Source: Syntrophales bacterium (GTDB lineage: Bacteria; Desulfobacterota; Syntrophia; Syntrophales; PHBD01). Taken from it: a stretch of 64,000 nucleotides of DNA. Position numbers and translations under genes: made by a program. Below the pieces are notes generated by a model. That model ran no database searches. It was not told where the DNA came from and saw only the letters and a list, made by a program, of their open reading frames with translations. This document shows positions 1-64,000 of the stretch, piece after piece; position 1 is the stretch's first letter; each line of letters starts with the position of its first letter. The stretch covers positions 2,432,001-2,496,000 of the forward strand of contig OY764159.1 of NCBI GenBank assembly GCA_963668175.1, read 5' to 3'.

Positions 1-51
1 GTGATATCTATTCAAAAACGGCATGTCAAGAAGTTGCTTGATGTGGGAAGC

Positions 52-1815
52 CTAGGTTTTTTCGCTGTGGTCCGCATCTGTGTCCGGCAGGGTGAAATAG
101 AAAGCCGCACCTTCGCCTTCTTTGCCTTCGGCCCACACCCGGCCGCCGTGACGGTGGACAATCCGCTGGACGATGGCCAGGCCGACGCCCGTCCCTTCGT
201 ACTCGTCGGAATGCAGCCGCTCGAAGACGCTGAAGAGTTTATCGCAATATGCCATGTCGAAGCCGACGCCGTTGTCCCTGACTGCATAGACGATCTCGCC
301 GCCGTCGCGATGGCCGGAAAATGCGATCACGGCGGGATTTTTATCCTTCGTGAACTTCGCGGCGTTGGAGAGCAGATTGAAAACGACCTGCCTTATAAGA
401 GCGGAATCGCCGCGACCGGGAGGAAGTTCTCCAATGTCGCATTCGATCTCGCGCTGCGGGCATGTCTCCCGGATTCCCTGCCAAACGTTGTGGGCCAGGG
501 CTTTCATATCGATGACATCCACGTCCATCCGCCTGCGGCTGTATCGGGAAAAGGAGAGCAAGTCTTCGATCAAATTGCCCATCGTCTGGGTGCTTTCCCG
601 GATGACCTTGATGTGCCTTTGGGCATCTTCGGCCATGCTGTCGCCGTACTTGGACAGAAGCATCCGGGAAAACCCGTCTATGGCCCGCAGCGGCGCCTTG
701 AGATCGTGGGAGACGGAATAGCTGAATCTCTCAAGTTCCTGAACGGTGTCTTCGAGTTGACGGGTACGTTCCTTCACCCGCAAATCCAGGTCTTCATTGA
801 TCCTGGAAATCTCGTCCTTGGCCGAAACCAGCTCCGTGAGCGTCCGCTCTTCCCTGGCGACGCTCTTGTAAGCCTGCCTTGAGACCCACGCCAGCAAGAA
901 AAGGGCGACGACCGCCGTCAGGGTGTAATATTTCGCGCGGCTGCGCCATTCCCTCAGGACCAAATCGACGGGGATGCCCGTCGTCACGATCAGCGGCAGA
1001 TCTTCTATCTTGCTGTAGGCGATAAGGCGCTTAGCGCCTTCCAACCCGGGAGATTCGAATGTTCCCGATGGGGAGGCGCCCGTAGCAAGCTTGAACAGAA
1101 CCAGGTCTTTGAAGTTTCTTCCCAACAAATCGCCCTGCATCGGCTGGCGGAGGACGAGGGCGCCGTCCGTGCGAAAGACCGTAACACGGCCTTCTTCACC
1201 GATATCGAGATTGCGGAGGAAATTCGTGAAATCGTCGGTTTCCACCGCCGCCAGGACAATACCGAGAAAACGTCCGTCCTTTCCGCTTATCCGGCGACTG
1301 ATGGTGAAGCTGTACTTCTCGGTGATTCTCCCTTTGACGAGAGGCCCGATGTAACTTTCAATCCCCTGGTCTCTTTGCGGGACAAAGTACTCGCGGTCGG
1401 CGAAGTTCATACGCCGCGACGGGTACATGGTCGAATCCATCAGCAGCTCGCCCTTGTCGTCCAGAAGCCAGATCGATCCCGCTTCCGGCAGCGATCTGGC
1501 GGCGCGTCGAAAGACTTCCCAATCTTCCTTCGAGGCCTTGATCCGGCCGATGCCCTTTTCCCGTATCCTCTCGGCGAGATTGTGCAGGATGACGTCCGTG
1601 GCCGTCGTAGTCCGTTTCATGCGCTCGTTCAGCGAAAGCGCCGTTTTCTGAAGGATGATCTTAGCCCGCTCGATGGTCCTGTCGCGGTCGGTGACGATGA
1701 CAAATCCCAGGACGAAAACATCGAGGAAAAACAGAAATGAGATAAGAGCGGCCAGATAGAACCTGGAAGATAATCTACGCAATGGTCGATAACTCCCATG
1801 ACGGGTGATTTTCAC
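52..1815 (-). CDS. Membrane-bound sensor histidine kinase (dCache-like periplasmic domain, HisKA, HATPase)
   Basis: Two TM segments flank a Cache-like domain (NFADREYF). H-box FSYSVSHDLKAPLRAI, N-box NLLSNAAKF, G boxes DNGVGF and GTGVGL. Confidence 0.9.
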   Translation of the reverse strand: MKITRHGSYRPLRRLSSRFYLAALISFLFFLDVFVLGFVIVTDRDRTIERAKIILQKTALSLNERMKRTTTATDVILHNLAERIREKGIGRIKASKEDWEVFRRAARSLPEAGSIWLLDDKGELLMDSTMYPSRRMNFADREYFVPQRDQGIESYIGPLVKGRITEKYSFTISRRISGKDGRFLGIVLAAVETDDFTNFLRNLDIGEEGRVTVFRTDGALVLRQPMQGDLLGRNFKDLVLFKLATGASPSGTFESPGLEGAKRLIAYSKIEDLPLIVTTGIPVDLVLREWRSRAKYYTLTAVVALFLLAWVSRQAYKSVAREERTLTELVSAKDEISRINEDLDLRVKERTRQLEDTVQELERFSYSVSHDLKAPLRAIDGFSRMLLSKYGDSMAEDAQRHIKVIRESTQTMGNLIEDLLSFSRYSRRRMDVDVIDMKALAHNVWQGIRETCPQREIECDIGELPPGRGDSALIRQVVFNLLSNAAKFTKDKNPAVIAFSGHRDGGEIVYAVRDNGVGFDMAYCDKLFSVFERLHSDEYEGTGVGLAIVQRIVHRHGGRVWAEGKEGEGAAFYFTLPDTDADHSEKT

Positions 1816-2102
1816 TCATCATCATAGTGGAACGGCTTGTCTCATGCAAATATAATTTACGGTCGTCGTTTTCCCGGGTGGTCTTCCGCAAAGACGACGC
1901 CGGACGCCTTTGAGCCGGAAACCGGGGGCTTAAACCGTTTTCCTGTCGAACTGGAACGGGTTCGGAAGGGCGTTGCCGGGAAAAGGGAGCGCTCCGGGCG
2001 GAGCACGCGCGGATGGCGCGGCGCAACCGTATCCGGCGTAAATCAGGCGGGATGCGGGGCCGTTCGGCGTCTGTTTTTATTTCTTATCCGGAGGCGGGGC
2101 GT

Positions 2103-3797
2103 TCAGTCCTTCGGAGTGTCTGCTTTTGCTGTGCCCGCAGGGCTGCCGTCCGCGAGGGGCAGTTCGCCCTGGTCCTTGCGCCGCCGCGCGGTCCGCGCGG
2201 CCTTCAGGGCCTTGTCCCCGTCGGGTTTCCGGTCTTCGTTGACGTAGACCGTCTGCGACGGGAAGGCGAAGCCGCCGCCGCACGACTCGACAAGGTCCAT
2301 GATCCTAAGGAGCAGTTCCTCCTGCACGGCCAGGAACCTCTCGTAGGTCGTTTCCAGGACATAGGCGAAGATCTTCACATCAAGGGACGACGCGCCGAGG
2401 GCGGCGAAATGGACGCGGGCGCCTTCGTCGTCCACGGCGGGGTGCGTTTTCAGGAGCGCGCGGACTTCCGCCGCGATGAGGCGGATCTGGTCGGCCGTCG
2501 TTTCGTAGCGCAGGTTCAGGGTATGGCGGAAGAGAAAGCGGTTCCGGAGGGTATAGTTTTCGACGCTGATCGACGAGAGCTGGCCGTTGGGAATGAAGAC
2601 GACCGTGCGGTTGATGGTGCGGATCTGTGTGGAGCGCAGGCCGATGTGTTCGACCGTGCCCTCGTATTCGCCCGCCTTGCAGTAATCGCCGACGCGGATC
2701 GGCTTGTCCCAGACGAGGAAAACCCCGCCGAAGAAATTCTCGATCGTCTTCTGGGCGGCGAAGGCCACGGCGAGGCCGCCGACGCCGAGGCCGGCGAACA
2801 CGGCCGTCAGGTTGATGCCGGCGAAGTAATAGAAGATCACGACGAGGCCCGCGACGATGACAAGGGCCTTGAGAAGCGTCGCCGACAGGCGGATGACGGC
2901 ATACGTGGCGGCGGGCTGGCGTCTTTCGATGATCCCGGCGCCGACGTCGATCAGGCGGATCAGGATCCACGTCAGGCCCGCGACGGCCAGGGTCGAGGCC
3001 AGGAACGTCCAGAAAAGGCGGCCCAGGAGCGACACCGTGCCGAGCGACAGGACATAGACCGCCCCCGCCGTGAAGAGGAGCATCAGGGGTTGCCGGGTCC
3101 CTTTGAATGCCGCCAGCGTCGGTTCATCGAAGCGGCGGCGGAGCGGCTCCCGCAGCAGGAAGAAAGAGATCAGGGTGCACAGCCAGCCGAGGAAGAGGGC
3201 CGCGGGCAGGATCACCAGGGGCAGAAGCCAGAAATAAAGCTGCCAGCCCGCAATCCGGGTTTCCGTCAGCGCGGCCGGAAGGTGCCGTTCCAGCCAGGTG
3301 ACGTCGAGCTCCTCGTATATCTCCGGGATGATTTTGAGCGTCTCGGAGGAGAAGAGCCAGACGGGCGGATTGTTCTCCTTGCGGACCCGTTCGAGGAGGA
3401 TCTTGAAATCGCCCTTGCTCGTCTTGACGACCCCCACAACCTCGCTGTTGACGGGCAGGCCGTCGTTGAGGTTCCCCTCGGGCTTGGAGCTCAGGGACGT
3501 TTGCGCGGTCGACAGGCCCTGGTCGAGGATCTTTTGCAGTTCCTGGGCGAGCTGCTGGGCCCGTTTTCCCGTCTGATAGGTGTCCAGGTAATCGACGGCC
3601 CGGTCCTCGTTCCCCTTTTCCATGGCCTTCAGGAAGCCGACGAACGTACCCTGGGGGGTGCTGCGGCCCAGGGGGTCGTCGTAGGTATCCGCGGCCTTCT
3701 TGGCGGCGGGCGTGTCCGCCTTCACGGCGGAAGGGGCCCCGGCGATGGCGATACAAACGGCGACTGCGACGGCGAACAGGATACGGAAAAACGGCAT
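2103..3797 (-). CDS. MscS-family mechanosensitive ion channel with N-terminal periplasmic domain
   Basis: AGLGVGGLAVAFAAQKTIENFFGG, GTVEHIGLRSTQIRT and FAFPSQT motifs. Start placed at ATG 3797 behind GAGGAAGG. Confidence 0.9.
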   Translation of the reverse strand: MPFFRILFAVAVAVCIAIAGAPSAVKADTPAAKKAADTYDDPLGRSTPQGTFVGFLKAMEKGNEDRAVDYLDTYQTGKRAQQLAQELQKILDQGLSTAQTSLSSKPEGNLNDGLPVNSEVVGVVKTSKGDFKILLERVRKENNPPVWLFSSETLKIIPEIYEELDVTWLERHLPAALTETRIAGWQLYFWLLPLVILPAALFLGWLCTLISFFLLREPLRRRFDEPTLAAFKGTRQPLMLLFTAGAVYVLSLGTVSLLGRLFWTFLASTLAVAGLTWILIRLIDVGAGIIERRQPAATYAVIRLSATLLKALVIVAGLVVIFYYFAGINLTAVFAGLGVGGLAVAFAAQKTIENFFGGVFLVWDKPIRVGDYCKAGEYEGTVEHIGLRSTQIRTINRTVVFIPNGQLSSISVENYTLRNRFLFRHTLNLRYETTADQIRLIAAEVRALLKTHPAVDDEGARVHFAALGASSLDVKIFAYVLETTYERFLAVQEELLLRIMDLVESCGGGFAFPSQTVYVNEDRKPDGDKALKAARTARRRKDQGELPLADGSPAGTAKADTPKD

Positions 3798-3917
3798 GAC
3801 GGCAACCTTCCTCAAAAATGGTCCGCTTTTCTTATCACATGTCGGGAAAGAAATCCGCTATTTGATTTTACCGGGTAGACGGCACCGAAGGGGGGTAAAA
3901 AGCCTGGATATCGTGAA

Positions 3918-4085
3918 GAGCGCTGCAATGCCCTTATGCATAAGCTGAACTCAGCTTGATCGAAACTGCCATTGAGGCAGTTTACCTTTACTGCAAAGAC
4001 CTGTCGTTTTCTTTTGACCTCACAGTATGGACATTTCACTTATCACGTCCCGCTGACGTGACCCGAGCATTGCAGCTGCTCCGCT
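3918..4085 (-). ncRNA. Candidate structured non-coding RNA, 6S-like
   Basis: Terminal stem 3918-3931/4067-4081 encloses four hairpins. G-U pairs favour the minus strand. A sigma70 promoter lies directly upstream. Confidence 0.55.
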
Positions 4086-4092
4086 TAGGTTT

Positions 4093-4121
4093 AATTTATG
4101 GACGGTCCTTCCCTTTGTCAA
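4093..4121 (-). promoter_or_regulatory. Sigma70-type promoter for the ncRNA candidate / mscS
   Basis: TTGACA-N17-TAAATT on the minus strand. Confidence 0.65.
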
Positions 4122-4261
4122 GGAACGGGAAAAAATGAAGGATAATCAGGGGCTTCAAACGGCGGCAGCGGAAAACGGCGGGACGAATCGGGGAGGGGCG
4201 GCGGCCTCCGGGAAAGGACGGCCCGCGAAGGACGTCTCTTTCCGGAGGATGCGCCGGGCCG

Positions 4262-4498
4262 TCAGGCCGTCGTGTTCAGATTGTTCCCGACTTCGTTGTT
4301 TTCAATAAAAGGCGATTTTTGATTCTGCTGACTGCTTGCCGCCTCCAGGGGGTGCTTCTGCATGTACGCCGTTCTTTCCGCATCGGAAACGACGCCGTCC
4401 TTGTTGGTGTCCATCTTGTCGTAGACGCCGCTGCCCGATGAATCGGTGCTTCCCGACTGCAGGACATTGGTGCTGGATGTTACTGCCGATACCGTCAT
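4262..4498 (-). CDS. Small single-EF-hand protein
   Basis: EF-hand loop DTNKDGVVSDAE; AAGGAG SD upstream of the ATG. Confidence 0.7.
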   Translation of the reverse strand: MTVSAVTSSTNVLQSGSTDSSGSGVYDKMDTNKDGVVSDAERTAYMQKHPLEAASSQQNQKSPFIENNEVGNNLNTTA

Positions 4499-4847
4499 GT
4501 CTTCTCTCCTTTCGCTGGCGCCGTACCTGCGGGCCGGATCTGCGCCGGTCCGCGCGGCCGGGCGTGTTGTCCGTTCTTCCGGCTGCCCGTTCGTTTACGG
4601 GCTGGGTCTCCTGCGGGAATACCCGGGCCGCCGTTTCCGCGGCCATGCCGGACAGTCCTCTGCTATGGCTATCGGCGTTCCGCCTTTACCGCTCAAGTTA
4701 AGGAGTGTTAAGTATTGAAAAGGAATCGACTACAATTTTTTCGGAAGCGTAAACAGTTTTATGGTACAAAGACCGGACGGGTTCCCCCGCCCCGTATCGT
4801 TGCGGGCGAGGAGCTGCATGAGCCGCGATGCGTCGAAAGGAGGCGTT

Positions 4848-6044
4848 ATGAAGAAGAGAGCGGGAACGGCCGTACTATTGGCGGCCTTGATCCTTTTGAG
4901 CCTGCCGGGGATGTTGTACGCCTATGAGCCGTTGGTGGAGAAAAAGGCGTTCGAGCTTAGGGAATACGTCACGGTCGGCGGGCAGCGGATCGCCCCGGTC
5001 CGCGTCGGCTACGAGACCTACGGCAAACTGAACGCAAGCAGGGACAACGTAATCCTCATCTGCCATTTCTTCGGCGGCACGTCCCATGCCGCCGGCCGTT
5101 ACGCCGCAACCGACAAGACGCCGGGCTACTGGGACGTCCTGGTCGGACCGGGAAGGGTCTTCGATACGGACAGGTACTTCGTCATCAGCATCGATACCCT
5201 GAACAATCTCAACACGAAGAACCCGACGGTGATCACGACGGGCCCCGCGACGATCGACCCCGCGACGGGCAAGCCTTACGGCATGTCCTTCCCAATCGTC
5301 ACGATCCGGGATTTCGTCCGGGTGCAGTACGAACTGCTGAAGTCGCTGGGGATCAAAAAGCTCAAATGCGTGACCGGCGCCTCCATGGGGGGCATGCAGG
5401 CCATCGAGTGGGCTGCGGCCTATCCGGACGTTGTCGAGAAGATCGTCCCCGTCGTCTCCGGGCCGCAGGCGCAGGCCTGGGCCATCGGCTGGATGAAAAT
5501 CTGGGCGGACGCCGTCAAGCAGGACCCGAAATGGAACGGCGGCGACTACTACGGCAGGGAGGAACCCCTCGACGGCATCGCCTTCTCGAACAAGATCATG
5601 CTCATGACGATATTCAGCCCCTGGCGGGCCGACCGGAACTTCGGCCGCAAGTGGGCGGACGAGGGCAAAAGCCCCCATGACGCCATGGAAAACAAGTTCC
5701 TCGTGGAGCAGTTCCTCGATAAGACCGCTTCCGCCTGGGCCGGGACGATCGACGCGAATGCCCTCATTTACATGGCGAAGGCCGTCGAGCTGCACGACAT
5801 CGGTTACGGCTTCGGCTCTTACGGCGAAGCGGTGAAGCGGATCAAGGCGGCCGTCCTTATGGTCCCGTCGCAGACCGACATCCTGATCTATCCCTACCAT
5901 GCGCGCCAGTTCGTCGAGGCAGTGAACAAAGCCGGGGGACGGGCGGCGGTGTTCGAGATTCCGTCGTGGGAGGGCCACATGGGCGGGATTGCGGGCGACA
6001 TCCTGAAGGCGGAAATCGACCTCCGCGCCTTCCTGGCCCGTTAG
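4848..6044 (+). CDS. Exported MetX (homoserine O-acetyltransferase)-like alpha/beta hydrolase
   Basis: YETYGKLN, GASMGG nucleophile elbow and C-terminal GH. N-terminal signal peptide MKKRAGTAVLLAALILLSLPGMLYA; AGGAGG SD. Confidence 0.85.
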   Translation: MKKRAGTAVLLAALILLSLPGMLYAYEPLVEKKAFELREYVTVGGQRIAPVRVGYETYGKLNASRDNVILICHFFGGTSHAAGRYAATDKTPGYWDVLVGPGRVFDTDRYFVISIDTLNNLNTKNPTVITTGPATIDPATGKPYGMSFPIVTIRDFVRVQYELLKSLGIKKLKCVTGASMGGMQAIEWAAAYPDVVEKIVPVVSGPQAQAWAIGWMKIWADAVKQDPKWNGGDYYGREEPLDGIAFSNKIMLMTIFSPWRADRNFGRKWADEGKSPHDAMENKFLVEQFLDKTASAWAGTIDANALIYMAKAVELHDIGYGFGSYGEAVKRIKAAVLMVPSQTDILIYPYHARQFVEAVNKAGGRAAVFEIPSWEGHMGGIAGDILKAEIDLRAFLAR

Positions 6045-6200
6045 GCGCGGTGCGGCGCCGTGAATCCGGAATGGAATAAGGCGTGATGGGGCGCGGCTTC
6101 CGCGATATGGTTCGCGCGGAAGACGGGGCGAAAACCAAGGGCGGCATTCGCAGCCGGCGCCGCCCGGACCGGGGCGTTCCTGCCGGGGATGCTTTTCCCG

Positions 6201-9200
6201 TCAATCGCCGTCCACCCGTGACGTTTTGCCGTCGAGCAGCTCGCGAACGGCCCTGGCGAGTATTTTCATGGGGGCCGGCTTCATGATCATACGGCCGATG
6301 CCCAGGGCGGCAAGCCTGGCCGGGTCTTCCTTTTCCTGAAATCCCGAACAGAGGAGAACGGGGATGTCGGCGCGGATCTCTTTCACGGCCTTCGTCAGAT
6401 CGAAACCCGTCATGTGCGGCATGGTCTTGTCCGTGATCACGAGATCGAAGGTATCGCGGCCTTCCCTGAACAGCTCTATCGCCCGGACGGGGTCCGTCTC
6501 CGCAACCACGGCATAACCAAGCTTTTCGAGGACTTCCCTGCTCAGCTCGACGATCATCTTTTCGTCGTCCACGAAGAGGATCTTTTCGCCGTTTCCCTTA
6601 TGGATGACTTTTTCGGTCTCTTTCTCCTTTTCACCGGCCTCGGCGACGGCCGGCAGGTAAACGCTGAAGGCGGTTCCCTTTCTTTCCTCGCTGTAGACCT
6701 TGATTTCGCCGCCGTGGTCCCTGACGATTCCGTGGACGACGGCGAGCCCCAGACCCGTGCCCTCTCCCTTTTCCTTGGTCGTAAAGTACGGCTCGAAGAT
6801 GCGCTCCAGGTTATCGCGGGAAATGCCGTGCCCCGTGTCGCGGACGAAGAGTTCCAGGTAGCGGCCCGGCTTCAGGGAGGAATGGTAGCCGATGTCCTCC
6901 TCGTCCAGGAACGTTTCTCTCAGTCCGATATCCAGGATGCCCCCCGTTTCCCTCATGGCGTGCCCGGCATTCGTGCAGAGATTCATCAGCACCTGATGAA
7001 TCTGCGTGGCGTCGGCCATGATCACGTCGGGGGTCTTGTCCACGGCCAGCCTTATGTCGATGGTCGAGGGCAGAGACGCCCGCAGGAACTTGGCCATTTC
7101 CTTCACGATGGGAATGAGCATCGTCGGCCTCTTTTCCGGCGTCGTCCGGCGGCTGAACGTCAGGATCTGCTGCACGAGGTCCCGCGCGCGGCTGGCGGCC
7201 TTGAGGATTTCGCCCATGCTGTTGTAGACCTCCAAACGGTCCTGCACCCGGTCCCTGTACAGTTCGGTATAACCCAGGATGACGCTGAGAATGTTGTTGA
7301 AGTCGTGGGCGATGCCGCCCGCGAGGTTGCCGATGGCCTCCATCTTCTGGGCCTCGCGCAGATGCAATTCCATCCGGACCGATTCCGTTACGTCCCTTTT
7401 CAGGGCTACGTAGCCCAGGAGCTTCCCCGATGAAGTCAAAAGCGGGCTGATGGTCGCATCCTCGTAGATGAGCCTGCCGTCCTTACACCGGTTGATGAAG
7501 CGGCCGGTCCAAATGTTCCCGTTCTTGATGGTCTCCCACAGGTCCTTGTAGAAAGCGGGTTCGTGGACCCCGCTTTTCAGAATCCTCGGTGTTGCGCCGA
7601 TGGCCTCCACCCTGGAGTAGCCGGTGATCTTCTCGAAAGCGGGGTTGGCGTATTGTATGATCCCTTCCGGATCGGTGATGATGATGTCCTCCGCGGCCTG
7701 CTCGATGGCGATGCTCAGGCGCCGCGATTCCTCTTCCGCCTTCCTCCGCTCGGTAATGTCCAGCATCGTGCCGATGACGGCCGGCTTTCCCTGATAGGAG
7801 GTCCGGGAACTGTGGACCTCCGCGGTCCTGATTTTTCCGTCCTTGGTGCGTATGCGGAATTCATACCGCAACGATTGAAGTTCTCCGGATATCCGCCGGT
7901 TGAGTCTGTCCTCCACCATGGGCAGATCGTCGGGATGGATCATATCACGCACATGCAGCTTGTTGACGATTTCGTCTATCGCGTATCCGAACGTGTTGGC
8001 GAATTCGGCATTGACGTAGCGGTAGCGTCCATCCTGTACCAGGTAGATGCCGACCATGGATTTTTCGGCCAGGTCCCGGAACTTGCGCTCCGATTCGCGC
8101 AGGGCCTCTTCGGCTTGCCTGCGCTGGGTGACATCCGAGTTTGTTCCCTCGAAGTAAAGGATGTTCCCCGAGTCGTCGTAGACGGCGTGGATATTGATGG
8201 AGATCCAGAACCGGCTCCCGTCCTTGCGATAACCCTCGATCTCGAACCCGTCAACCTGGCCGCGCTCGCGGAGCATTCGCAGAAGCTCCTCGCGTTCCGC
8301 GGGATTCACATAGAGTTGCCGGCCTATATCCGTGACGGCGTCCATCATCTCCTGCGGCGACGAATACCCGAACATTTTCGCAAAGGCCGGGTTGATGTTC
8401 AGGTAACGGCCCTCGGGCGTCGTCTGGTAGATGCCTTCGGTGGCGTTTTCAAAGATCTTGCGGTACTTCTCTTCGCTCTCCTTGAGCGCTTCCTCGGCGA
8501 TCCATTTGTCGGTGATGTCGATGCAGCTTCCCTCGATATAAAGCGGTTCGCCGTTTTCGTCCCGCACCATCCGGACGTTCAGCAGCACCTTGATCGTGCT
8601 TCCGTCCCTTTTTATGAAAAGGAATTCCTTCTTGGTGATCTTGTCTACTTGCATGAGAGCGTCGAGAAGCTGATGCCGCTCCAATGGAATGGCATAGGTT
8701 TGTGAACCGACGTCGCTTATCGTTTCCGAGACGTGTTGCGCGGAATCGTAGCCGAGTATTCCTGCCATGGCGTCGTTGACCATGAGAGGCCGCCCGTCCA
8801 GGGTGGTTCTGAATATGCCTTCCATGGCATCCTCGAAAAGCCGCCGGTACCGTTCCTCGCTTTCGTACAGCGCTTCCTCCGCCTGTTTGCGTCCGGCGAT
8901 GTCGCGGCAGATGAAAACGAGGCCGGAAGGCGCGCCGTCCCCTCCGCGCAGGACATCGCCGTTGGCTTCGAAGGGCGCGTCCGTCCCGTCTTTATATGTG
9001 ATCCGGTATTCCTGAGGGCCGAGTCTGCCAGCCATCATGTGTGCCATGTTCCGCTTGAGCCGGTCCCGGTCTTCGGGACATACGAACGCGAGGATGTTTT
9101 GACCTTCGATTTCGGCGCGGCTGTAACCGCCTATCCGGAGCGCATAGTCGTTGACGAAGACGATGCGGCCGTCGAGGTCCATGCGGAGAACGATATCGGG

Positions 9201-10094
9201 AATGGTATCGACCAGCCGGGCTTGAAGCTCCTTGCTTTCCCTCAGGGCCTCCGTGGCCCGTTTGCGGTCGGTGACGTCCAGAAGCGAAGCGATACTCTTG
9301 GCCGTGCCCGGGATCATGTCAACGGTGAGATGGATATCCTTTCTTGCGCCTCCTTTATCGACGATACGGAAGTCGTAACTTTTCTCGGCCGATGCCGGGT
9401 CGGCCCTTCGCATCCGGTGTTGGTTCATCATCCATGCGAGATCCTCCGGATCGGTGAATTCCGTCCAGGTCATCTTCCCTTCGATCTCCGCCTTGGAAAA
9501 GCCGGTCAACTTTTCGAACTCCGTATTGGCGAGGCTGATGGTTTTGTCGGCTTCGATGACGACGGTGGCGGTGCCCGTATTCTCAAAGATTGCGCGGTAC
9601 AGGTGTTCGGATTGCCTCAGGGCCTCTTCCGCCTTCTTTCTGGCGGAGATGTCCGTCACGACCGTGAGCAGGTAGTCCTCGTCGCCCAGGCTTATCTTGC
9701 TTGAGTTCAAAAGGACCGACTTGGTTTCTCCGCTCTTAGCGAAAATCGAAATCTCAAGATTGTCGACCCGCCCTTTTTCCTTGAACTCGCGAAGAAACGC
9801 CGATCGGTCCTCGCGGGTGATGGAGCCCACATTGATCGACGTTTTCCCGATGACATCCTCTCTCTGCAGGCCCACCATGGTCAGGAACGCCTCGTTGACG
9901 TCGATGAACCGGCCCTCCTGTCTCGAGCTGATGATCATGGGGGTGGCGTTTTGCAGGAAGGCCTTGGCGAATTTCTCCTGCCTGTCCTTCAGGAGGTCGA
10001 ACTCGGCCTCGGCTTTATCCGCTATGGCCGCCTGCCGCCGAAGGCCTTTCAGTTCGTCGATTAGCTGTTTTTTCGTCTTGGCTTCGTCTTTCAT
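6201..10094 (-). CDS. Multi-PAS hybrid sensor histidine kinase / response regulator
   Basis: About 7 PAS/PAC repeats, H-box [12 protein letters not shown], HATPase GTGLGL and a C-terminal receiver (FVDDE...ITDKTMP). Confidence 0.92.
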
Positions 10095-10882
10095 AGATGG
10101 GTTCCCTGCCCGGTTCATTCTCATAACAACCAATTATCATGCCAGAATTGAGCCGGGAAAGACGGCAGGAGTGAAATGTCATATTATCGATTGGTTTCAC
10201 GGTCAAAGCGGCGTTTCAGGGACATCCTGAAAGAAATCGATCCGAGACGTAAGCCTGTTTCAGAAGAAATCTGTCCGGAATAGCGGACGGGCGGGGCCTG
10301 CGGCAGGCGTCCGGAGAATGGCATATATGTCTGATATATAACGCAAATCGATGTTTGAGACAGTTGTTCCGGCCTATAGTCAGGTAAAACCTAACAGTGA
10401 AGGCTTTGTTTGCCGGGGAGCCTTCCCTCGTCGACTTCGAATCGATACCGGGTTGACTTCCGCCCTTCCGCTGGAACGACGTATCCTCATTTTTGGGTCA
10501 GGACGCCCTTCACCTCCGGCTTGTTCCATGTATAACAAATAGAAGGCTTCTGTGCGACACCTTTCGGCGACATGGGCGGCTGAGCGTCGCCGTATCGAGA
10601 TCGCAGAGACGGCGATTGCGCCGTATGTCCCGTGCAGAGCGGGTTTCGGGAGTCCACGCTCACGGAACGCGGAAAGCGTGTGGGTGTTTGGCGCTACGAA
10701 TTTCCTCCTGTTAAATTACCGTAATAATATTAGCGTCGTAAAGGGCATCGTGCTGTCGCGATGTGTAAAAAAAGGCATGTCCGGACGGTTTCTTTACATA
10801 TCTTTACAAACGGTCTTAAGCGATTGCTTATCCATGTATACAAACAGTTAGGGAATGTTCCGCATGCCGGGGTATCGTAGAT

Positions 10883-10982
10883 TGTAAGATTTGTTTACAA
10901 AATAGCAGGATGTCGAAAGGCCGTAAAACGTGAAAATACCTTATCGTATCCGGTTGTTATGATGAGTGGTATCGGGCTTGCA
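10883..10982 (+). promoter_or_regulatory. PEP-CTERM-type enhancer box plus sigma54 promoter
   Basis: TGTAAGATTTGTTTACA (TGT-N11-ACA, 10883-10899) and TGGTATCGGGCTTGCA (GG-N10-GC, 10967-10982). Confidence 0.7.
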
Positions 10983-11059
10983 TTTTTGAGGCCTGAACCG
11001 GCGCATCGCGCAGGTCAGAAACAAGAGGCATCATGCCAAATAAAATCAAGGAGGAGCGT

Positions 11060-11710
11060 ATGAGTAAAAGATTGAAAATGGCCATTTGGGGGACTTTGGC
11101 GGCAGTAATCATCATGCTTGGCGGTACGGCCTTCGCCAGCAGTATCGAGCTTGAGGGGACCACGTCCGGGACTTTCGCGCCGGGAGTGAACGGCATGACC
11201 TTCACCGGCGTCAACTTCGACTGGACGACAATCGCCGCAGGTACGGCCACCGTCAAACTCGGCACACTCACGTATAACGGTCAGAGTTCGATTTACCAGG
11301 TTTACGATGCGTTTAGTCTGAAGCTTTCGTTCGGCGACCCGAAGACCGTGCCGACGACCAAGATTTTCACGGCGGAAATCTGGGCTTATAATAACGGCTT
11401 CTGGAGCACGAACGACGTCTGGTTCGACGACATCACGCCGACCCATTTTACATTTACGACCGACAACGGCTACGGGTCCTTCGATATCATGCTCGCCGGC
11501 AGGCTGTCGAACGGGATGTCCTGGCCGGGGCCGGAACAGTTCACGATACACAACTGGTTCGGAGGGTCGATTATCGACGTGATGGCCAACATTACGAATG
11601 CAACCTTCGTTGAATGCCCGCCCCAGGCTGTGCCTGAACCGTCCACGATGCTGCTTCTGGGATTCGGCCTGGCCGGCGCCGCCGCAGCACGGAGGAAATT
11701 CAGAAAATAG
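11060..11710 (+). CDS. PEP-CTERM sorting-domain protein
   Basis: Signal peptide; C-terminal VPEPSTMLLLGFGLAGAAAARRKFRK; GGAGGAG SD. Confidence 0.92.
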   Translation: MSKRLKMAIWGTLAAVIIMLGGTAFASSIELEGTTSGTFAPGVNGMTFTGVNFDWTTIAAGTATVKLGTLTYNGQSSIYQVYDAFSLKLSFGDPKTVPTTKIFTAEIWAYNNGFWSTNDVWFDDITPTHFTFTTDNGYGSFDIMLAGRLSNGMSWPGPEQFTIHNWFGGSIIDVMANITNATFVECPPQAVPEPSTMLLLGFGLAGAAAARRKFRK

Positions 11711-11729
11711 GCATTTTTAAGGAAACGGG

Positions 11730-11763
11730 AAAAGGCAGGGCCGGCATGACCCTGCCTTTTTTT
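11730..11763 (+). terminator. Rho-independent terminator, probably bidirectional
   Basis: AAAAGGCAGGG...CCCTGCCTTTTTTT hairpin between convergent genes. Confidence 0.85.
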
Positions 11764-11799
11764 ATTGGCTTCATTTCTTCCTGTCGAGGCGGGGCCGCA

Positions 11800-12456
11800 T
11801 CATTCGTCGCGCCGTCTCAGCGTCACGCGGAAGAGCATTCGAGGGAGTTCGCCTTCGGTGAACTCATCGACGCCCAGAATATCGAACCCGGAGGCCAGTT
11901 CGGCGACTTTTTCCCGGTTGAAAAAGTGGACGATGAAGCCGTCCTGCTCGTACAGGCCGTCGCCGTGACGGACGCCCTGGCCGTAATGGGCGTCGCCCGT
12001 GTGGCGGACCGTATAGACCGCAAGGCCCCCGGGTGCAAGGACGCGCCTCATCTCCCGCGAGAGAAAGGTCAGCTCGGGCGTCGTCAGGGCCATGCAGAAG
12101 AGCATGTGGGAGTAGCAGGCGTCGAAGGCCCCGTCGGGGTAGGGGAGCGGTTCCCGGACGTCGTGGCGGATGACCGACACCCGTTCGGAAAGGCCGTATC
12201 CGCGGATTTTTGTGTCGATTGCCGACACGGCCTCGGCGCTGTAGTCGAGGACGGAGACGGAAAGACCGCAGGCGGCGAAGTGGAGCGTATCGCGGCCCTG
12301 GCCCCCTCCCAGCTCCAGCAGACGTATCCTGCCCTCCCGACGGAACAGGGCGGCGGCAAAGCGCGACGGTTCGCTCGGTTCGCCGCCGAACAGGTCGGCC
12401 GTCCCGGCGAATGTCCTGTTCCACTGTTCCTGCTGGGCATTCCGTTTTTCGTTCAT
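11800..12456 (-). CDS. Class I SAM-dependent methyltransferase
   Basis: LLELGGGQGRD motif I, FDACYS and RRVLAPGG. Confidence 0.85.
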   Translation of the reverse strand: MNEKRNAQQEQWNRTFAGTADLFGGEPSEPSRFAAALFRREGRIRLLELGGGQGRDTLHFAACGLSVSVLDYSAEAVSAIDTKIRGYGLSERVSVIRHDVREPLPYPDGAFDACYSHMLFCMALTTPELTFLSREMRRVLAPGGLAVYTVRHTGDAHYGQGVRHGDGLYEQDGFIVHFFNREKVAELASGFDILGVDEFTEGELPRMLFRVTLRRRDE

Positions 12457-12502
12457 GATGCGGTTCCTTTTCGGTGTGATCCTCCGCCCGGCGGCTTCCG
12501 CA

Positions 12503-13213
12503 TTACGGCGTTTCCGGCTCCGCCCGGAACCGGTAGCCGATGCCGGGCTCGTTGATAAGGAAGCGCGGGCGGGCCGAATCGGCCTCGATCTTCTTTCTCA
12601 GTTGGTTCATGAAGACGCGCAGGTAGTGGGTCTGCTCGATGTACGACGGGCCCCAGACCTCCTTGAGGATCTGCCGGTGGGTCATGACTCTGCCGGCGTT
12701 CCGGACGAGGACCGTAAGCAGCCGGTATTCGATGGGCGTCAGGTGGACCTCGGCCGTCCCGATGAAAACCTGCCGCTTGAGAAAATCGATCCTGAGATCG
12801 TCGGCCGTGAAGACGGCGTCCCCCGGTCCTCCGGCCCTGGGGGAGGCATGCCGGAGAGCGACGCGGATCCTGGCGAGGAGTTCGCCGGCGGCGAAGGGTT
12901 TTGTCAGGTAGTCGTCGGCCCCGCCGTCGAGGGCCTTGATCTTGTCCCCCTCTTGTTCCCGGGCCGAGATGACGATAACCGGCACGCCGGACCATTCCCG
13001 AAGCTTGGTTATGACGGCGAGGCCGTCCATATCCGGCAGCCCCAGGTCGAGAAGGACGACGTCGGGATTCCGCGTCGCCGCCTGGGTCAGACCGTCGGCG
13101 GCCGTCTCCGCCTCGATCACGGCGTAGTGTTCGCTGGCGAGGGTGACGCGCAGGTACCTTCGCATCTGCAACTCGTCTTCTATCAAGAGGATCGTGGCCC
13201 GGTTCTCCGTCAT
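12503..13213 (-). CDS. kdpE: KDP operon response regulator
   Basis: OmpR-type receiver and winged helix (DLGLPDMDG, YLRVFMNQLRKKIE); overlaps the kdpD stop codon. Confidence 0.95.
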   Translation of the reverse strand: MTENRATILLIEDELQMRRYLRVTLASEHYAVIEAETAADGLTQAATRNPDVVLLDLGLPDMDGLAVITKLREWSGVPVIVISAREQEGDKIKALDGGADDYLTKPFAAGELLARIRVALRHASPRAGGPGDAVFTADDLRIDFLKRQVFIGTAEVHLTPIEYRLLTVLVRNAGRVMTHRQILKEVWGPSYIEQTHYLRVFMNQLRKKIEADSARPRFLINEPGIGYRFRAEPETP

Positions 13214-15906
13214 GGCTCCTCCTTGCCGGCCGTCAGGGGCGGCGGCGACCCCTCGACGGGGATGGTGAATTTGAAGGCGGCGCCGCCGCCGGGCCGGTTT
13301 TCCGCCCAGATGCGGCCGCCGTGGGCGTCGACGACGGCGCGGCAGATGGCAAGCCCCAGTCCTGCGCCCATGCGCGTGCGGGTGCCGCGGATGAATTTTC
13401 TGAAGATCGCCTCTTCCTCGCCTGCCGGGATGCCCGGCCCGCGATCGGCGACGCTGACCAGGACCGCCGACGGCTGCGGCGCGACGGCGATTTCAATGGG
13501 CGTGCCGGGCGGCGTATGCCGGAGAACGTTCTCCATGAGATTCGCAAAGACCTGCCCCATGAGGAGCGTGTCGAAAGGCACAAGGGGCAGGTCGGGCGGC
13601 ATATCGAGCGTCAGCGGGCGGTCCTTGAGACGCCCTGCAAGGCGGTTCAGGACGGCGCCGACGATCTCTTCCAGGGGCTGCCACTCCTTGCGGACGGCGA
13701 CGGTTCCCGATTCCAGCCGCGTGAGATCGAGGACGTTGCGGATGACGCGCTCCAGGCGGTCCGCCTCCTCGCGGATGGTCCGGAGGAGCTCCATCCGGGA
13801 CGGACCGTCGAGGGCGGCGTCCTTTTCCAGCAGCGTGCTGGCTGCCCCCGCCACGACGGCAAGAGGCGACCGCAGGTCGTGGGAAACGGAACTTAAAAAC
13901 GTGTTCCGGACGTTCTGGGCTTCGGCCTTCAGGCGTTCTTCATGCGCCTCCTTCGCCAGCAGGACCCTTTCCATGGCGACAGCCGTCTGGTTCACGAAGC
14001 TCTCCAGGAAGTGGACGTCCTCGGGTGTGAACGCCTTTACGCCTTCTCCGGGAAGGACGCCGACGACCCCCAGGGCGCCGGAAGAGGCGACCATGGGCAG
14101 ATAGAGCGCCCTGGCGCCGGGAAGCGTATCGGTGCCCAGGCCCGCCGGCTGGCGGTTGTCGAAGACCCAGCGGGCGACGCCGGCTTCCTTTTCGTCGAAA
14201 GAGAAAGCGTCGTCGCCGGCGGACGAAGCGGCGAGTTCGCCCTTCTCGTCGGGGGCCAGGACGACGACGAAACTCTGAAAGACGTCGCGGATGTGCCTGG
14301 CCGCGGCGTCGAAAATACGCTCTTTCTTCCTTTCCCGGGCCAGCTCGCGGCTCAGGGCATACAGGGCCGCCGTGCCGCGCTCGCGCCTGCGCGAGGCCTC
14401 CGCCTGTTCGCGGATCTGAAGCGTGAGGCGCGAGATGACGTAGGCCACGGCGAACATGACGGCGAACGTGACGAAGAAACGGACGTCGCTTACGGCGAAG
14501 GTATAATAGGGCGGCACGAAGAAGAAGTCGAAAGCGGCTACGCTCAGCATGGTTGCGGCCAGGGCCGGCCAGCGCCCGGTCCGCGTCGATACGACGACGA
14601 TGCCCAGAAGGTAGAGCATGGCGATGTCCGCCCGGTCGAAATAGTCCCTCATGACGCCTCCGAGGGCGGTGCTCAACGCCACGGCGCCCGCGCTCCAGAG
14701 CCATTCCCTGAGGACAAGCGGCGTCGGACGCAGCGGCGGACGGGTTGTTTTTCGCGGGGGGGCCGCCGTGTCGCCCGTGATGACGTAAACGTCGATGTCG
14801 CCGCTCCCCCGGACGATCTCGTCGAGGGGCGATCCGAGGAGCTTGTCTTTCCAGCGGGGATGGGTCGGCTTGCCGACGATGATGCGGCTTACGTTCCGCT
14901 GCCTGGCGTAGTTCAGGATCTCTTCGCTCGCCTTGTGACCGCTCAGCGTAACGGTCTCGGCGCCCAGGCTTTCCGCGAGACGGATGTGCTCCGCCATCGT
15001 TTTCAGATCGTCGTCCGAGGCCCGGACGTGGGACGGGGCCTCGACGTGGACGGCGATCCACTCGGCCCGGAGCCCCGCCGCCATGCGGCGCGCGGCGCGG
15101 ATGAGGCGGATGGAGCGGGGGTTGGGGCCGATGCAGACGAGGATGCGTTCCGCCGCGGGCCAGATGTCGCGGACGCCCTTGTCGCGCCGGTAGACCTCCA
15201 TCTGCTCGTCCACCCGTTCGGCGGTGCGGCGGAGCGCCAGCTCGCGGAGGGCGATGAGGTTGCCCTTGCGGAAGAAATGGGATCGCGCCGCTTCGGCCTG
15301 TTCGGGGATGTAGACCTTGCCGTCTTTAAGGCGCTGGAGGAGATCGTCGGGCGGCAGGTCGATGAGTTCTATCTCGTCGGCCCGCTCCAGGAAGGAGTCG
15401 GGCAGGGTTTCCCGGACGATGACGCCCGTGATCTGGCGGACGATGTCGTTCAGGCTTTCCAGGTGCTGGACGTTGACGGTCGTGAATACGGAGATGCCCG
15501 CGTCGAGCAGCTCCCGGACGTCCTGCCACCTTTTCTTGTGCCGCGATCCGGGGGCGTTCGTGTGGGCGAGTTCGTCGACCACGATGACGGCGGGGTTCCG
15601 CGCCAATGCGGCGTCGATGTCGAATTCGGGAATATTGCGGCCCCGGTAGGCATAGAAGCGATGCGGGAGAATCTCCAGGCCGTCGAGGAGGGCCTCCGTT
15701 TCCGAGCGGCCGTGGGTCTCCGCAATGCCGACGACGATGTCGACGCCCTCGGCGCGCCTCGTCCGGGCGGCCTGGAGCATGGCGTAGGTCTTGCCCACGC
15801 CCGGGGCGGCGCCGAAGAAGATCTTCAACGCGCCCTGGCGGCGGCGCTTCTCTTCCGAGACGGCGCGGTGGAGAAGTTCATCGGGATCGGGTCTTTTCGC
15901 TTCCAT
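13210..15906 (-). CDS. kdpD: Sensor histidine kinase KdpD
   Basis: RPDPDELL, GAAPGVGKTYAML and VDELAHTN motifs; USP, 4 TM, GAF, HisKA and HATPase domains. Confidence 0.97.
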   Translation of the reverse strand: MEAKRPDPDELLHRAVSEEKRRRQGALKIFFGAAPGVGKTYAMLQAARTRRAEGVDIVVGIAETHGRSETEALLDGLEILPHRFYAYRGRNIPEFDIDAALARNPAVIVVDELAHTNAPGSRHKKRWQDVRELLDAGISVFTTVNVQHLESLNDIVRQITGVIVRETLPDSFLERADEIELIDLPPDDLLQRLKDGKVYIPEQAEAARSHFFRKGNLIALRELALRRTAERVDEQMEVYRRDKGVRDIWPAAERILVCIGPNPRSIRLIRAARRMAAGLRAEWIAVHVEAPSHVRASDDDLKTMAEHIRLAESLGAETVTLSGHKASEEILNYARQRNVSRIIVGKPTHPRWKDKLLGSPLDEIVRGSGDIDVYVITGDTAAPPRKTTRPPLRPTPLVLREWLWSAGAVALSTALGGVMRDYFDRADIAMLYLLGIVVVSTRTGRWPALAATMLSVAAFDFFFVPPYYTFAVSDVRFFVTFAVMFAVAYVISRLTLQIREQAEASRRRERGTAALYALSRELARERKKERIFDAAARHIRDVFQSFVVVLAPDEKGELAASSAGDDAFSFDEKEAGVARWVFDNRQPAGLGTDTLPGARALYLPMVASSGALGVVGVLPGEGVKAFTPEDVHFLESFVNQTAVAMERVLLAKEAHEERLKAEAQNVRNTFLSSVSHDLRSPLAVVAGAASTLLEKDAALDGPSRMELLRTIREEADRLERVIRNVLDLTRLESGTVAVRKEWQPLEEIVGAVLNRLAGRLKDRPLTLDMPPDLPLVPFDTLLMGQVFANLMENVLRHTPPGTPIEIAVAPQPSAVLVSVADRGPGIPAGEEEAIFRKFIRGTRTRMGAGLGLAICRAVVDAHGGRIWAENRPGGGAAFKFTIPVEGSPPPLTAGKEEP

Positions 15907-15962
15907 GGATTCGGTATCCCGGCGTTCGCGTTTTGACGGCTGCTGCCTCTATCATAGCAGAA

Positions 15963-16535
15963 TCACCGCACGGCATCCAGCGCCATGTTCAGTTCCAGGA
16001 CGTTGACGGTCGGCTCCCCGAGGATGCCGAACGCCCGGTCCCGGACGTGGCGGCGGACGAGGTTTTCAACCGTCCCTTCCGCAAGGCCGCGGGCCTTCGC
16101 CACGCGGTGCGCCTGGTACAGGGCGGCCGCCGGGCTGATGTGCGGATCGAGACCGCTTCCCGAGGCGGTGACGAGGTCCACGGGAATGAGACTTTCGTTT
16201 TCGGGATCGGCGGCTTTCAGCGCGGCGATGCGCTTCTGTAACGTTTCGATCAGGACGGGGTTCGACGGACCGAGGTTCGATCCGCCGGACGAGGCCGCAT
16301 TGTAGGGATACGGTGCCGTCGCGGACGGCCTTCCCCAGAAATAGCGCGGCGAGCCGAACGGCTGGCCGATGAGTGTCGATACCGTCCTGCCGTCCGCCGT
16401 CCTGATCATGCTGCCGTTCGCCTGCCCCGGAAAAAGCGCCTGGGCCAGGCCCGTCACGGCGAGGGGGTAGACGACGCCGAGTAAAATCGTCATGGCGGCA
16501 AAGAACAGAATGGCGGTTCTTAATAGCTTGATCAT
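15963..16535 (-). CDS. kdpC: K+-transporting ATPase subunit C
   Basis: YFWGRPSAT, SGGSNLGPSNP, VTASGSGLDPHIS and VNVLELNMALD. Confidence 0.97.
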   Translation of the reverse strand: MIKLLRTAILFFAAMTILLGVVYPLAVTGLAQALFPGQANGSMIRTADGRTVSTLIGQPFGSPRYFWGRPSATAPYPYNAASSGGSNLGPSNPVLIETLQKRIAALKAADPENESLIPVDLVTASGSGLDPHISPAAALYQAHRVAKARGLAEGTVENLVRRHVRDRAFGILGEPTVNVLELNMALDAVR

Positions 16536-16550
16536 GGCTGTCGCCTTTCT

Positions 16551-18620
<2,070 letters not shown>

Positions 18621-18634
18621 ATGGCGTTCTCCTT

Positions 18635-20377
18635 TCATCGCATCCAGGTCATTTGCTCGGCGATGGGTCCCAGGGCCAGGGCGGGCACGAACGTGAGCGC
18701 CCCGACGAGGCAGACGACCGCCACGAGAAAGAGGACGAAGAGCGGCGTGTGCGTGGGAAGCGTCCCGGGACTTGCCGGGACGTATTTCTTCCCGGCCAGG
18801 GACCCGGCCGCCGCCAGCACCGGCACGATGACCCAGAACCGCCCGACGAGCATGGCGAACCCCAGGACGGCATTGTAGAAGAGCGTGTTGGCGGAAAGCC
18901 CCGCGAAGGCGCTGCCGTTGTTGTTCGCCGCCGAGGAGAAGGCGTAGAGGATTTCCGAGAAGCCGTGGGGACCGGGATTGAGGATGCCGGCGAGCCCCGG
19001 TTTGACGACGACGGCGACGGCCGTGCCGACCAGGACCGCCGCGGCCGGGACAAGGATGACGAGGGAGGCCATCTTGACCTCGAAGGCCTCGATCTTTTTG
19101 CCCAGGTATTCGGGCGTCCGCCCCACCATGAGGCCCGCGATAAAAACGGTCACGACGACGAACATGAGCATGCCGTATAGCCCGGACCCCGCGCCGCCGA
19201 AGACGATCTCGCCCAGCTCCATGAGCCACAGGGGGACAAGGCCGCCCAGGGGCGTGAACGAATCGTGCATGGCGTTGACGCTGCCGTTGGAGGCGGCTGT
19301 TGTCACGGCGGCCCAGAGGGCGGAGTTGGCGATGCCGAACCGGGACTCCTTGCCCTCCATGTTGCCGCCGGCCTGAAGGCTGCTTGCAGCCTGATCGACG
19401 GGCAGATGATGAAAAGCGGCGTTCCCTGCCTGCTCGCTCCAGAGGCAAAGGCCGAGGAGCGGCAGGAGGATGATGACCATGGCGGCGAGGAGGGCCCATC
19501 CCTGCCTCGTATCCCCCATCATCCGGCCGAAGGTTATGCAGAGGGCCGCCGGGATGAGGAGGATGGCGAGCATCTCGACGAAGTTGGACAGGGCCGTCGG
19601 GTTCTCCAGAGGATGGGCCGAGTTGGCGTTATAGAACCCGCCGCCGTTCGTCCCGAGCTGTTTGATCGCCACCTGGCTCGCCGCCGGACCCAGGGGAATC
19701 TCCTGCTCCGATACGGTCCTGCCCTGGTCGTCCTTGACCGTGTCCATGAACGCGGCCTTCGCGGGGCCTTGGAACGTCTGCACAACGCCCTGCGAAACGA
19801 GAAAGACGGCCATGACGAGCGACAGGGGCAGGAGGATATAGACGATGGAGCGCGTCAGGTCGACCCAGCAGTTGCCCACGGTGCGGGAGAGCGTCCGCTT
19901 CAGGCCCCGGATAAGGGCGACGAGCACGGCCATGGCCGAGGCCGCCGAGGCGAAGTTCTGGACGGCGAGCCCCGCCATTTGCGTAAGGTAACTCATCGTC
20001 GCCTCGCCGCCGTAGGCCTGCCAGTTCGTGTTCGTGACGAAGCTGACGGCCGTGTTGAAGGCCAGGTCCGGCGGCACGGCGGGCAGTCCCTGCGGGTTCA
20101 TCGGCAGCACGCCCTGGAGTCTCTGTAGGGCGTAGACGGCGGCGAACCCCGTCAGGCTGAAGGCGAGTATCCCCGCAGCGTAGGCCTTCCACGTCATCTC
20201 CTCGCCGGGATCGACGCGGCAGAGGCGGTAGATCGCACGCTCCAGAGGGGCTGCGACCCGGCTTAAGAAAACGCTCTCTCCCGTGTACACCTTCGCCATG
20301 TATAGCCCCAGCGGCACCGCTGCGGCGACGAGGACGGCGAAGTAGAGGATAATCTGAAAGAGTCCGGCGGCGCTCAT
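18635..20377 (-). CDS. kdpA: K+-transporting ATPase subunit A
   Basis: [40 protein letters not shown] and NNGSAF. Confidence 0.97.
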
Positions 20378-20466
20378 GAGAACATCTCCGGCTTCAGCAG
20401 GGCGGCGAGGAGATAAAAGGCTATCCCCACGGCCGCGACGAGACCCAGAATATAGACGATGGACAT
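20374..20466 (-). CDS. kdpF: K+-transporting ATPase subunit F (30 aa; absent from ORF track)
   Basis: Hand translation [30 protein letters not shown] matches the YLxxALLxPExF signature. ATGA overlap with kdpA; AGGAGG SD. Confidence 0.9.
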   Translation of the reverse strand: MSIVYILGLVAAVGIAFYLLAALLKPEMFS

Positions 20467-20478
20467 GGTGCGACCCTC

Positions 20479-20559
20479 CTATAAAAAGGCGATCCCCTCG
20501 GCGAGGAGCCAGGTTAATACGAAGAAGAGAACGGCTGCGGCTGTAAACAGGATATCCAT
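20479..20559 (-). CDS. 26-aa hydrophobic peptide preceding kdpF
   Basis: AAGGAGG SD, then MDILFTAAAVLFFVLTWLLAEGIAFL*. Its stop codon overlaps the kdpF SD. Confidence 0.75.
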   Translation of the reverse strand: MDILFTAAAVLFFVLTWLLAEGIAFL

Positions 20560-20614
20560 GGTTGCGTTTCCTCCTTTCTTCATGACGAATATAACACCGG
20601 AAATGTCAGAATGG

Positions 20615-20657
20615 CGTCAAGAAGCAGATGGAAGGCGTAAAGATTTCGTAAAAAAAT
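20615..20657 (-). promoter_or_regulatory. Probable KdpE-binding site
   Basis: TTTACG direct repeat with 11-bp period (20636-20652) plus a third TTGACG copy, upstream of the kdp operon. Resembles T-rich KdpE boxes. Confidence 0.6.
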
Positions 20658-20779
20658 ACGCGGAAAGACGGGGGTTCAATGGAAAGAGATTCAGGGCGTC
20701 ACGCCCGTTGTCGGGGATCGACGATTCCCTTCCGGTTTCATGAGCGGAGGACAGATGATGTATCCGTACCTCGACTGCT

Positions 20780-21463
20780 TTATTGTTGCGCCAGGATGGC
20801 GGCAAGGGAGACCGCCAGGATACCGGTGAGGAAGATGCCGTCGAAGGTGCCGGCGCCGCCGATGGAGGCGACGGGAGCCCCCAGGCGGCCGATTTTCTTC
20901 ACGTTGAGGATGTCCGCCCCGATAAGGGTGCCGAGCGTCCCGGAGATGTAGGCGATGACGGGGGCATGGGCGGCGTCGACGACGAGGGCCGCGAAGGCCG
21001 CGACGACCGGGGGGATGAAGAAGGGCAAAACGATCCCGACGCCCTGCATGGGGCGGGCGAGACGGTGGGTGACGACGGCCATGACAACGGTGGCAAAGAG
21101 CGCCGGGACGATAACGCCGGTCTTCACGAGAAGATAGGCCGAGATGAGGACGGGAACGACGGCGCCCCCAAGATTGACGGCGAGGACGGTCTCTTTCGTC
21201 CGCGGCTCGGGGATGATGTACCGGAAGCCGAAAAAGCGGACGGTGCCGCCCTCCGTCATGTCCTCCTGGGGGATGCGCTTCAGGGGGATGTTGACGGCGC
21301 TTCCCAGAAGGCAGAGCAAAAGCGCGCTCATGACGTAATGGGGCGGGATGCCGATCTTTACGAAGACGAGGGCCACCATGTCGATCTGGACGACGACGAA
21401 GAAGAAGGCGAGAAGGATGTAGAGGATCGCCATGAACAATCGTGTCAGGGGATGAAAGAACAT
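20780..21463 (-). CDS. DUF1614-like membrane protein
   Basis: AVNLGGAVVP, GTLGTLIGADILN and SIGGAGTFDGIFL. Confidence 0.8.
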   Translation of the reverse strand: MFFHPLTRLFMAILYILLAFFFVVVQIDMVALVFVKIGIPPHYVMSALLLCLLGSAVNIPLKRIPQEDMTEGGTVRFFGFRYIIPEPRTKETVLAVNLGGAVVPVLISAYLLVKTGVIVPALFATVVMAVVTHRLARPMQGVGIVLPFFIPPVVAAFAALVVDAAHAPVIAYISGTLGTLIGADILNVKKIGRLGAPVASIGGAGTFDGIFLTGILAVSLAAILAQQ

Positions 21464-21550
21464 GATGTAAGCTCCACGGGGGATATAGCCCTGAACGGGC
21501 CGGCCGCGACCGGCGCGATGCCGGACACGCCGCCCGGATGTCTGTTCCTC

Positions 21551-21580
21551 AAAAAAGGGGGACGGCTTGCCGTCCCCCCT
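21551..21580 (-). terminator. Rho-independent terminator of the HtrA gene
   Basis: GGGGGACGG-CAAG-CCGTCCCCC followed by TTTTTT on the minus strand. Confidence 0.85.
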
Positions 21581-21612
21581 ATGGTCCCTCCGCGGGGAAG
21601 GGGATCTGTCCG

Positions 21613-23052
21613 CTACATCGTTATATACAGGGTCGAGCCGTTCCTGTAAACGAGAACGAGGGCCCGCTGTCCGGATTTGACCGCATTAACGGCGGCGCCG
21701 TAGTCGGAGACGCCGCCGATTTTCTTCCGGTTGATCTCCATGATGACGTCCCCCTGAGCGAGCACGCCCGCCGCCGGGCTTTCCTCGGCGACATCGGTCA
21801 CGACGACTCCCCTGAGCCTTCCGGGAATGCCGAGTTGCCGCCGGATATCAGGCGTCAGATCCCGGACGGAAACGCCCTTGAACTGGTTCTCCGCCTGGCC
21901 GAGCATCTTCTGCTGCTGCCCTGTCATCTCCGCAATGGTCACCGCGGCCGTCTTCGTCTCGCCGCCGCGCAGGTATTCGACCTTTACCGCCCGGCCCGGA
22001 GGGATGGAGGCGACGATATTCTTCAGGGCCGACACGTCCGTGATGTCCTTGCCGTCGATCTTCGTGACGACATCGCCTCTCTGGAGGCCCGCCCTGGCCG
22101 CCGGCCCGTCCTCGACGACATCGGCGATCAGCGCGCCCTTGTCGCTCTTGACGCCCAGTTCCTTGGACAGTTCAGGCGTGAGCGGCTGGATCGAGACCCC
22201 CAGCCACCCCCTCACGACCTTGCCCTTCTTGATGAGGCTTTCCATGACGGTCTTCACCATGTTGGACGGGATGGCGAAGCCGACGCCCTGGTAACCTCCG
22301 GACGAACTGACGATGGCCGTGTTGATACCGATCAGTTCGCCCATAATGTTGACGAGCGCCCCCCCGGAATTCCCCGGGTTGATCGCCGCGTCGGTCTGGA
22401 TGAAGTCCTCGTAGTCGGCGAGCCCTACGTCGGCCCGGCCCTTGGCGCTGACGATACCCGATGTCACCGTCTGGTTAAGCCCGAAGGGGTTGCCGACGGC
22501 GATCACCGTGTCGCCTACCCTGATCTTCTCCGAATCGCCGAGCGGCAGGACCGGAAGATTTGAAGCGTCGATCTTGACCACGGCCAGGTCGGTCTTGGCG
22601 TCGGCGCCGACGACTTTGCCCTTGAATTCGCGCTTGTCGGACAGGCGGACCCTGATCTCGTCGGCGTCCCTGACGACATGGTAGTTGGTGACGATGAAGC
22701 CGTCCTTCGCCACGATGACGCCGGACCCCAGGCCGTACTGCTTATAGTCCCTGGGCCTGCCCCGATCGCCGAAGAATTGTTTGAAGAAGGGATCGTCGAA
22801 GAACGGCATATTCCGCATGTGCACCGTCTGGGACATGGAAATGTTGACGACGGCGGGTCTGACGGCCGCCGCCACCTCGGACATGGCCTGGTTCGTCCTG
22901 CTCAGGATGTCTACGGAATCCTTCGATATTTTGACTTCCTGGCCGTAGCCTTTGTTGAAGATATTCAGGTTGGAAGATACGGCCAAACCCGCGATGATCC
23001 CGACGACGATGAAGAATACGGCAAACGCCGTTGCCTTTCTTCTGTGTTCCAT
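21613..23052 (-). CDS. DegP/DegQ (HtrA) serine endoprotease with two PDZ domains
   Basis: GLGSGVI, TNYHVV and [14 protein letters not shown]; two PDZ domains. Confidence 0.95.
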
Positions 23053-23273
23053 GATGGCACCTCCTGCATGGTATTGCGACTCATGATCTTTATCATGGTA
23101 TCCCGGTTACAAGCGGGCAATGCTTAAAAAAGGGGATGGAAACGGTAGGGCGAAGCTACCGGTGCGGGAAACGGGGCGGAGCTGCGGCCGACGGCCCGAT
23201 TGCGGCCGGGAGAAGGCGCTTCGACGATCGGCGGCGAAAGCGGCACGCGGCGAACGGACGCCCTGTTTGCCGC

Positions 23274-24719
23274 CTAGAGCTTTTCCATGTCCGCATAGAA
23301 TTGCGCGGCGCATTCGGGGCAGATGCCGTGGCTGAATTCGGCCTCGGAGTGGTCCCGGATATACGATTCGATCTGGTTCCAGTAGCCCCTGTCGTCGCGG
23401 ATCTTCTTGCAGGAGGCGCATATGGGGATCAACCCGCTCAGGGTCTTGACCCTGGAGAGGGCCTTTTGCAGCTCGGCGATCAGTTTCTCCCGTTCATCCT
23501 CCGCCTGCCTGCGAAGGGTGATGTCGCGGTCGAAGGCGCAGGCGAGCCATTGTTCGCCGTACTCGAAATAGTTGGACCGGATTTCGACGGGAAAGATGCG
23601 CCCGTCTTTCGCGATATGGCGGGATTCGAATGTCAGCATGCCTTTCGTCCGCATCTCCCGCTTGTGTTCCTCCCAGAGATCGGGATTGAAGTCCGGGTCG
23701 ATATCGAAGACCTTCATGGCCAACATCTCCTCGCTGGTATAGCCCAGCCAGGCGCAGGCCGACTTGTTGGCGTATATGATGCGGCACGCATCGTCGACCC
23801 AAAGGACACTGTCCGGCGCGCGGTCCATGGCGAACTGCGTCCGGAGAAGCTGTTCCCGTTCCTGTCTCATCTTGGTGATGTCGATGATCAGGCCGTCCCA
23901 CAGGGTGCCGCCGCCGGGCAGGCGTTCCGGTGTCGACCAGATTTCCAGCCAGAGATAACCGTCCCCTTTGCGGAACCGGAAAGTGCCGTGATAGGGGGTC
24001 AGCGCCTCCGCCGATGTCCGTGCAGCTTCATGGAATACCGGCAGGTCGTCCGGGTGAATCCTGTCGAGCGCGGCGGATGCGTCGCGCATCGCTTCCCGCG
24101 ACGGTACCCCCGTGACCGCCGTCAGGGCTTCGTTGATATAGGGGAACGAGTAACGGCCCTCGCGGTCCATCGTGAATTGGAAGACGACGCCGGGAGAGTT
24201 TTCGGCAAGCCTCCTGTACTTGGCTTCGCTTTCCCGCAGCGCCTCTTCTTTCTGCTTGCGGTCGGTGATGTCGCGGACGATCGCCCACATGAGGATAGGG
24301 ATGCCGTTCGCGTCCCGGAGAAGCGTCGTCCGCAGTTCCACGGGAAAGACCGTCCCGTCTTTCCGGATATATTCCTTTTCGTATATCCGCGAGTATCCCC
24401 TGGCGAGAACCTCGTCCCTGACGATGTCGGTTTCCATGCCGTGCCATCTCTCCGGCGTGATGTTCTGGTAGGTGAGCCTGCCGATTTCAGCCTCCGTGTA
24501 GCCCAGCATCGTCAGGTAGGCTTCGTTCCAGTCGAGGAGGCGGCCCGTCATATCGACGGCGGCAAAGGCGTCCGTCATGCTCCGGTGCAGCACGCGGAAT
24601 TTCATCTCCGAGGCCCGCAACGCTTCCTCCGCCTCCCGCAGTCTGGATTCGGAACGCTCCAGTTCCGCGATTCTCCGTTTTAACAAATCGTTTTCTTGCT
24701 GCAATTTCCTGTCAGTCAA
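23274..24719 (-). CDS. Triple-PAS protein with C-terminal Cys/His-rich domain and no kinase domain
   Basis: Three PAS/PAC units, then LSGLIPICASCKKIRD...FSHGICPEC. Start inferred at TTG 24719 behind GGAAGGA. Confidence 0.8.
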   Translation of the reverse strand: MTDRKLQQENDLLKRRIAELERSESRLREAEEALRASEMKFRVLHRSMTDAFAAVDMTGRLLDWNEAYLTMLGYTEAEIGRLTYQNITPERWHGMETDIVRDEVLARGYSRIYEKEYIRKDGTVFPVELRTTLLRDANGIPILMWAIVRDITDRKQKEEALRESEAKYRRLAENSPGVVFQFTMDREGRYSFPYINEALTAVTGVPSREAMRDASAALDRIHPDDLPVFHEAARTSAEALTPYHGTFRFRKGDGYLWLEIWSTPERLPGGGTLWDGLIIDITKMRQEREQLLRTQFAMDRAPDSVLWVDDACRIIYANKSACAWLGYTSEEMLAMKVFDIDPDFNPDLWEEHKREMRTKGMLTFESRHIAKDGRIFPVEIRSNYFEYGEQWLACAFDRDITLRRQAEDEREKLIAELQKALSRVKTLSGLIPICASCKKIRDDRGYWNQIESYIRDHSEAEFSHGICPECAAQFYADMEKL

Positions 24720-25015
24720 TGAATTCGTCCTTCCATGACGTATACGGCGTCCGGCGGCGCAGGATTGTTGAACGCCGTCCAATCGTCTTCCCGTGCGGCC
24801 GTTCTTTCCCTGCATCGTGTGACGGGATGTGCGTCTCCTGTTGACCGGGCAATTCGCCTGCCGGCGATATTCCCTCGTATTGTGAGCGATTTGCAAGAAA
24901 CAGACCAAACGAAGGGATCGTCATAATGCCAGCGGATAGAGGTAAGAATATCAGGCGGAAGCTGCAAGTCGGGAAAGGGTTTTGTGCGGAATAGTGGACA
25001 TGCCCGTGATCGGAT

Positions 25016-25786
25016 TTAAAGCCTTTTCGCATCGCCCTTGACGGCGGCGGCGATGACAAACCAGTGGTCGGTGTACGTTTCGCCGTCTATTGCGACGATG
25101 TTCATGGCGGCGCGCTGCGATGCGGCGAGGCCGGCGACGGTCCGGAGGATCTCTTCGGCGTCTTCCGGTTGGGCGTTCCCCGTGAGGGAGCTGAGCGGCC
25201 GGTGCTTCGTGTACGTCTCCATCGCTTCGACGGCGAGGGAGGCATCTTCCAGCATGCGGGCCCATTCGCTCGGCCGGTACTCGCGCACGTGCGACCGGTC
25301 GTGAAGGACGTCGAGGCGGTTCATCGTCGCCGCAACGAATTCGTCTTCGGGTACGCTGCGATCGTTAACGACCAGTCTGCCGCCGGTCTTGAGCACCCGC
25401 TTCATTTCCCGCAGGGCCCTGCCGATGTCCCGGAAATGGTGGGCCGCCAGGCGGCAGGTCACGATGTCGAACGTTTCGCCGGGGAAGGGCAGGTCGTGGG
25501 CGTCCGCCAGGCCGAAGCGGACGTTCGCCGCTTTCTTTCCTTCCTGAAGCTTCCGTCCCTCGTCGATCATCTCCGGCGTAACGTCGACGGCGGCGACGAG
25601 ATTCACGTGCGGCGCCAGGGCCAGGGCCGTATGCCCCGTTCCTGTGGCGACGTCCAGGATCATCATATCGGGACGGAGCCGGGCCAATTCGACGAGCCGC
25701 CCCAGGACGGCCTCGTCCTTATGGTTGGCGCTTGTCGTGTAATAGGCCGCGCGCCGGCCGAATATCTCCCTGACATCGTCGGACAT
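25016..25786 (-). CDS. Class I SAM-dependent methyltransferase (UbiE-like)
   Basis: LDVATGTGH, FDIVTCRLAAHHF and RVLKTGG. Confidence 0.88.
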   Translation of the reverse strand: MSDDVREIFGRRAAYYTTSANHKDEAVLGRLVELARLRPDMMILDVATGTGHTALALAPHVNLVAAVDVTPEMIDEGRKLQEGKKAANVRFGLADAHDLPFPGETFDIVTCRLAAHHFRDIGRALREMKRVLKTGGRLVVNDRSVPEDEFVAATMNRLDVLHDRSHVREYRPSEWARMLEDASLAVEAMETYTKHRPLSSLTGNAQPEDAEEILRTVAGLAASQRAAMNIVAIDGETYTDHWFVIAAAVKGDAKRL

Positions 25787-25954
25787 AAAACAACCCCCTT
25801 GGCCGCCGAGGGTCTTCATGACGGCCCCTTAAACGCATGATACCACATTCCGGGCAAGTGTGTCTTTTTTTAGCGACCCCCCGAAGACCCGTCGGGCCGT
25901 CGGGGGGCGCTGTCTCGTCGTTGGATATGAATCCCGGCGTTTCGCGCGCGGCGC

Positions 25955-26518
25955 TTACTTGGCCCCGAGGGGCAGGACGGTGCGGCCGAAGCTTTCGTTG
26001 ATCACCTGCGCCATGGCGCAATAGATCGCCAGGAAGCCGCAGACGACACCCTCACAGCCCGTGAGGACCGCCCAGGTGCCCTTCCAGCCGAAACCGTCGC
26101 GGGCAGCCAGCATCCAGAAAAGGATCGTCAGGGTAAGGAACACGGTCTGGAGAACGCGGTTGGCCTTCCAGGTCCCGATCCACATGAAGAAGGTGAACAA
26201 ACCCCACATGAAGAGATAGGCCGCCATGAAGCACTCGCTGTTGGCCTGGATGCCGAGTTTCCCGTTGAAATAGATCAGGTAGACCAGGGTCATCCAGAAG
26301 AAACCGTACGACGTGAAAGCGGTGGTGCCGAAAGTATTGCCTTTCTTGAATTCCATGATCCCGGCGACAACCTGCGCCAGGCCTCCGTAGAAGATCCCCA
26401 TGGCCAGAATGCCGGCGCCCAGTTCGAACATTCCGGCATTGTGCAGATTCAGGAGAACGGTGGTCATTCCGAAACCCATAAGACCCAGCGGAGCAGGATT
26501 GGCTAAATTGTCTGACAT
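25955..26518 (-). CDS. satP: Acetate/succinate uptake transporter (GPR1/FUN34/YaaH family)
   Basis: LANPAPLGLMGFGMTTVLLN, GNTFGTTAFTSYG and GRTVLP. Confidence 0.92.
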   Translation of the reverse strand: MSDNLANPAPLGLMGFGMTTVLLNLHNAGMFELGAGILAMGIFYGGLAQVVAGIMEFKKGNTFGTTAFTSYGFFWMTLVYLIYFNGKLGIQANSECFMAAYLFMWGLFTFFMWIGTWKANRVLQTVFLTLTILFWMLAARDGFGWKGTWAVLTGCEGVVCGFLAIYCAMAQVINESFGRTVLPLGAK

Positions 26519-26757
26519 GATGAACCTCCTAGAAAATATTGATTTTTTACAGGATAAGACAACTCCTTTCTTGACGGGGATGGTCTCCCTTTCGTCTGCC
26601 GGGCCGGTTTAAGGCTGCCTGGCCCGGTACGCAAACGAGAGAGGAACGCTTCGCCCCCGTTGAGGGCGAAGCGATGATTTTTACGTCAGCTGCGATACAG
26701 GGATACGAAGCTACGACGGGCAATCCGTTTCCGCCGCCTTTCGGCGGCGGTATGTTT

Positions 26758-28389
26758 TCAGAAGTCCTTGAAGTCGTCTTCGAGCGGGATGATCTGCTCG
26801 GGGGTTTTTTGACCCGGGGTCTTGGCCGGGGCGCGCCCGACCCTACGGGCGGCCGGTACAGGCTTAGCGGCCGCGCCGATCATTTTGCGGCTGCCGCCGT
26901 TGCCGTTGTTGCCGCCGCTGACGGCGGCTTCTTCAGCCGGGGCGTCGGCGATCTTATGGCCCGTGATGATGGCGTTCAGATCCGACACAAATCCCTTCAT
27001 TCCCAAGGCCTGCGCGTTCAGTTCTTCGGAGGCGCTGGCCGATTCCTCGGAGGTGGCCGCCTGGGACTGGGTCACCTTGTCCATTTCGTTGATGGCCGTG
27101 TTGATCTGGCCGATGCCCTGGGCCTGCTCGCTGGAGGCGGCGGCGATCTCGTCGATCAGCCCGGCGATCTTGTTCGACATTTCGATATTTTCCCGGAAGG
27201 CCTCCTGGGTGATCTGCGTCGCCTCGTAGCCGGTCTTGACGTTCTTGATGGTGCTTTCGATGAGGCCGCTGGTGTTCCTGGCCGCTTCGGCCGCGCGCAT
27301 GGCGAGGTTCCGGACCTCGTCGGCGACGACGGCGAATCCCGCCCCGGCTTCTCCGGCGCGGGCCGCTTCCACCGCGGCGTTGAGGGCCAGGAGGTTCGTC
27401 TGGAAGGCGATTTCGTCGATGGTCTTGATGATCTTGCTCGTCTCGTCGCTCGATTTCATCGCTTCCATGATCGCGACGGACATGCTGTCCATGTGCTTGT
27501 TCACGTTGGAGATGATCTTGCCGGCCTCGGCCACCATGCCTTTCGCCGTTTGGGCGTTGTCGGCGTTTTGTTTCGTCATCGAAGAGAGCTCCTCCACCGA
27601 GGCGGATGTCTCCTCCAGCGAGGCCGCCTGCTGCGTGGCGCCTTCCGCCAGGGACTGGCTCGACGCGGCCACCTGGGCCGAGGCCGCCGCGACTTGGGCG
27701 GCGCCGTCGCTGATGCCGGTGATGACGCGGACGATGGGCTTGGTGATCATGTGGGCGAAGACGAAGCCGAAGGCCAGGGAAACGACGACGCCGATTCCCG
27801 TGCCGCTGAGGGCCAGGATCTTGAATGTGGCCGCGGCGTGTTCGGTATTGGCGGCGTTTTCCTTCACTTCCTTCGTGTTCAGGGCCATGAGTTCGTCAAG
27901 GTCCTTGGACGTCGCGTAGTAGCTGTCCCTGAGTTTGTTGTTCGACAGGTTGGCCGCATCCTCCCGGTTGGCGGCCTTGATCATGTCGATGTACTGGAGG
28001 TAATCGCGTTTCCAGATATCCATCGACTTCTTGGTCTTTTCCCATTGGGCCGCCTGCGCCTCGCTTTTGGGCAGGGCCGAGAAGACTTTCGACCCCTCGT
28101 CGATACGCTTCCAGGTGGCGTCGATGTTCTCGTACTGGCGTTTTCTGAGATCTTCGTTCATGGTGATCTCGGGAACGAGAAGCGAACGTTCGGGGATGCG
28201 GGCGAAAGTCTGGGCTTCCTTGATGTCCGCCAGGGCCTTGAGACCGGGCATGCGGTTGTTGTTGGTGTCCACAAGGGCCTTTTCCGTCTGGTGGACTCCG
28301 AAAGTGCCGATGGCTCCCCCTACGATGAGCATGGCCGCAAGGCAGGAAAAACCGAAAATCAACTTGGTTCTCAACGTCAGATTCTTCAT
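26758..28389 (-). CDS. Methyl-accepting chemotaxis protein with 4-helix-bundle sensor
   Basis: Two TM segments; [35 protein letters not shown]-terminal NWETF-like pentapeptide DFKDF. Confidence 0.95.
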
Positions 28390-28635
28390 AAAACTCCCCC
28401 CAACATGAGTATTTGACAGAGCTAGCGATACAGGCAGCGGTCGCAGCCGGGAGAAATCCGGGCTCTCACCGCTCCGCTCCTTAGCAGATGCTTATCCAAA
28501 AAGCAAAAGATAAATTCAATAAACTGGAATTCAGCGTCAGTCCAGGTTGTGGAGCTACGAACTTTGTGAACCCCTTCTCCTGCCGCCACAGAGAAAAATA
28601 GTTAGGGCAAATTGGCTAGTGCACTGATATTTTCC

Positions 28636-28664
28636 TTGCATCATGATGACGGTCCTTATATAGT
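28636..28664 (+). promoter_or_regulatory. Sigma70-type promoter of the DUF3300-DUF2950 pair
   Basis: TTGCAT-N17-TATAGT. Confidence 0.5.
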
Positions 28665-28721
28665 GAGCATCGGTGAGATGGTTACAATTTCGTTTCGACC
28701 TCCACAGAGTTACCGGACGAT

Positions 28722-30404
28722 ATGAAAAAGACGGTATGGACAGCCATTCTCTTTCTGTTCCTTCTTAGCGCCTTCCCCGCGTGCGCCGCCGCGGCCGATT
28801 CCGGTGCGCTTCTCTTCAGCGAGGCGGACCTCGATCAACTCCTGGCGCCCATCGCCCTCTACCCGGACCCGCTTCTGGCCGTGATGCTCCCGGCCGCAAC
28901 CTATCCGGCGGAAATCGAAGACGCCGAATCGTGGTTTGAAGGAGGAGGAACCGTTGCGGGCATCGACGGGAAGAACTGGGACGATTCCGTCAAGGCCGTG
29001 GCCTATTACCGCGACGTCCTCAAATTGATGGCCGACAATCCCGACTGGACCGCCGACATCGGCGACGCTTTCCTCAACCAGCCGGACGACGTGACGCGTT
29101 CGATACAACGGCTCCGGTGGCAGGCGAGGGACAAGGGCAGCCTCGACAGCAACGACCGGCAGCAGGTGATCGTCGAGGGGGACACGATCGCCATCGACCC
29201 GGCGCAGCCGCAGTATATCTATGTCCCCGAGTACGATCCCGCCGTTGTCTATACGGAAAGCTGGGTCTACGGCATGCCCCCCGTCATTTTCTTCGGCCCG
29301 CGGCTTCCCATCGGCGGCTGGCTTTGCCTCGATTTCGACTGGCCGCACCGCCATGTGATCTATCACGGATGGAACAGGCCCGGCTGGGTCAGCCAGGCGA
29401 GGCCGTATGTCCGCGTGCCGAACGTCTACGTCAACAGGAGCCGGCCCTCCATCAATCAGACATGGCGGCACGACCGGTCCCGCGGCGATCCGGAGAAATT
29501 CCGGGCGACATGGACGGGACGCGCAAAAACGCCGGGCCGCGTCCAGATGCCGGCTGCCGGGGGCAGGGCGCCCGAAGCGGCGCGACCGGCGGGGACCGTC
29601 TTCGGCCCCCGGGGCGACGCCCGGACGTTCAGCGACCGCGGTCGTCAGAGTTTAGGCACTATCGGCAACCGGCAGCAATCGCAGCCGGGTACGGGCAACC
29701 GGCCGCATTCACCGACGGGAACAGGCATCCGCCAGCAGTCGCCGGCAGGAACAGGCATCCGCCAACAGTCGCCGACGGGTGAAAGCGTCGGCCAGCAGAC
29801 CCAGCCGCGTGCAGGCATCAGGACGCCTTCGCCCGCTCCGGCCTTCGGACGCCGCGACGCGGCTTCGCCCGACGTAAGTCGACGGACGCCGTCGACGCCT
29901 GACCTAAGCGGGCGGCCATCGCCCGCGCCTGATACAGCCAGGCGGCCATCGCCTTCGTCCGAGACGGCCAGGCGGCCATCGCCTTCGTCCGAGACGGCCA
30001 GGCGGACATCGCCTGCGCCCGAGACAGCCAGGCGGACATCGCCGGCACCGGATACGTCGCCACGCCCGCAAGCACCGTCCTTTACGGGAACCCCGAGGGT
30101 TTCGACGCCTTCGCCCGCCCGGGAAAGCGTGCAGCCGCCCCGGACGTCTTCCGGCGTCTTCGGCGGATACCGGGGGAACAACGAAGCGGCGGCGCAGAGC
30201 GAACGCGGCCGGACGAGCCGCCAGAGCATGACGGAATCCAGGCCGTCCCCCGCGCCGGAGAGACCCGCCCGTGTGGAGTCACGGCCTGCGCCGGCCCCGA
30301 GCCGGCCCGCCCAGGTGGAGTCGCGGCCGTCGCCGGCACCGAGCCGTCCGGCCCCGCCCGAACAGAGGCGTCCGGAGCCTTCGGGCAAGCCGGGGCGCAG
30401 ATAA
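28722..30404 (+). CDS. DUF3300 protein with Pro/Arg/Ser-rich repetitive tail
   Basis: Signal peptide; LDQLLAPIALYPDPLLA, WDDSVKA and IYVPEYDP. Confidence 0.88.
   Translation: MKKTVWTAILFLFLLSAFPACAAAADSGALLFSEADLDQLLAPIALYPDPLLAVMLPAATYPAEIEDAESWFEGGGTVAGIDGKNWDDSVKAVAYYRDVLKLMADNPDWTADIGDAFLNQPDDVTRSIQRLRWQARDKGSLDSNDRQQVIVEGDTIAIDPAQPQYIYVPEYDPAVVYTESWVYGMPPVIFFGPRLPIGGWLCLDFDWPHRHVIYHGWNRPGWVSQARPYVRVPNVYVNRSRPSINQTWRHDRSRGDPEKFRATWTGRAKTPGRVQMPAAGGRAPEAARPAGTVFGPRGDARTFSDRGRQSLGTIGNRQQSQPGTGNRPHSPTGTGIRQQSPAGTGIRQQSPTGESVGQQTQPRAGIRTPSPAPAFGRRDAASPDVSRRTPSTPDLSGRPSPAPDTARRPSPSSETARRPSPSSETARRTSPAPETARRTSPAPDTSPRPQAPSFTGTPRVSTPSPARESVQPPRTSSGVFGGYRGNNEAAAQSERGRTSRQSMTESRPSPAPERPARVESRPAPAPSRPAQVESRPSPAPSRPAPPEQRRPEPSGKPGRR
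29661..30360 (+). repeat. Coding tandem repeats: degenerate 30-bp array, then three 42-bp units
   Basis: 29941-29970 and 29971-30000 are identical. They encode TARRPSPSSE-type decapeptides, followed by ESRP(S/A)PAPxRPAxx three times. Confidence 0.85.
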
Positions 30405-30467
30405 CCGGCGTATAGACACGGGATTTATGGGATGAAATATAACAAGATCAGGGAAAGGTCGAAAAAC

Positions 30468-31442
30468 ATGGATGGAATCAAGGATCAGCGTGCCCGTCTC
30501 CCCTGGCGGGTGGCGGCGTTCGTTGCACTGCTTCTCCTGGCCGCTTCGGCCGTCTACGCCTTAAGCGCCCGGGCGGATACGGCGCCTGCACAGCAGTCTT
30601 TCGCCTCTCCCGAGGAGGCCATGAACGCCCTGGCGGCGGCGGTAAAGGCGAAAGACCGGGCGGCATTCCCGCGGATATTCGGGCCCGCCGGGAAGGACCT
30701 CCGTTCCGGCGACGAGGTGCAGGACAGGGCCGAGTTCGAGGAGATGGCCCGTCACATGGCTGAAAAGACGAGCATCGCGAAAGAGGGCGACGCCAGGGCC
30801 ATTATCCGCTTCGGCAAGGAAGACTGGCCCTTTCCCATCCCCATCGTCCGGAAGGAGAAAGGATGGTACTTCGACACGGCGGCCGGCAAGGAGGAGATCC
30901 TGAACCGCCGCATCGGCGAGAACGAACTGACGGCCATCCTGGTCTGCCGCGCTTACGTGAAGGCGCAGCGCGAATACGTCCTCAAGGACTGGGACGGCGA
31001 CGAGATTCTCGCCTACGCGCAGAAACTGCGGAGCGACAAGGGGAAGCGCAACGGCCTCTTCTGGCGGAGCAAGCCGGGCGAGGAAGTGAGCCCCCTGGGC
31101 GAACTCGTCGCGAAGGCCTGGCACGAAGGCTACCAGAAGAAAAAGGCCGCCTTCCGCGAGGAGGAGCCGTCGCCCTTCCACGGCTACTATTTCAGGATAC
31201 TCACCCGGCAGGGAAAGAACGCACCGGGCGGGAAGTACGACTATATCGCGAACGGAAACATGGTCGGGGGCTTTGCGCTGGTGGCCTACCCGTCGAACTG
31301 GGGGAAGTCCGGCGTCATGACCTTCGTCGTCAACCAGCAGGGAAAGGTCTTCGAGAAGAACCTGGGGCCCGACACGGCCAAAATAGCCCAACGGATGAAA
31401 CGCTACAACCCGGACGCCACGTGGACGCCGTCGAAGGATTGA
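30468..31442 (+). CDS. DUF2950 protein
   Basis: WPFPIPIV, EEILNRRIGENEL, PFHGYYFRILT and GVMTFVVNQQG; the usual neighbour of DUF3300. Confidence 0.9.
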   Translation: MDGIKDQRARLPWRVAAFVALLLLAASAVYALSARADTAPAQQSFASPEEAMNALAAAVKAKDRAAFPRIFGPAGKDLRSGDEVQDRAEFEEMARHMAEKTSIAKEGDARAIIRFGKEDWPFPIPIVRKEKGWYFDTAAGKEEILNRRIGENELTAILVCRAYVKAQREYVLKDWDGDEILAYAQKLRSDKGKRNGLFWRSKPGEEVSPLGELVAKAWHEGYQKKKAAFREEEPSPFHGYYFRILTRQGKNAPGGKYDYIANGNMVGGFALVAYPSNWGKSGVMTFVVNQQGKVFEKNLGPDTAKIAQRMKRYNPDATWTPSKD

Positions 31443-31587
31443 TCGTTGTCGGAAACGGAAAAAAGTAGTTACGGAAAGGAAAATCTCGCCGGTATTTCCG
31501 GCTGCCGACGGTGCAAACAGATCGGGTATCGGTCGCGGCGGCCCGCGATCGGGGGTGTTTATTACAAAGTGATATGTCTGTTGGTGC

Positions 31588-31734
31588 TTACGAGGCCTTC
31601 TGCAGCCTGAGCCTGGCGATCTTCAGGGCCAGGTTCACGGCCTGCCGCTCTTCCTCCAAAACGGCGGCGATATTGGGCTCCTTGTCTTCCTTCTTGAGCC
31701 GGTTCAGGAATGTCAAAACTTTGCCTTCGTCCAT
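31588..31734 (-). CDS. 48-aa hypothetical protein, copy A (absent from ORF track)
   Basis: MDEGKVLTFLNRLKKEDKEPNIAAVLEEERQAVNLALKIARLRLQKAS. GGGAG SD, GC-rich third codon positions, paralogue at 44599-44745. Confidence 0.8.
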   Translation of the reverse strand: MDEGKVLTFLNRLKKEDKEPNIAAVLEEERQAVNLALKIARLRLQKAS

Positions 31735-31832
31735 CGTTCAACTCCCGCGTGAAAATACTGCTTTTGAAATGCGATAATCGTTAAGCCGACTTTGAACCCC
31801 GATGCACAGTCAAACACTCTTTATGCAATGTC

Positions 31833-31862
31833 ATACTACTGTTTTTGGGATAGATTTGTCAA
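31833..31862 (-). promoter_or_regulatory. Sigma70-type promoter of 48-aa gene A
   Basis: TTGACA-N18-TAGTAT. Confidence 0.6.
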
Positions 31863-32022
31863 GGGATTATTCCGGGAAATTTTTGACGGACCGGCGGGCA
31901 TGACTAGTAGAAGGACGACAGCGGCGGTTAATTCAGGCGTGGACAATTCACATGCAAATCATTATTCCTAATATTTGTTTGATATCCATGATTATAACTT
32001 GAAATTCGTATTAATGACGTAT

Positions 32023-32295
32023 TGTCGGATTTCTTTACATTCCCATTATAACTCTTAACGGCTTGTATTCATTATTTTATGTCATACATCTTGTGCAAAA
32101 ATCCAGGCAAATCGTTGAGAATCGTAATATCATTACAACAGATGAAGATTGGCGTAACCGCATAAAGGCGTATATATTATCTATTGAATTCATGTCATAT
32201 ACTGTCGAATATCTTTACAGTATTCGCCTCTTTCTCCGGCTGTTTTCCATAATAATATTTAACATCAACATCTTGCGTATTGGCATATATATTGC
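32023..32295 (+). promoter_or_regulatory. Two PEP-CTERM-type enhancer boxes plus sigma54 promoter
   Basis: TGTCGGATTTCTTTACA (32023-32039), TGTCGAATATCTTTACA (32203-32219) and TGGCATATATATTGC (32281-32295). Confidence 0.75.
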
Positions 32296-32428
32296 GTATA
32301 CATTCGACGTCGTTAATTTTAGAGCGTTCGAGAAAACAATCTCATATTACTATAAATTCTTTCTAGAAAAAATCGAACAAGTTAGGAGGCAATTAAATGA
32401 TATCTGATAAGGAGAAGGGGGGGCTAAA

Positions 32429-33097
32429 ATGAAAAGATGGAGCGTCATTTGTCTTCTTGGTTTTCTTCTGTCCACAAGTTCCCAGTGTTTTGCCAGCCAG
32501 GTTTTATTCAGCAACTTGACCCCGGATGGTGACTTCTACCACCTAGCCGGATGGACTATAGAAGGGTATCATGATTATCCTGTTCGTGAGGGTGAGGGTT
32601 TCTCATCTTACGCCACGGCCAAGCTTGAATCCATCAATATTGCTTTGGGCTACATATCCGGATACGGTACTCTTCATGTGGAGTTCTATGGCAATGATAG
32701 GGATGCTGCTTCTCCTAGACCTGGAACCCTTCTTGAGTCATGGGCGATTCGTTATAATGGAGATGCTCTTCCTTTTCCCGTCTTTGCGAGTAATAATCGT
32801 GATCTATTAAGCCTCACCTCTATGAACAATCCGGGACTCGAAGAATGTTGGATCTACTGGGTGGTTGTCTATACAGAGGGAAGCCTTAACCTCGGTTGGT
32901 TCTGGACTGCGAATCAGCAAAGATTCACGTATCACTTACACAGAAATCAGGATATTTATTCTGGCGATGGATACTTCACTTCTGGTGCGTATGAAGTTCT
33001 CGGTTCTACAGAAGCCGTCCCCGAACCTGCAACGATGCTGCTCTTCGGCCTTGGCCTGGCGGGTATGGCGACGGCAAAAAGGATGTTTCGGAAATAA
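32429..33097 (+). CDS. PEP-CTERM sorting-domain protein with AT-rich passenger
   Basis: Signal peptide; C-terminal VPEPATMLLFGLGLAGMATAKRMFRK. Confidence 0.92.
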   Translation: MKRWSVICLLGFLLSTSSQCFASQVLFSNLTPDGDFYHLAGWTIEGYHDYPVREGEGFSSYATAKLESINIALGYISGYGTLHVEFYGNDRDAASPRPGTLLESWAIRYNGDALPFPVFASNNRDLLSLTSMNNPGLEECWIYWVVVYTEGSLNLGWFWTANQQRFTYHLHRNQDIYSGDGYFTSGAYEVLGSTEAVPEPATMLLFGLGLAGMATAKRMFRK

Positions 33098-33122
33098 TTG
33101 TTATTGAGGATTCCAGCATCAG

Positions 33123-33152
33123 AAGGCAGGGTCATAACGGCTCTGCCTTTTT
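33123..33152 (+). terminator. Rho-independent terminator
   Basis: AAGGCAGGG...CTCTGCCTT hairpin running into a T tract. Confidence 0.8.
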
Positions 33153-33541
33153 CACTTTCTAGTGCCGATGATTATCAATCGAAATCAAGTATCGTCGGCA
33201 GAAGTGACGATTCATTGATTTCAGGAAGAAGGCGAAGGACTGGAGGGTGTCTTTTCGTGTGAACTCGAAATATTCACAAATGGATTACAGAAAGACGAGA
33301 CAGGTGCAGGGCAGCGAAGACGACAGGACAAACTTCCTCACGGCGGGTATCGTTATGTCCCGCCTCCGGGAAGAATGTCCGGTGCCGTCCGGCGGGCAAA
33401 CTGCACCCTTGCATCCCCGCTGCGGGGAGGCTTGTCTGCTATTCGTACGATGTGCGCGTGGATAAGGCGGCCGACCGACCTTGCGTCTATCCTGTCGGGT
33501 CGATCCGGCCGTCGTTCGAGCGTTGGCGGGCGGGCCGACGG

Positions 33542-33856
33542 TTAGTAACGCGATCTGCCGCCCGGTCTTCCCTTGCCGCCGCCTCTGTTCCCGCCGCCGC
33601 CGCCGCGGTTGTCCGCCCGGGGACGCGCTTCGTTTACGCTCATGTCGCGGTCCTTCAAAGGCTTGCCGTTCAGTCCGGCGATGGCGGCCTGGGCCTCTTC
33701 CTTGACCGGCATCTCGACGAAGCCGAACCCTTTCGAGCGTCCGCTGAATTGATCCATGATGATGTTCACGGATGCAACCTGCCCGAAGGCCGCAAAAGCC
33801 TGCTGCAAATCCTCCTCCTTGACGTTGTACGACAAGTTCCCTACGTAGATGTTCAT
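33542..33856 (-). CDS. RRM RNA-binding protein with Gly-rich tail
   Basis: RNP2 IYVGNL and RNP1 KGFGFVEM; VNEARPR. Confidence 0.95.
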   Translation of the reverse strand: MNIYVGNLSYNVKEEDLQQAFAAFGQVASVNIIMDQFSGRSKGFGFVEMPVKEEAQAAIAGLNGKPLKDRDMSVNEARPRADNRGGGGGNRGGGKGRPGGRSRY

Positions 33857-33941
33857 GGTGTCTCCTTTCCCAAAATGTTTCTGAATTTGAAGATGTCCTG
33901 TTATTCGTTATGACGCGGGGCCTCCTGCGGCCCGCGTCGTC

Positions 33942-35264
33942 CTATTTGGCATGCGCCGTGCGGTTCGACATGTAAAATCCTTCCAGCGTGCGCGGAGCCT
34001 TGCGGGTGCTGCCGGTTCCCTGACCTCGCTGCGGCGGGCGGGCGCCTTTCGGTGCGGCATGCCGCCCGGCTGCTTCGACCCGTCTTCCGCAGCGCTTGAC
34101 GGAATCCGCTCGGCCGGCAACCGCGCTTCCCTCCGGCGCCGGCACGGCATAGTCGAAGCCCTCCAGGGTGCGTCTCGCGATCTTTTCGCCGAGGACGTGC
34201 TCGATGTCGCGCAGAAAAGGCCTGTCCTGGGGTGTCGCCAGGGTGAAGGCGTCCCCCGTCTTCGATGCCCGTCCCGCGCGGCCGATACGGTGGGTATAGG
34301 CTTCCACGGTGTCGGGCATGTCGTAGTTGATGACGTGGGATATCCGGGTGACGTCGATCCCGCGGGCGGCAATGTCGGTCGCCACCAGGATGCGGTACTT
34401 GCCGCTCCGGAAACCGTCTATGGCCGCCTGGCGCCTGTTCTGGGAGAGATCGCCCTGCAGGGACGCCACGGCGAATCCGGCCCTTTTCATCTTTGCAGCG
34501 ACGCTCGTCGTGCGGTGCTTCGTCCGCGCGAACACGAGGACCGATTCCGTGTCCGTCGTCTCGATCAGCTTCATCAGGAGGGGGGTCTTGAGATGCTGCT
34601 CGACCGGGTAGACGCTGTGGGAAACCGTGGATGCGGGCGCTCCGTCGCCGACGCGGATAATCGCCGGATCGTGCAGGATCGCCGTCGCCAGCTGCCGGAT
34701 GTCCTCGGGCATGGTGGCGGAAAAGAGCAGCGTCTGGCGTTTCGCGGGCAGCTTCTTCACGATCTTCCGGATATCGGGCAGGAATCCCATGTCCAGCATG
34801 CGGTCGGCCTCGTCGATGACGAGAACCTCCAGGTCGGAGAAACGGACCGCGCCCTGGTCGGCAAGGTCGAGCAGACGTCCCGGACAGGCGACGACGATTT
34901 CCACTCCTCTGCGGAGACTCTGAAGCTGCGGGACTTTGCTTACGCCGCCGTAGACGGCGACGCTTTTAAGGCCTGTTTCGCGGCCCAGGGCGGCGATGGA
35001 CTCGTTGATCTGTTCCGCGAGTTCCCGTGTCGGGGCAAGGATCAGGGCGCGAGGGACCCTGCGCGGACCGGCTGTCAGCCGATGCAGAACGGGCAGGGCG
35101 AAGGCGGCCGTTTTTCCCGTGCCGGTCTGGGCGATGCCCATGAGGTCTTTCCCCTGGAGAATCGGCGGGATGGTCTGATGTTGGATCGGTGTCGGCGCAC
35201 TGTAACCGATGCGCCGGATGGCTTTTTCGATTTGCGGGTGTAAATGAAACTCTGTAAAACTCAT
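33942..35264 (-). CDS. DEAD-box RNA helicase (RhlE-like)
   Basis: AQTGTGKT, PTRELA, DEAD, SAT, ARGID and HRIGRAGR. Confidence 0.95.
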   Translation of the reverse strand: MSFTEFHLHPQIEKAIRRIGYSAPTPIQHQTIPPILQGKDLMGIAQTGTGKTAAFALPVLHRLTAGPRRVPRALILAPTRELAEQINESIAALGRETGLKSVAVYGGVSKVPQLQSLRRGVEIVVACPGRLLDLADQGAVRFSDLEVLVIDEADRMLDMGFLPDIRKIVKKLPAKRQTLLFSATMPEDIRQLATAILHDPAIIRVGDGAPASTVSHSVYPVEQHLKTPLLMKLIETTDTESVLVFARTKHRTTSVAAKMKRAGFAVASLQGDLSQNRRQAAIDGFRSGKYRILVATDIAARGIDVTRISHVINYDMPDTVEAYTHRIGRAGRASKTGDAFTLATPQDRPFLRDIEHVLGEKIARRTLEGFDYAVPAPEGSAVAGRADSVKRCGRRVEAAGRHAAPKGARPPQRGQGTGSTRKAPRTLEGFYMSNRTAHAK

Positions 35265-35339
35265 TCTTTTCCTTTTCTTGATGATATTTCCGTGCCCTGC
35301 GGTTCGTCGTCCGGAGAGGGCGGTCGGTTGTTGATCTTT

Positions 35340-35501
35340 CTATTCGGTGAGAAACGAAGACTGGTCGCCGGCGGATGTATCGGTTTCCTCGGGTCGGTTG
35401 TTTTTCCTGTCATGGCGTCTGGCCATCTTTTCGTCGGCCTTTCGCTTGCGTTCGAGTTCCTTCTGCCTTTTGGCGAATTGATTCTGATTCTGTTTGGCCA
35501 T
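35340..35501 (-). CDS. Small basic hypothetical protein (53 aa)
   Basis: GGAGGGAG SD; MAKQNQNQFAKRQKELERKRKADEKMARR...; first gene of the helicase operon. Confidence 0.75.
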   Translation of the reverse strand: MAKQNQNQFAKRQKELERKRKADEKMARRHDRKNNRPEETDTSAGDQSSFLTE

Positions 35502-35547
35502 GCTCCCTCCATTGTTATTCGGACATTGTGATTCGTAATGTCGATGC

Positions 35548-35584
35548 AAAAAAAACCCCAGCAGCCCTTCTTACGGGCTCTGGG
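35548..35584 (-). terminator. Terminator-like hairpin within the 5' leader (possible attenuator)
   Basis: CCCAGAGCCC...GGGCTGCTGGG followed by G and T8, lying between the promoter and the first ATG. Confidence 0.65.
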
Positions 35585-35620
35585 ATTGCACGGCCAAAAC
35601 CAATACTAAAAGTCGCCGAT

Positions 35621-35649
35621 CTTATAGGCCTTTAAATGAGCCGTGTCAA
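35621..35649 (-). promoter_or_regulatory. Sigma70-type promoter of the helicase operon
   Basis: TTGACA-N17-TATAAG. Confidence 0.7.
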
Positions 35650-35957
35650 GGATTATTTCAAAATGGCCGGGAAGACGGGCGATTGAAATCCTGTTCCATG
35701 AGGGACATCGGACATGAATGCCATATCCGGCGCGGCCGGATCGTCGCCGCGCCGCTTGTCGGCCGCCGTTCGGCACGCAATGGAAAAAGGCATTGACTTG
35801 CGCCAAGTTGAACGGATAGTACGTATCCGGATGACGAAGATGGACGATGAGCCATGGTTGAAAATTCGCAGGGCGTATGGCTCGACCGTGAATCAATTCC
35901 GGGACGGCATCGACCCGCTGGATGCCGTCCCGGAAGCATTCAAAACGGCCGGCCGGT

Positions 35958-36104
35958 CTATTTTTTTGCCTGCCTGCTCCGGCAGGCAGGGTTGCCGCAT
36001 TCTCCGCAGCCGCATCCGCCCTTCCGGAGGGAGCGGCAGAGGAGCCAGACGGCGGCCAGGATAATCGCCGCCATGGCGATGACATCGACAAGTCCCATCG
36101 TCAT
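35958..36104 (-). CDS. FeoB-associated Cys-rich membrane protein (48 aa)
   Basis: TM helix followed by GGCGCGECGNPAC; ATGA overlap with the feoB stop. Confidence 0.8.
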   Translation of the reverse strand: MTMGLVDVIAMAAIILAAVWLLCRSLRKGGCGCGECGNPACRSRQAKK

Positions 36105-38269
36105 CCCCCCCATCCGAAGAGCTTCCCGCCCTGGTAGACGATAAACGCCGCGATCCAGGCCAGGCCCATCTGGTAGACGAAGGCGACGCCGAACCACTTC
36201 CACGTGCCGAACTCCTGCCGCATGGCGATCGCCACGACGACACAGGGCATGTAGAGGAGGACGAAGACCGAGAAGGCGAAGGCCGAAAGGGGCGTGAACG
36301 TCTTCCGGACAGCCGTCTTGAGGCCGCCGCGCTTTTCGTCCTCTTCGGCGGAGAGGGTGGAGAGCCCCACGGACGCCACGACGTTTTCCCCCGCCTTGCC
36401 GAACGCCCCGGCGAAGGAAACGCCGATCTCCCTGATGTCCCGGGCAAACGTCGTCGGGGCCTTCTTTTCCTCTTCCGCCTTGGCGGCGTAGACCTCTCCC
36501 ATCGTCCCGACGACGATCTCCTTGGCGATGATCCCGGAGATGAGGGAGGAGGCGGCCTCCCACGTCCCGAAACCGAGAGGTGCGAGGACCGGCGCTACGA
36601 CCTGCCCGACCTGCCCGAGGTACGAATCCTTCTTGGTTTCCACCCCCCAGGGGAGATTGAGGAGGAACCAGACGAGGACCGAGACGGCGAGGATGTAAGT
36701 GCCCGCCTTGATCAGGAAGTGTTTCCCCTTTTCCCATGTGTGGATCGCGAGGCTCTTTCCGGACGGCATCCGGTAAGGAGGAAGCTCCATAATGAACATA
36801 GGGGCCTCGCCTCGGAAAAGCGTCCTCTTGAAGATCGCGCCCATGACGATGGCGAGTGCGATGCCGAGGACATAAAGGGTCCACAGCACCGCCCCCGCCT
36901 GCGACGCGAAGAAGGCGCCGATGAAGACGACGTAGACCGGCAGCCTGGCCCCGCAGGACATGAGGGGGATGAGGAGGGCCGTCAGGACCTTGTCCCGCGG
37001 GTTTTCGAGCGTCCGCGTGGCGTATATCCCCGGCACGTTGCAGCCGAAGCCCAGCAGCAGCGGGATGAAGGACTTGCCGTGGAGGCCGACGGCGTGCATC
37101 GCCCGGTCCATGACGAAGGCCGCGCGGGCCATGTAACCGCTGCCTTCCAGGAACGTGATAAAAAACATCATGGCGAAGATGACGGGGACGAAGACGAGGA
37201 CCGATCCCACGCCGGCGATGACGCCTTCCGTTACGAGGGAAACGACCCAGTCGGCGGCCCCCGCAGCATTGAGCAATCGCTCCGCCCAGCTTTTCAGCGG
37301 CCCCCCGATCACGAAGGAGAGCCAGTCGGCGAAAGGCTTGGAGACGTCGAAGGTCAGCTTGAAGACGACCCACATGGCCGCAAGAAAGATGGGGATGCCG
37401 AGGGCGCGGTTGAGGACGACGGCGTCGATCCGTTCCGTGAGTTCCCGCTTTGCCGCGGCGGGCTTTTTCAGGACTTCCCGGACGATCCCCCCCGCGAGTC
37501 CGTAACGGACGTCCGCCAGATGGGATTCCATATCGTCGCCGTGGGCCTCCCGGAGGTGGTCCAGGGCGCCGCCCGACGTCAGGGCGGCGACGTCCGCGGC
37601 CGGTCCCGACGCCTGGACGTCCTGCTCAATCGCCTTGAAAGCGAACCACCGGAGGGGGAGCCCCTGGGCGCTCAGCGAGGGATGGCGGTCCCGGATGCGC
37701 CGGGAGACCTCCTCTGCGGCAGCTTCCAGGTCTTCCCCGTAGTTCAGCTGCCGGGGAGCGCGGGCGGCGGGATCGACGGCGGCATTCGCGGCGGCGTCGA
37801 TCAGTTCGGCGAGGCCCGTGCGGCCCGTCGCCACCGTCGGGACAACCCGTACCCCCAGCATCTCTTCCATAACGGGGACATCGATGCGATATCCCTTCTT
37901 CAAGGCCTCGTCGTGGATGTTCAGGGCGACGACCATGGGGATGCCGAGTTCCATCAACTGGATCGTCAGATAAAAATTCCTTTCGAGATTCGTCGCGTCG
38001 ACGACGTCGATGACGGCGTCCGGGCGTTCCCGGACCAGGTAGTCCCTGGCGACGATCTCCTCCTGCGTATAGGGGCTCAGGCTGTATGTGCCCGGCAGGT
38101 CCACCAGCCGGATCGTAACGTCGCCGCGGTCGAACAGGGCTTCTTTCTTCTCCACCGTGACGCCGGGCCAGTTCCCGACATGGAGCCTGGTTCCCGCAAT
38201 AGCATTGATCAGGGTCGATTTGCCGGAATTGGGGTTGCCGGCGACGGCAATGGTGATATTTTTCTTCAT
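36101..38269 (-). CDS. feoB: Ferrous iron transport protein B
   Basis: GNPNSGKS, VGNWPGVTVEKK, DLPGTYS, GFGCNVP, MSCGARLP and LLYMPC. Confidence 0.97.
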   Translation of the reverse strand: MKKNITIAVAGNPNSGKSTLINAIAGTRLHVGNWPGVTVEKKEALFDRGDVTIRLVDLPGTYSLSPYTQEEIVARDYLVRERPDAVIDVVDATNLERNFYLTIQLMELGIPMVVALNIHDEALKKGYRIDVPVMEEMLGVRVVPTVATGRTGLAELIDAAANAAVDPAARAPRQLNYGEDLEAAAEEVSRRIRDRHPSLSAQGLPLRWFAFKAIEQDVQASGPAADVAALTSGGALDHLREAHGDDMESHLADVRYGLAGGIVREVLKKPAAAKRELTERIDAVVLNRALGIPIFLAAMWVVFKLTFDVSKPFADWLSFVIGGPLKSWAERLLNAAGAADWVVSLVTEGVIAGVGSVLVFVPVIFAMMFFITFLEGSGYMARAAFVMDRAMHAVGLHGKSFIPLLLGFGCNVPGIYATRTLENPRDKVLTALLIPLMSCGARLPVYVVFIGAFFASQAGAVLWTLYVLGIALAIVMGAIFKRTLFRGEAPMFIMELPPYRMPSGKSLAIHTWEKGKHFLIKAGTYILAVSVLVWFLLNLPWGVETKKDSYLGQVGQVVAPVLAPLGFGTWEAASSLISGIIAKEIVVGTMGEVYAAKAEEEKKAPTTFARDIREIGVSFAGAFGKAGENVVASVGLSTLSAEEDEKRGGLKTAVRKTFTPLSAFAFSVFVLLYMPCVVVAIAMRQEFGTWKWFGVAFVYQMGLAWIAAFIVYQGGKLFGWGG

Positions 38270-38493
38270 CCTTTCGCCTCCACGTCGATGTTTTCCGCTT
38301 CCTGCTTCCTCAGGGAAAGGCGGTAATTCTTGACGATCACTTCGATAGGATCGCCCATCGGGGCCACCTTCTCCACCCTGACGGTTTCGCCCGGCAGCAT
38401 CCCCATATCCATCAGACGCCGTTTCCAGGGGCCCTTGGCCTCCATGGAAACGATGACGCCCCCTTCGCCCGGTTTAAGCGCCGACAGTTTCAT
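38266..38493 (-). CDS. feoA: Ferrous iron transport protein A
   Basis: RRLMDMGMLPG, APMGDPIEV and LSLRKQEA. Confidence 0.93.
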   Translation of the reverse strand: MKLSALKPGEGGVIVSMEAKGPWKRRLMDMGMLPGETVRVEKVAPMGDPIEVIVKNYRLSLRKQEAENIDVEAKG

Positions 38494-38785
38494 GGCCGTT
38501 CCCTCCTTTCGTGCCGTTTAAGATTTTCACCATGATCTTCATGGCCATCCCGCGTCCGATGGCGACGCGGGATTCGTCCAGCTTGAGAAGGACCGGTCCC
38601 CGGCCTTCGTTGTTCAGCATCTTCACGGTCTGCCCCTTGCGGATGCCCATGTCGTCCACCCGCCGGCAGCATTCCTTGCCGTGGCCGCAGCACTCGCCGC
38701 CGTTATCACGGCAGCCCCCGCGGCCCGCCCGTACTTCCAGAATCTCGGCCCGTTCGCCGGGCCCGATCAGTCCCAACGGTATCAT
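38474..38785 (-). CDS. feoA: Second FeoA-family protein with Cys-rich insertion
   Basis: RVDDMGIRKG and SRVAIGRGMAMKIMV; AGGAGG SD. Confidence 0.85.
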   Translation of the reverse strand: MIPLGLIGPGERAEILEVRAGRGGCRDNGGECCGHGKECCRRVDDMGIRKGQTVKMLNNEGRGPVLLKLDESRVAIGRGMAMKIMVKILNGTKGGNGHETVGA

Positions 38786-38796
38786 TTTGTCGCCTC

Positions 38797-39639
38797 CTAG
38801 AATGTGAAAGTCATGCCGACGGTTGTGCTCCAATCGGGTGCGCTCCGGGTGAAGCCATAGCGGACGCCGCCGTCGAGGACGATCTTTTCGTTGATTTTGA
38901 AGGTCGCGCCGAGAAGCCCGCTGAGCGGGTCGTTGGGGCCGGTACGGTCGGGATTGCGGTTCCCCGTCACCTCGCCGCAGAGGTGGAATTTATCCGTCAG
39001 CTCGTAATCGAGGGCGACGCCGTAGGAATAGATGTTGCGGATGTTCTCGTCGCCGTTGTCGCCGACGACGGTGTAGCCGAACATGCCGTGGATCGTGTAT
39101 TTCCCGATGGTCTTCGAAACGGCGGCGAAGAGGCCGTAGTCCTTGTCTCCCGAGCCTAGGCCCCGGTCGCTGTTGCCGCTGTTGGTTTTGAAGAGCCCTT
39201 TGAGCGCTACGGCGGGGACGTTCTCCGTCTCCTTGACGATCTGGTATTTGGCGACAAGGTTGACGTCGCCGATGCCGTTTTCGTTTTCGGCCTCGAACGG
39301 AGACCGGAACTGATAGGGGATTTCGGCGGAGAGCTCCAGGTTCTCGGTAACGCCCACGATGGGGACGAGAAGGAAGACCGCGTCCCTGCCGCTGTCCTGC
39401 CCTTTCAGATAGTCCCAGCTCATTTCCGCCTGGAAGACCCCCTTGCCGGCGACGCCGGCATCCTCCGTCGTGAAAGGCCTGTAGGCATGAGCCGGACCTG
39501 AGAACGTCAGAAGCAAGAACAGCGAAAGCAATACGGAGGCGAGGGCAGGGCCTTTCCGCATTGAAGACGCCGCACGGACGGCGTTGCTGCGATGGGATGC
39601 GAAGGGAAAAACAACGGTTTGAACGCTACGTCTTTTCAT
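38797..39639 (-). CDS. Putative outer-membrane beta-barrel transporter (MetA-pathway/phenol-degradation-like)
   Basis: Signal peptide ending AHA-YRPFTTEDAG, GIGDVNLVAKY, amphipathic strands and a terminal Phe. Start is uncertain. Confidence 0.75.
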   Translation of the reverse strand: MKRRSVQTVVFPFASHRSNAVRAASSMRKGPALASVLLSLFLLLTFSGPAHAYRPFTTEDAGVAGKGVFQAEMSWDYLKGQDSGRDAVFLLVPIVGVTENLELSAEIPYQFRSPFEAENENGIGDVNLVAKYQIVKETENVPAVALKGLFKTNSGNSDRGLGSGDKDYGLFAAVSKTIGKYTIHGMFGYTVVGDNGDENIRNIYSYGVALDYELTDKFHLCGEVTGNRNPDRTGPNDPLSGLLGATFKINEKIVLDGGVRYGFTRSAPDWSTTVGMTFTF

Positions 39640-39660
39640 GAAAACACCTCTCTGATGTAT

Positions 39661-39677
39661 TTGATAATCATGATCAA
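39661..39677. promoter_or_regulatory. Fur box 1
   Basis: TTGATAATCATGATCAA. Confidence 0.8.
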
Positions 39678-39897
39678 TAATATTCGAAAAAAGACCGCTT
39701 GTCGGCGGGTCATTCCGTCGATGCGCGGTTTTCAAGACGCGTCCGGGCGGTCGATACGAAAGCTCCGGACGGTTCTTTCCCGGAAAAGCGCAAAGCGCGA
39801 TTCCGGGAGCATGTTGAAACGCGGCCGGCGGAGTATCCCGCCGCCAAAAAAGAAACTGCTCAAAGGACAAAATCATAATGCAACCTCCTTAAAGAAA

Positions 39898-39914
39898 GTG
39901 ATAATCATAATCAA
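39898..39914. promoter_or_regulatory. Fur box 2
   Basis: GTGATAATCATAATCAA. Confidence 0.75.
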
Positions 39915-40315
39915 TAAAGTCTCCTAAAAATCGGCGGTAAAAAAACGGACCGCCGTAAAGCGTCTTATATCTTTGTTACGACGCGTGCCGGATCGGTCGT
40001 AATCGCCGGGAAATCCGCGCGACGTTCCGCCGCAGCCGATCGTAAAGCGGATGAATCCGCGATGGGTTATTCAGACGCTCTATACGCCGTCGCCGGGAGC
40101 GAAAAAAAAGGTCTTCAATCCGAGGCCTAAATATCCCCGAAAGATCGCTCCGGAAGTCGACGCTGTCTCCCTCGTAAGCTTATGAGGCATCTGCCGATAA
40201 GCGACCGATCCCAGGGCAACGGTTTGCGCGGATCGAATCGCGTAGACACGCAGATCTCCACAAGCGCGTCCGGCCGTCTTCATCCGGAGAGACGGCGGTG
40301 CGCCGCATCATAAAC

Positions 40316-40332
40316 ATGATAATCGTTATCAA
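40316..40332. promoter_or_regulatory. Fur box 3
   Basis: ATGATAATCGTTATCAA. Confidence 0.8.
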
Positions 40333-40348
40333 TAGCGTGCGGAAAAAA

Positions 40349-40780
40349 TTACCGGCACGTCCGGCACAGGCCGTATATCTCCATCTTGTGCCGATGGGGG
40401 ACGAAACCGTGCGCCTTGGCCAGCTCGTCCTGGAGGCGTTCGATCCGGTCGTCCTTCACTTCGATGAATTTGCCGCACTTAAGGCAGATCAAATGATCGT
40501 GATGTTCCCGGCCGATCTTCGGTTCGTAACGCGCCTTGTTGCCGCCGATCTTGATCTCCTCGGCAATGCCGCTTTCGCACATGAGCTTCAGGTTGCGGTG
40601 CACGGTCGCGAAGCCGATTTCCGGGTGCCGCTGCTTGAGGAGGGCGTGGAGGTCCTCCGCCGTAATGTGCTTTTCGGCCGAAAGGAAGGCTTCGGCGATG
40701 ACCTCGCGCTGCCGCGTGATGCGGAGCCCCTTGGTCCGAATATAGTCGAAAAAAATGTCCTTCGCCTTAACTGATTTCAT
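40349..40780 (-). CDS. fur: Ferric uptake regulator family protein
   Basis: LRITRQR, HITAEDL, ATVHRNL, HHDHLICLKCG and GLCRTC. Confidence 0.92.
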   Translation of the reverse strand: MKSVKAKDIFFDYIRTKGLRITRQREVIAEAFLSAEKHITAEDLHALLKQRHPEIGFATVHRNLKLMCESGIAEEIKIGGNKARYEPKIGREHHDHLICLKCGKFIEVKDDRIERLQDELAKAHGFVPHRHKMEIYGLCRTCR

Positions 40781-40800
40781 AGCCGATCATTTGCCGTTAA

Positions 40801-40842
40801 TTGATAATGCTGATCAATATCAAAAAATGGGGAGGTTGTCAA
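40801..40842 (-). promoter_or_regulatory. fur promoter overlapped by Fur box 4 (autoregulation)
   Basis: TTGACA-N17-TATTGA on the minus strand; TTGATAATGCTGATCAA at 40801-40817. Confidence 0.75.
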
Positions 40843-41190
40843 GACTTTTTTCTGAGGGCGTCTAAGGGCAGAGAGAAGATGAAGGCCGGTAGACGAAAGA
40901 CGATTGGTTTGTCGAAGTGCGGCGTCCGTGAGGATGCAGCGCGTTGCGTTATTCGACGCAGGAGCATCGTATGCAAGAGACGCAGCGAAAAAACCCATGA
41001 ACGGTTGACGAGGAAAAAGACGGGTAGGGAGGGGCGGAAGAAAGAACAGGAAAGAGAGAGAAGAAGGTTAAGAGATGGAGATGGTTTCCTGCCTCTCTTC
41101 CGCCACAAGAAAGAATAATAAGAGCGGGAGGGCGGACGGAATGCCGCCCTCCGTATGACTATATCTTGTCGGTTGAAACCTGTCGCGGCG

Positions 41191-42339
41191 TTACCGGGCG
41201 CCCAGAAGCTTGCGGGCGATGACGACGCGCTGGATTTCGTTGGTTCCTTCGTAAAGCTGGCAGATCTTGGCGTCTCTCATGTGACGTTCCGCCGGGTATT
41301 CCTTGCAGTAACCGTAACCGCCGAAGATCTGGACGCCTTCGATGGCCGCCTGCATGGCGACGTCGGAGGCATACATCTTGGCCATGGCCGATTCCTTCTC
41401 GTAGTCCAGTTCGTGATCTTCCAGCCAGGCGGCGCGCAGGAGCAGCAATTCAGCCGCGTCGAGCTGGGTGGCCATGTCGGCCAATTTGAACTGGATGGCC
41501 TGGAAGCTGGCGATGGGCTTGCCGAACTGGACGCGCTCCTTGGCGTAATTCAGGGCGTCTTCCAGGGCGGCCTTGCCGATGCCGCAGGCCTGGGAGCCGA
41601 TGCCGATGCGGCCGCAGTCGAGGCCGGACAGCATCTGCTTGAAACCCTGGCCGACCTTGCCGAGCAGGTTTTCCGCCGGGACTTCCGCGTCCTCGAAGAC
41701 CAGCTCGGACGTTCCGGATGCCAGGATGCCCATCTTCTCCTCGATCTTGCCGACGGAGAAGCCCTTGGTGTTCTTCAGGTCGACGATCAGGTTGATGACG
41801 CTCTTGTAACCTTTGGAGGGGTCCGTCGTGGCGGCCAGCACGCAGTACTGCGCGACATTGCCGTTGGTGATGAAGCGCTTGGTGCCGTTGACGATGTACT
41901 TGTCGCCCTTCAGTTCGGCCTTGCAGGCGAGCGCCGCGGCGTCGGAGCCTGCGCCCGCTTCCGTCAGACCGTAGCAGCCTTCAACCTTGCCGCTCGCTAC
42001 GGGGTAAAGGAAGGCTTTCTTCTGCGCGTCCGTTCCGTACATCTTTACGGGAAAACCGTAGAGGGAGTTGTTCACCGACACGATGACGCCGCAGCTTGCA
42101 CAGGCCTTGGAGATGGCGATCATGCAGAGGACGTAGGTTACGTTGTCCATGCCGGCTCCGCCGTATTCCACGGGGACGGCCACGCCCATGATGCCCATTT
42201 CGCCGAGCTTACGGACGATTTCCTGGGGATGACGATGGGTGCGGTCCAACTCCGCCGCGACCGGTTTGATCTCGGTTTCGGCGAACTTGGTCACCTGATC
42301 TTTTACCATTTGCTGCTCTTCCGTTAATCCGAAATTCAT
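41191..42339 (-). CDS. Short-chain (butyryl-CoA-type) acyl-CoA dehydrogenase
   Basis: LTEAGAGSD, NGTKRFITNG, RVQFGKPI, FGGYGY and YEGTNEIQR. Confidence 0.93.
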   Translation of the reverse strand: MNFGLTEEQQMVKDQVTKFAETEIKPVAAELDRTHRHPQEIVRKLGEMGIMGVAVPVEYGGAGMDNVTYVLCMIAISKACASCGVIVSVNNSLYGFPVKMYGTDAQKKAFLYPVASGKVEGCYGLTEAGAGSDAAALACKAELKGDKYIVNGTKRFITNGNVAQYCVLAATTDPSKGYKSVINLIVDLKNTKGFSVGKIEEKMGILASGTSELVFEDAEVPAENLLGKVGQGFKQMLSGLDCGRIGIGSQACGIGKAALEDALNYAKERVQFGKPIASFQAIQFKLADMATQLDAAELLLLRAAWLEDHELDYEKESAMAKMYASDVAMQAAIEGVQIFGGYGYCKEYPAERHMRDAKICQLYEGTNEIQRVVIARKLLGAR

Positions 42340-42726
42340 TTCTTTCTCCTTCGATTATTAAATTAAACAAATCCTGATCGTCGTGATCCGTCTTTGCCTG
42401 ATGTGATCCCGTCATCATTGCAATGGCGGAAGCGATGACATTTTGCTTAGGTATTCCGCTCCTGCGGCAACGGTGGAGAAAAGGAGGGGAGGGCCGGGAG
42501 TCGTAGAACGCCGGCCCCCTCAAGGATGGACAGGCTGTCGACTGCTATCCTGTCTCTTCTGTGGAACCTATCGTCAAATGTCGTGTTCCGGATGCTTCGC
42601 ATCGCTTCCGAACGATGGTATATGTATAGTCCGTCAAACCGCGGACGCGTAAGTTTGTTCTATATGTTCTTTCCTTCCTCAAGTTACTGCGGTGTCGCGA
42701 AACCGGAACGAACGCCGGACATCGCG

Positions 42727-44109
42727 TCAAGCGGCATTGGCGCGTCTGCGGGCAGGCTGCGCCGTCGCCTTCTTGTTGCTCTTCCTCCAGATACCCAGTT
42801 TCTCCGCTTCCTGAATAAGTTCCTCCCGATGATCGGGATGGGAAATAGAGATGAGCGCTTCCGCGATCTCCCAGGTGCTCCGGCCCTTCAGGTTCACGAT
42901 GCCGAATTCCGTGACGACGTTGCTGACGATCGTCCTCGGGACCGTCACGATGGAGCCGGGGCTCAATGTCGGCCTGATCCTGGTTTTGGACTTGCCCGTT
43001 TTCTTGTCCGTCTGCGTGGACGTCATGCAGATGAAGGCCTTGCCGCCCCTGGATTGATGGGCGCCGAAGGTATAGTCGAACTGCCCGCCCGTGCCGGAGA
43101 TGTGCCTGGGGCCCGACGATTCGGAACAGACCTGGCCGTAAAGGTCGATCTCGACGGCGTTGTTGATGGCGACCATCTTGTCGATGGAGGCGATGCGGTA
43201 GGGGTTGTTCGTGTAGTCGACGGGGTAAGAGGCGCAGCAGGAGTTGTAGTCCATGAAATCGTACAGCTTCTGCGATCCAAGGCCGAAGGTGAAGACCATC
43301 TTACCCTTGTCCTCATGCTTCCTTTTGTTGTTGACCCGTCCCGCCGTATACATGTCGACATAGGCGTCGACCAGCATCTCGGTATGGACGCCGAGGTCTT
43401 TCAGGTCGGACTGGGCGATCATCATGCCCACGGCATTGGGCATGGCGCCGATGCCGAGCTGGATGACGGCGCCGTCTTCGATCTGGTTCACGATCAGGGC
43501 GGCGATCTGGTTGTCGCTGTCCGAAATAGCCGGCGCCGGCAGGCTGATCACGGGTTTGTTGTCCGATTCGATGATATAGTCGACATCGGAGATGTGGACC
43601 GATTCGTCGTAGCCGCCGTACACATAGGGCACCTTGTCGTTCACTTCGACGATGACGGTCTTGGCGCGACGGAGGGCGGCTTTCGCGAACGAGTTACAGA
43701 GCCCGAAATTGAAATAGCCCTTTTCGTCCATCGGTGCGACCTTGCCGATGAAGACATCCGTATCGATCACATGGTTGTCGTAGTGGGACGGGGCGACGTG
43801 GTACATGAGGGGTATGTAGTTGCAGAGCCCCTTGTCGTGGAGGACCCGGTCCCCGCCGCTGAAATGCCAGTTGTTATAAGTGATATGCTCCCGGCCGGGG
43901 TCGGCGTCGGCCGCGGCGCATATTCCGGGGTAGGTGACGGCGCGGATCTTGACGTCGTAAAGCTCATCGACGCGCTTTGCGAGCGCTTTATCGAAATATT
44001 CGGGTGCAAGGCCGAAATGGCCGTAATCGAGCCAGTCCCCTGACTTGACGACACCTGCGGCGCGTTCGGCCGAGACAAGTTTCTTTTTATAGTCTGCTTG
44101 ATATGACAC
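42727..44109 (-). CDS. Butyryl-CoA:acetate / 4-hydroxybutyrate CoA-transferase family protein
   Basis: QLGIGAMPNAVG, DLGVHTEM, ISGTGGQ and VTEFGIVNLKG; GTG start after AAGGAG. Confidence 0.9.
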   Translation of the reverse strand: MSYQADYKKKLVSAERAAGVVKSGDWLDYGHFGLAPEYFDKALAKRVDELYDVKIRAVTYPGICAAADADPGREHITYNNWHFSGGDRVLHDKGLCNYIPLMYHVAPSHYDNHVIDTDVFIGKVAPMDEKGYFNFGLCNSFAKAALRRAKTVIVEVNDKVPYVYGGYDESVHISDVDYIIESDNKPVISLPAPAISDSDNQIAALIVNQIEDGAVIQLGIGAMPNAVGMMIAQSDLKDLGVHTEMLVDAYVDMYTAGRVNNKRKHEDKGKMVFTFGLGSQKLYDFMDYNSCCASYPVDYTNNPYRIASIDKMVAINNAVEIDLYGQVCSESSGPRHISGTGGQFDYTFGAHQSRGGKAFICMTSTQTDKKTGKSKTRIRPTLSPGSIVTVPRTIVSNVVTEFGIVNLKGRSTWEIAEALISISHPDHREELIQEAEKLGIWRKSNKKATAQPARRRANAA

Positions 44110-44384
44110 GGTACGATAAACTCCTTTTTTAGATCAAGACATTACAGGATTTTCGAAGGGATGGACAATCGGCGTTTTACCCGATTTTTAGTAGGTGCCA
44201 GAGGAAATGTCAGACAGAGATATACGTGCAGAGTCGGATAAGAGTTATTCCGACGACCCCATAGGACAAAAAAGATGGTCTGACGAGTTGTGCCGGTGCA
44301 AGTCCTTTAATGGCGGGCATTTGCGGCGGCATGGCGCTGCCTTCCTTGACAGGCTTGAATGAGGAGGGGCACCGTCTGGAAATC

Positions 44385-44418
44385 CATACAGTATGCATGT
44401 AGACGATATTGTCGACAA
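44385..44418 (-). promoter_or_regulatory. Putative promoter with overlapping palindromic operators
   Basis: TTGTCG-N17-CATACT, overlapped by the palindromes TTGTCGACAA and CATACAGTATG. Confidence 0.45.
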
Positions 44419-44598
44419 AAAAATGATGATGCAAAAAAGAGGGATCAAGGGGGATGAACAAGTGCTGGTGCGGCGTTCGGCCATCCGCTCACGAATGGGC
44501 CTTGTCAGGGCGGATTCTTGCGGGTGTCCGTCAGGGGGGAGGGGAGACTCTGGGGCGGGTGGCGGCGAATCCTCTGCCGGCCTGGCTGTCCGCGGTCT

Positions 44599-44745
44599 CT
44601 ACAAGCCCTTCTTTTCACGGAGTTTAGCGATCTTCAAGGCCAGGATCAGCATCTGATGCTCCTCCTGGGAAAGAATCGACAACTCGGGTTCTATGTTCTC
44701 TTCTCCCAGCCGGTTCGGTACGGGTTGGGCGGTGCCTCTTTTCAT
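44599..44745 (-). CDS. 48-aa hypothetical protein, copy B (absent from ORF track)
   Basis: MKRGTAQPVPNRLGEENIEPELSILSQEEHQMLILALKIAKLREKKGL; 20/48 identities to copy A without gaps. Confidence 0.75.
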   Translation of the reverse strand: MKRGTAQPVPNRLGEENIEPELSILSQEEHQMLILALKIAKLREKKGL

Positions 44746-44829
44746 CTTTCGCATTCGCAGGAAATCTTCTCAGTCGTTCCTATATTCGCGCGTCCGCGCG
44801 GTCTTTATCATTCCCATCGGCACGGGGGA

Positions 44830-44859
44830 ATAATAACACCTCGTCGGGGCGGATGTCAA
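44830..44859 (-). promoter_or_regulatory. Sigma70-type promoter of 48-aa gene B
   Basis: TTGACA-N18-TATTAT. Confidence 0.6.
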
Positions 44860-44919
44860 ACGATGCTTTGTGAAAAATCGTATCGGGCGGGATTGCCGCA
44901 GCGTTTATAACGGCAGTCT

Positions 44920-45537
44920 TCAAACGGGTTCCCCGCTCCGCCTTGCGACGTCTTTGCGGTAGGCCATGCGGCCGGCCTGGAGGAGATAGGCTTCCGCCAC
45001 GCAGTCGCTTCGGCTCCTGAACATGTCTCCCTCGGGGAGCTTGAAAGCGGCGAGCAGCCGCGATTCCAGGTCGCGGTGGGATTCGAGGGAACCGTCGGCG
45101 AGGATGTGGCGGACCGCGACGCCCAGTTCGGAAAGCTTCCGCGCCACGAGGATGGCCCGGTGGCAGTCGATCGGCTCCTTCTCGGCGCACATGAAGGCGA
45201 CGGTGAAATCTTCAGCGCCGCGCAGCACCCGCTCGATGCCGGAAAGAAAGAGGGCCGTTTCCGCGACGCGCTCGAAGCGGACGCGACCGTCCTCGTAGCA
45301 GGCGGGGTCCTCGCTCCGGGCGCCGAGTTCCTTTCCGAGGAAGACGTACTCGATCCGTCTCGACTTCAACGCCCCGGATATGGGCTTGCAACTGAACTGG
45401 GGCGCATGGCGGCTGTATGGCGCCGACCGCACGTCGGCGACGGCCGTCACGCCGTGTTTCTTCAGGAGCGCAACGAAAACATCCAGGGGATAATTGGAGT
45501 GGCCGATCGTGAAGACCGTAAGTTTTTCGGGATGCAT
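44920..45537 (-). CDS. DUF488 family protein
   Basis: FTIGHSN, DVRSAPYS, ELGAR and MCAEKEPIDCHR. Confidence 0.88.
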   Translation of the reverse strand: MHPEKLTVFTIGHSNYPLDVFVALLKKHGVTAVADVRSAPYSRHAPQFSCKPISGALKSRRIEYVFLGKELGARSEDPACYEDGRVRFERVAETALFLSGIERVLRGAEDFTVAFMCAEKEPIDCHRAILVARKLSELGVAVRHILADGSLESHRDLESRLLAAFKLPEGDMFRSRSDCVAEAYLLQAGRMAYRKDVARRSGEPV

Positions 45538-45574
45538 GCGCGGTCTCTTCTGCCGGCGGGGCGGGGCCGGCGCC

Positions 45575-46609
45575 TCATTCTTTCCCGCCGTCCGGTGTCG
45601 CTTTGCCCTCAAGATGAAAGCGGCGGACGACGAATTCCCGCACCTGCCTCCGGGCGTCTTCGAGGGCCTGACGGTCTCCGCCGTAGTTCACGCCGTAGGC
45701 CACGCACGCCTTTCTGTAGGCATTCAGTTCGATGAGGGACATCTCCCGCCCTTCGCCGGGGAGATACGATTTCAGGGTGTCGAGATCGGTCTGGGCGGCG
45801 AACCCCCTCCAAGTCTGGTTGCGGGGAAGGTAACGGACGGGCCTGTCCACGTCGAAGCCGTGAAGCGCGCCGGGGTATTCGACCATGCGGATGTCCGCGC
45901 CTTTCTTGGCCAGCAGGGCGGTATTGGCGCGGCAATGGGCGATGTCGGAATAGTCGTCTTTGTCGCCGATGAGGTGGAGGATGGGGCTGCCGGTGGTGCG
46001 CCCGTACAGGGAGCAGCCGCCGTAAAGCGCGACGTGGAGGGCGTATTTCAGGCCGCCGGGGACTGCGGCGGCCCGGAACCGTTCGAAGGCCGTCGTCTGG
46101 GCGCCGTAGCCGCCCCGGGAAAAGCCGATGATCCCGATCCGCGCCGGATCGATCCGGGGGTGCGTCGCGAGCATCTGCAGGGCCCGGAAACCGTCCAGCG
46201 TCGTCGCCGTGTAGCTCAGGAGCGACTGGTCCGTCGCAGTGTTGCCGATCCCGCGCGGAGAAAAACTGTCCACGATGAAGGTTGCGATGCCCAGATGGTT
46301 CAGGAACGCCGCCCAATCGCGGGAGCTGCCCGCCTCCACGCCGCTGCTGCCGTGCATGACGACCATGGCCGGGAGCCTCCCGGCGCCGGCCCCCTCCGGT
46401 ATCGCGAGTTCGCCGGAGACGGTGTCCGTCATCCTCACCCGGCCCGTAAGGAGTTCCGCCAGGGTCGTGTTCCGGGCCGCCGACTTGAAAAGGACCTTGC
46501 CCGTTTCGCCGGCGGAGAGGTCCCGTTTCACGCCGTCGTTGCCGGCAAAGGCCGCAGCGGCAGCGACAAGAAAAAGGATCGAAACGCAGACGGTCAGAAA
46601 TTTTCGCAT
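45575..46609 (-). CDS. Exported dienelactone hydrolase-family alpha/beta hydrolase
   Basis: Signal peptide; HGSSG, GFSRGG and YPGALHGFD. Confidence 0.85.
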   Translation of the reverse strand: MRKFLTVCVSILFLVAAAAAFAGNDGVKRDLSAGETGKVLFKSAARNTTLAELLTGRVRMTDTVSGELAIPEGAGAGRLPAMVVMHGSSGVEAGSSRDWAAFLNHLGIATFIVDSFSPRGIGNTATDQSLLSYTATTLDGFRALQMLATHPRIDPARIGIIGFSRGGYGAQTTAFERFRAAAVPGGLKYALHVALYGGCSLYGRTTGSPILHLIGDKDDYSDIAHCRANTALLAKKGADIRMVEYPGALHGFDVDRPVRYLPRNQTWRGFAAQTDLDTLKSYLPGEGREMSLIELNAYRKACVAYGVNYGGDRQALEDARRQVREFVVRRFHLEGKATPDGGKE

Positions 46610-46676
46610 ATCGTTCTCCCGGGGGCTGTTATGAAATCGGCTCCGCCGCAAAGCTCGCCGTCATCCCTTCGCATGC

Positions 46677-47336
46677 TTACCAGATCCCCGGAAGAAGGCG
46701 CTTGCGCGTTTTCGCAAATTCCGCATAGCCTTCGATCTGCAAGAGCGTCCTCTCTTCCACGGCGATGCGCGCCGCGATGGAAGGAATCAGGGCGAAGAGA
46801 AAAACACAGGCGGTCGCCGCGTTCGGGAAATAGAGGGCGACGCCGAGATTAGCGGCGATCATGCCGGCGTAGGCCGGATGCCTTGTGAACCGGTAGGGGC
46901 CGGAATCGACGATCCGGTGGCCGTCCGTTGTACGGACGCGGTGAGAATAGAATTCCCCCAGCGTGCGGACGGCCCAGAGCCTGTAGCCGACGCCGCCGAG
47001 GAAGATAACGATGCCGGCGGCGTGGGCGGCGGCGGGCGTCTGCCAGACGGACGGAAACCAGAGTGCCGAAAGGATCGTGAAGGCCTGCGCCATGCCGTAT
47101 ATCTGGCAGGTTGCGGAGTCCGCGGTCTTTTTTCCCTCCGTGTTCGCGTCGCGGCGGGAAACGCGAAGCTCGACGATCAGCCAGAGGATATAGAGGGCGA
47201 CGAAAACCGTATCGAAATCGACGGGGTATCCGCGCCAGACGCCTGCCGCACGGATGTACCGGACGGCGGCGAGGGCGACGATGCCCGCGATGAGGGAAAA
47301 CCCCATCAGAAGCGGTATGTAATCCTTCTTAGGCAT
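46677..47336 (-). CDS. Isoprenylcysteine carboxyl methyltransferase / PEMT family membrane protein
   Basis: GPYRFTRHPAYAG, RIAVEE and LLPGIW. Confidence 0.88.
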   Translation of the reverse strand: MPKKDYIPLLMGFSLIAGIVALAAVRYIRAAGVWRGYPVDFDTVFVALYILWLIVELRVSRRDANTEGKKTADSATCQIYGMAQAFTILSALWFPSVWQTPAAAHAAGIVIFLGGVGYRLWAVRTLGEFYSHRVRTTDGHRIVDSGPYRFTRHPAYAGMIAANLGVALYFPNAATACVFLFALIPSIAARIAVEERTLLQIEGYAEFAKTRKRLLPGIW

Positions 47337-47470
47337 AGGGAATAAACGGGTTGCGCGGCATCGGCACCGTGCGGAAAAAAGGCCGCGGCGCCTGCCGACC
47401 GCACTCTTGCATAAACAAGGTAAGTTATCAAACGGATATTTGCGGGAATAAAATCGGCGGCGGGGCCCGT

Positions 47471-47507
47471 AAAAAAAAAGGGCGGGACCGCTTATCGGCC
47501 CCGCCCC
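47471..47507 (-). terminator. Rho-independent terminator of the third PEP-CTERM gene
   Basis: GGGCGGGGCCG...CGGTCCCGCCC followed by T9 on the minus strand. Confidence 0.85.
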
Positions 47508-47531
47508 GGGATTCTTTCGGACGGAAGAAAG

Positions 47532-48227
47532 TTATTTCCGCAATTTCCTCCGGATGCCCGCCGCGCCGATGAGGCCGAATCCGAGCAGCAGGATGGTCCC
47601 CGGCTCGGGAACGGGCGATGAGGATATCTTGACGATCATGTCGTTGTAGTCCTTGTCGCTCGCTGCAAGGGGCAGGTCTTCCATCCCCAGCCAGTATGTT
47701 CCGGAATCCGCCTGGAAGAGGGCGAAATGGTCGCCGTTGCCGTCTGTATACCAGGTGTTGCCGTTACTCTTGAAATAGAAGCCGTAGGCCGTACCGACGG
47801 GCATCGTGAGGGTGTAGGAGGCCCCGGCGCTGTCCGCGCCGGCGAAGATGGTGTGCAGCGCGGACTTGTTGCCCATGGCGAACCAGCCGAATTCGTTGAC
47901 GCCGGCATAGCCCGCCCATTCGAACTTAAGCGACAACTTCTCGGCAGATGCGTAGGTTAAACCCCAGGAAGAGACTGCCGTGCCGTCTATATTGGCGAGG
48001 TACTTGATGTTGCCCGGGTGTTCGTAGTCCGCCCGGCTCACGTAATCGCCGGTCTTGGTCAGGTAATAGCCGATGTTGGCGTAGCCGTTGCCGTCGGAGG
48101 AACGGTTGTCCCAGTATTCGCCGCCGTCGTTTCCGGCCGACGTCCATGATTTCCAGGTGTCCGCCTGGACGGACGGAGCGACGGCCAGCATGGCGGCCGC
48201 TATCGCAATGCAAATGATTTTCCTCAT
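47532..48227 (-). CDS. PEP-CTERM protein with DUF4114-like domain
   Basis: Signal peptide; GMEDL...DKDYNDMIV; tail VPEPGTILLLGFGLIGAAGIRRKLRK. Confidence 0.92.
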   Translation of the reverse strand: MRKIICIAIAAAMLAVAPSVQADTWKSWTSAGNDGGEYWDNRSSDGNGYANIGYYLTKTGDYVSRADYEHPGNIKYLANIDGTAVSSWGLTYASAEKLSLKFEWAGYAGVNEFGWFAMGNKSALHTIFAGADSAGASYTLTMPVGTAYGFYFKSNGNTWYTDGNGDHFALFQADSGTYWLGMEDLPLAASDKDYNDMIVKISSSPVPEPGTILLLGFGLIGAAGIRRKLRK

Positions 48228-48695
48228 ACCCCTCACCCCTCGTTGATTTTGCGAAAACAATGACAAAAAGCTGCCGGCATCTGAAAATGAAAAACAGATA
48301 TTATATAGTCATTGATAGACGCGTGTATAATTAAGCATAACACCATGGTCCATGTAAAGCGAAATATTGAACCGACGTTGTCGAAACGCAGAAAACCATA
48401 ATATCTCTAGTGATTATAGAAAGATAAAAATATGTGCGATGCTTGGGTCGTTGCGGTGCAGGCCCGCGGGGAAAGACGATAAGCGGTATAAGCATTTCCG
48501 GGTGCGATAAAAAGCATAACGTTTGAGAGACGAAGAAAGCCGATGACCTGTCCCGGCGGGCCGGACGCATGGAATGGGATCATGGCCATAGGGGATGGCT
48601 CTTTGCGAAGCCGTACGGCGGCGGTCAAGGGTGCGGCAGGCAATGCTCCGGTCCGGTTGCGGCATGGCCGGGAAAAGCCGCCGGCCGCAGCAGTG

Positions 48696-49559
48696 TTACT
48701 TGTCGGTGTCCCGGAGGAAATCTTTGACGACGGCGCAGAAGATCTCCGGCCGTTCGACCTGGTGGAGATGCGAGGCCTTGGGGATAACGGCCATGCGGGC
48801 GGCGGGGAAGCGCTCCTGAAAGCCCTTCACGGTCCTGGCGTCCGCCTCGTCGCGGTCGCCGCAGGTGAGAAGGACGGGCAGGGCGATGTCCGCAAGCCTC
48901 GGTGTCAGGTCGAAATCTTTCAGTTTTCCCGTGATCGTGAATTCGCTTTCGCCCCACATGGTCCGGTAGACGTCCATGTTGAATTTCGAGAAAGCGGTCT
49001 GGAGGGAGTCCGGCCATGGCGACAGGATGCAGACGTGCTTCTCGTAATAGGCCATCGCCGCCGCCTGGTACGAGTCGCCGAAGTCGCCTGCCGCTTCGCC
49101 CGTTTCGATGGCCGATCGTATGTCCGGCGGCATCAGGGCGATGTTCCGCCGCTGGTCGGCATCCCAGGCCGGGGAGGAGAGATAAGGTGCGCAGAGCATG
49201 AGGCCCCTGATTCCGCCGGGTTTGGCGGTCAGCATGTATGCGCAGGCCAGCGCGCAGCCCCAAGAGAAGCCCATGAGGTACAGGGCGTCGAGCTTCAGCG
49301 CCGACCGCACGAAGGCCAGTTCGGCGACATAGTTTTCCACCGAATAGAAGCTGCTGTCGGCGGCGCGGTCGCTGCTGCCGCAGCCGAGTTGGTCGTAGAA
49401 CCAGACGGGGCGGCCCTCCCACAGGGCGTCGAGCCCGTCGCTCATGGACATGAAGCCGGGGCCGCCGTGCAGGACGAGAATGGGTATTCCCGGACGGTCT
49501 TCGCCGCAGACCCGGTACCATATCCGGCCGTTGGCCGTTTCAATCGTTCCTTCGCGCAT
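48696..49559 (-). CDS. Proline iminopeptidase-family alpha/beta hydrolase
   Basis: LHGGPG, YDQLGCG, GFSWG and VYRTMWGESEF. Confidence 0.9.
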   Translation of the reverse strand: MREGTIETANGRIWYRVCGEDRPGIPILVLHGGPGFMSMSDGLDALWEGRPVWFYDQLGCGSSDRAADSSFYSVENYVAELAFVRSALKLDALYLMGFSWGCALACAYMLTAKPGGIRGLMLCAPYLSSPAWDADQRRNIALMPPDIRSAIETGEAAGDFGDSYQAAAMAYYEKHVCILSPWPDSLQTAFSKFNMDVYRTMWGESEFTITGKLKDFDLTPRLADIALPVLLTCGDRDEADARTVKGFQERFPAARMAVIPKASHLHQVERPEIFCAVVKDFLRDTDK

Positions 49560-49697
49560 GCGTGCATCCTCCTTATGCCGGCGGTTTGCCGGAACGTTGC
49601 CTCCCGCACCTCCATGGCCATCTTCCCGGCTTTGCCGCCATGTGCAGGCTTCAGGCCCCGGGCGCGGACGCGGCGGTTCGCATCCAGGCGGCCAGGC

Positions 49698-50723
49698 TTA
49701 CCGTTTCAGATCGACGACAACGGCGTTCTCCAGGGCGGAAAGGGTGAGTGACGCATCGTCATTTCCGCTGTCCCTGTAAAATATGGAGAAGTAGAGAACG
49801 GCACCTTTGACCAGAGCGTGCCCCTGCCGGAGGTGGGGATAGTCCGTGGGCGCGTCGGGACGATGGGTCTTGTCGGTCGCATCGAAGTAATAGACGACGG
49901 TATCGTCCTTTTGATATTCCCGAAGGACAGGCGCCGTCACGGCAAAGGCGGCGGCGCGGGACATCAGACCTTCCGTCGCCTGCCTGGCTTTTTCAGGTTT
50001 TATTTGCGTTGATCCGAATCCCGCCATCGGCGATACGCCCATCTTGAAATCGCTTTCTTTCGGGGCGGCGAAAGCCATCGTCGGCAGTTTGTCGGTTACA
50101 AATGAGAGTTTCCAGCGATCGGGCACGGGCATCGTCAGCCGTTTGCTTCCGATGTAAACCGTCTTCCTCCATTGCGCTTTGGGTAAACCGCCTTCCGTGA
50201 ACCTGATGGAACCGATGATCCGGCTCACCTTTTCCTCATGCACCTTTCCCGGGTCCATGGAGAAATGAAAATTGAAGCAGTAGCCCTTGTAATAGGGCCG
50301 GTAATGGACGGATCGCCTTACGTCCTTGAAGTCGTTGATGCCGACGGTTTTGCCGCCCAGGTCCTTCTCGTATTGGACGGGTATGTACGGTCCGGCTGTC
50401 CGGCACGACTTCGCATCGGTGACGCCTGCGGCCTTCTCCGCGAAGATGCTGACGATGATGCCTTCCTTGCTCTTATCGAAAAGAAACTGCGACGGCCTCG
50501 TGAATACCGCCTTGTCGTCGGCGAATCCGGACAGATCGACGAGGGCGTACCAGCTTTCCCCGTCGACATGCAGGCCCGTCTCCCCGGTATCGTCCTTGAC
50601 GAACGTTTCGTGCGAATAGACGGTGAAAGGGCCGTGGACCTTTCCGTACTCGTCGGCGAGGCCCGTTGCGGCATGCAGGATCATTGCAAAAAGCGATAGA
50701 ATGAAAACCGGTCTCTTTTTCAT
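49698..50723 (-). CDS. Exported hypothetical protein
   Basis: Long ORF with coding-like codon bias and signal peptide MKKRPVFILSLFAMILHAATGLA; no family recognised. Confidence 0.7.
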   Translation of the reverse strand: MKKRPVFILSLFAMILHAATGLADEYGKVHGPFTVYSHETFVKDDTGETGLHVDGESWYALVDLSGFADDKAVFTRPSQFLFDKSKEGIIVSIFAEKAAGVTDAKSCRTAGPYIPVQYEKDLGGKTVGINDFKDVRRSVHYRPYYKGYCFNFHFSMDPGKVHEEKVSRIIGSIRFTEGGLPKAQWRKTVYIGSKRLTMPVPDRWKLSFVTDKLPTMAFAAPKESDFKMGVSPMAGFGSTQIKPEKARQATEGLMSRAAAFAVTAPVLREYQKDDTVVYYFDATDKTHRPDAPTDYPHLRQGHALVKGAVLYFSIFYRDSGNDDASLTLSALENAVVVDLKR

Positions 50724-50868
50724 CTCAAGCCCCCCCCGTTCTTGATCTGTCGATGGATGCGAAAGCCGATACAGATGTTTTAAAAGACCGCATTCATTAT
50801 GAAGCAAGCAGACAAACGGATCGCGTAAGCCACGCTTGCGCGGCGGCAAATGACTGCGTTCGATCCGT

Positions 50869-51693
50869 TTATTTGAATATCTCCTTTTGCATCTCCATGG
50901 CCTTCGCCTCGGCGGCGCAGTTGCGCGTCGGCTTCAGGCCCCGGGTGCGGACGGCGGCAAGCTCGGCCCTGGCGGCGAGCACCTCCTCCTGGAACCAGGG
51001 GGAGGCATTCAGGGTGGCGGCCGTGTAGGCGCCCATGTACCGGCCCTGGAGCGTGTCGCTGTACCAGTGGACGTTGCAGACCATGCGGCTTACGCCGTAG
51101 CCCTGAGCGCGCTTCAGGACGATGTCGCCCCGGTCGGGCGAAACCTCGGCGAGGACCATAGCCCAAGCCGTGCCGATGGCGTTATGGCCCGACGGATAGG
51201 AGCCGTTCCCTTCGAGGTGCGCCTTCTCGTCCGGCGTGCACATCGGTTGCTTGTTGACCATGAAGGGGCGGGGGCGCTTATACGACATCTTCGCGGATGC
51301 CGTCGAATCGCCGGCGTATTTCGCGACGATCTGGAGCAGACGGTAGAGGCGGGGCGTGTCCTTTTCGGTCACCGGGACGCCGAGGGCGCACGAATAGGTG
51401 TCGGCCGCATAGGGAAATTTGAGACTGGCGTCGAGGATCGCCTGCGCCCATGCCGGTGTTCCCTGGAGGGCGAAGGTCCTTCGGCTGTACTCTTCGTCGA
51501 GGGCGAAGGCGGCCGAGCCCGCGGCGGGAGGCGGCGGGATGATGAACAGGCTGTCCGGGACCGTTGCCGGCGGCAATACGCCTTTCGCCGCGGCGGCCTT
51601 ATTCGTGGAACCGGCGCAGCCGGCCATGATGGCAACGGCGATTGCGACAGCGAAAAGAAGATGCGCATTTTTGGAGCGGATGAATGTTTTCAT
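50869..51693 (-). CDS. Class A non-specific acid phosphatase (PAP2), probable lipoprotein
   Basis: KMSYKRPRP, SYPSGH and SRMVCNVHWYSD; lipobox MAGC. Confidence 0.92.
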   Translation of the reverse strand: MKTFIRSKNAHLLFAVAIAVAIMAGCAGSTNKAAAAKGVLPPATVPDSLFIIPPPPAAGSAAFALDEEYSRRTFALQGTPAWAQAILDASLKFPYAADTYSCALGVPVTEKDTPRLYRLLQIVAKYAGDSTASAKMSYKRPRPFMVNKQPMCTPDEKAHLEGNGSYPSGHNAIGTAWAMVLAEVSPDRGDIVLKRAQGYGVSRMVCNVHWYSDTLQGRYMGAYTAATLNASPWFQEEVLAARAELAAVRTRGLKPTRNCAAEAKAMEMQKEIFK

Positions 51694-51899
51694 GATGGCC
51701 TTTCTCCGTCTTGAAGGTTTTGGATGCGGGAGACTGTTTCGGACGGCGCTTCCGCCGCCATCCGTTTGAAGCTTTCTATAATACATCCCGCCGAATCGTT
51801 CAACGGCTATTCAGCCGCTATGCGACGGCAAACCGCCCGCCGTCGGATGACAGAAGGCGGCGCATCAAGCGGCGATGACCGCCGTGCGGGTCTATTCCC

Positions 51900-54800
51900 C
51901 TATTCCCTGTCCAGTTCTCTACGGACGGCGAGGCCGATCTTCTCCAGGACGTAGGGCTTGCGGACGAACTCCCCGGCGCCCAGGGCCTGGGCCTCCCGGA
52001 CCCGGTCGGTTTCGGCGTAGCCGCTGAGTATGATGGCCTTCTGATGCGGATGGATGGCGAGAATCCGCGCGTAGGTTTCCAGGCCGTCTATCCCGGGGTC
52101 CATGATCATGTCGAGGACGACGAGGTCCGCCCGGTTGCCGCGGAGGTATTCGACCGCCGCCTCGCCGCTTTCGACCGCCTTGACCCGGTAGCCCAGCCTT
52201 TCCAGCATGCTTGAGGCAAGGTTCCTCTGGGCCTGGACGTCGTCCACCACCAGGATCGACTCGCCCCGGCCCATGTACGCCTCGCGGGAGGCCGCCTTCT
52301 CTTCTGAGGCGAACGCCTCCCGGGTAACGGGGAAATAGAGGGTAAATGTGCTTCCCTGGCCCTCCCGGCTCTGGACGTCGATATACCCGCCGTGGTCCTT
52401 CACGACGCCCCAGACGATCGCCAGCCCCAGCCCCGTGCCGCTCCGGCCCATGAACTTCTTCGTGTAGAACGGCTCGAATATCTTTCCCAGGTCGCGGGCG
52501 GGAATACCGCCGCCCGTGTCGGCCACGGTCAGGACAGCGTAGTCTCCCTCCTGCATGTCGTCGTAGCCGCGCAGCGTCCGGTCCAGATACCTGTTTTCCG
52601 TACGGACCGTGATCGTCACGTCCGCCCCTTCGGAGGCGGCTTCTGCGGCATTCGTGACGAGATTCATCAGGGCCTTGCCCAGGTGGACGGAGGACCCCTT
52701 GACGGGAAGGAGGCCGACGGCAAGCTCCTTCCGGAGAGCCATGTCGGGATGGACGGATTTCAGGGCCTGGAATTCCGGCGACCTGAGATATTCGACGACG
52801 ACGCGGTTCAGATCGACGACGGCCGCCGTGTTCACGCCCCTGCGGGCGAGGGTCAGCAGGTCCTGGATGATCGCCGCGCCCTTCACGCTCGACCGGTGGA
52901 TGTTGTCGGCGTAATCCCGGAGCGTGCTCCCTTCGTGCAGTTTCTCCGCGAGCAGTTCCGAGTACCCGACCATGACGCCCAGGACGTTGTTGAGATCGTG
53001 GGCGACGCCCCCGGCCAGTCTGCCCAGGCCCTCCATCTTTTCGGCGCGGGAGAGGCGCTCTTCCAGCCGCCTTCGTTCCGTGTTGTCGCGGATGCACTCG
53101 ATCGCCGCGACGATCTCGCCCCGGGAATCGCGCAGGACCGACGCCGTGGCGGAAAGGTGGATATCGCCGGGGGGCAGGTTCGGCGTGAAGGACTCGCCCA
53201 GGAGACTGTCCCCGATCCGCTGGACCGCCGTGTAGCGTTTTTCCATTTCGGGGTCAGGATGGAGGGCGAGGTCGATCAGGATGGGCCTTCTTTCCCCGTA
53301 GAAGGGAAGGGCGTATTCGTAATTGCCCCTGCCGAGCATGTCTTCTTTCTTTACGCCCGTCATGACCTCCATGGCACGGTTCCAGGCGATGACCCTGCCT
53401 TCCCTGTCGACGACGAGGGTGGCGTCCGGGAGGAACTCGATGATGTCCGCGAGCTGCCTCCGGGATTCTTCCGACTCCCTTATCGCCCGCCGGTAATCGG
53501 TGATGTCCTCGATGGATACGACCGTCCCCAGGGCGGCATCGTTCGGCTGAAGGGGGGCGGCGCGCAGGATGACGTCGCGCACGCCGCTTTTCTTGCTCCG
53601 CAGCCTCGTCTCGACGTAGGCCACATCCTGTTCAGCAAGGCTTCTGTACAGATCGCGCCCGACCCGCCGGTACTCTTCCTCGCTCTCATAGAGCATCCGC
53701 GTCGTATGGCCGATGATCTCGGAGACGGAATAGCCGAACCTGTCGTACCAGTCCTTGCTTGCGCTCTGGAAGACGCGGCCTTTCATGATGCACAGGCCGA
53801 CGGGGGCCGCCTCGAACACGCTGCGAATCTTCGCTTCGCTCTCGCGCAGCGCCTCCTCCGCGCGCTTCCGCTCCCTCTCCTGGATGTCGCGCTGCAACCT
53901 GGCGTTGAGAATCGGCGAGATATGGCCTGCGATTCCGGAAAGCAGGTTGCGGTCCCTCTCCGTATATCCGCCTTCCTTGTTGGCGACGGAGAGCAGTCCG
54001 ATCGTCGCGTCCCGGGAGACGATGGGGACGGTGAGGAAGTTTTCGATACGGATGTGCCCTTCCGGGGTGTTGAAAGGGCCTTCCGACAGGAAGGACCGTC
54101 TTTTCCTGATGGCCGCGCCCCAGATGCTTTCGCCCCAGCCGCCGGCGGGAAAGCTGACGGCCTTGCCGGGCACGCGGCAACGGTCCCATACGTCCCTCGT
54201 CAGGCTGGGGATGACGAGATCGCCCTTTTCGTCGATGTAGCCGAAAATGCCGAAGGGGCTCTGCATCGTGGAAAGAACGACGTCCAGGACCTCGCCGTAC
54301 ATCTCTTCGTCCGGGACGGTGAGGAAGACATGGTCGATCCGGTTCAGGATCATCTTCCGGCGTTCGGAGAGATGCAGCTCTTCCTCCGCCCGCCTGCGCT
54401 CGGCGATTTCGTTCGCCAGGCGTCCGGCCTCGGCCTTGGCGGCGAGGTTCGCATATCCGAGCTGCGAGACGACGACGGCTATCTCCCCCAGGAGGGCCGT
54501 GACGGCTTCGAGCTTCTTCGTCTCAATCACCGGAATCTCTTTGACCGCCTCAAGATACGCTTCTTCGTCGAATCCGTATTGACGGGCCCGCTGCCGGTAA
54601 TCTTCCAGGTCGGGCTCCTGCATGAAGAGCTGTCCGGTGGCAAGGCTGGCGATATGCTTTCCATTGACGATGATGGGGATCGCGCAATCCACAAGCCCGT
54701 GGCCGCATTGTTCGGCAACGATCCTGCCCGGTTCGTCGAGCCGGTCCAGGAGACACCGGTTGCTCTTCAGGCAGACGGCTTCCGCCTCTGGGCAGCTCCG

Positions 54801-54998
54801 GTGAAACTTCGTGCAGATGTCCCGCCAGCCCGTGGCGATCAGGATGTTCAGGGCGGGATGGTCCAGAAAGCCGATGGTGAATCCCGTGGCCGCGGTGAAA
54901 TGTTCGAAGATAAGCTGTAATTGCTTAAGGTCGACGATGTCGCCGATGCCGTACTTCCCGTCGACCAGATGGCCGTTGTCCGCCGCTTCCATCTCCAT
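51900..54998 (-). CDS. PocR-GAF-PAS-PAS hybrid sensor histidine kinase / response regulator
   Basis: PocR signature ICTKFHR...CLKS...CGHGLVDCAIPII...TGQ; H-box AGGVAHDLNN; C-terminal receiver. Confidence 0.9.
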   Translation of the reverse strand: MEMEAADNGHLVDGKYGIGDIVDLKQLQLIFEHFTAATGFTIGFLDHPALNILIATGWRDICTKFHRSCPEAEAVCLKSNRCLLDRLDEPGRIVAEQCGHGLVDCAIPIIVNGKHIASLATGQLFMQEPDLEDYRQRARQYGFDEEAYLEAVKEIPVIETKKLEAVTALLGEIAVVVSQLGYANLAAKAEAGRLANEIAERRRAEEELHLSERRKMILNRIDHVFLTVPDEEMYGEVLDVVLSTMQSPFGIFGYIDEKGDLVIPSLTRDVWDRCRVPGKAVSFPAGGWGESIWGAAIRKRRSFLSEGPFNTPEGHIRIENFLTVPIVSRDATIGLLSVANKEGGYTERDRNLLSGIAGHISPILNARLQRDIQERERKRAEEALRESEAKIRSVFEAAPVGLCIMKGRVFQSASKDWYDRFGYSVSEIIGHTTRMLYESEEEYRRVGRDLYRSLAEQDVAYVETRLRSKKSGVRDVILRAAPLQPNDAALGTVVSIEDITDYRRAIRESEESRRQLADIIEFLPDATLVVDREGRVIAWNRAMEVMTGVKKEDMLGRGNYEYALPFYGERRPILIDLALHPDPEMEKRYTAVQRIGDSLLGESFTPNLPPGDIHLSATASVLRDSRGEIVAAIECIRDNTERRRLEERLSRAEKMEGLGRLAGGVAHDLNNVLGVMVGYSELLAEKLHEGSTLRDYADNIHRSSVKGAAIIQDLLTLARRGVNTAAVVDLNRVVVEYLRSPEFQALKSVHPDMALRKELAVGLLPVKGSSVHLGKALMNLVTNAAEAASEGADVTITVRTENRYLDRTLRGYDDMQEGDYAVLTVADTGGGIPARDLGKIFEPFYTKKFMGRSGTGLGLAIVWGVVKDHGGYIDVQSREGQGSTFTLYFPVTREAFASEEKAASREAYMGRGESILVVDDVQAQRNLASSMLERLGYRVKAVESGEAAVEYLRGNRADLVVLDMIMDPGIDGLETYARILAIHPHQKAIILSGYAETDRVREAQALGAGEFVRKPYVLEKIGLAVRRELDRE

Positions 54999-55289
54999 AT
55001 CCGCTCCCGCTTTTGAATATCGCAATCACACCGAACTTCCGCGGGCCGTATGACGGCGCATGTCTTCTCCTGTGACGTCCATACTTCAGAGAACGGGTCG
55101 CACCCGCGAACCCGCAGATATTTGATGTTCCGGATTGGTATAACATCGCATGTCCGGGAAAATTTTGCAATTATTAAGATTTGTAAGACGGCGATTTCCG
55201 GGGACGACGGTCGGATAAACTTCCTTCCGACATGTCGGGTGTCCGGGGAGTTGACGGATGGAAATACGTCGCATTCCTATATCATTTGT

Positions 55290-57560
55290 TCATGTTTCGC
55301 TCAGCGCGACGCGGACCTTGCCGGTGATGTCACTTCGGGAGAAAGGTTTCTGGATAAAATGGACGCCCTCGTCCAGGATGCCGTGGTGAGCGATGACGTT
55401 GGCGGTATATCCAGACATGAAAAGACTTTTCAGATTGGGATAGAGGTGAAGCAGGTTCTTGGCCAGGTCACGGCCGTTCATTTCCGGCATCACCACATCG
55501 GTTATCAACAGATGAATTTCCCCGGCGAATTTCTCCGCTATGCGGATGGCTTCCCGAGGCGTACCGGCGGTCAACACCGTATATCCCTGTTGTTCGAGGA
55601 TGCATCTGGCAAGATCGAGGAGGGCTGGTTCGTCTTCCACAACGAGGATGGTTTCCCGGCCCCCCGGGATCGGTATCCGGATATCTTCCTTCTGTCTCTG
55701 CTCCGCCTTGCCTACATGGCGGCGCAGATAAATCTTGAAGGTTGTTCCTGTGCCCGGTTCGCTGTAAACGTTCAGAAATCCGTCGTTCTGTTTGACGATG
55801 CCGTAAACCGTCGCCAGGCCCAGGCCGGTGCCTTGCCCCAAGGTTTTCGTCGTGAAAAAAGGTTCAAATATCTTGCTTAAGACATCCTTGTCCATGCCGC
55901 AACCGTCGTCGCTGACGGCGAGCAGGACATAATCGCCGGGGATAAAGCCCAGATGATCGGAGCAATAGGTTTCGCCGAAGCTGGCGTTCCCGGTTTCAAT
56001 GGTGAGCGTGCCCACGCCGGATATGGCGTCGCGCGCATTTACGCACAAGTTGACCAGAATCTGGTCGATCTGTGACGGATCGATCTTGACCGGCCAGAGG
56101 TCGCTGTCCGGCAGCCATACCAGCCGAATGTCTTCGCCGATAATCCGTTGCAGCATCTTGATCATGCCGCCCACGATCTCGTTTACGTCCAGCGCCCGGG
56201 GGGAAATGGTCTGCTGGCGGGCAAAAGCCAGGAGCTGGCGTGTAAGATCGGCGGAACGCTCCGCCGCTTTCTGCACTTCCCGGAGGGCCGAGTATATCGG
56301 CTGGGACGGATCGACCGCCTCCACGGCTATCTCCATATGTCCGAGAATGACCCCCAGCATGTTGTTGAAATCGTGCGCAACGCCGCCTGCCAGCCGGCCG
56401 ACGGACTCCATTTTCTGCGCTTGATTCAACTGCTCCTGAAGCTTCGCCCTCTCCCGTTCCGCCTGTTTGCGGTCGGTGATATCGTGAATGATGGAGTGGA
56501 TGAGCGCTCTTCCTTCGGCTTCGATCCTGCTGGAATAAACCTCCACATCCCGGACCGACCCGTCCGCCAGCCGGTGGCGGAATTCAAAACGGTTCTGGCT
56601 GCCCGCGAGTATCCTTTCGATCTCTTTTCCGATATCTTCGGGAGAAAGCGTGCTGATCTCCCGAATCTTCATCGCTTTGAGCCGTTCGTACGGCCATCCG
56701 TAAAAATGAACCGCGGCCCGGTTGGCTTCGATGATGTTCCCGGTTTCCGGATCGACCAGCAACTTGACGGCGGAATGTTCTTCAAACACTTTTCTGTACC
56801 GCTCTTCGCTCTGGCGCAACGCCTCTTCCGTCCGTGTGAGTTCCGTGATGTCCTGGTTGATGGCGATCGCTCCCAAAACTTTCAGGTCGTCGTCCAGAAG
56901 CGGCGCTGCCGAGTTGAGGATGGTCTTCACCGTGCCGTCGAAACATTCTATGTGGATCGGTTCTTTGTGGATAACGGTTTCGCCCGTCGCAAGCGTCCGG
57001 GATACGGCCCAGTCTTCAGGCTCGACGCGTATGCCCGTGCCGGTCCATCGGGCTTTGTATTCGCCGTAGCGTTCCATTCCGACGTAACGAATGCCGCCCC
57101 AGATGTTTTCTCCGGCTGTATTGCCCATGAGGATCTTGCCATGGGCGTCTGTGACCCAAACGCCGACGGGCAATGTTTCGAGAACGGTATGAACGAGCGA
57201 TTTTTCCTGATTGACTTCCTTCAGCAGCGACTCGTTCCTTGATTGCAGGGCGCGTGCCTGTATTCGGTTTTCGAGGAGGACCGCCAGGAAATGGAAGGCG
57301 GTCCTGAAGACGGCCCGTTCGGCCTCCGTGGTTTCCGGACCTTCTTCCATCAAAGCGTACCCGAAGGAAGAACGAAGGGTCGTAATCGGAAAAACGAGGT
57401 ATTCCGGAAGGCCGGGCGGCATCCGTTCGGCGAATTGGAAGGCAAACGCCGTACCGAGCCCATTGAGGGATTCGATGAATCGTAAGCGGATCAGATCGGG
57501 ATCGGATATTTGCGACACATACGCGAGTGCCAGCAGCACTTCATGCGATAGCTTGATCAT
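55290..57560 (-). CDS. PAS-PAS hybrid sensor histidine kinase / response regulator
   Basis: AGGVAHDFNNML, GTGLGL and receiver LVVEDE...TDVVMP. Confidence 0.92.
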   Translation of the reverse strand: MIKLSHEVLLALAYVSQISDPDLIRLRFIESLNGLGTAFAFQFAERMPPGLPEYLVFPITTLRSSFGYALMEEGPETTEAERAVFRTAFHFLAVLLENRIQARALQSRNESLLKEVNQEKSLVHTVLETLPVGVWVTDAHGKILMGNTAGENIWGGIRYVGMERYGEYKARWTGTGIRVEPEDWAVSRTLATGETVIHKEPIHIECFDGTVKTILNSAAPLLDDDLKVLGAIAINQDITELTRTEEALRQSEERYRKVFEEHSAVKLLVDPETGNIIEANRAAVHFYGWPYERLKAMKIREISTLSPEDIGKEIERILAGSQNRFEFRHRLADGSVRDVEVYSSRIEAEGRALIHSIIHDITDRKQAERERAKLQEQLNQAQKMESVGRLAGGVAHDFNNMLGVILGHMEIAVEAVDPSQPIYSALREVQKAAERSADLTRQLLAFARQQTISPRALDVNEIVGGMIKMLQRIIGEDIRLVWLPDSDLWPVKIDPSQIDQILVNLCVNARDAISGVGTLTIETGNASFGETYCSDHLGFIPGDYVLLAVSDDGCGMDKDVLSKIFEPFFTTKTLGQGTGLGLATVYGIVKQNDGFLNVYSEPGTGTTFKIYLRRHVGKAEQRQKEDIRIPIPGGRETILVVEDEPALLDLARCILEQQGYTVLTAGTPREAIRIAEKFAGEIHLLITDVVMPEMNGRDLAKNLLHLYPNLKSLFMSGYTANVIAHHGILDEGVHFIQKPFSRSDITGKVRVALSET

Positions 57561-58213
57561 AGACGCTCAAACAGCGGCAAAAATTCAGGTGCGCGCTCGG
57601 TAACCCATTTTTTGGGCTGAACGAAGTAGGGGTTCTCGAAGATGCCGCCCCCCGTGATGACGAAGGGGTGGGTCTGGAGGACCTTCATGATCGTCGCCCC
57701 CGGGAAACGGTTGACATCGTACATGCAGATGCTGATCCAGGGTTTGCCCCAGATGAAGGTGTTGAGAATCGATTCGTAGGCCATGAGATGTTCGATGCCG
57801 GGAATCTTTTCCAGGGCCCAGCCCATTTCCGCCGTTCCCCGCACATTCCTCGTTCCGGTCTGCAGGTTCTCGGCCCAGATATCGTCGTGGGCCTTAAGCA
57901 TCGCCTGGGGGGAAAAGAAGCCCTGGGGGTGGTACAATTCGCGGGAATGGAGCAGACGGAAGGAATCCGGGCCGGGTCGGTCGGCGCCGGGGCATTGGGC
58001 GTGGACGCGGTCGAGGGCATGGTCGTAATGCGCCTCGCCGGGACAGCATACGAGGAGTTCCCGGTCGCAAAGACCCTGGGCGAGGAAGCCGAACATAATC
58101 GTGTCGCGTTCCTCGTCGGATTCGTACAACCCGCAGAAATGAGTGCCCCAGTTGCAGGTGTACCCGCCGAATCCAAGACTCATGACATCCAAGTCCGATG
58201 TTCTCAGGTACAT
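57557..58213 (-). CDS. Stand-alone MEDS (DcmR-like sensory) domain protein
   Basis: GTHFCGLY, RGTAEMGW, YESILN, ICMYD and LQTHP; ATGA overlap with the downstream kinase. Confidence 0.85.
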   Translation of the reverse strand: MYLRTSDLDVMSLGFGGYTCNWGTHFCGLYESDEERDTIMFGFLAQGLCDRELLVCCPGEAHYDHALDRVHAQCPGADRPGPDSFRLLHSRELYHPQGFFSPQAMLKAHDDIWAENLQTGTRNVRGTAEMGWALEKIPGIEHLMAYESILNTFIWGKPWISICMYDVNRFPGATIMKVLQTHPFVITGGGIFENPYFVQPKKWVTERAPEFLPLFERL

Positions 58214-58254
58214 GGCATCCTCCGTTGATAAAGAACCCCCTCATTTACCATTTC

Positions 58255-58283
58255 AGTATAGCGGCAACGGCCCTTTCTGTCAA
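58255..58283 (-). promoter_or_regulatory. Sigma70-type promoter of the MEDS-kinase pair
   Basis: TTGACA-N17-TATACT. Confidence 0.75.
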
Positions 58284-58324
58284 GGGCGTCGTGCGGCGTC
58301 GGCTTTAATGGAAGGGGGGCGGCG

Positions 58325-59200
58325 TCAGGACGGCCATCGGGCGACGGCGGCGGCAGCGGCGGCGCGTCCCTGGTCGTAGCCTTCCCGGAGGATGTCGCGG
58401 TTGCGGCACAGGCGGGAGACGCGGAAGGCGTCCGGCGGGCAGATTTCGACGATCTCCGCGCCGTCGGGCGGGCGGCGGATGAGATCCAGCGTTTCGTTGT
58501 AACGCGCCACGCGCCTCATCATGGCTTCCCTGAGAGCCGGGCGGCGGCGGAGGTAGCGGGACATGACCCACTGGTCGAAGAGGTTCGGGCGTTTGCGGTA
58601 GTCCCGGCGGCGCGACCGGACGACCATGACGCGCTTTGCGCCGCGTCGGAGCGCTTCCGCGACGGGGATGGCGTCGGCGACGCCCCCGTCGGTCATGGGT
58701 CTGCCGTCCACCTGGGGGAAGTCCCGGTAATAGAGAGGCACGGCGCTGGAAGCCATGAGGACGTGTTCGAGATCGTCCGGGCCGGTATCCTTGAAGACGG
58801 CCCCGCCCGTTGCCGCGTCCGTGAGGCCCACGAGAAAGGGCCTGCCGGGGGCGTAAATCGCTTTGAGGTCGAGGCGGATGTCCCGGATCGTGTTCTCCCA
58901 GAGCCAGTCGAGGTCGAGGAGGTGGCCGCCGGCGAGGAACCGGGGGATGCTGATGAATTGCGGCCGCAGGGAGTAGTCGACGTAGATGAGTCGGTTGCGG
59001 CCGTGCATGCCCGCCAGGTACGCCGCAAGGTTGGTCGCCCCCGAGGAGACGCCGATATAGAAATCGAAGGGATTGAACGTCTGCTCCAGGAATCCGTCGA
59101 GAAGCCCCGTGGAGAAAACCCCCCGCATGCCCCCGCCTTCGACGACGAGGGCCGTATCGTATGGCTGTTTCACCGTTGGATTATCCTCGCGGGACGTCAT
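58325..59200 (-). CDS. Patatin-like phospholipase family protein
   Basis: EGGGMRG, GVSSG and DGGV. Confidence 0.92.
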   Translation of the reverse strand: MTSREDNPTVKQPYDTALVVEGGGMRGVFSTGLLDGFLEQTFNPFDFYIGVSSGATNLAAYLAGMHGRNRLIYVDYSLRPQFISIPRFLAGGHLLDLDWLWENTIRDIRLDLKAIYAPGRPFLVGLTDAATGGAVFKDTGPDDLEHVLMASSAVPLYYRDFPQVDGRPMTDGGVADAIPVAEALRRGAKRVMVVRSRRRDYRKRPNLFDQWVMSRYLRRRPALREAMMRRVARYNETLDLIRRPPDGAEIVEICPPDAFRVSRLCRNRDILREGYDQGRAAAAAAVARWPS

Positions 59201-59246
59201 AGCAGAATATCGATCGTGACGTCAAGGAGCCGCCGGGGTTTCTCGG

Positions 59247-59894
59247 CTATTCACGTTCGGCGGCGAGTCTGTCGATCACCGTCGCGGCGGGCCAGAGACG
59301 GACGCCGATGGCCCGAAGCTCGTCCTCGCCCCGCTGGTAGAGTCCCGATATGGCGTCCGTGACGAGGACCAGGCGGTAGTCCCGTTCGCTCGCCTCGTAG
59401 ATCGTCGTGCGGGGGCAGTTGGGGTAGTTGCAGCCGCAGACGACAACGGTATGGACCCGCATGTTTTCGAGATGTTCCTGAAGGGGGGTGCCGAAGAAGG
59501 CGCCCCATCGCGGTTTGTAGATGACGGACTCGTTCGGGCCCGCCGACTGTATGCCGCCGCGAAGGAGAAGGGGGCAGTCGAGATCGCCTGCCGCCTCGGG
59601 CAGCAGCCCCTGGACGGGCTGGGCGCCGGCCGATCCCGGGCATACGATTTCCTGGCCGCTACGGAGCCATTCCCGGCGGCAGAGGTCCGCGTTCGAGCCG
59701 TCGCTCAGATAGAGCCGGACGATGTGGACGATCGTTTTGCCCGCCTCACGGAAAGCATTGAGCAGCCGCTCGATGCGCGGCACGACGGCCATCGTGCCGG
59801 GAATCTCGGCGGGCGCGCCGGGCAGCGCGAAGTCCCTCTGTACGTCCATGATAAGAAGCGCCGATCTTGACAGGTCCGGTTCCGTATCCTTCAT
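59247..59894 (-). CDS. Isochorismatase-family cysteine hydrolase
   Basis: ALLIMDVQRDF, KPRWGAF and NYPNCPRTT. Confidence 0.9.
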   Translation of the reverse strand: MKDTEPDLSRSALLIMDVQRDFALPGAPAEIPGTMAVVPRIERLLNAFREAGKTIVHIVRLYLSDGSNADLCRREWLRSGQEIVCPGSAGAQPVQGLLPEAAGDLDCPLLLRGGIQSAGPNESVIYKPRWGAFFGTPLQEHLENMRVHTVVVCGCNYPNCPRTTIYEASERDYRLVLVTDAISGLYQRGEDELRAIGVRLWPAATVIDRLAAERE

Positions 59895-59913
59895 GCCATT
59901 CTCCTCCGTTTCG

Positions 59914-61098
59914 CTATTTACGGATATTCTCGATACGCTCGCTCCAGGCGGGATGGGATGCCCAGAATCCCCCGCCCTCCTGCGACGTCTGCCGTATTTT
60001 CGTCATGATGGCGATCTGTTTTTCGCTGGTCATGCCGAAGCATTTCCCGCAGGCCTCGGAGGCCGTCTTGTCGGCTTCCAGTTCCTGGGTCTTGCTGTAG
60101 TTGTTGACCACTGCCGGGTTGACGGCATGGTTCAGGAGGCCCACGCCGGGGATGAAGAAATCGGCGACGAGCATGATGCCCGACGTCACGGCGCTGACGG
60201 CGATCTTCTTGCCGACGTGTCCCAGTTTGTCGTGGGCGATCTCGTGGGCGGCGACGAAGGTCAGCGTGTCGTCGTCCCAGAGGCGCAGGGCCCCCTGCGT
60301 GAAAACGATCTGCCCCGAGAGGTTGACAGAGGCATTCGCCCGCCGGTCGCGGCTGATGCCGACGGTGTACGTCTTCGCTTCGGGCATGAGGCAGCCCGTG
60401 ACACGGCCGACGATGGCCCTGATCCGCACGATCTGCTGCGGCAGCCCTGCCGCCGCCTCCCGCAACGCTTCCGCCTCGCGGAGCAGCTCTGCCGAAGCTT
60501 CTTTTCTATAGCTCGCCGCGTAGTCGAGGGCGCCCCGGCCGGAGGAATCCCCGGGGAAGGGGTCGGCGCCCGCATCGAGGAGGAGCTTGACCAGGGCTGC
60601 GTCCCCGTAAATGGCGGCGTTGATCAGGGGCGTGACGCCTTCGCCGTTCGCCGTGTCGACGTCCGCTTTACTGCGGACCAGCGTTTCCGCGATTTCCCGG
60701 TTGTTCGCGGCAGCGGCCAGGATGAGGGGCGTGTTGCCGGCATTATCCCTCGCCCGGACGTCGGCGCCTTTCTCGACGAGGAAAAGGGCGGTCTGCGGTT
60801 TGCCGCCCGCGGCGATCATAAGCGGCGTCCGGCCTTCGCCGTCACGGGGGTCCGCGGCGGCCCCTCTTTCAACCAGGGTGCGGACGATCGAAAGCGCCTG
60901 GGCGTCGCCGCACGAGGCTGCGGCCATGTGCAGAGGCGAGGCCTTGGCATCGCCCCCGGCGGGTTCGCTCATGCCGCTGCCCGCGGCGAGCTGCCGGACG
61001 GCCTGAAGGTCGCAGTCCCTGGCGGCCTTGGTCAGCGGCGTCATCGTCGTGCAGGCCGAAAGCAGAAGGACCGGCAGGAGCGGATGCAATATCTTCAT
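59914..61098 (-). CDS. Lipoprotein with ankyrin repeats fused to an M48-like Zn metallopeptidase
   Basis: Lipobox LSAC; GxTPL ankyrin repeats; HEIAH, ELEAD and ASHP...ERI. Confidence 0.85.
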   Translation of the reverse strand: MKILHPLLPVLLLSACTTMTPLTKAARDCDLQAVRQLAAGSGMSEPAGGDAKASPLHMAAASCGDAQALSIVRTLVERGAAADPRDGEGRTPLMIAAGGKPQTALFLVEKGADVRARDNAGNTPLILAAAANNREIAETLVRSKADVDTANGEGVTPLINAAIYGDAALVKLLLDAGADPFPGDSSGRGALDYAASYRKEASAELLREAEALREAAAGLPQQIVRIRAIVGRVTGCLMPEAKTYTVGISRDRRANASVNLSGQIVFTQGALRLWDDDTLTFVAAHEIAHDKLGHVGKKIAVSAVTSGIMLVADFFIPGVGLLNHAVNPAVVNNYSKTQELEADKTASEACGKCFGMTSEKQIAIMTKIRQTSQEGGGFWASHPAWSERIENIRK

Positions 61099-61187
61099 AA
61101 CGGAACACCTCTGCGGGCAGGGTGTGCGGGACGGGCCCGGCCTGGGACCGGCAGTGTGCGGGCGGCCGGGCGGACCTCAATAGGGAA

Positions 61188-61216
61188 AGTATAGGGAATT
61201 CGCCCGGCCCTGTCAA
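61188..61216 (-). promoter_or_regulatory. Sigma70-type promoter of the ankyrin-M48 gene
   Basis: TTGACA-N17-TATACT. Confidence 0.75.
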
Positions 61217-61261
61217 TGAAAACGGGCGGCTGCATGAGGGCGGTCCCGTGCGCGGCGGGGA

Positions 61262-64000
<2,739 letters not shown>

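Follow-up and report, generated by a model that had tools for sequence, protein, structure and literature searches.

The locus raises the question of what occupies the 450-nt gap that separates, on the minus strand, a small ORF (4498-4262) from an MscS-family gene (3797-2103) in the window, by which we mean the whole stretch of 64,000 nt of Syntrophales DNA analysed here. The original prediction had placed in this gap a promoter and a structured RNA with three possible identities, namely an orphan 6S paralogue, a new sRNA or a cis-regulatory leader of mscS, and it had asked for an Rfam scan and for a search for homologues and covariation. Our analysis indicates that positions 4085-3915 of the minus strand are likely to be a free-standing gene whose product, a structured RNA of about 170 nt, belongs to an uncatalogued multi-copy family of Syntrophales. 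The window RNA and its close relatives were named type A. The features of the locus are as follows.

2103-3797, minus strand: gene of an MscS-family mechanosensitive channel, 564 aa from the ATG at 3797 (Pfam MS_channel_2nd, 2.7e-21)
3798-3914, minus strand: spacer between the RNA and mscS, with neither a terminator-like site nor a further sigma-70-like promoter
3915-4085, minus strand: type A structured small RNA, about 170 nt (fold z -5.9; 138 bits with R2, the covariance model of the family)
3917-3933, minus strand: P1 closing helix, 3' strand, core GCAUUGCAGC (fold and 51-member alignment)
3942-3957, minus strand: P5 hairpin, AAGCUG...CAGCUU (fold and 51-member alignment)
3963-3983, minus strand: P4 hairpin, AACUGC...GCAGUU (fold and 51-member alignment)
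3985-4030, minus strand: P3 long hairpin, with a purine-/A-rich apical loop containing Shine-Dalgarno-like GAGG(U) (fold)
4042-4062, minus strand: P2 hairpin, variable and absent from one subgroup of the family (fold)
4065-4082, minus strand: P1 closing helix, 5' strand, core GCUGCAAUGC, pairing with 3917-3933 in the fold
4093-4098, minus strand: -10 box TAAATT, spacer 17 nt (consensus scan)
4116-4121, minus strand: -35 box TTGACA of the RNA promoter (consensus scan), with TTGACA/TTGACT at the equivalent place in 50 of 51 members

The promoter TTGACA-17-TAAATT (4121-4093, minus strand) scored 10 of 12 in the consensus scan and was the sole sigma-70-like site between 3500 and 4800, where 0.3 sites were expected from shuffles. 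The RNA starts with GAGCAGCUGCAAUGC, 11 nt past the -10 box; its 5' end is predicted at about 4086 +/- 3. The 171 nt of 3915-4085 on the minus strand folded with a minimum free energy (MFE) of -69.0 kcal/mol, whereas shuffled sequences reached -46.3 +/- 3.9 (z -5.88) and none of the 200 folded as well. In the predicted structure P1 comprises 17 bp with one bulge and encloses the four hairpins P2 to P5. The P3 helix of the MFE structure contains G-U pairs, and the transcript of the plus strand, at -58.9, has a fold weaker by 10 kcal/mol in which most of P3 is gone. The promoter, the pairing of the two ends, the four inner hairpins (with coordinates agreeing to within a few bases) and the strand-specific G-U pairs of the long hairpin had all been proposed in the original prediction, and all of them were recovered.

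Two further features were seen upstream of the promoter. A G+C-rich hairpin at 4200-4253, directly behind the small ORF, is terminator-like without a U run and gave chance-level matches only in Rfam (mir-4449, P35). The ORF itself (4262-4498, minus strand) encodes 78 aa without a Pfam match and contains a DTNKDGVVSDAE stretch, which we take to resemble an EF-hand calcium loop.

Plain DNA searching found no second copy in the window's genome and no relative in 40 related genomes. Relatives were found with R1, a covariance model built from the window sequence and its fold alone. Run against 150 other genomes of the order, it returned 17 full-length matches, which were spread over 12 of these genomes (E 5e-12 to 0.014). 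With R2, matches were obtained in 32 genomes of an order sample of 151 and in 50 genomes of a second sample, also of 151, the window's genome being included in both; the second sample was labelled 'class', and every genome listed in it belongs to the same order. By taxon, the R2 matches covered 33/50 genomes in one family and 16/17 in one genus, with up to 10 matches per genome when type A and its sister, type B (described below), are counted together. No match by R2 was obtained in the 146 phylum-sample genomes outside the order or in the eight other genomes of the window's own family. The genome samples were run with the stricter filters of Infernal and limited candidates, so that absence means not found in those searched. 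Among the genomes searched, the RNA family was found only in Syntrophales. Because none of the eight other genomes of its own family yielded a match, the copies in the window's genome may be recent arrivals.

A Syntrophus aciditrophicus MAG carried a member (166 bits), located away from its mscS locus, and the complete genome of Syntrophus buswellii gave no match among 150 of 367 candidates scored. Two of the four metagenome contig runs examined carry the window RNA at about 86-89% identity. Copies of the family within one genome have diverged from each other. A profile HMM built without the window RNA had this RNA as its best match genome-wide (78 bits, E 8.5e-22). Since both the sequence and the pairing are kept in other genomes, in no fewer than 50 additional copies, chance is ruled out as the origin of the fold.

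The Rfam scan identified no model for the window RNA. Rfam 15 gave no match on the window at gathering thresholds, only a tRNA was returned on the 17 homologous loci, and with lenient settings the A and B regions yielded nothing relevant. A promoter-driven, free-standing and structured gene without an Rfam match is what the new sRNA of the original prediction would look like, and that part of it appears to stand.

The fold was examined in two alignments. A3 was an ordinary MAFFT alignment of 18 members, independent of the model. The five-helix structure was paired in 86.1% of its cells, as against 30-48% with the partners slid, and 11 pairs showed changes on both sides versus 4.7 +/- 1.5 in shuffles, a count reached by 0 of 500. 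Near-invariant blocks of A3 were found in P1 (GCUGCAAUGC ... GCAUUGCAGC), in P4 (AACUGC ... GCAGUU), in P5 (AAGCUGACUACAGCUU) and at the entry to the P3 loop (UUUCACUGGGAGGUAA). A5 consisted of 51 members aligned to R2. Here 83.9% of cells were paired, versus 29-44% with the partners slid, and compensatory changes occurred in 32 of 50 pairs, versus 16.5 +/- 2.3 in shuffles (0/500); A5 leans towards the structure because R2 guided the alignment. At many stem positions there is no variation at all, so that these carry no evidence either way. Over the 51 members P1 was paired in 91.9%, with changes on both sides in 7 of its 14 pairs; the corresponding values for P4 were 88.6% and 5 of 7 pairs, and P5 was paired in 93.7%, with an A-U to G-C change in seven members. 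Relative to the common form, P2 of the window copy shows the compensatory changes U-A to C-G and G-U to G-C, and the lower helix of P3 covaries (UU/AA in relatives versus CC/GG in the window copy). The homologues and the compensatory changes sought by the original prediction were both obtained.

Conservation peaks in the helices P1, P4 and P5, each of which contains a CUGC/GCAG or GCUG/CAGC core, and is lower in the loops. The models scored 97-140 bits on the sense strand versus 32-37 bits on the antisense strand. Antisense scores that lie so far below the sense scores indicate that the constraint acts on the minus-strand RNA. Sequence conservation extends about 50 nt upstream of the RNA, into the promoter. 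TTGAC[AT]-N16-18-TAnnn[TA] was matched by 44 of the 51 members, 38 of these with a 17-nt spacer, and in six of the seven non-matching members TTGACA is combined with CAnATT where the -10 box would stand. We also observed that a TTGAtACACCCc block is kept directly upstream of TTGACA in members (e.g. L095, L101, L103 and L126) and that the promoter spacer is conserved too (TTAACAATCAGCAG). The TTGAtACACCCc block and the TTAACAATCAGCAG spacer may form a regulator site or an UP element.

The relatives also bear on whether the locus encodes a small protein, the GTG-started MKCPYC frame at 4039-3812 of the minus strand. The frame is open for 75 codons in the window's genome and has no Pfam match. 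The longest sense ORFs of 50 relatives fall into different frames and specify unrelated peptides (median 31 codons over 51 members), and across the ORF columns the length difference is not a multiple of 3 in 34 of these 50. Two close relatives, 86-89% identical, lack one nucleotide at 4038, within the start codon, in their contigs. The original prediction had considered that relatives might conserve this ORF instead of the pairing. The ORF is not conserved among the 50 relatives, and the protein-coding reading, which we regard as practically out of the question, was rejected.

It is also very improbable that the family is a miniature inverted-repeat mobile element whose terminal repeats mimic the closing helix. 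Terminal inverted repeats of about 17 bp, several copies per genome at varied intergenic sites, and the location of 6 of the 17 first matches within about 100-220 nt of a contig end, which fits an assembly-breaking repeat, would agree with such an element. However, conservation continues about 50 nt past the 'repeat' into the sigma-70 promoter, the structure uses many G-U pairs and the antisense model scores far lower, the inner hairpins show compensatory changes, and the copies inside one genome have diverged. Moreover, there is no transposase near the members, an AMP-binding-enzyme neighbour is common to two species of one genus, and none of 18 pattern matches on viral contigs is a member. 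A mobile DNA repeat is thus probably not the identity of the RNA.

The pattern used on the viral contigs was GCTGCAATGC-N130-160-GCATTGCRGC, and none of the 18 loci that it returned was a family member by R2; a phage element was rejected on this ground. These 18 IMG/VR contigs (L174-L191) carry an inverted repeat with the 10-nt arms of P1, which is exactly 164 nt long in 11 of them, and most of the repeats match on both strands. The viral inverted repeats may be an unrelated palindromic element.

Type B was first met as weaker R2 matches of about 175 nt and 25-50 bits. With a type B HMM, a type B copy was found 9-68 nt downstream, on the same strand, of 37 of the 51 type A copies, so that the usual gene is an A-B tandem. 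Most tandem B copies end in GUUAGCCCC-like sequence, which in the examples inspected opens a hairpin with a U run. According to an alignment of 51 type B sequences (A6), type B is a rod of about 160 nt with a closing stem interrupted by internal loops, a bubble of about 25 and 20 nt, and a terminal stem-loop. This fold was paired in 88.7%, versus 32-44% with the partners slid, and 13 pairs showed changes on both sides versus 7.6 +/- 1.6 in shuffles (1/500). The type B helix ACUGGA/UCCAGU is near-invariant and shows no both-side change, which makes it uninformative. In the window's genome type B occurs as two solo copies, and the window type A copy has no type B partner. The two solo copies are located on contig C1 as follows.

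C1:185875-186039, minus strand: solo type B, 119 bits, between groEL and a ClpB-like AAA gene
C1:1295530-1295695, plus strand: solo type B, 80 bits

The promoter of the copy at C1:185875-186039 is TTGACA-N17-TAAATT, as in the window RNA, and its terminator is clear. Type B was also seen behind groEL and a cold-shock gene in another genome (L123). At four loci (L159, L166, L112 and L113) a type-B-like 5' half was combined with a type-A-like P5 hairpin (AAGCUGACUACAGCUU); these intermediate forms suggest a continuum between types A and B. At L111:1998-2837 (minus strand) a solo type B adjoins a phage-integrase-family gene; no other member was seen beside a gene of a mobile element.

The position of the window RNA, 118 nt upstream of mscS and on the same strand, invites the reading that it is a cis-acting leader, i.e. 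a riboswitch or attenuator controlling mscS, as the original prediction had proposed among its alternatives. In support of it, the only sigma-70-like promoter of the 450-nt gap is that of the RNA, no terminator follows, and the tail of the window copy is poor in T. Orthologues of mscS with 57-67% identity were examined at 30 loci in Syntrophales, Syntrophaceae and Syntrophus, and none of the 30 carried the RNA with R2 at E <= 0.1; R1 gave hairpin noise only, and blastn and nhmmer searches of the orthologue flanks with the intergenic region found nothing. The relatives precede convergent or unrelated genes, or type B, and no Rfam riboswitch matched the window RNA. Family members adjoin diverse unrelated housekeeping genes, often in convergent orientation, with neighbours including M23 peptidase, ABC-2 permease, TatA/TatC, deacetylase, acyl-CoA ligase, QueC, MFS transporter and DsbA. 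No gene neighbour recurred across the family members; an AMP-binding enzyme was the neighbour common to members in two species of one genus. The RNA is independent of mscS, and a leader function is improbable.

Transcription from the RNA promoter has to be considered separately. In the 12 nt after P1 the window copy has 4 T, whereas the median of the 13 scored solo copies of type A is 8; its count is the lowest among the solo copies, tied with two others. The spacer 3798-3914 contains ACCCCCCUUCG of the genome's type B terminator without its 3' half. As the window copy lacks both a type B partner and a U-rich tail, transcription from its promoter probably also reads through into mscS in this genome. 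Because no relative shares this arrangement, the read-through would be a local accident and not a conserved switch.

A second piece of mscS was seen outside the window. At C1:2431724-2431882 (minus strand), 118-276 nt before window position 1, lies a 53-residue fragment that is 81% identical to aa 512-564 of the window MscS. This C-terminal fragment sits just past a histidine-kinase gene and looks like a partial duplication or a rearrangement remnant.

The third identity, an orphan 6S paralogue, was examined at several levels. Canonical 6S of the window's genome was located at C1:873290-873484 (RF00013, 96 bits), and one was found in each of five carrier genomes tested (85-98 bits), i.e. in 6 of 6 genomes with that of the window. 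RF00013 gave no match on the window at gathering threshold and none at E <= 10 on 3700-4300, and it did not match the type B loci. Searched genome-wide at E <= 10, it returned the true 6S and two unrelated places, and nothing at A or B. The 6S-like rod is absent from type A, in which P1 surrounds four hairpins in the window copy and the 51 members, and is present in type B. As a claim of membership in the 6S family the proposal fails, with RF00013 silent at E <= 10 and type A folding as a five-helix junction.

Descent from 6S is a different matter. When type B is compared with the canonical 6S RNAs of its own genomes, their closing helices have CUGCGAUG..CGU in common at the 5' end and, at the 3' end, ACGGCAUAUGCGG or ACGGCAUAGGCGG, i.e. 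ACGGCAU(AU/AG)GCGG; the unpaired two letters are identical between B and 6S within three genomes (G160, G165 and G065). Six genomes were used for the best local alignment of B with 6S. In three of them it was matched by only 9, 13 and 15 of 500 shuffles. In the other three (G078, G125 and the window's genome) it was matched by 59, 79 and 311 of 500, the last being the window's genome, and was not significant. The local alignment of A with 6S was matched by 46 to 498 of 500 shuffles and was not significant in 5 of 5 genomes. Genome-wide nhmmer profiles of 6S, A and B gave no cross-detection except a weak A-to-B match (E 0.045), and the type B model R3 with filters off gave no match at the 6S genes of six loci. 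A loose two-ended regular expression for the signature of 6S and type B hit 28 places in the genome and was non-informative.

These results bear on the reading that the A/B family arose from the lineage's own 6S gene and is a diverged 6S-type RNA acting as a promoter decoy for sigma-70 RNA polymerase. The length and the promoter type are compatible with 6S; the layout of type B (closing stem, central bubble, terminal stem), the likeness of its closing helix to that of 6S in the same genomes and the alignments in three of the six genomes point in this direction. Against it, RF00013 does not score A or B at all at E <= 10, R3 and nhmmer do not recover the 6S genes, the B-6S alignment is not significant in the window's genome, G078 and G125, nor the A-6S alignment in any of the five genomes, type A has no open bubble, and one canonical 6S is retained in every genome tested. 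We consider a decoy of this origin unlikely. Because the objective tests of 6S homology were negative or marginal, descent is treated as a lead and the RNA is not filed under 6S; from the sequence comparisons, descent of A/B from 6S would itself be doubtful. Doubtful as well is the fuller picture in which A and B are 6S descendants that were multiplied in Syntrophales, up to 10 matches per genome and often as A-B dimers, and serve as graded or condition-specific RNA polymerase decoys beside canonical 6S. If true, this would be the first multi-copy, remodelled 6S-derived family. Overall, the new sRNA of the original prediction was upheld, and the orphan 6S paralogue and the mscS leader were not.

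How might an RNA of this kind work? The RNA would act in trans, and binding or titration of a protein is the mechanism that we tentatively favour, at somewhat less than an even chance. The helices P1, P4 and P5 are better conserved than the loops and the genome has neither Hfq nor CsrA, which together favour protein binding. Helix-over-loop conservation is unusual for seed-driven sRNAs; it could also come from recent spread or from gene conversion among the copies. The leading candidate for the partner, a weakly supported one, would be RNA polymerase, as for 6S.

Some regulators of small RNAs were searched for in the complete genome, where positive controls matched. Hfq (PF17209) had no match, and an Hfq-dependent sRNA was rejected on this ground. 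CsrA (PF02599) had no match either; with CsrA/RsmA absent from the genome, a Csr/Rsm-type sponge was rejected.

Nearly as likely as protein binding, and a real possibility, is that the RNA is a base-pairing riboregulator or an RNA sponge that acts through the purine-/A-rich P3 loop. This loop is Shine-Dalgarno-like, GGAGG(U)AA in the family and GAGGUC in the window copy, and pyrimidine-rich mRNA leaders, the 16S 3' end or CCUCC-loop sigma-54 sRNAs would be its candidate partners. The multi-copy, tandem 'sibling' organisation with own promoters and the GGAGGUAA-like motif conserved at the start of the P3 loop are in line with base pairing, and a sigma-54 sRNA locus near C1:4209065 has CCCUCC loops. 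However, the helices are conserved better than the loops, the homologous ACUGGA is buried in a helix in type B, the genome is without Hfq, and pairing with the sigma-54 sRNA loops is limited to generic 5-bp Shine-Dalgarno/anti-Shine-Dalgarno complementarity. A sponge of the genome's sigma-54 CCUCC-loop sRNA was dropped for this last reason.

Known RNAs resemble the family in different respects. Like 6S RNA (SsrS; RF00013), the RNAs are about 170-190 nt long, are preceded by a sigma-70-type promoter and have a long closing helix formed by the 5' and 3' ends, which, above all in type B, resembles that of the lineage's own 6S. Unlike 6S, the family is multi-copy and often tandem, its type A lacks an open bubble and forms a five-helix junction, and it has no RF00013 match and coexists with canonical 6S in 6 of 6 genomes.

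Qrr1-5, PrrF1/F2, OmrA/B and CcsR1-4 are tandem or sibling small RNAs. Such sRNAs are 80-150 nt long, have a conserved single-stranded seed and are mostly Hfq-dependent. Like them, the family has several diverged copies in a genome, often arranged head to tail and with promoters of their own, and is spread through one lineage, whereas its RNA is larger, folds more intricately, conserves helices over loops and occurs without Hfq. Orphan structured RNA motifs such as raiA and OLE were found by comparative genomics. Like these, the family is a lineage-restricted, intricate and well-conserved non-coding RNA without a fixed neighbour; in contrast, it is shorter than most of them, multi-copy and paired with a sister RNA, and it has no match in Rfam 15.

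Bacterial Y RNAs (YrlA/YrlB) bind protein through a stem made by their ends, and tandems of two related RNAs occur. A closing stem of the two ends and a tandem of related RNAs are also found here, but Ro/TROVE (PF05731) had no match in the complete genome, where controls matched, no Rfam Y RNA matched and no tRNA-like module was seen in the family. A Y RNA was rejected on the grounds of the missing TROVE protein and the missing Rfam match.

Syntrophales are key partners in methanogenic degradation. To our knowledge, almost nothing is known of their gene regulation, and a search at the level of titles found none on small RNAs or on paralogues of 6S in Syntrophus or Syntrophales. What is new here is a well-supported RNA family that combines a consensus promoter with a five-helix fold, is accompanied by a sister RNA and reaches ten matches in a genome. 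The models R2 and R3 and the alignments A5 and A6 could be converted to Rfam entries. The region upstream of mscS in this genome should be labelled neither as a riboswitch nor as 6S. With helices better conserved than loops and a faint link to 6S, the idea of a protein partner is open to testing. Should this partner be RNA polymerase, the family would illustrate the duplication and remodelling of a universal regulator.
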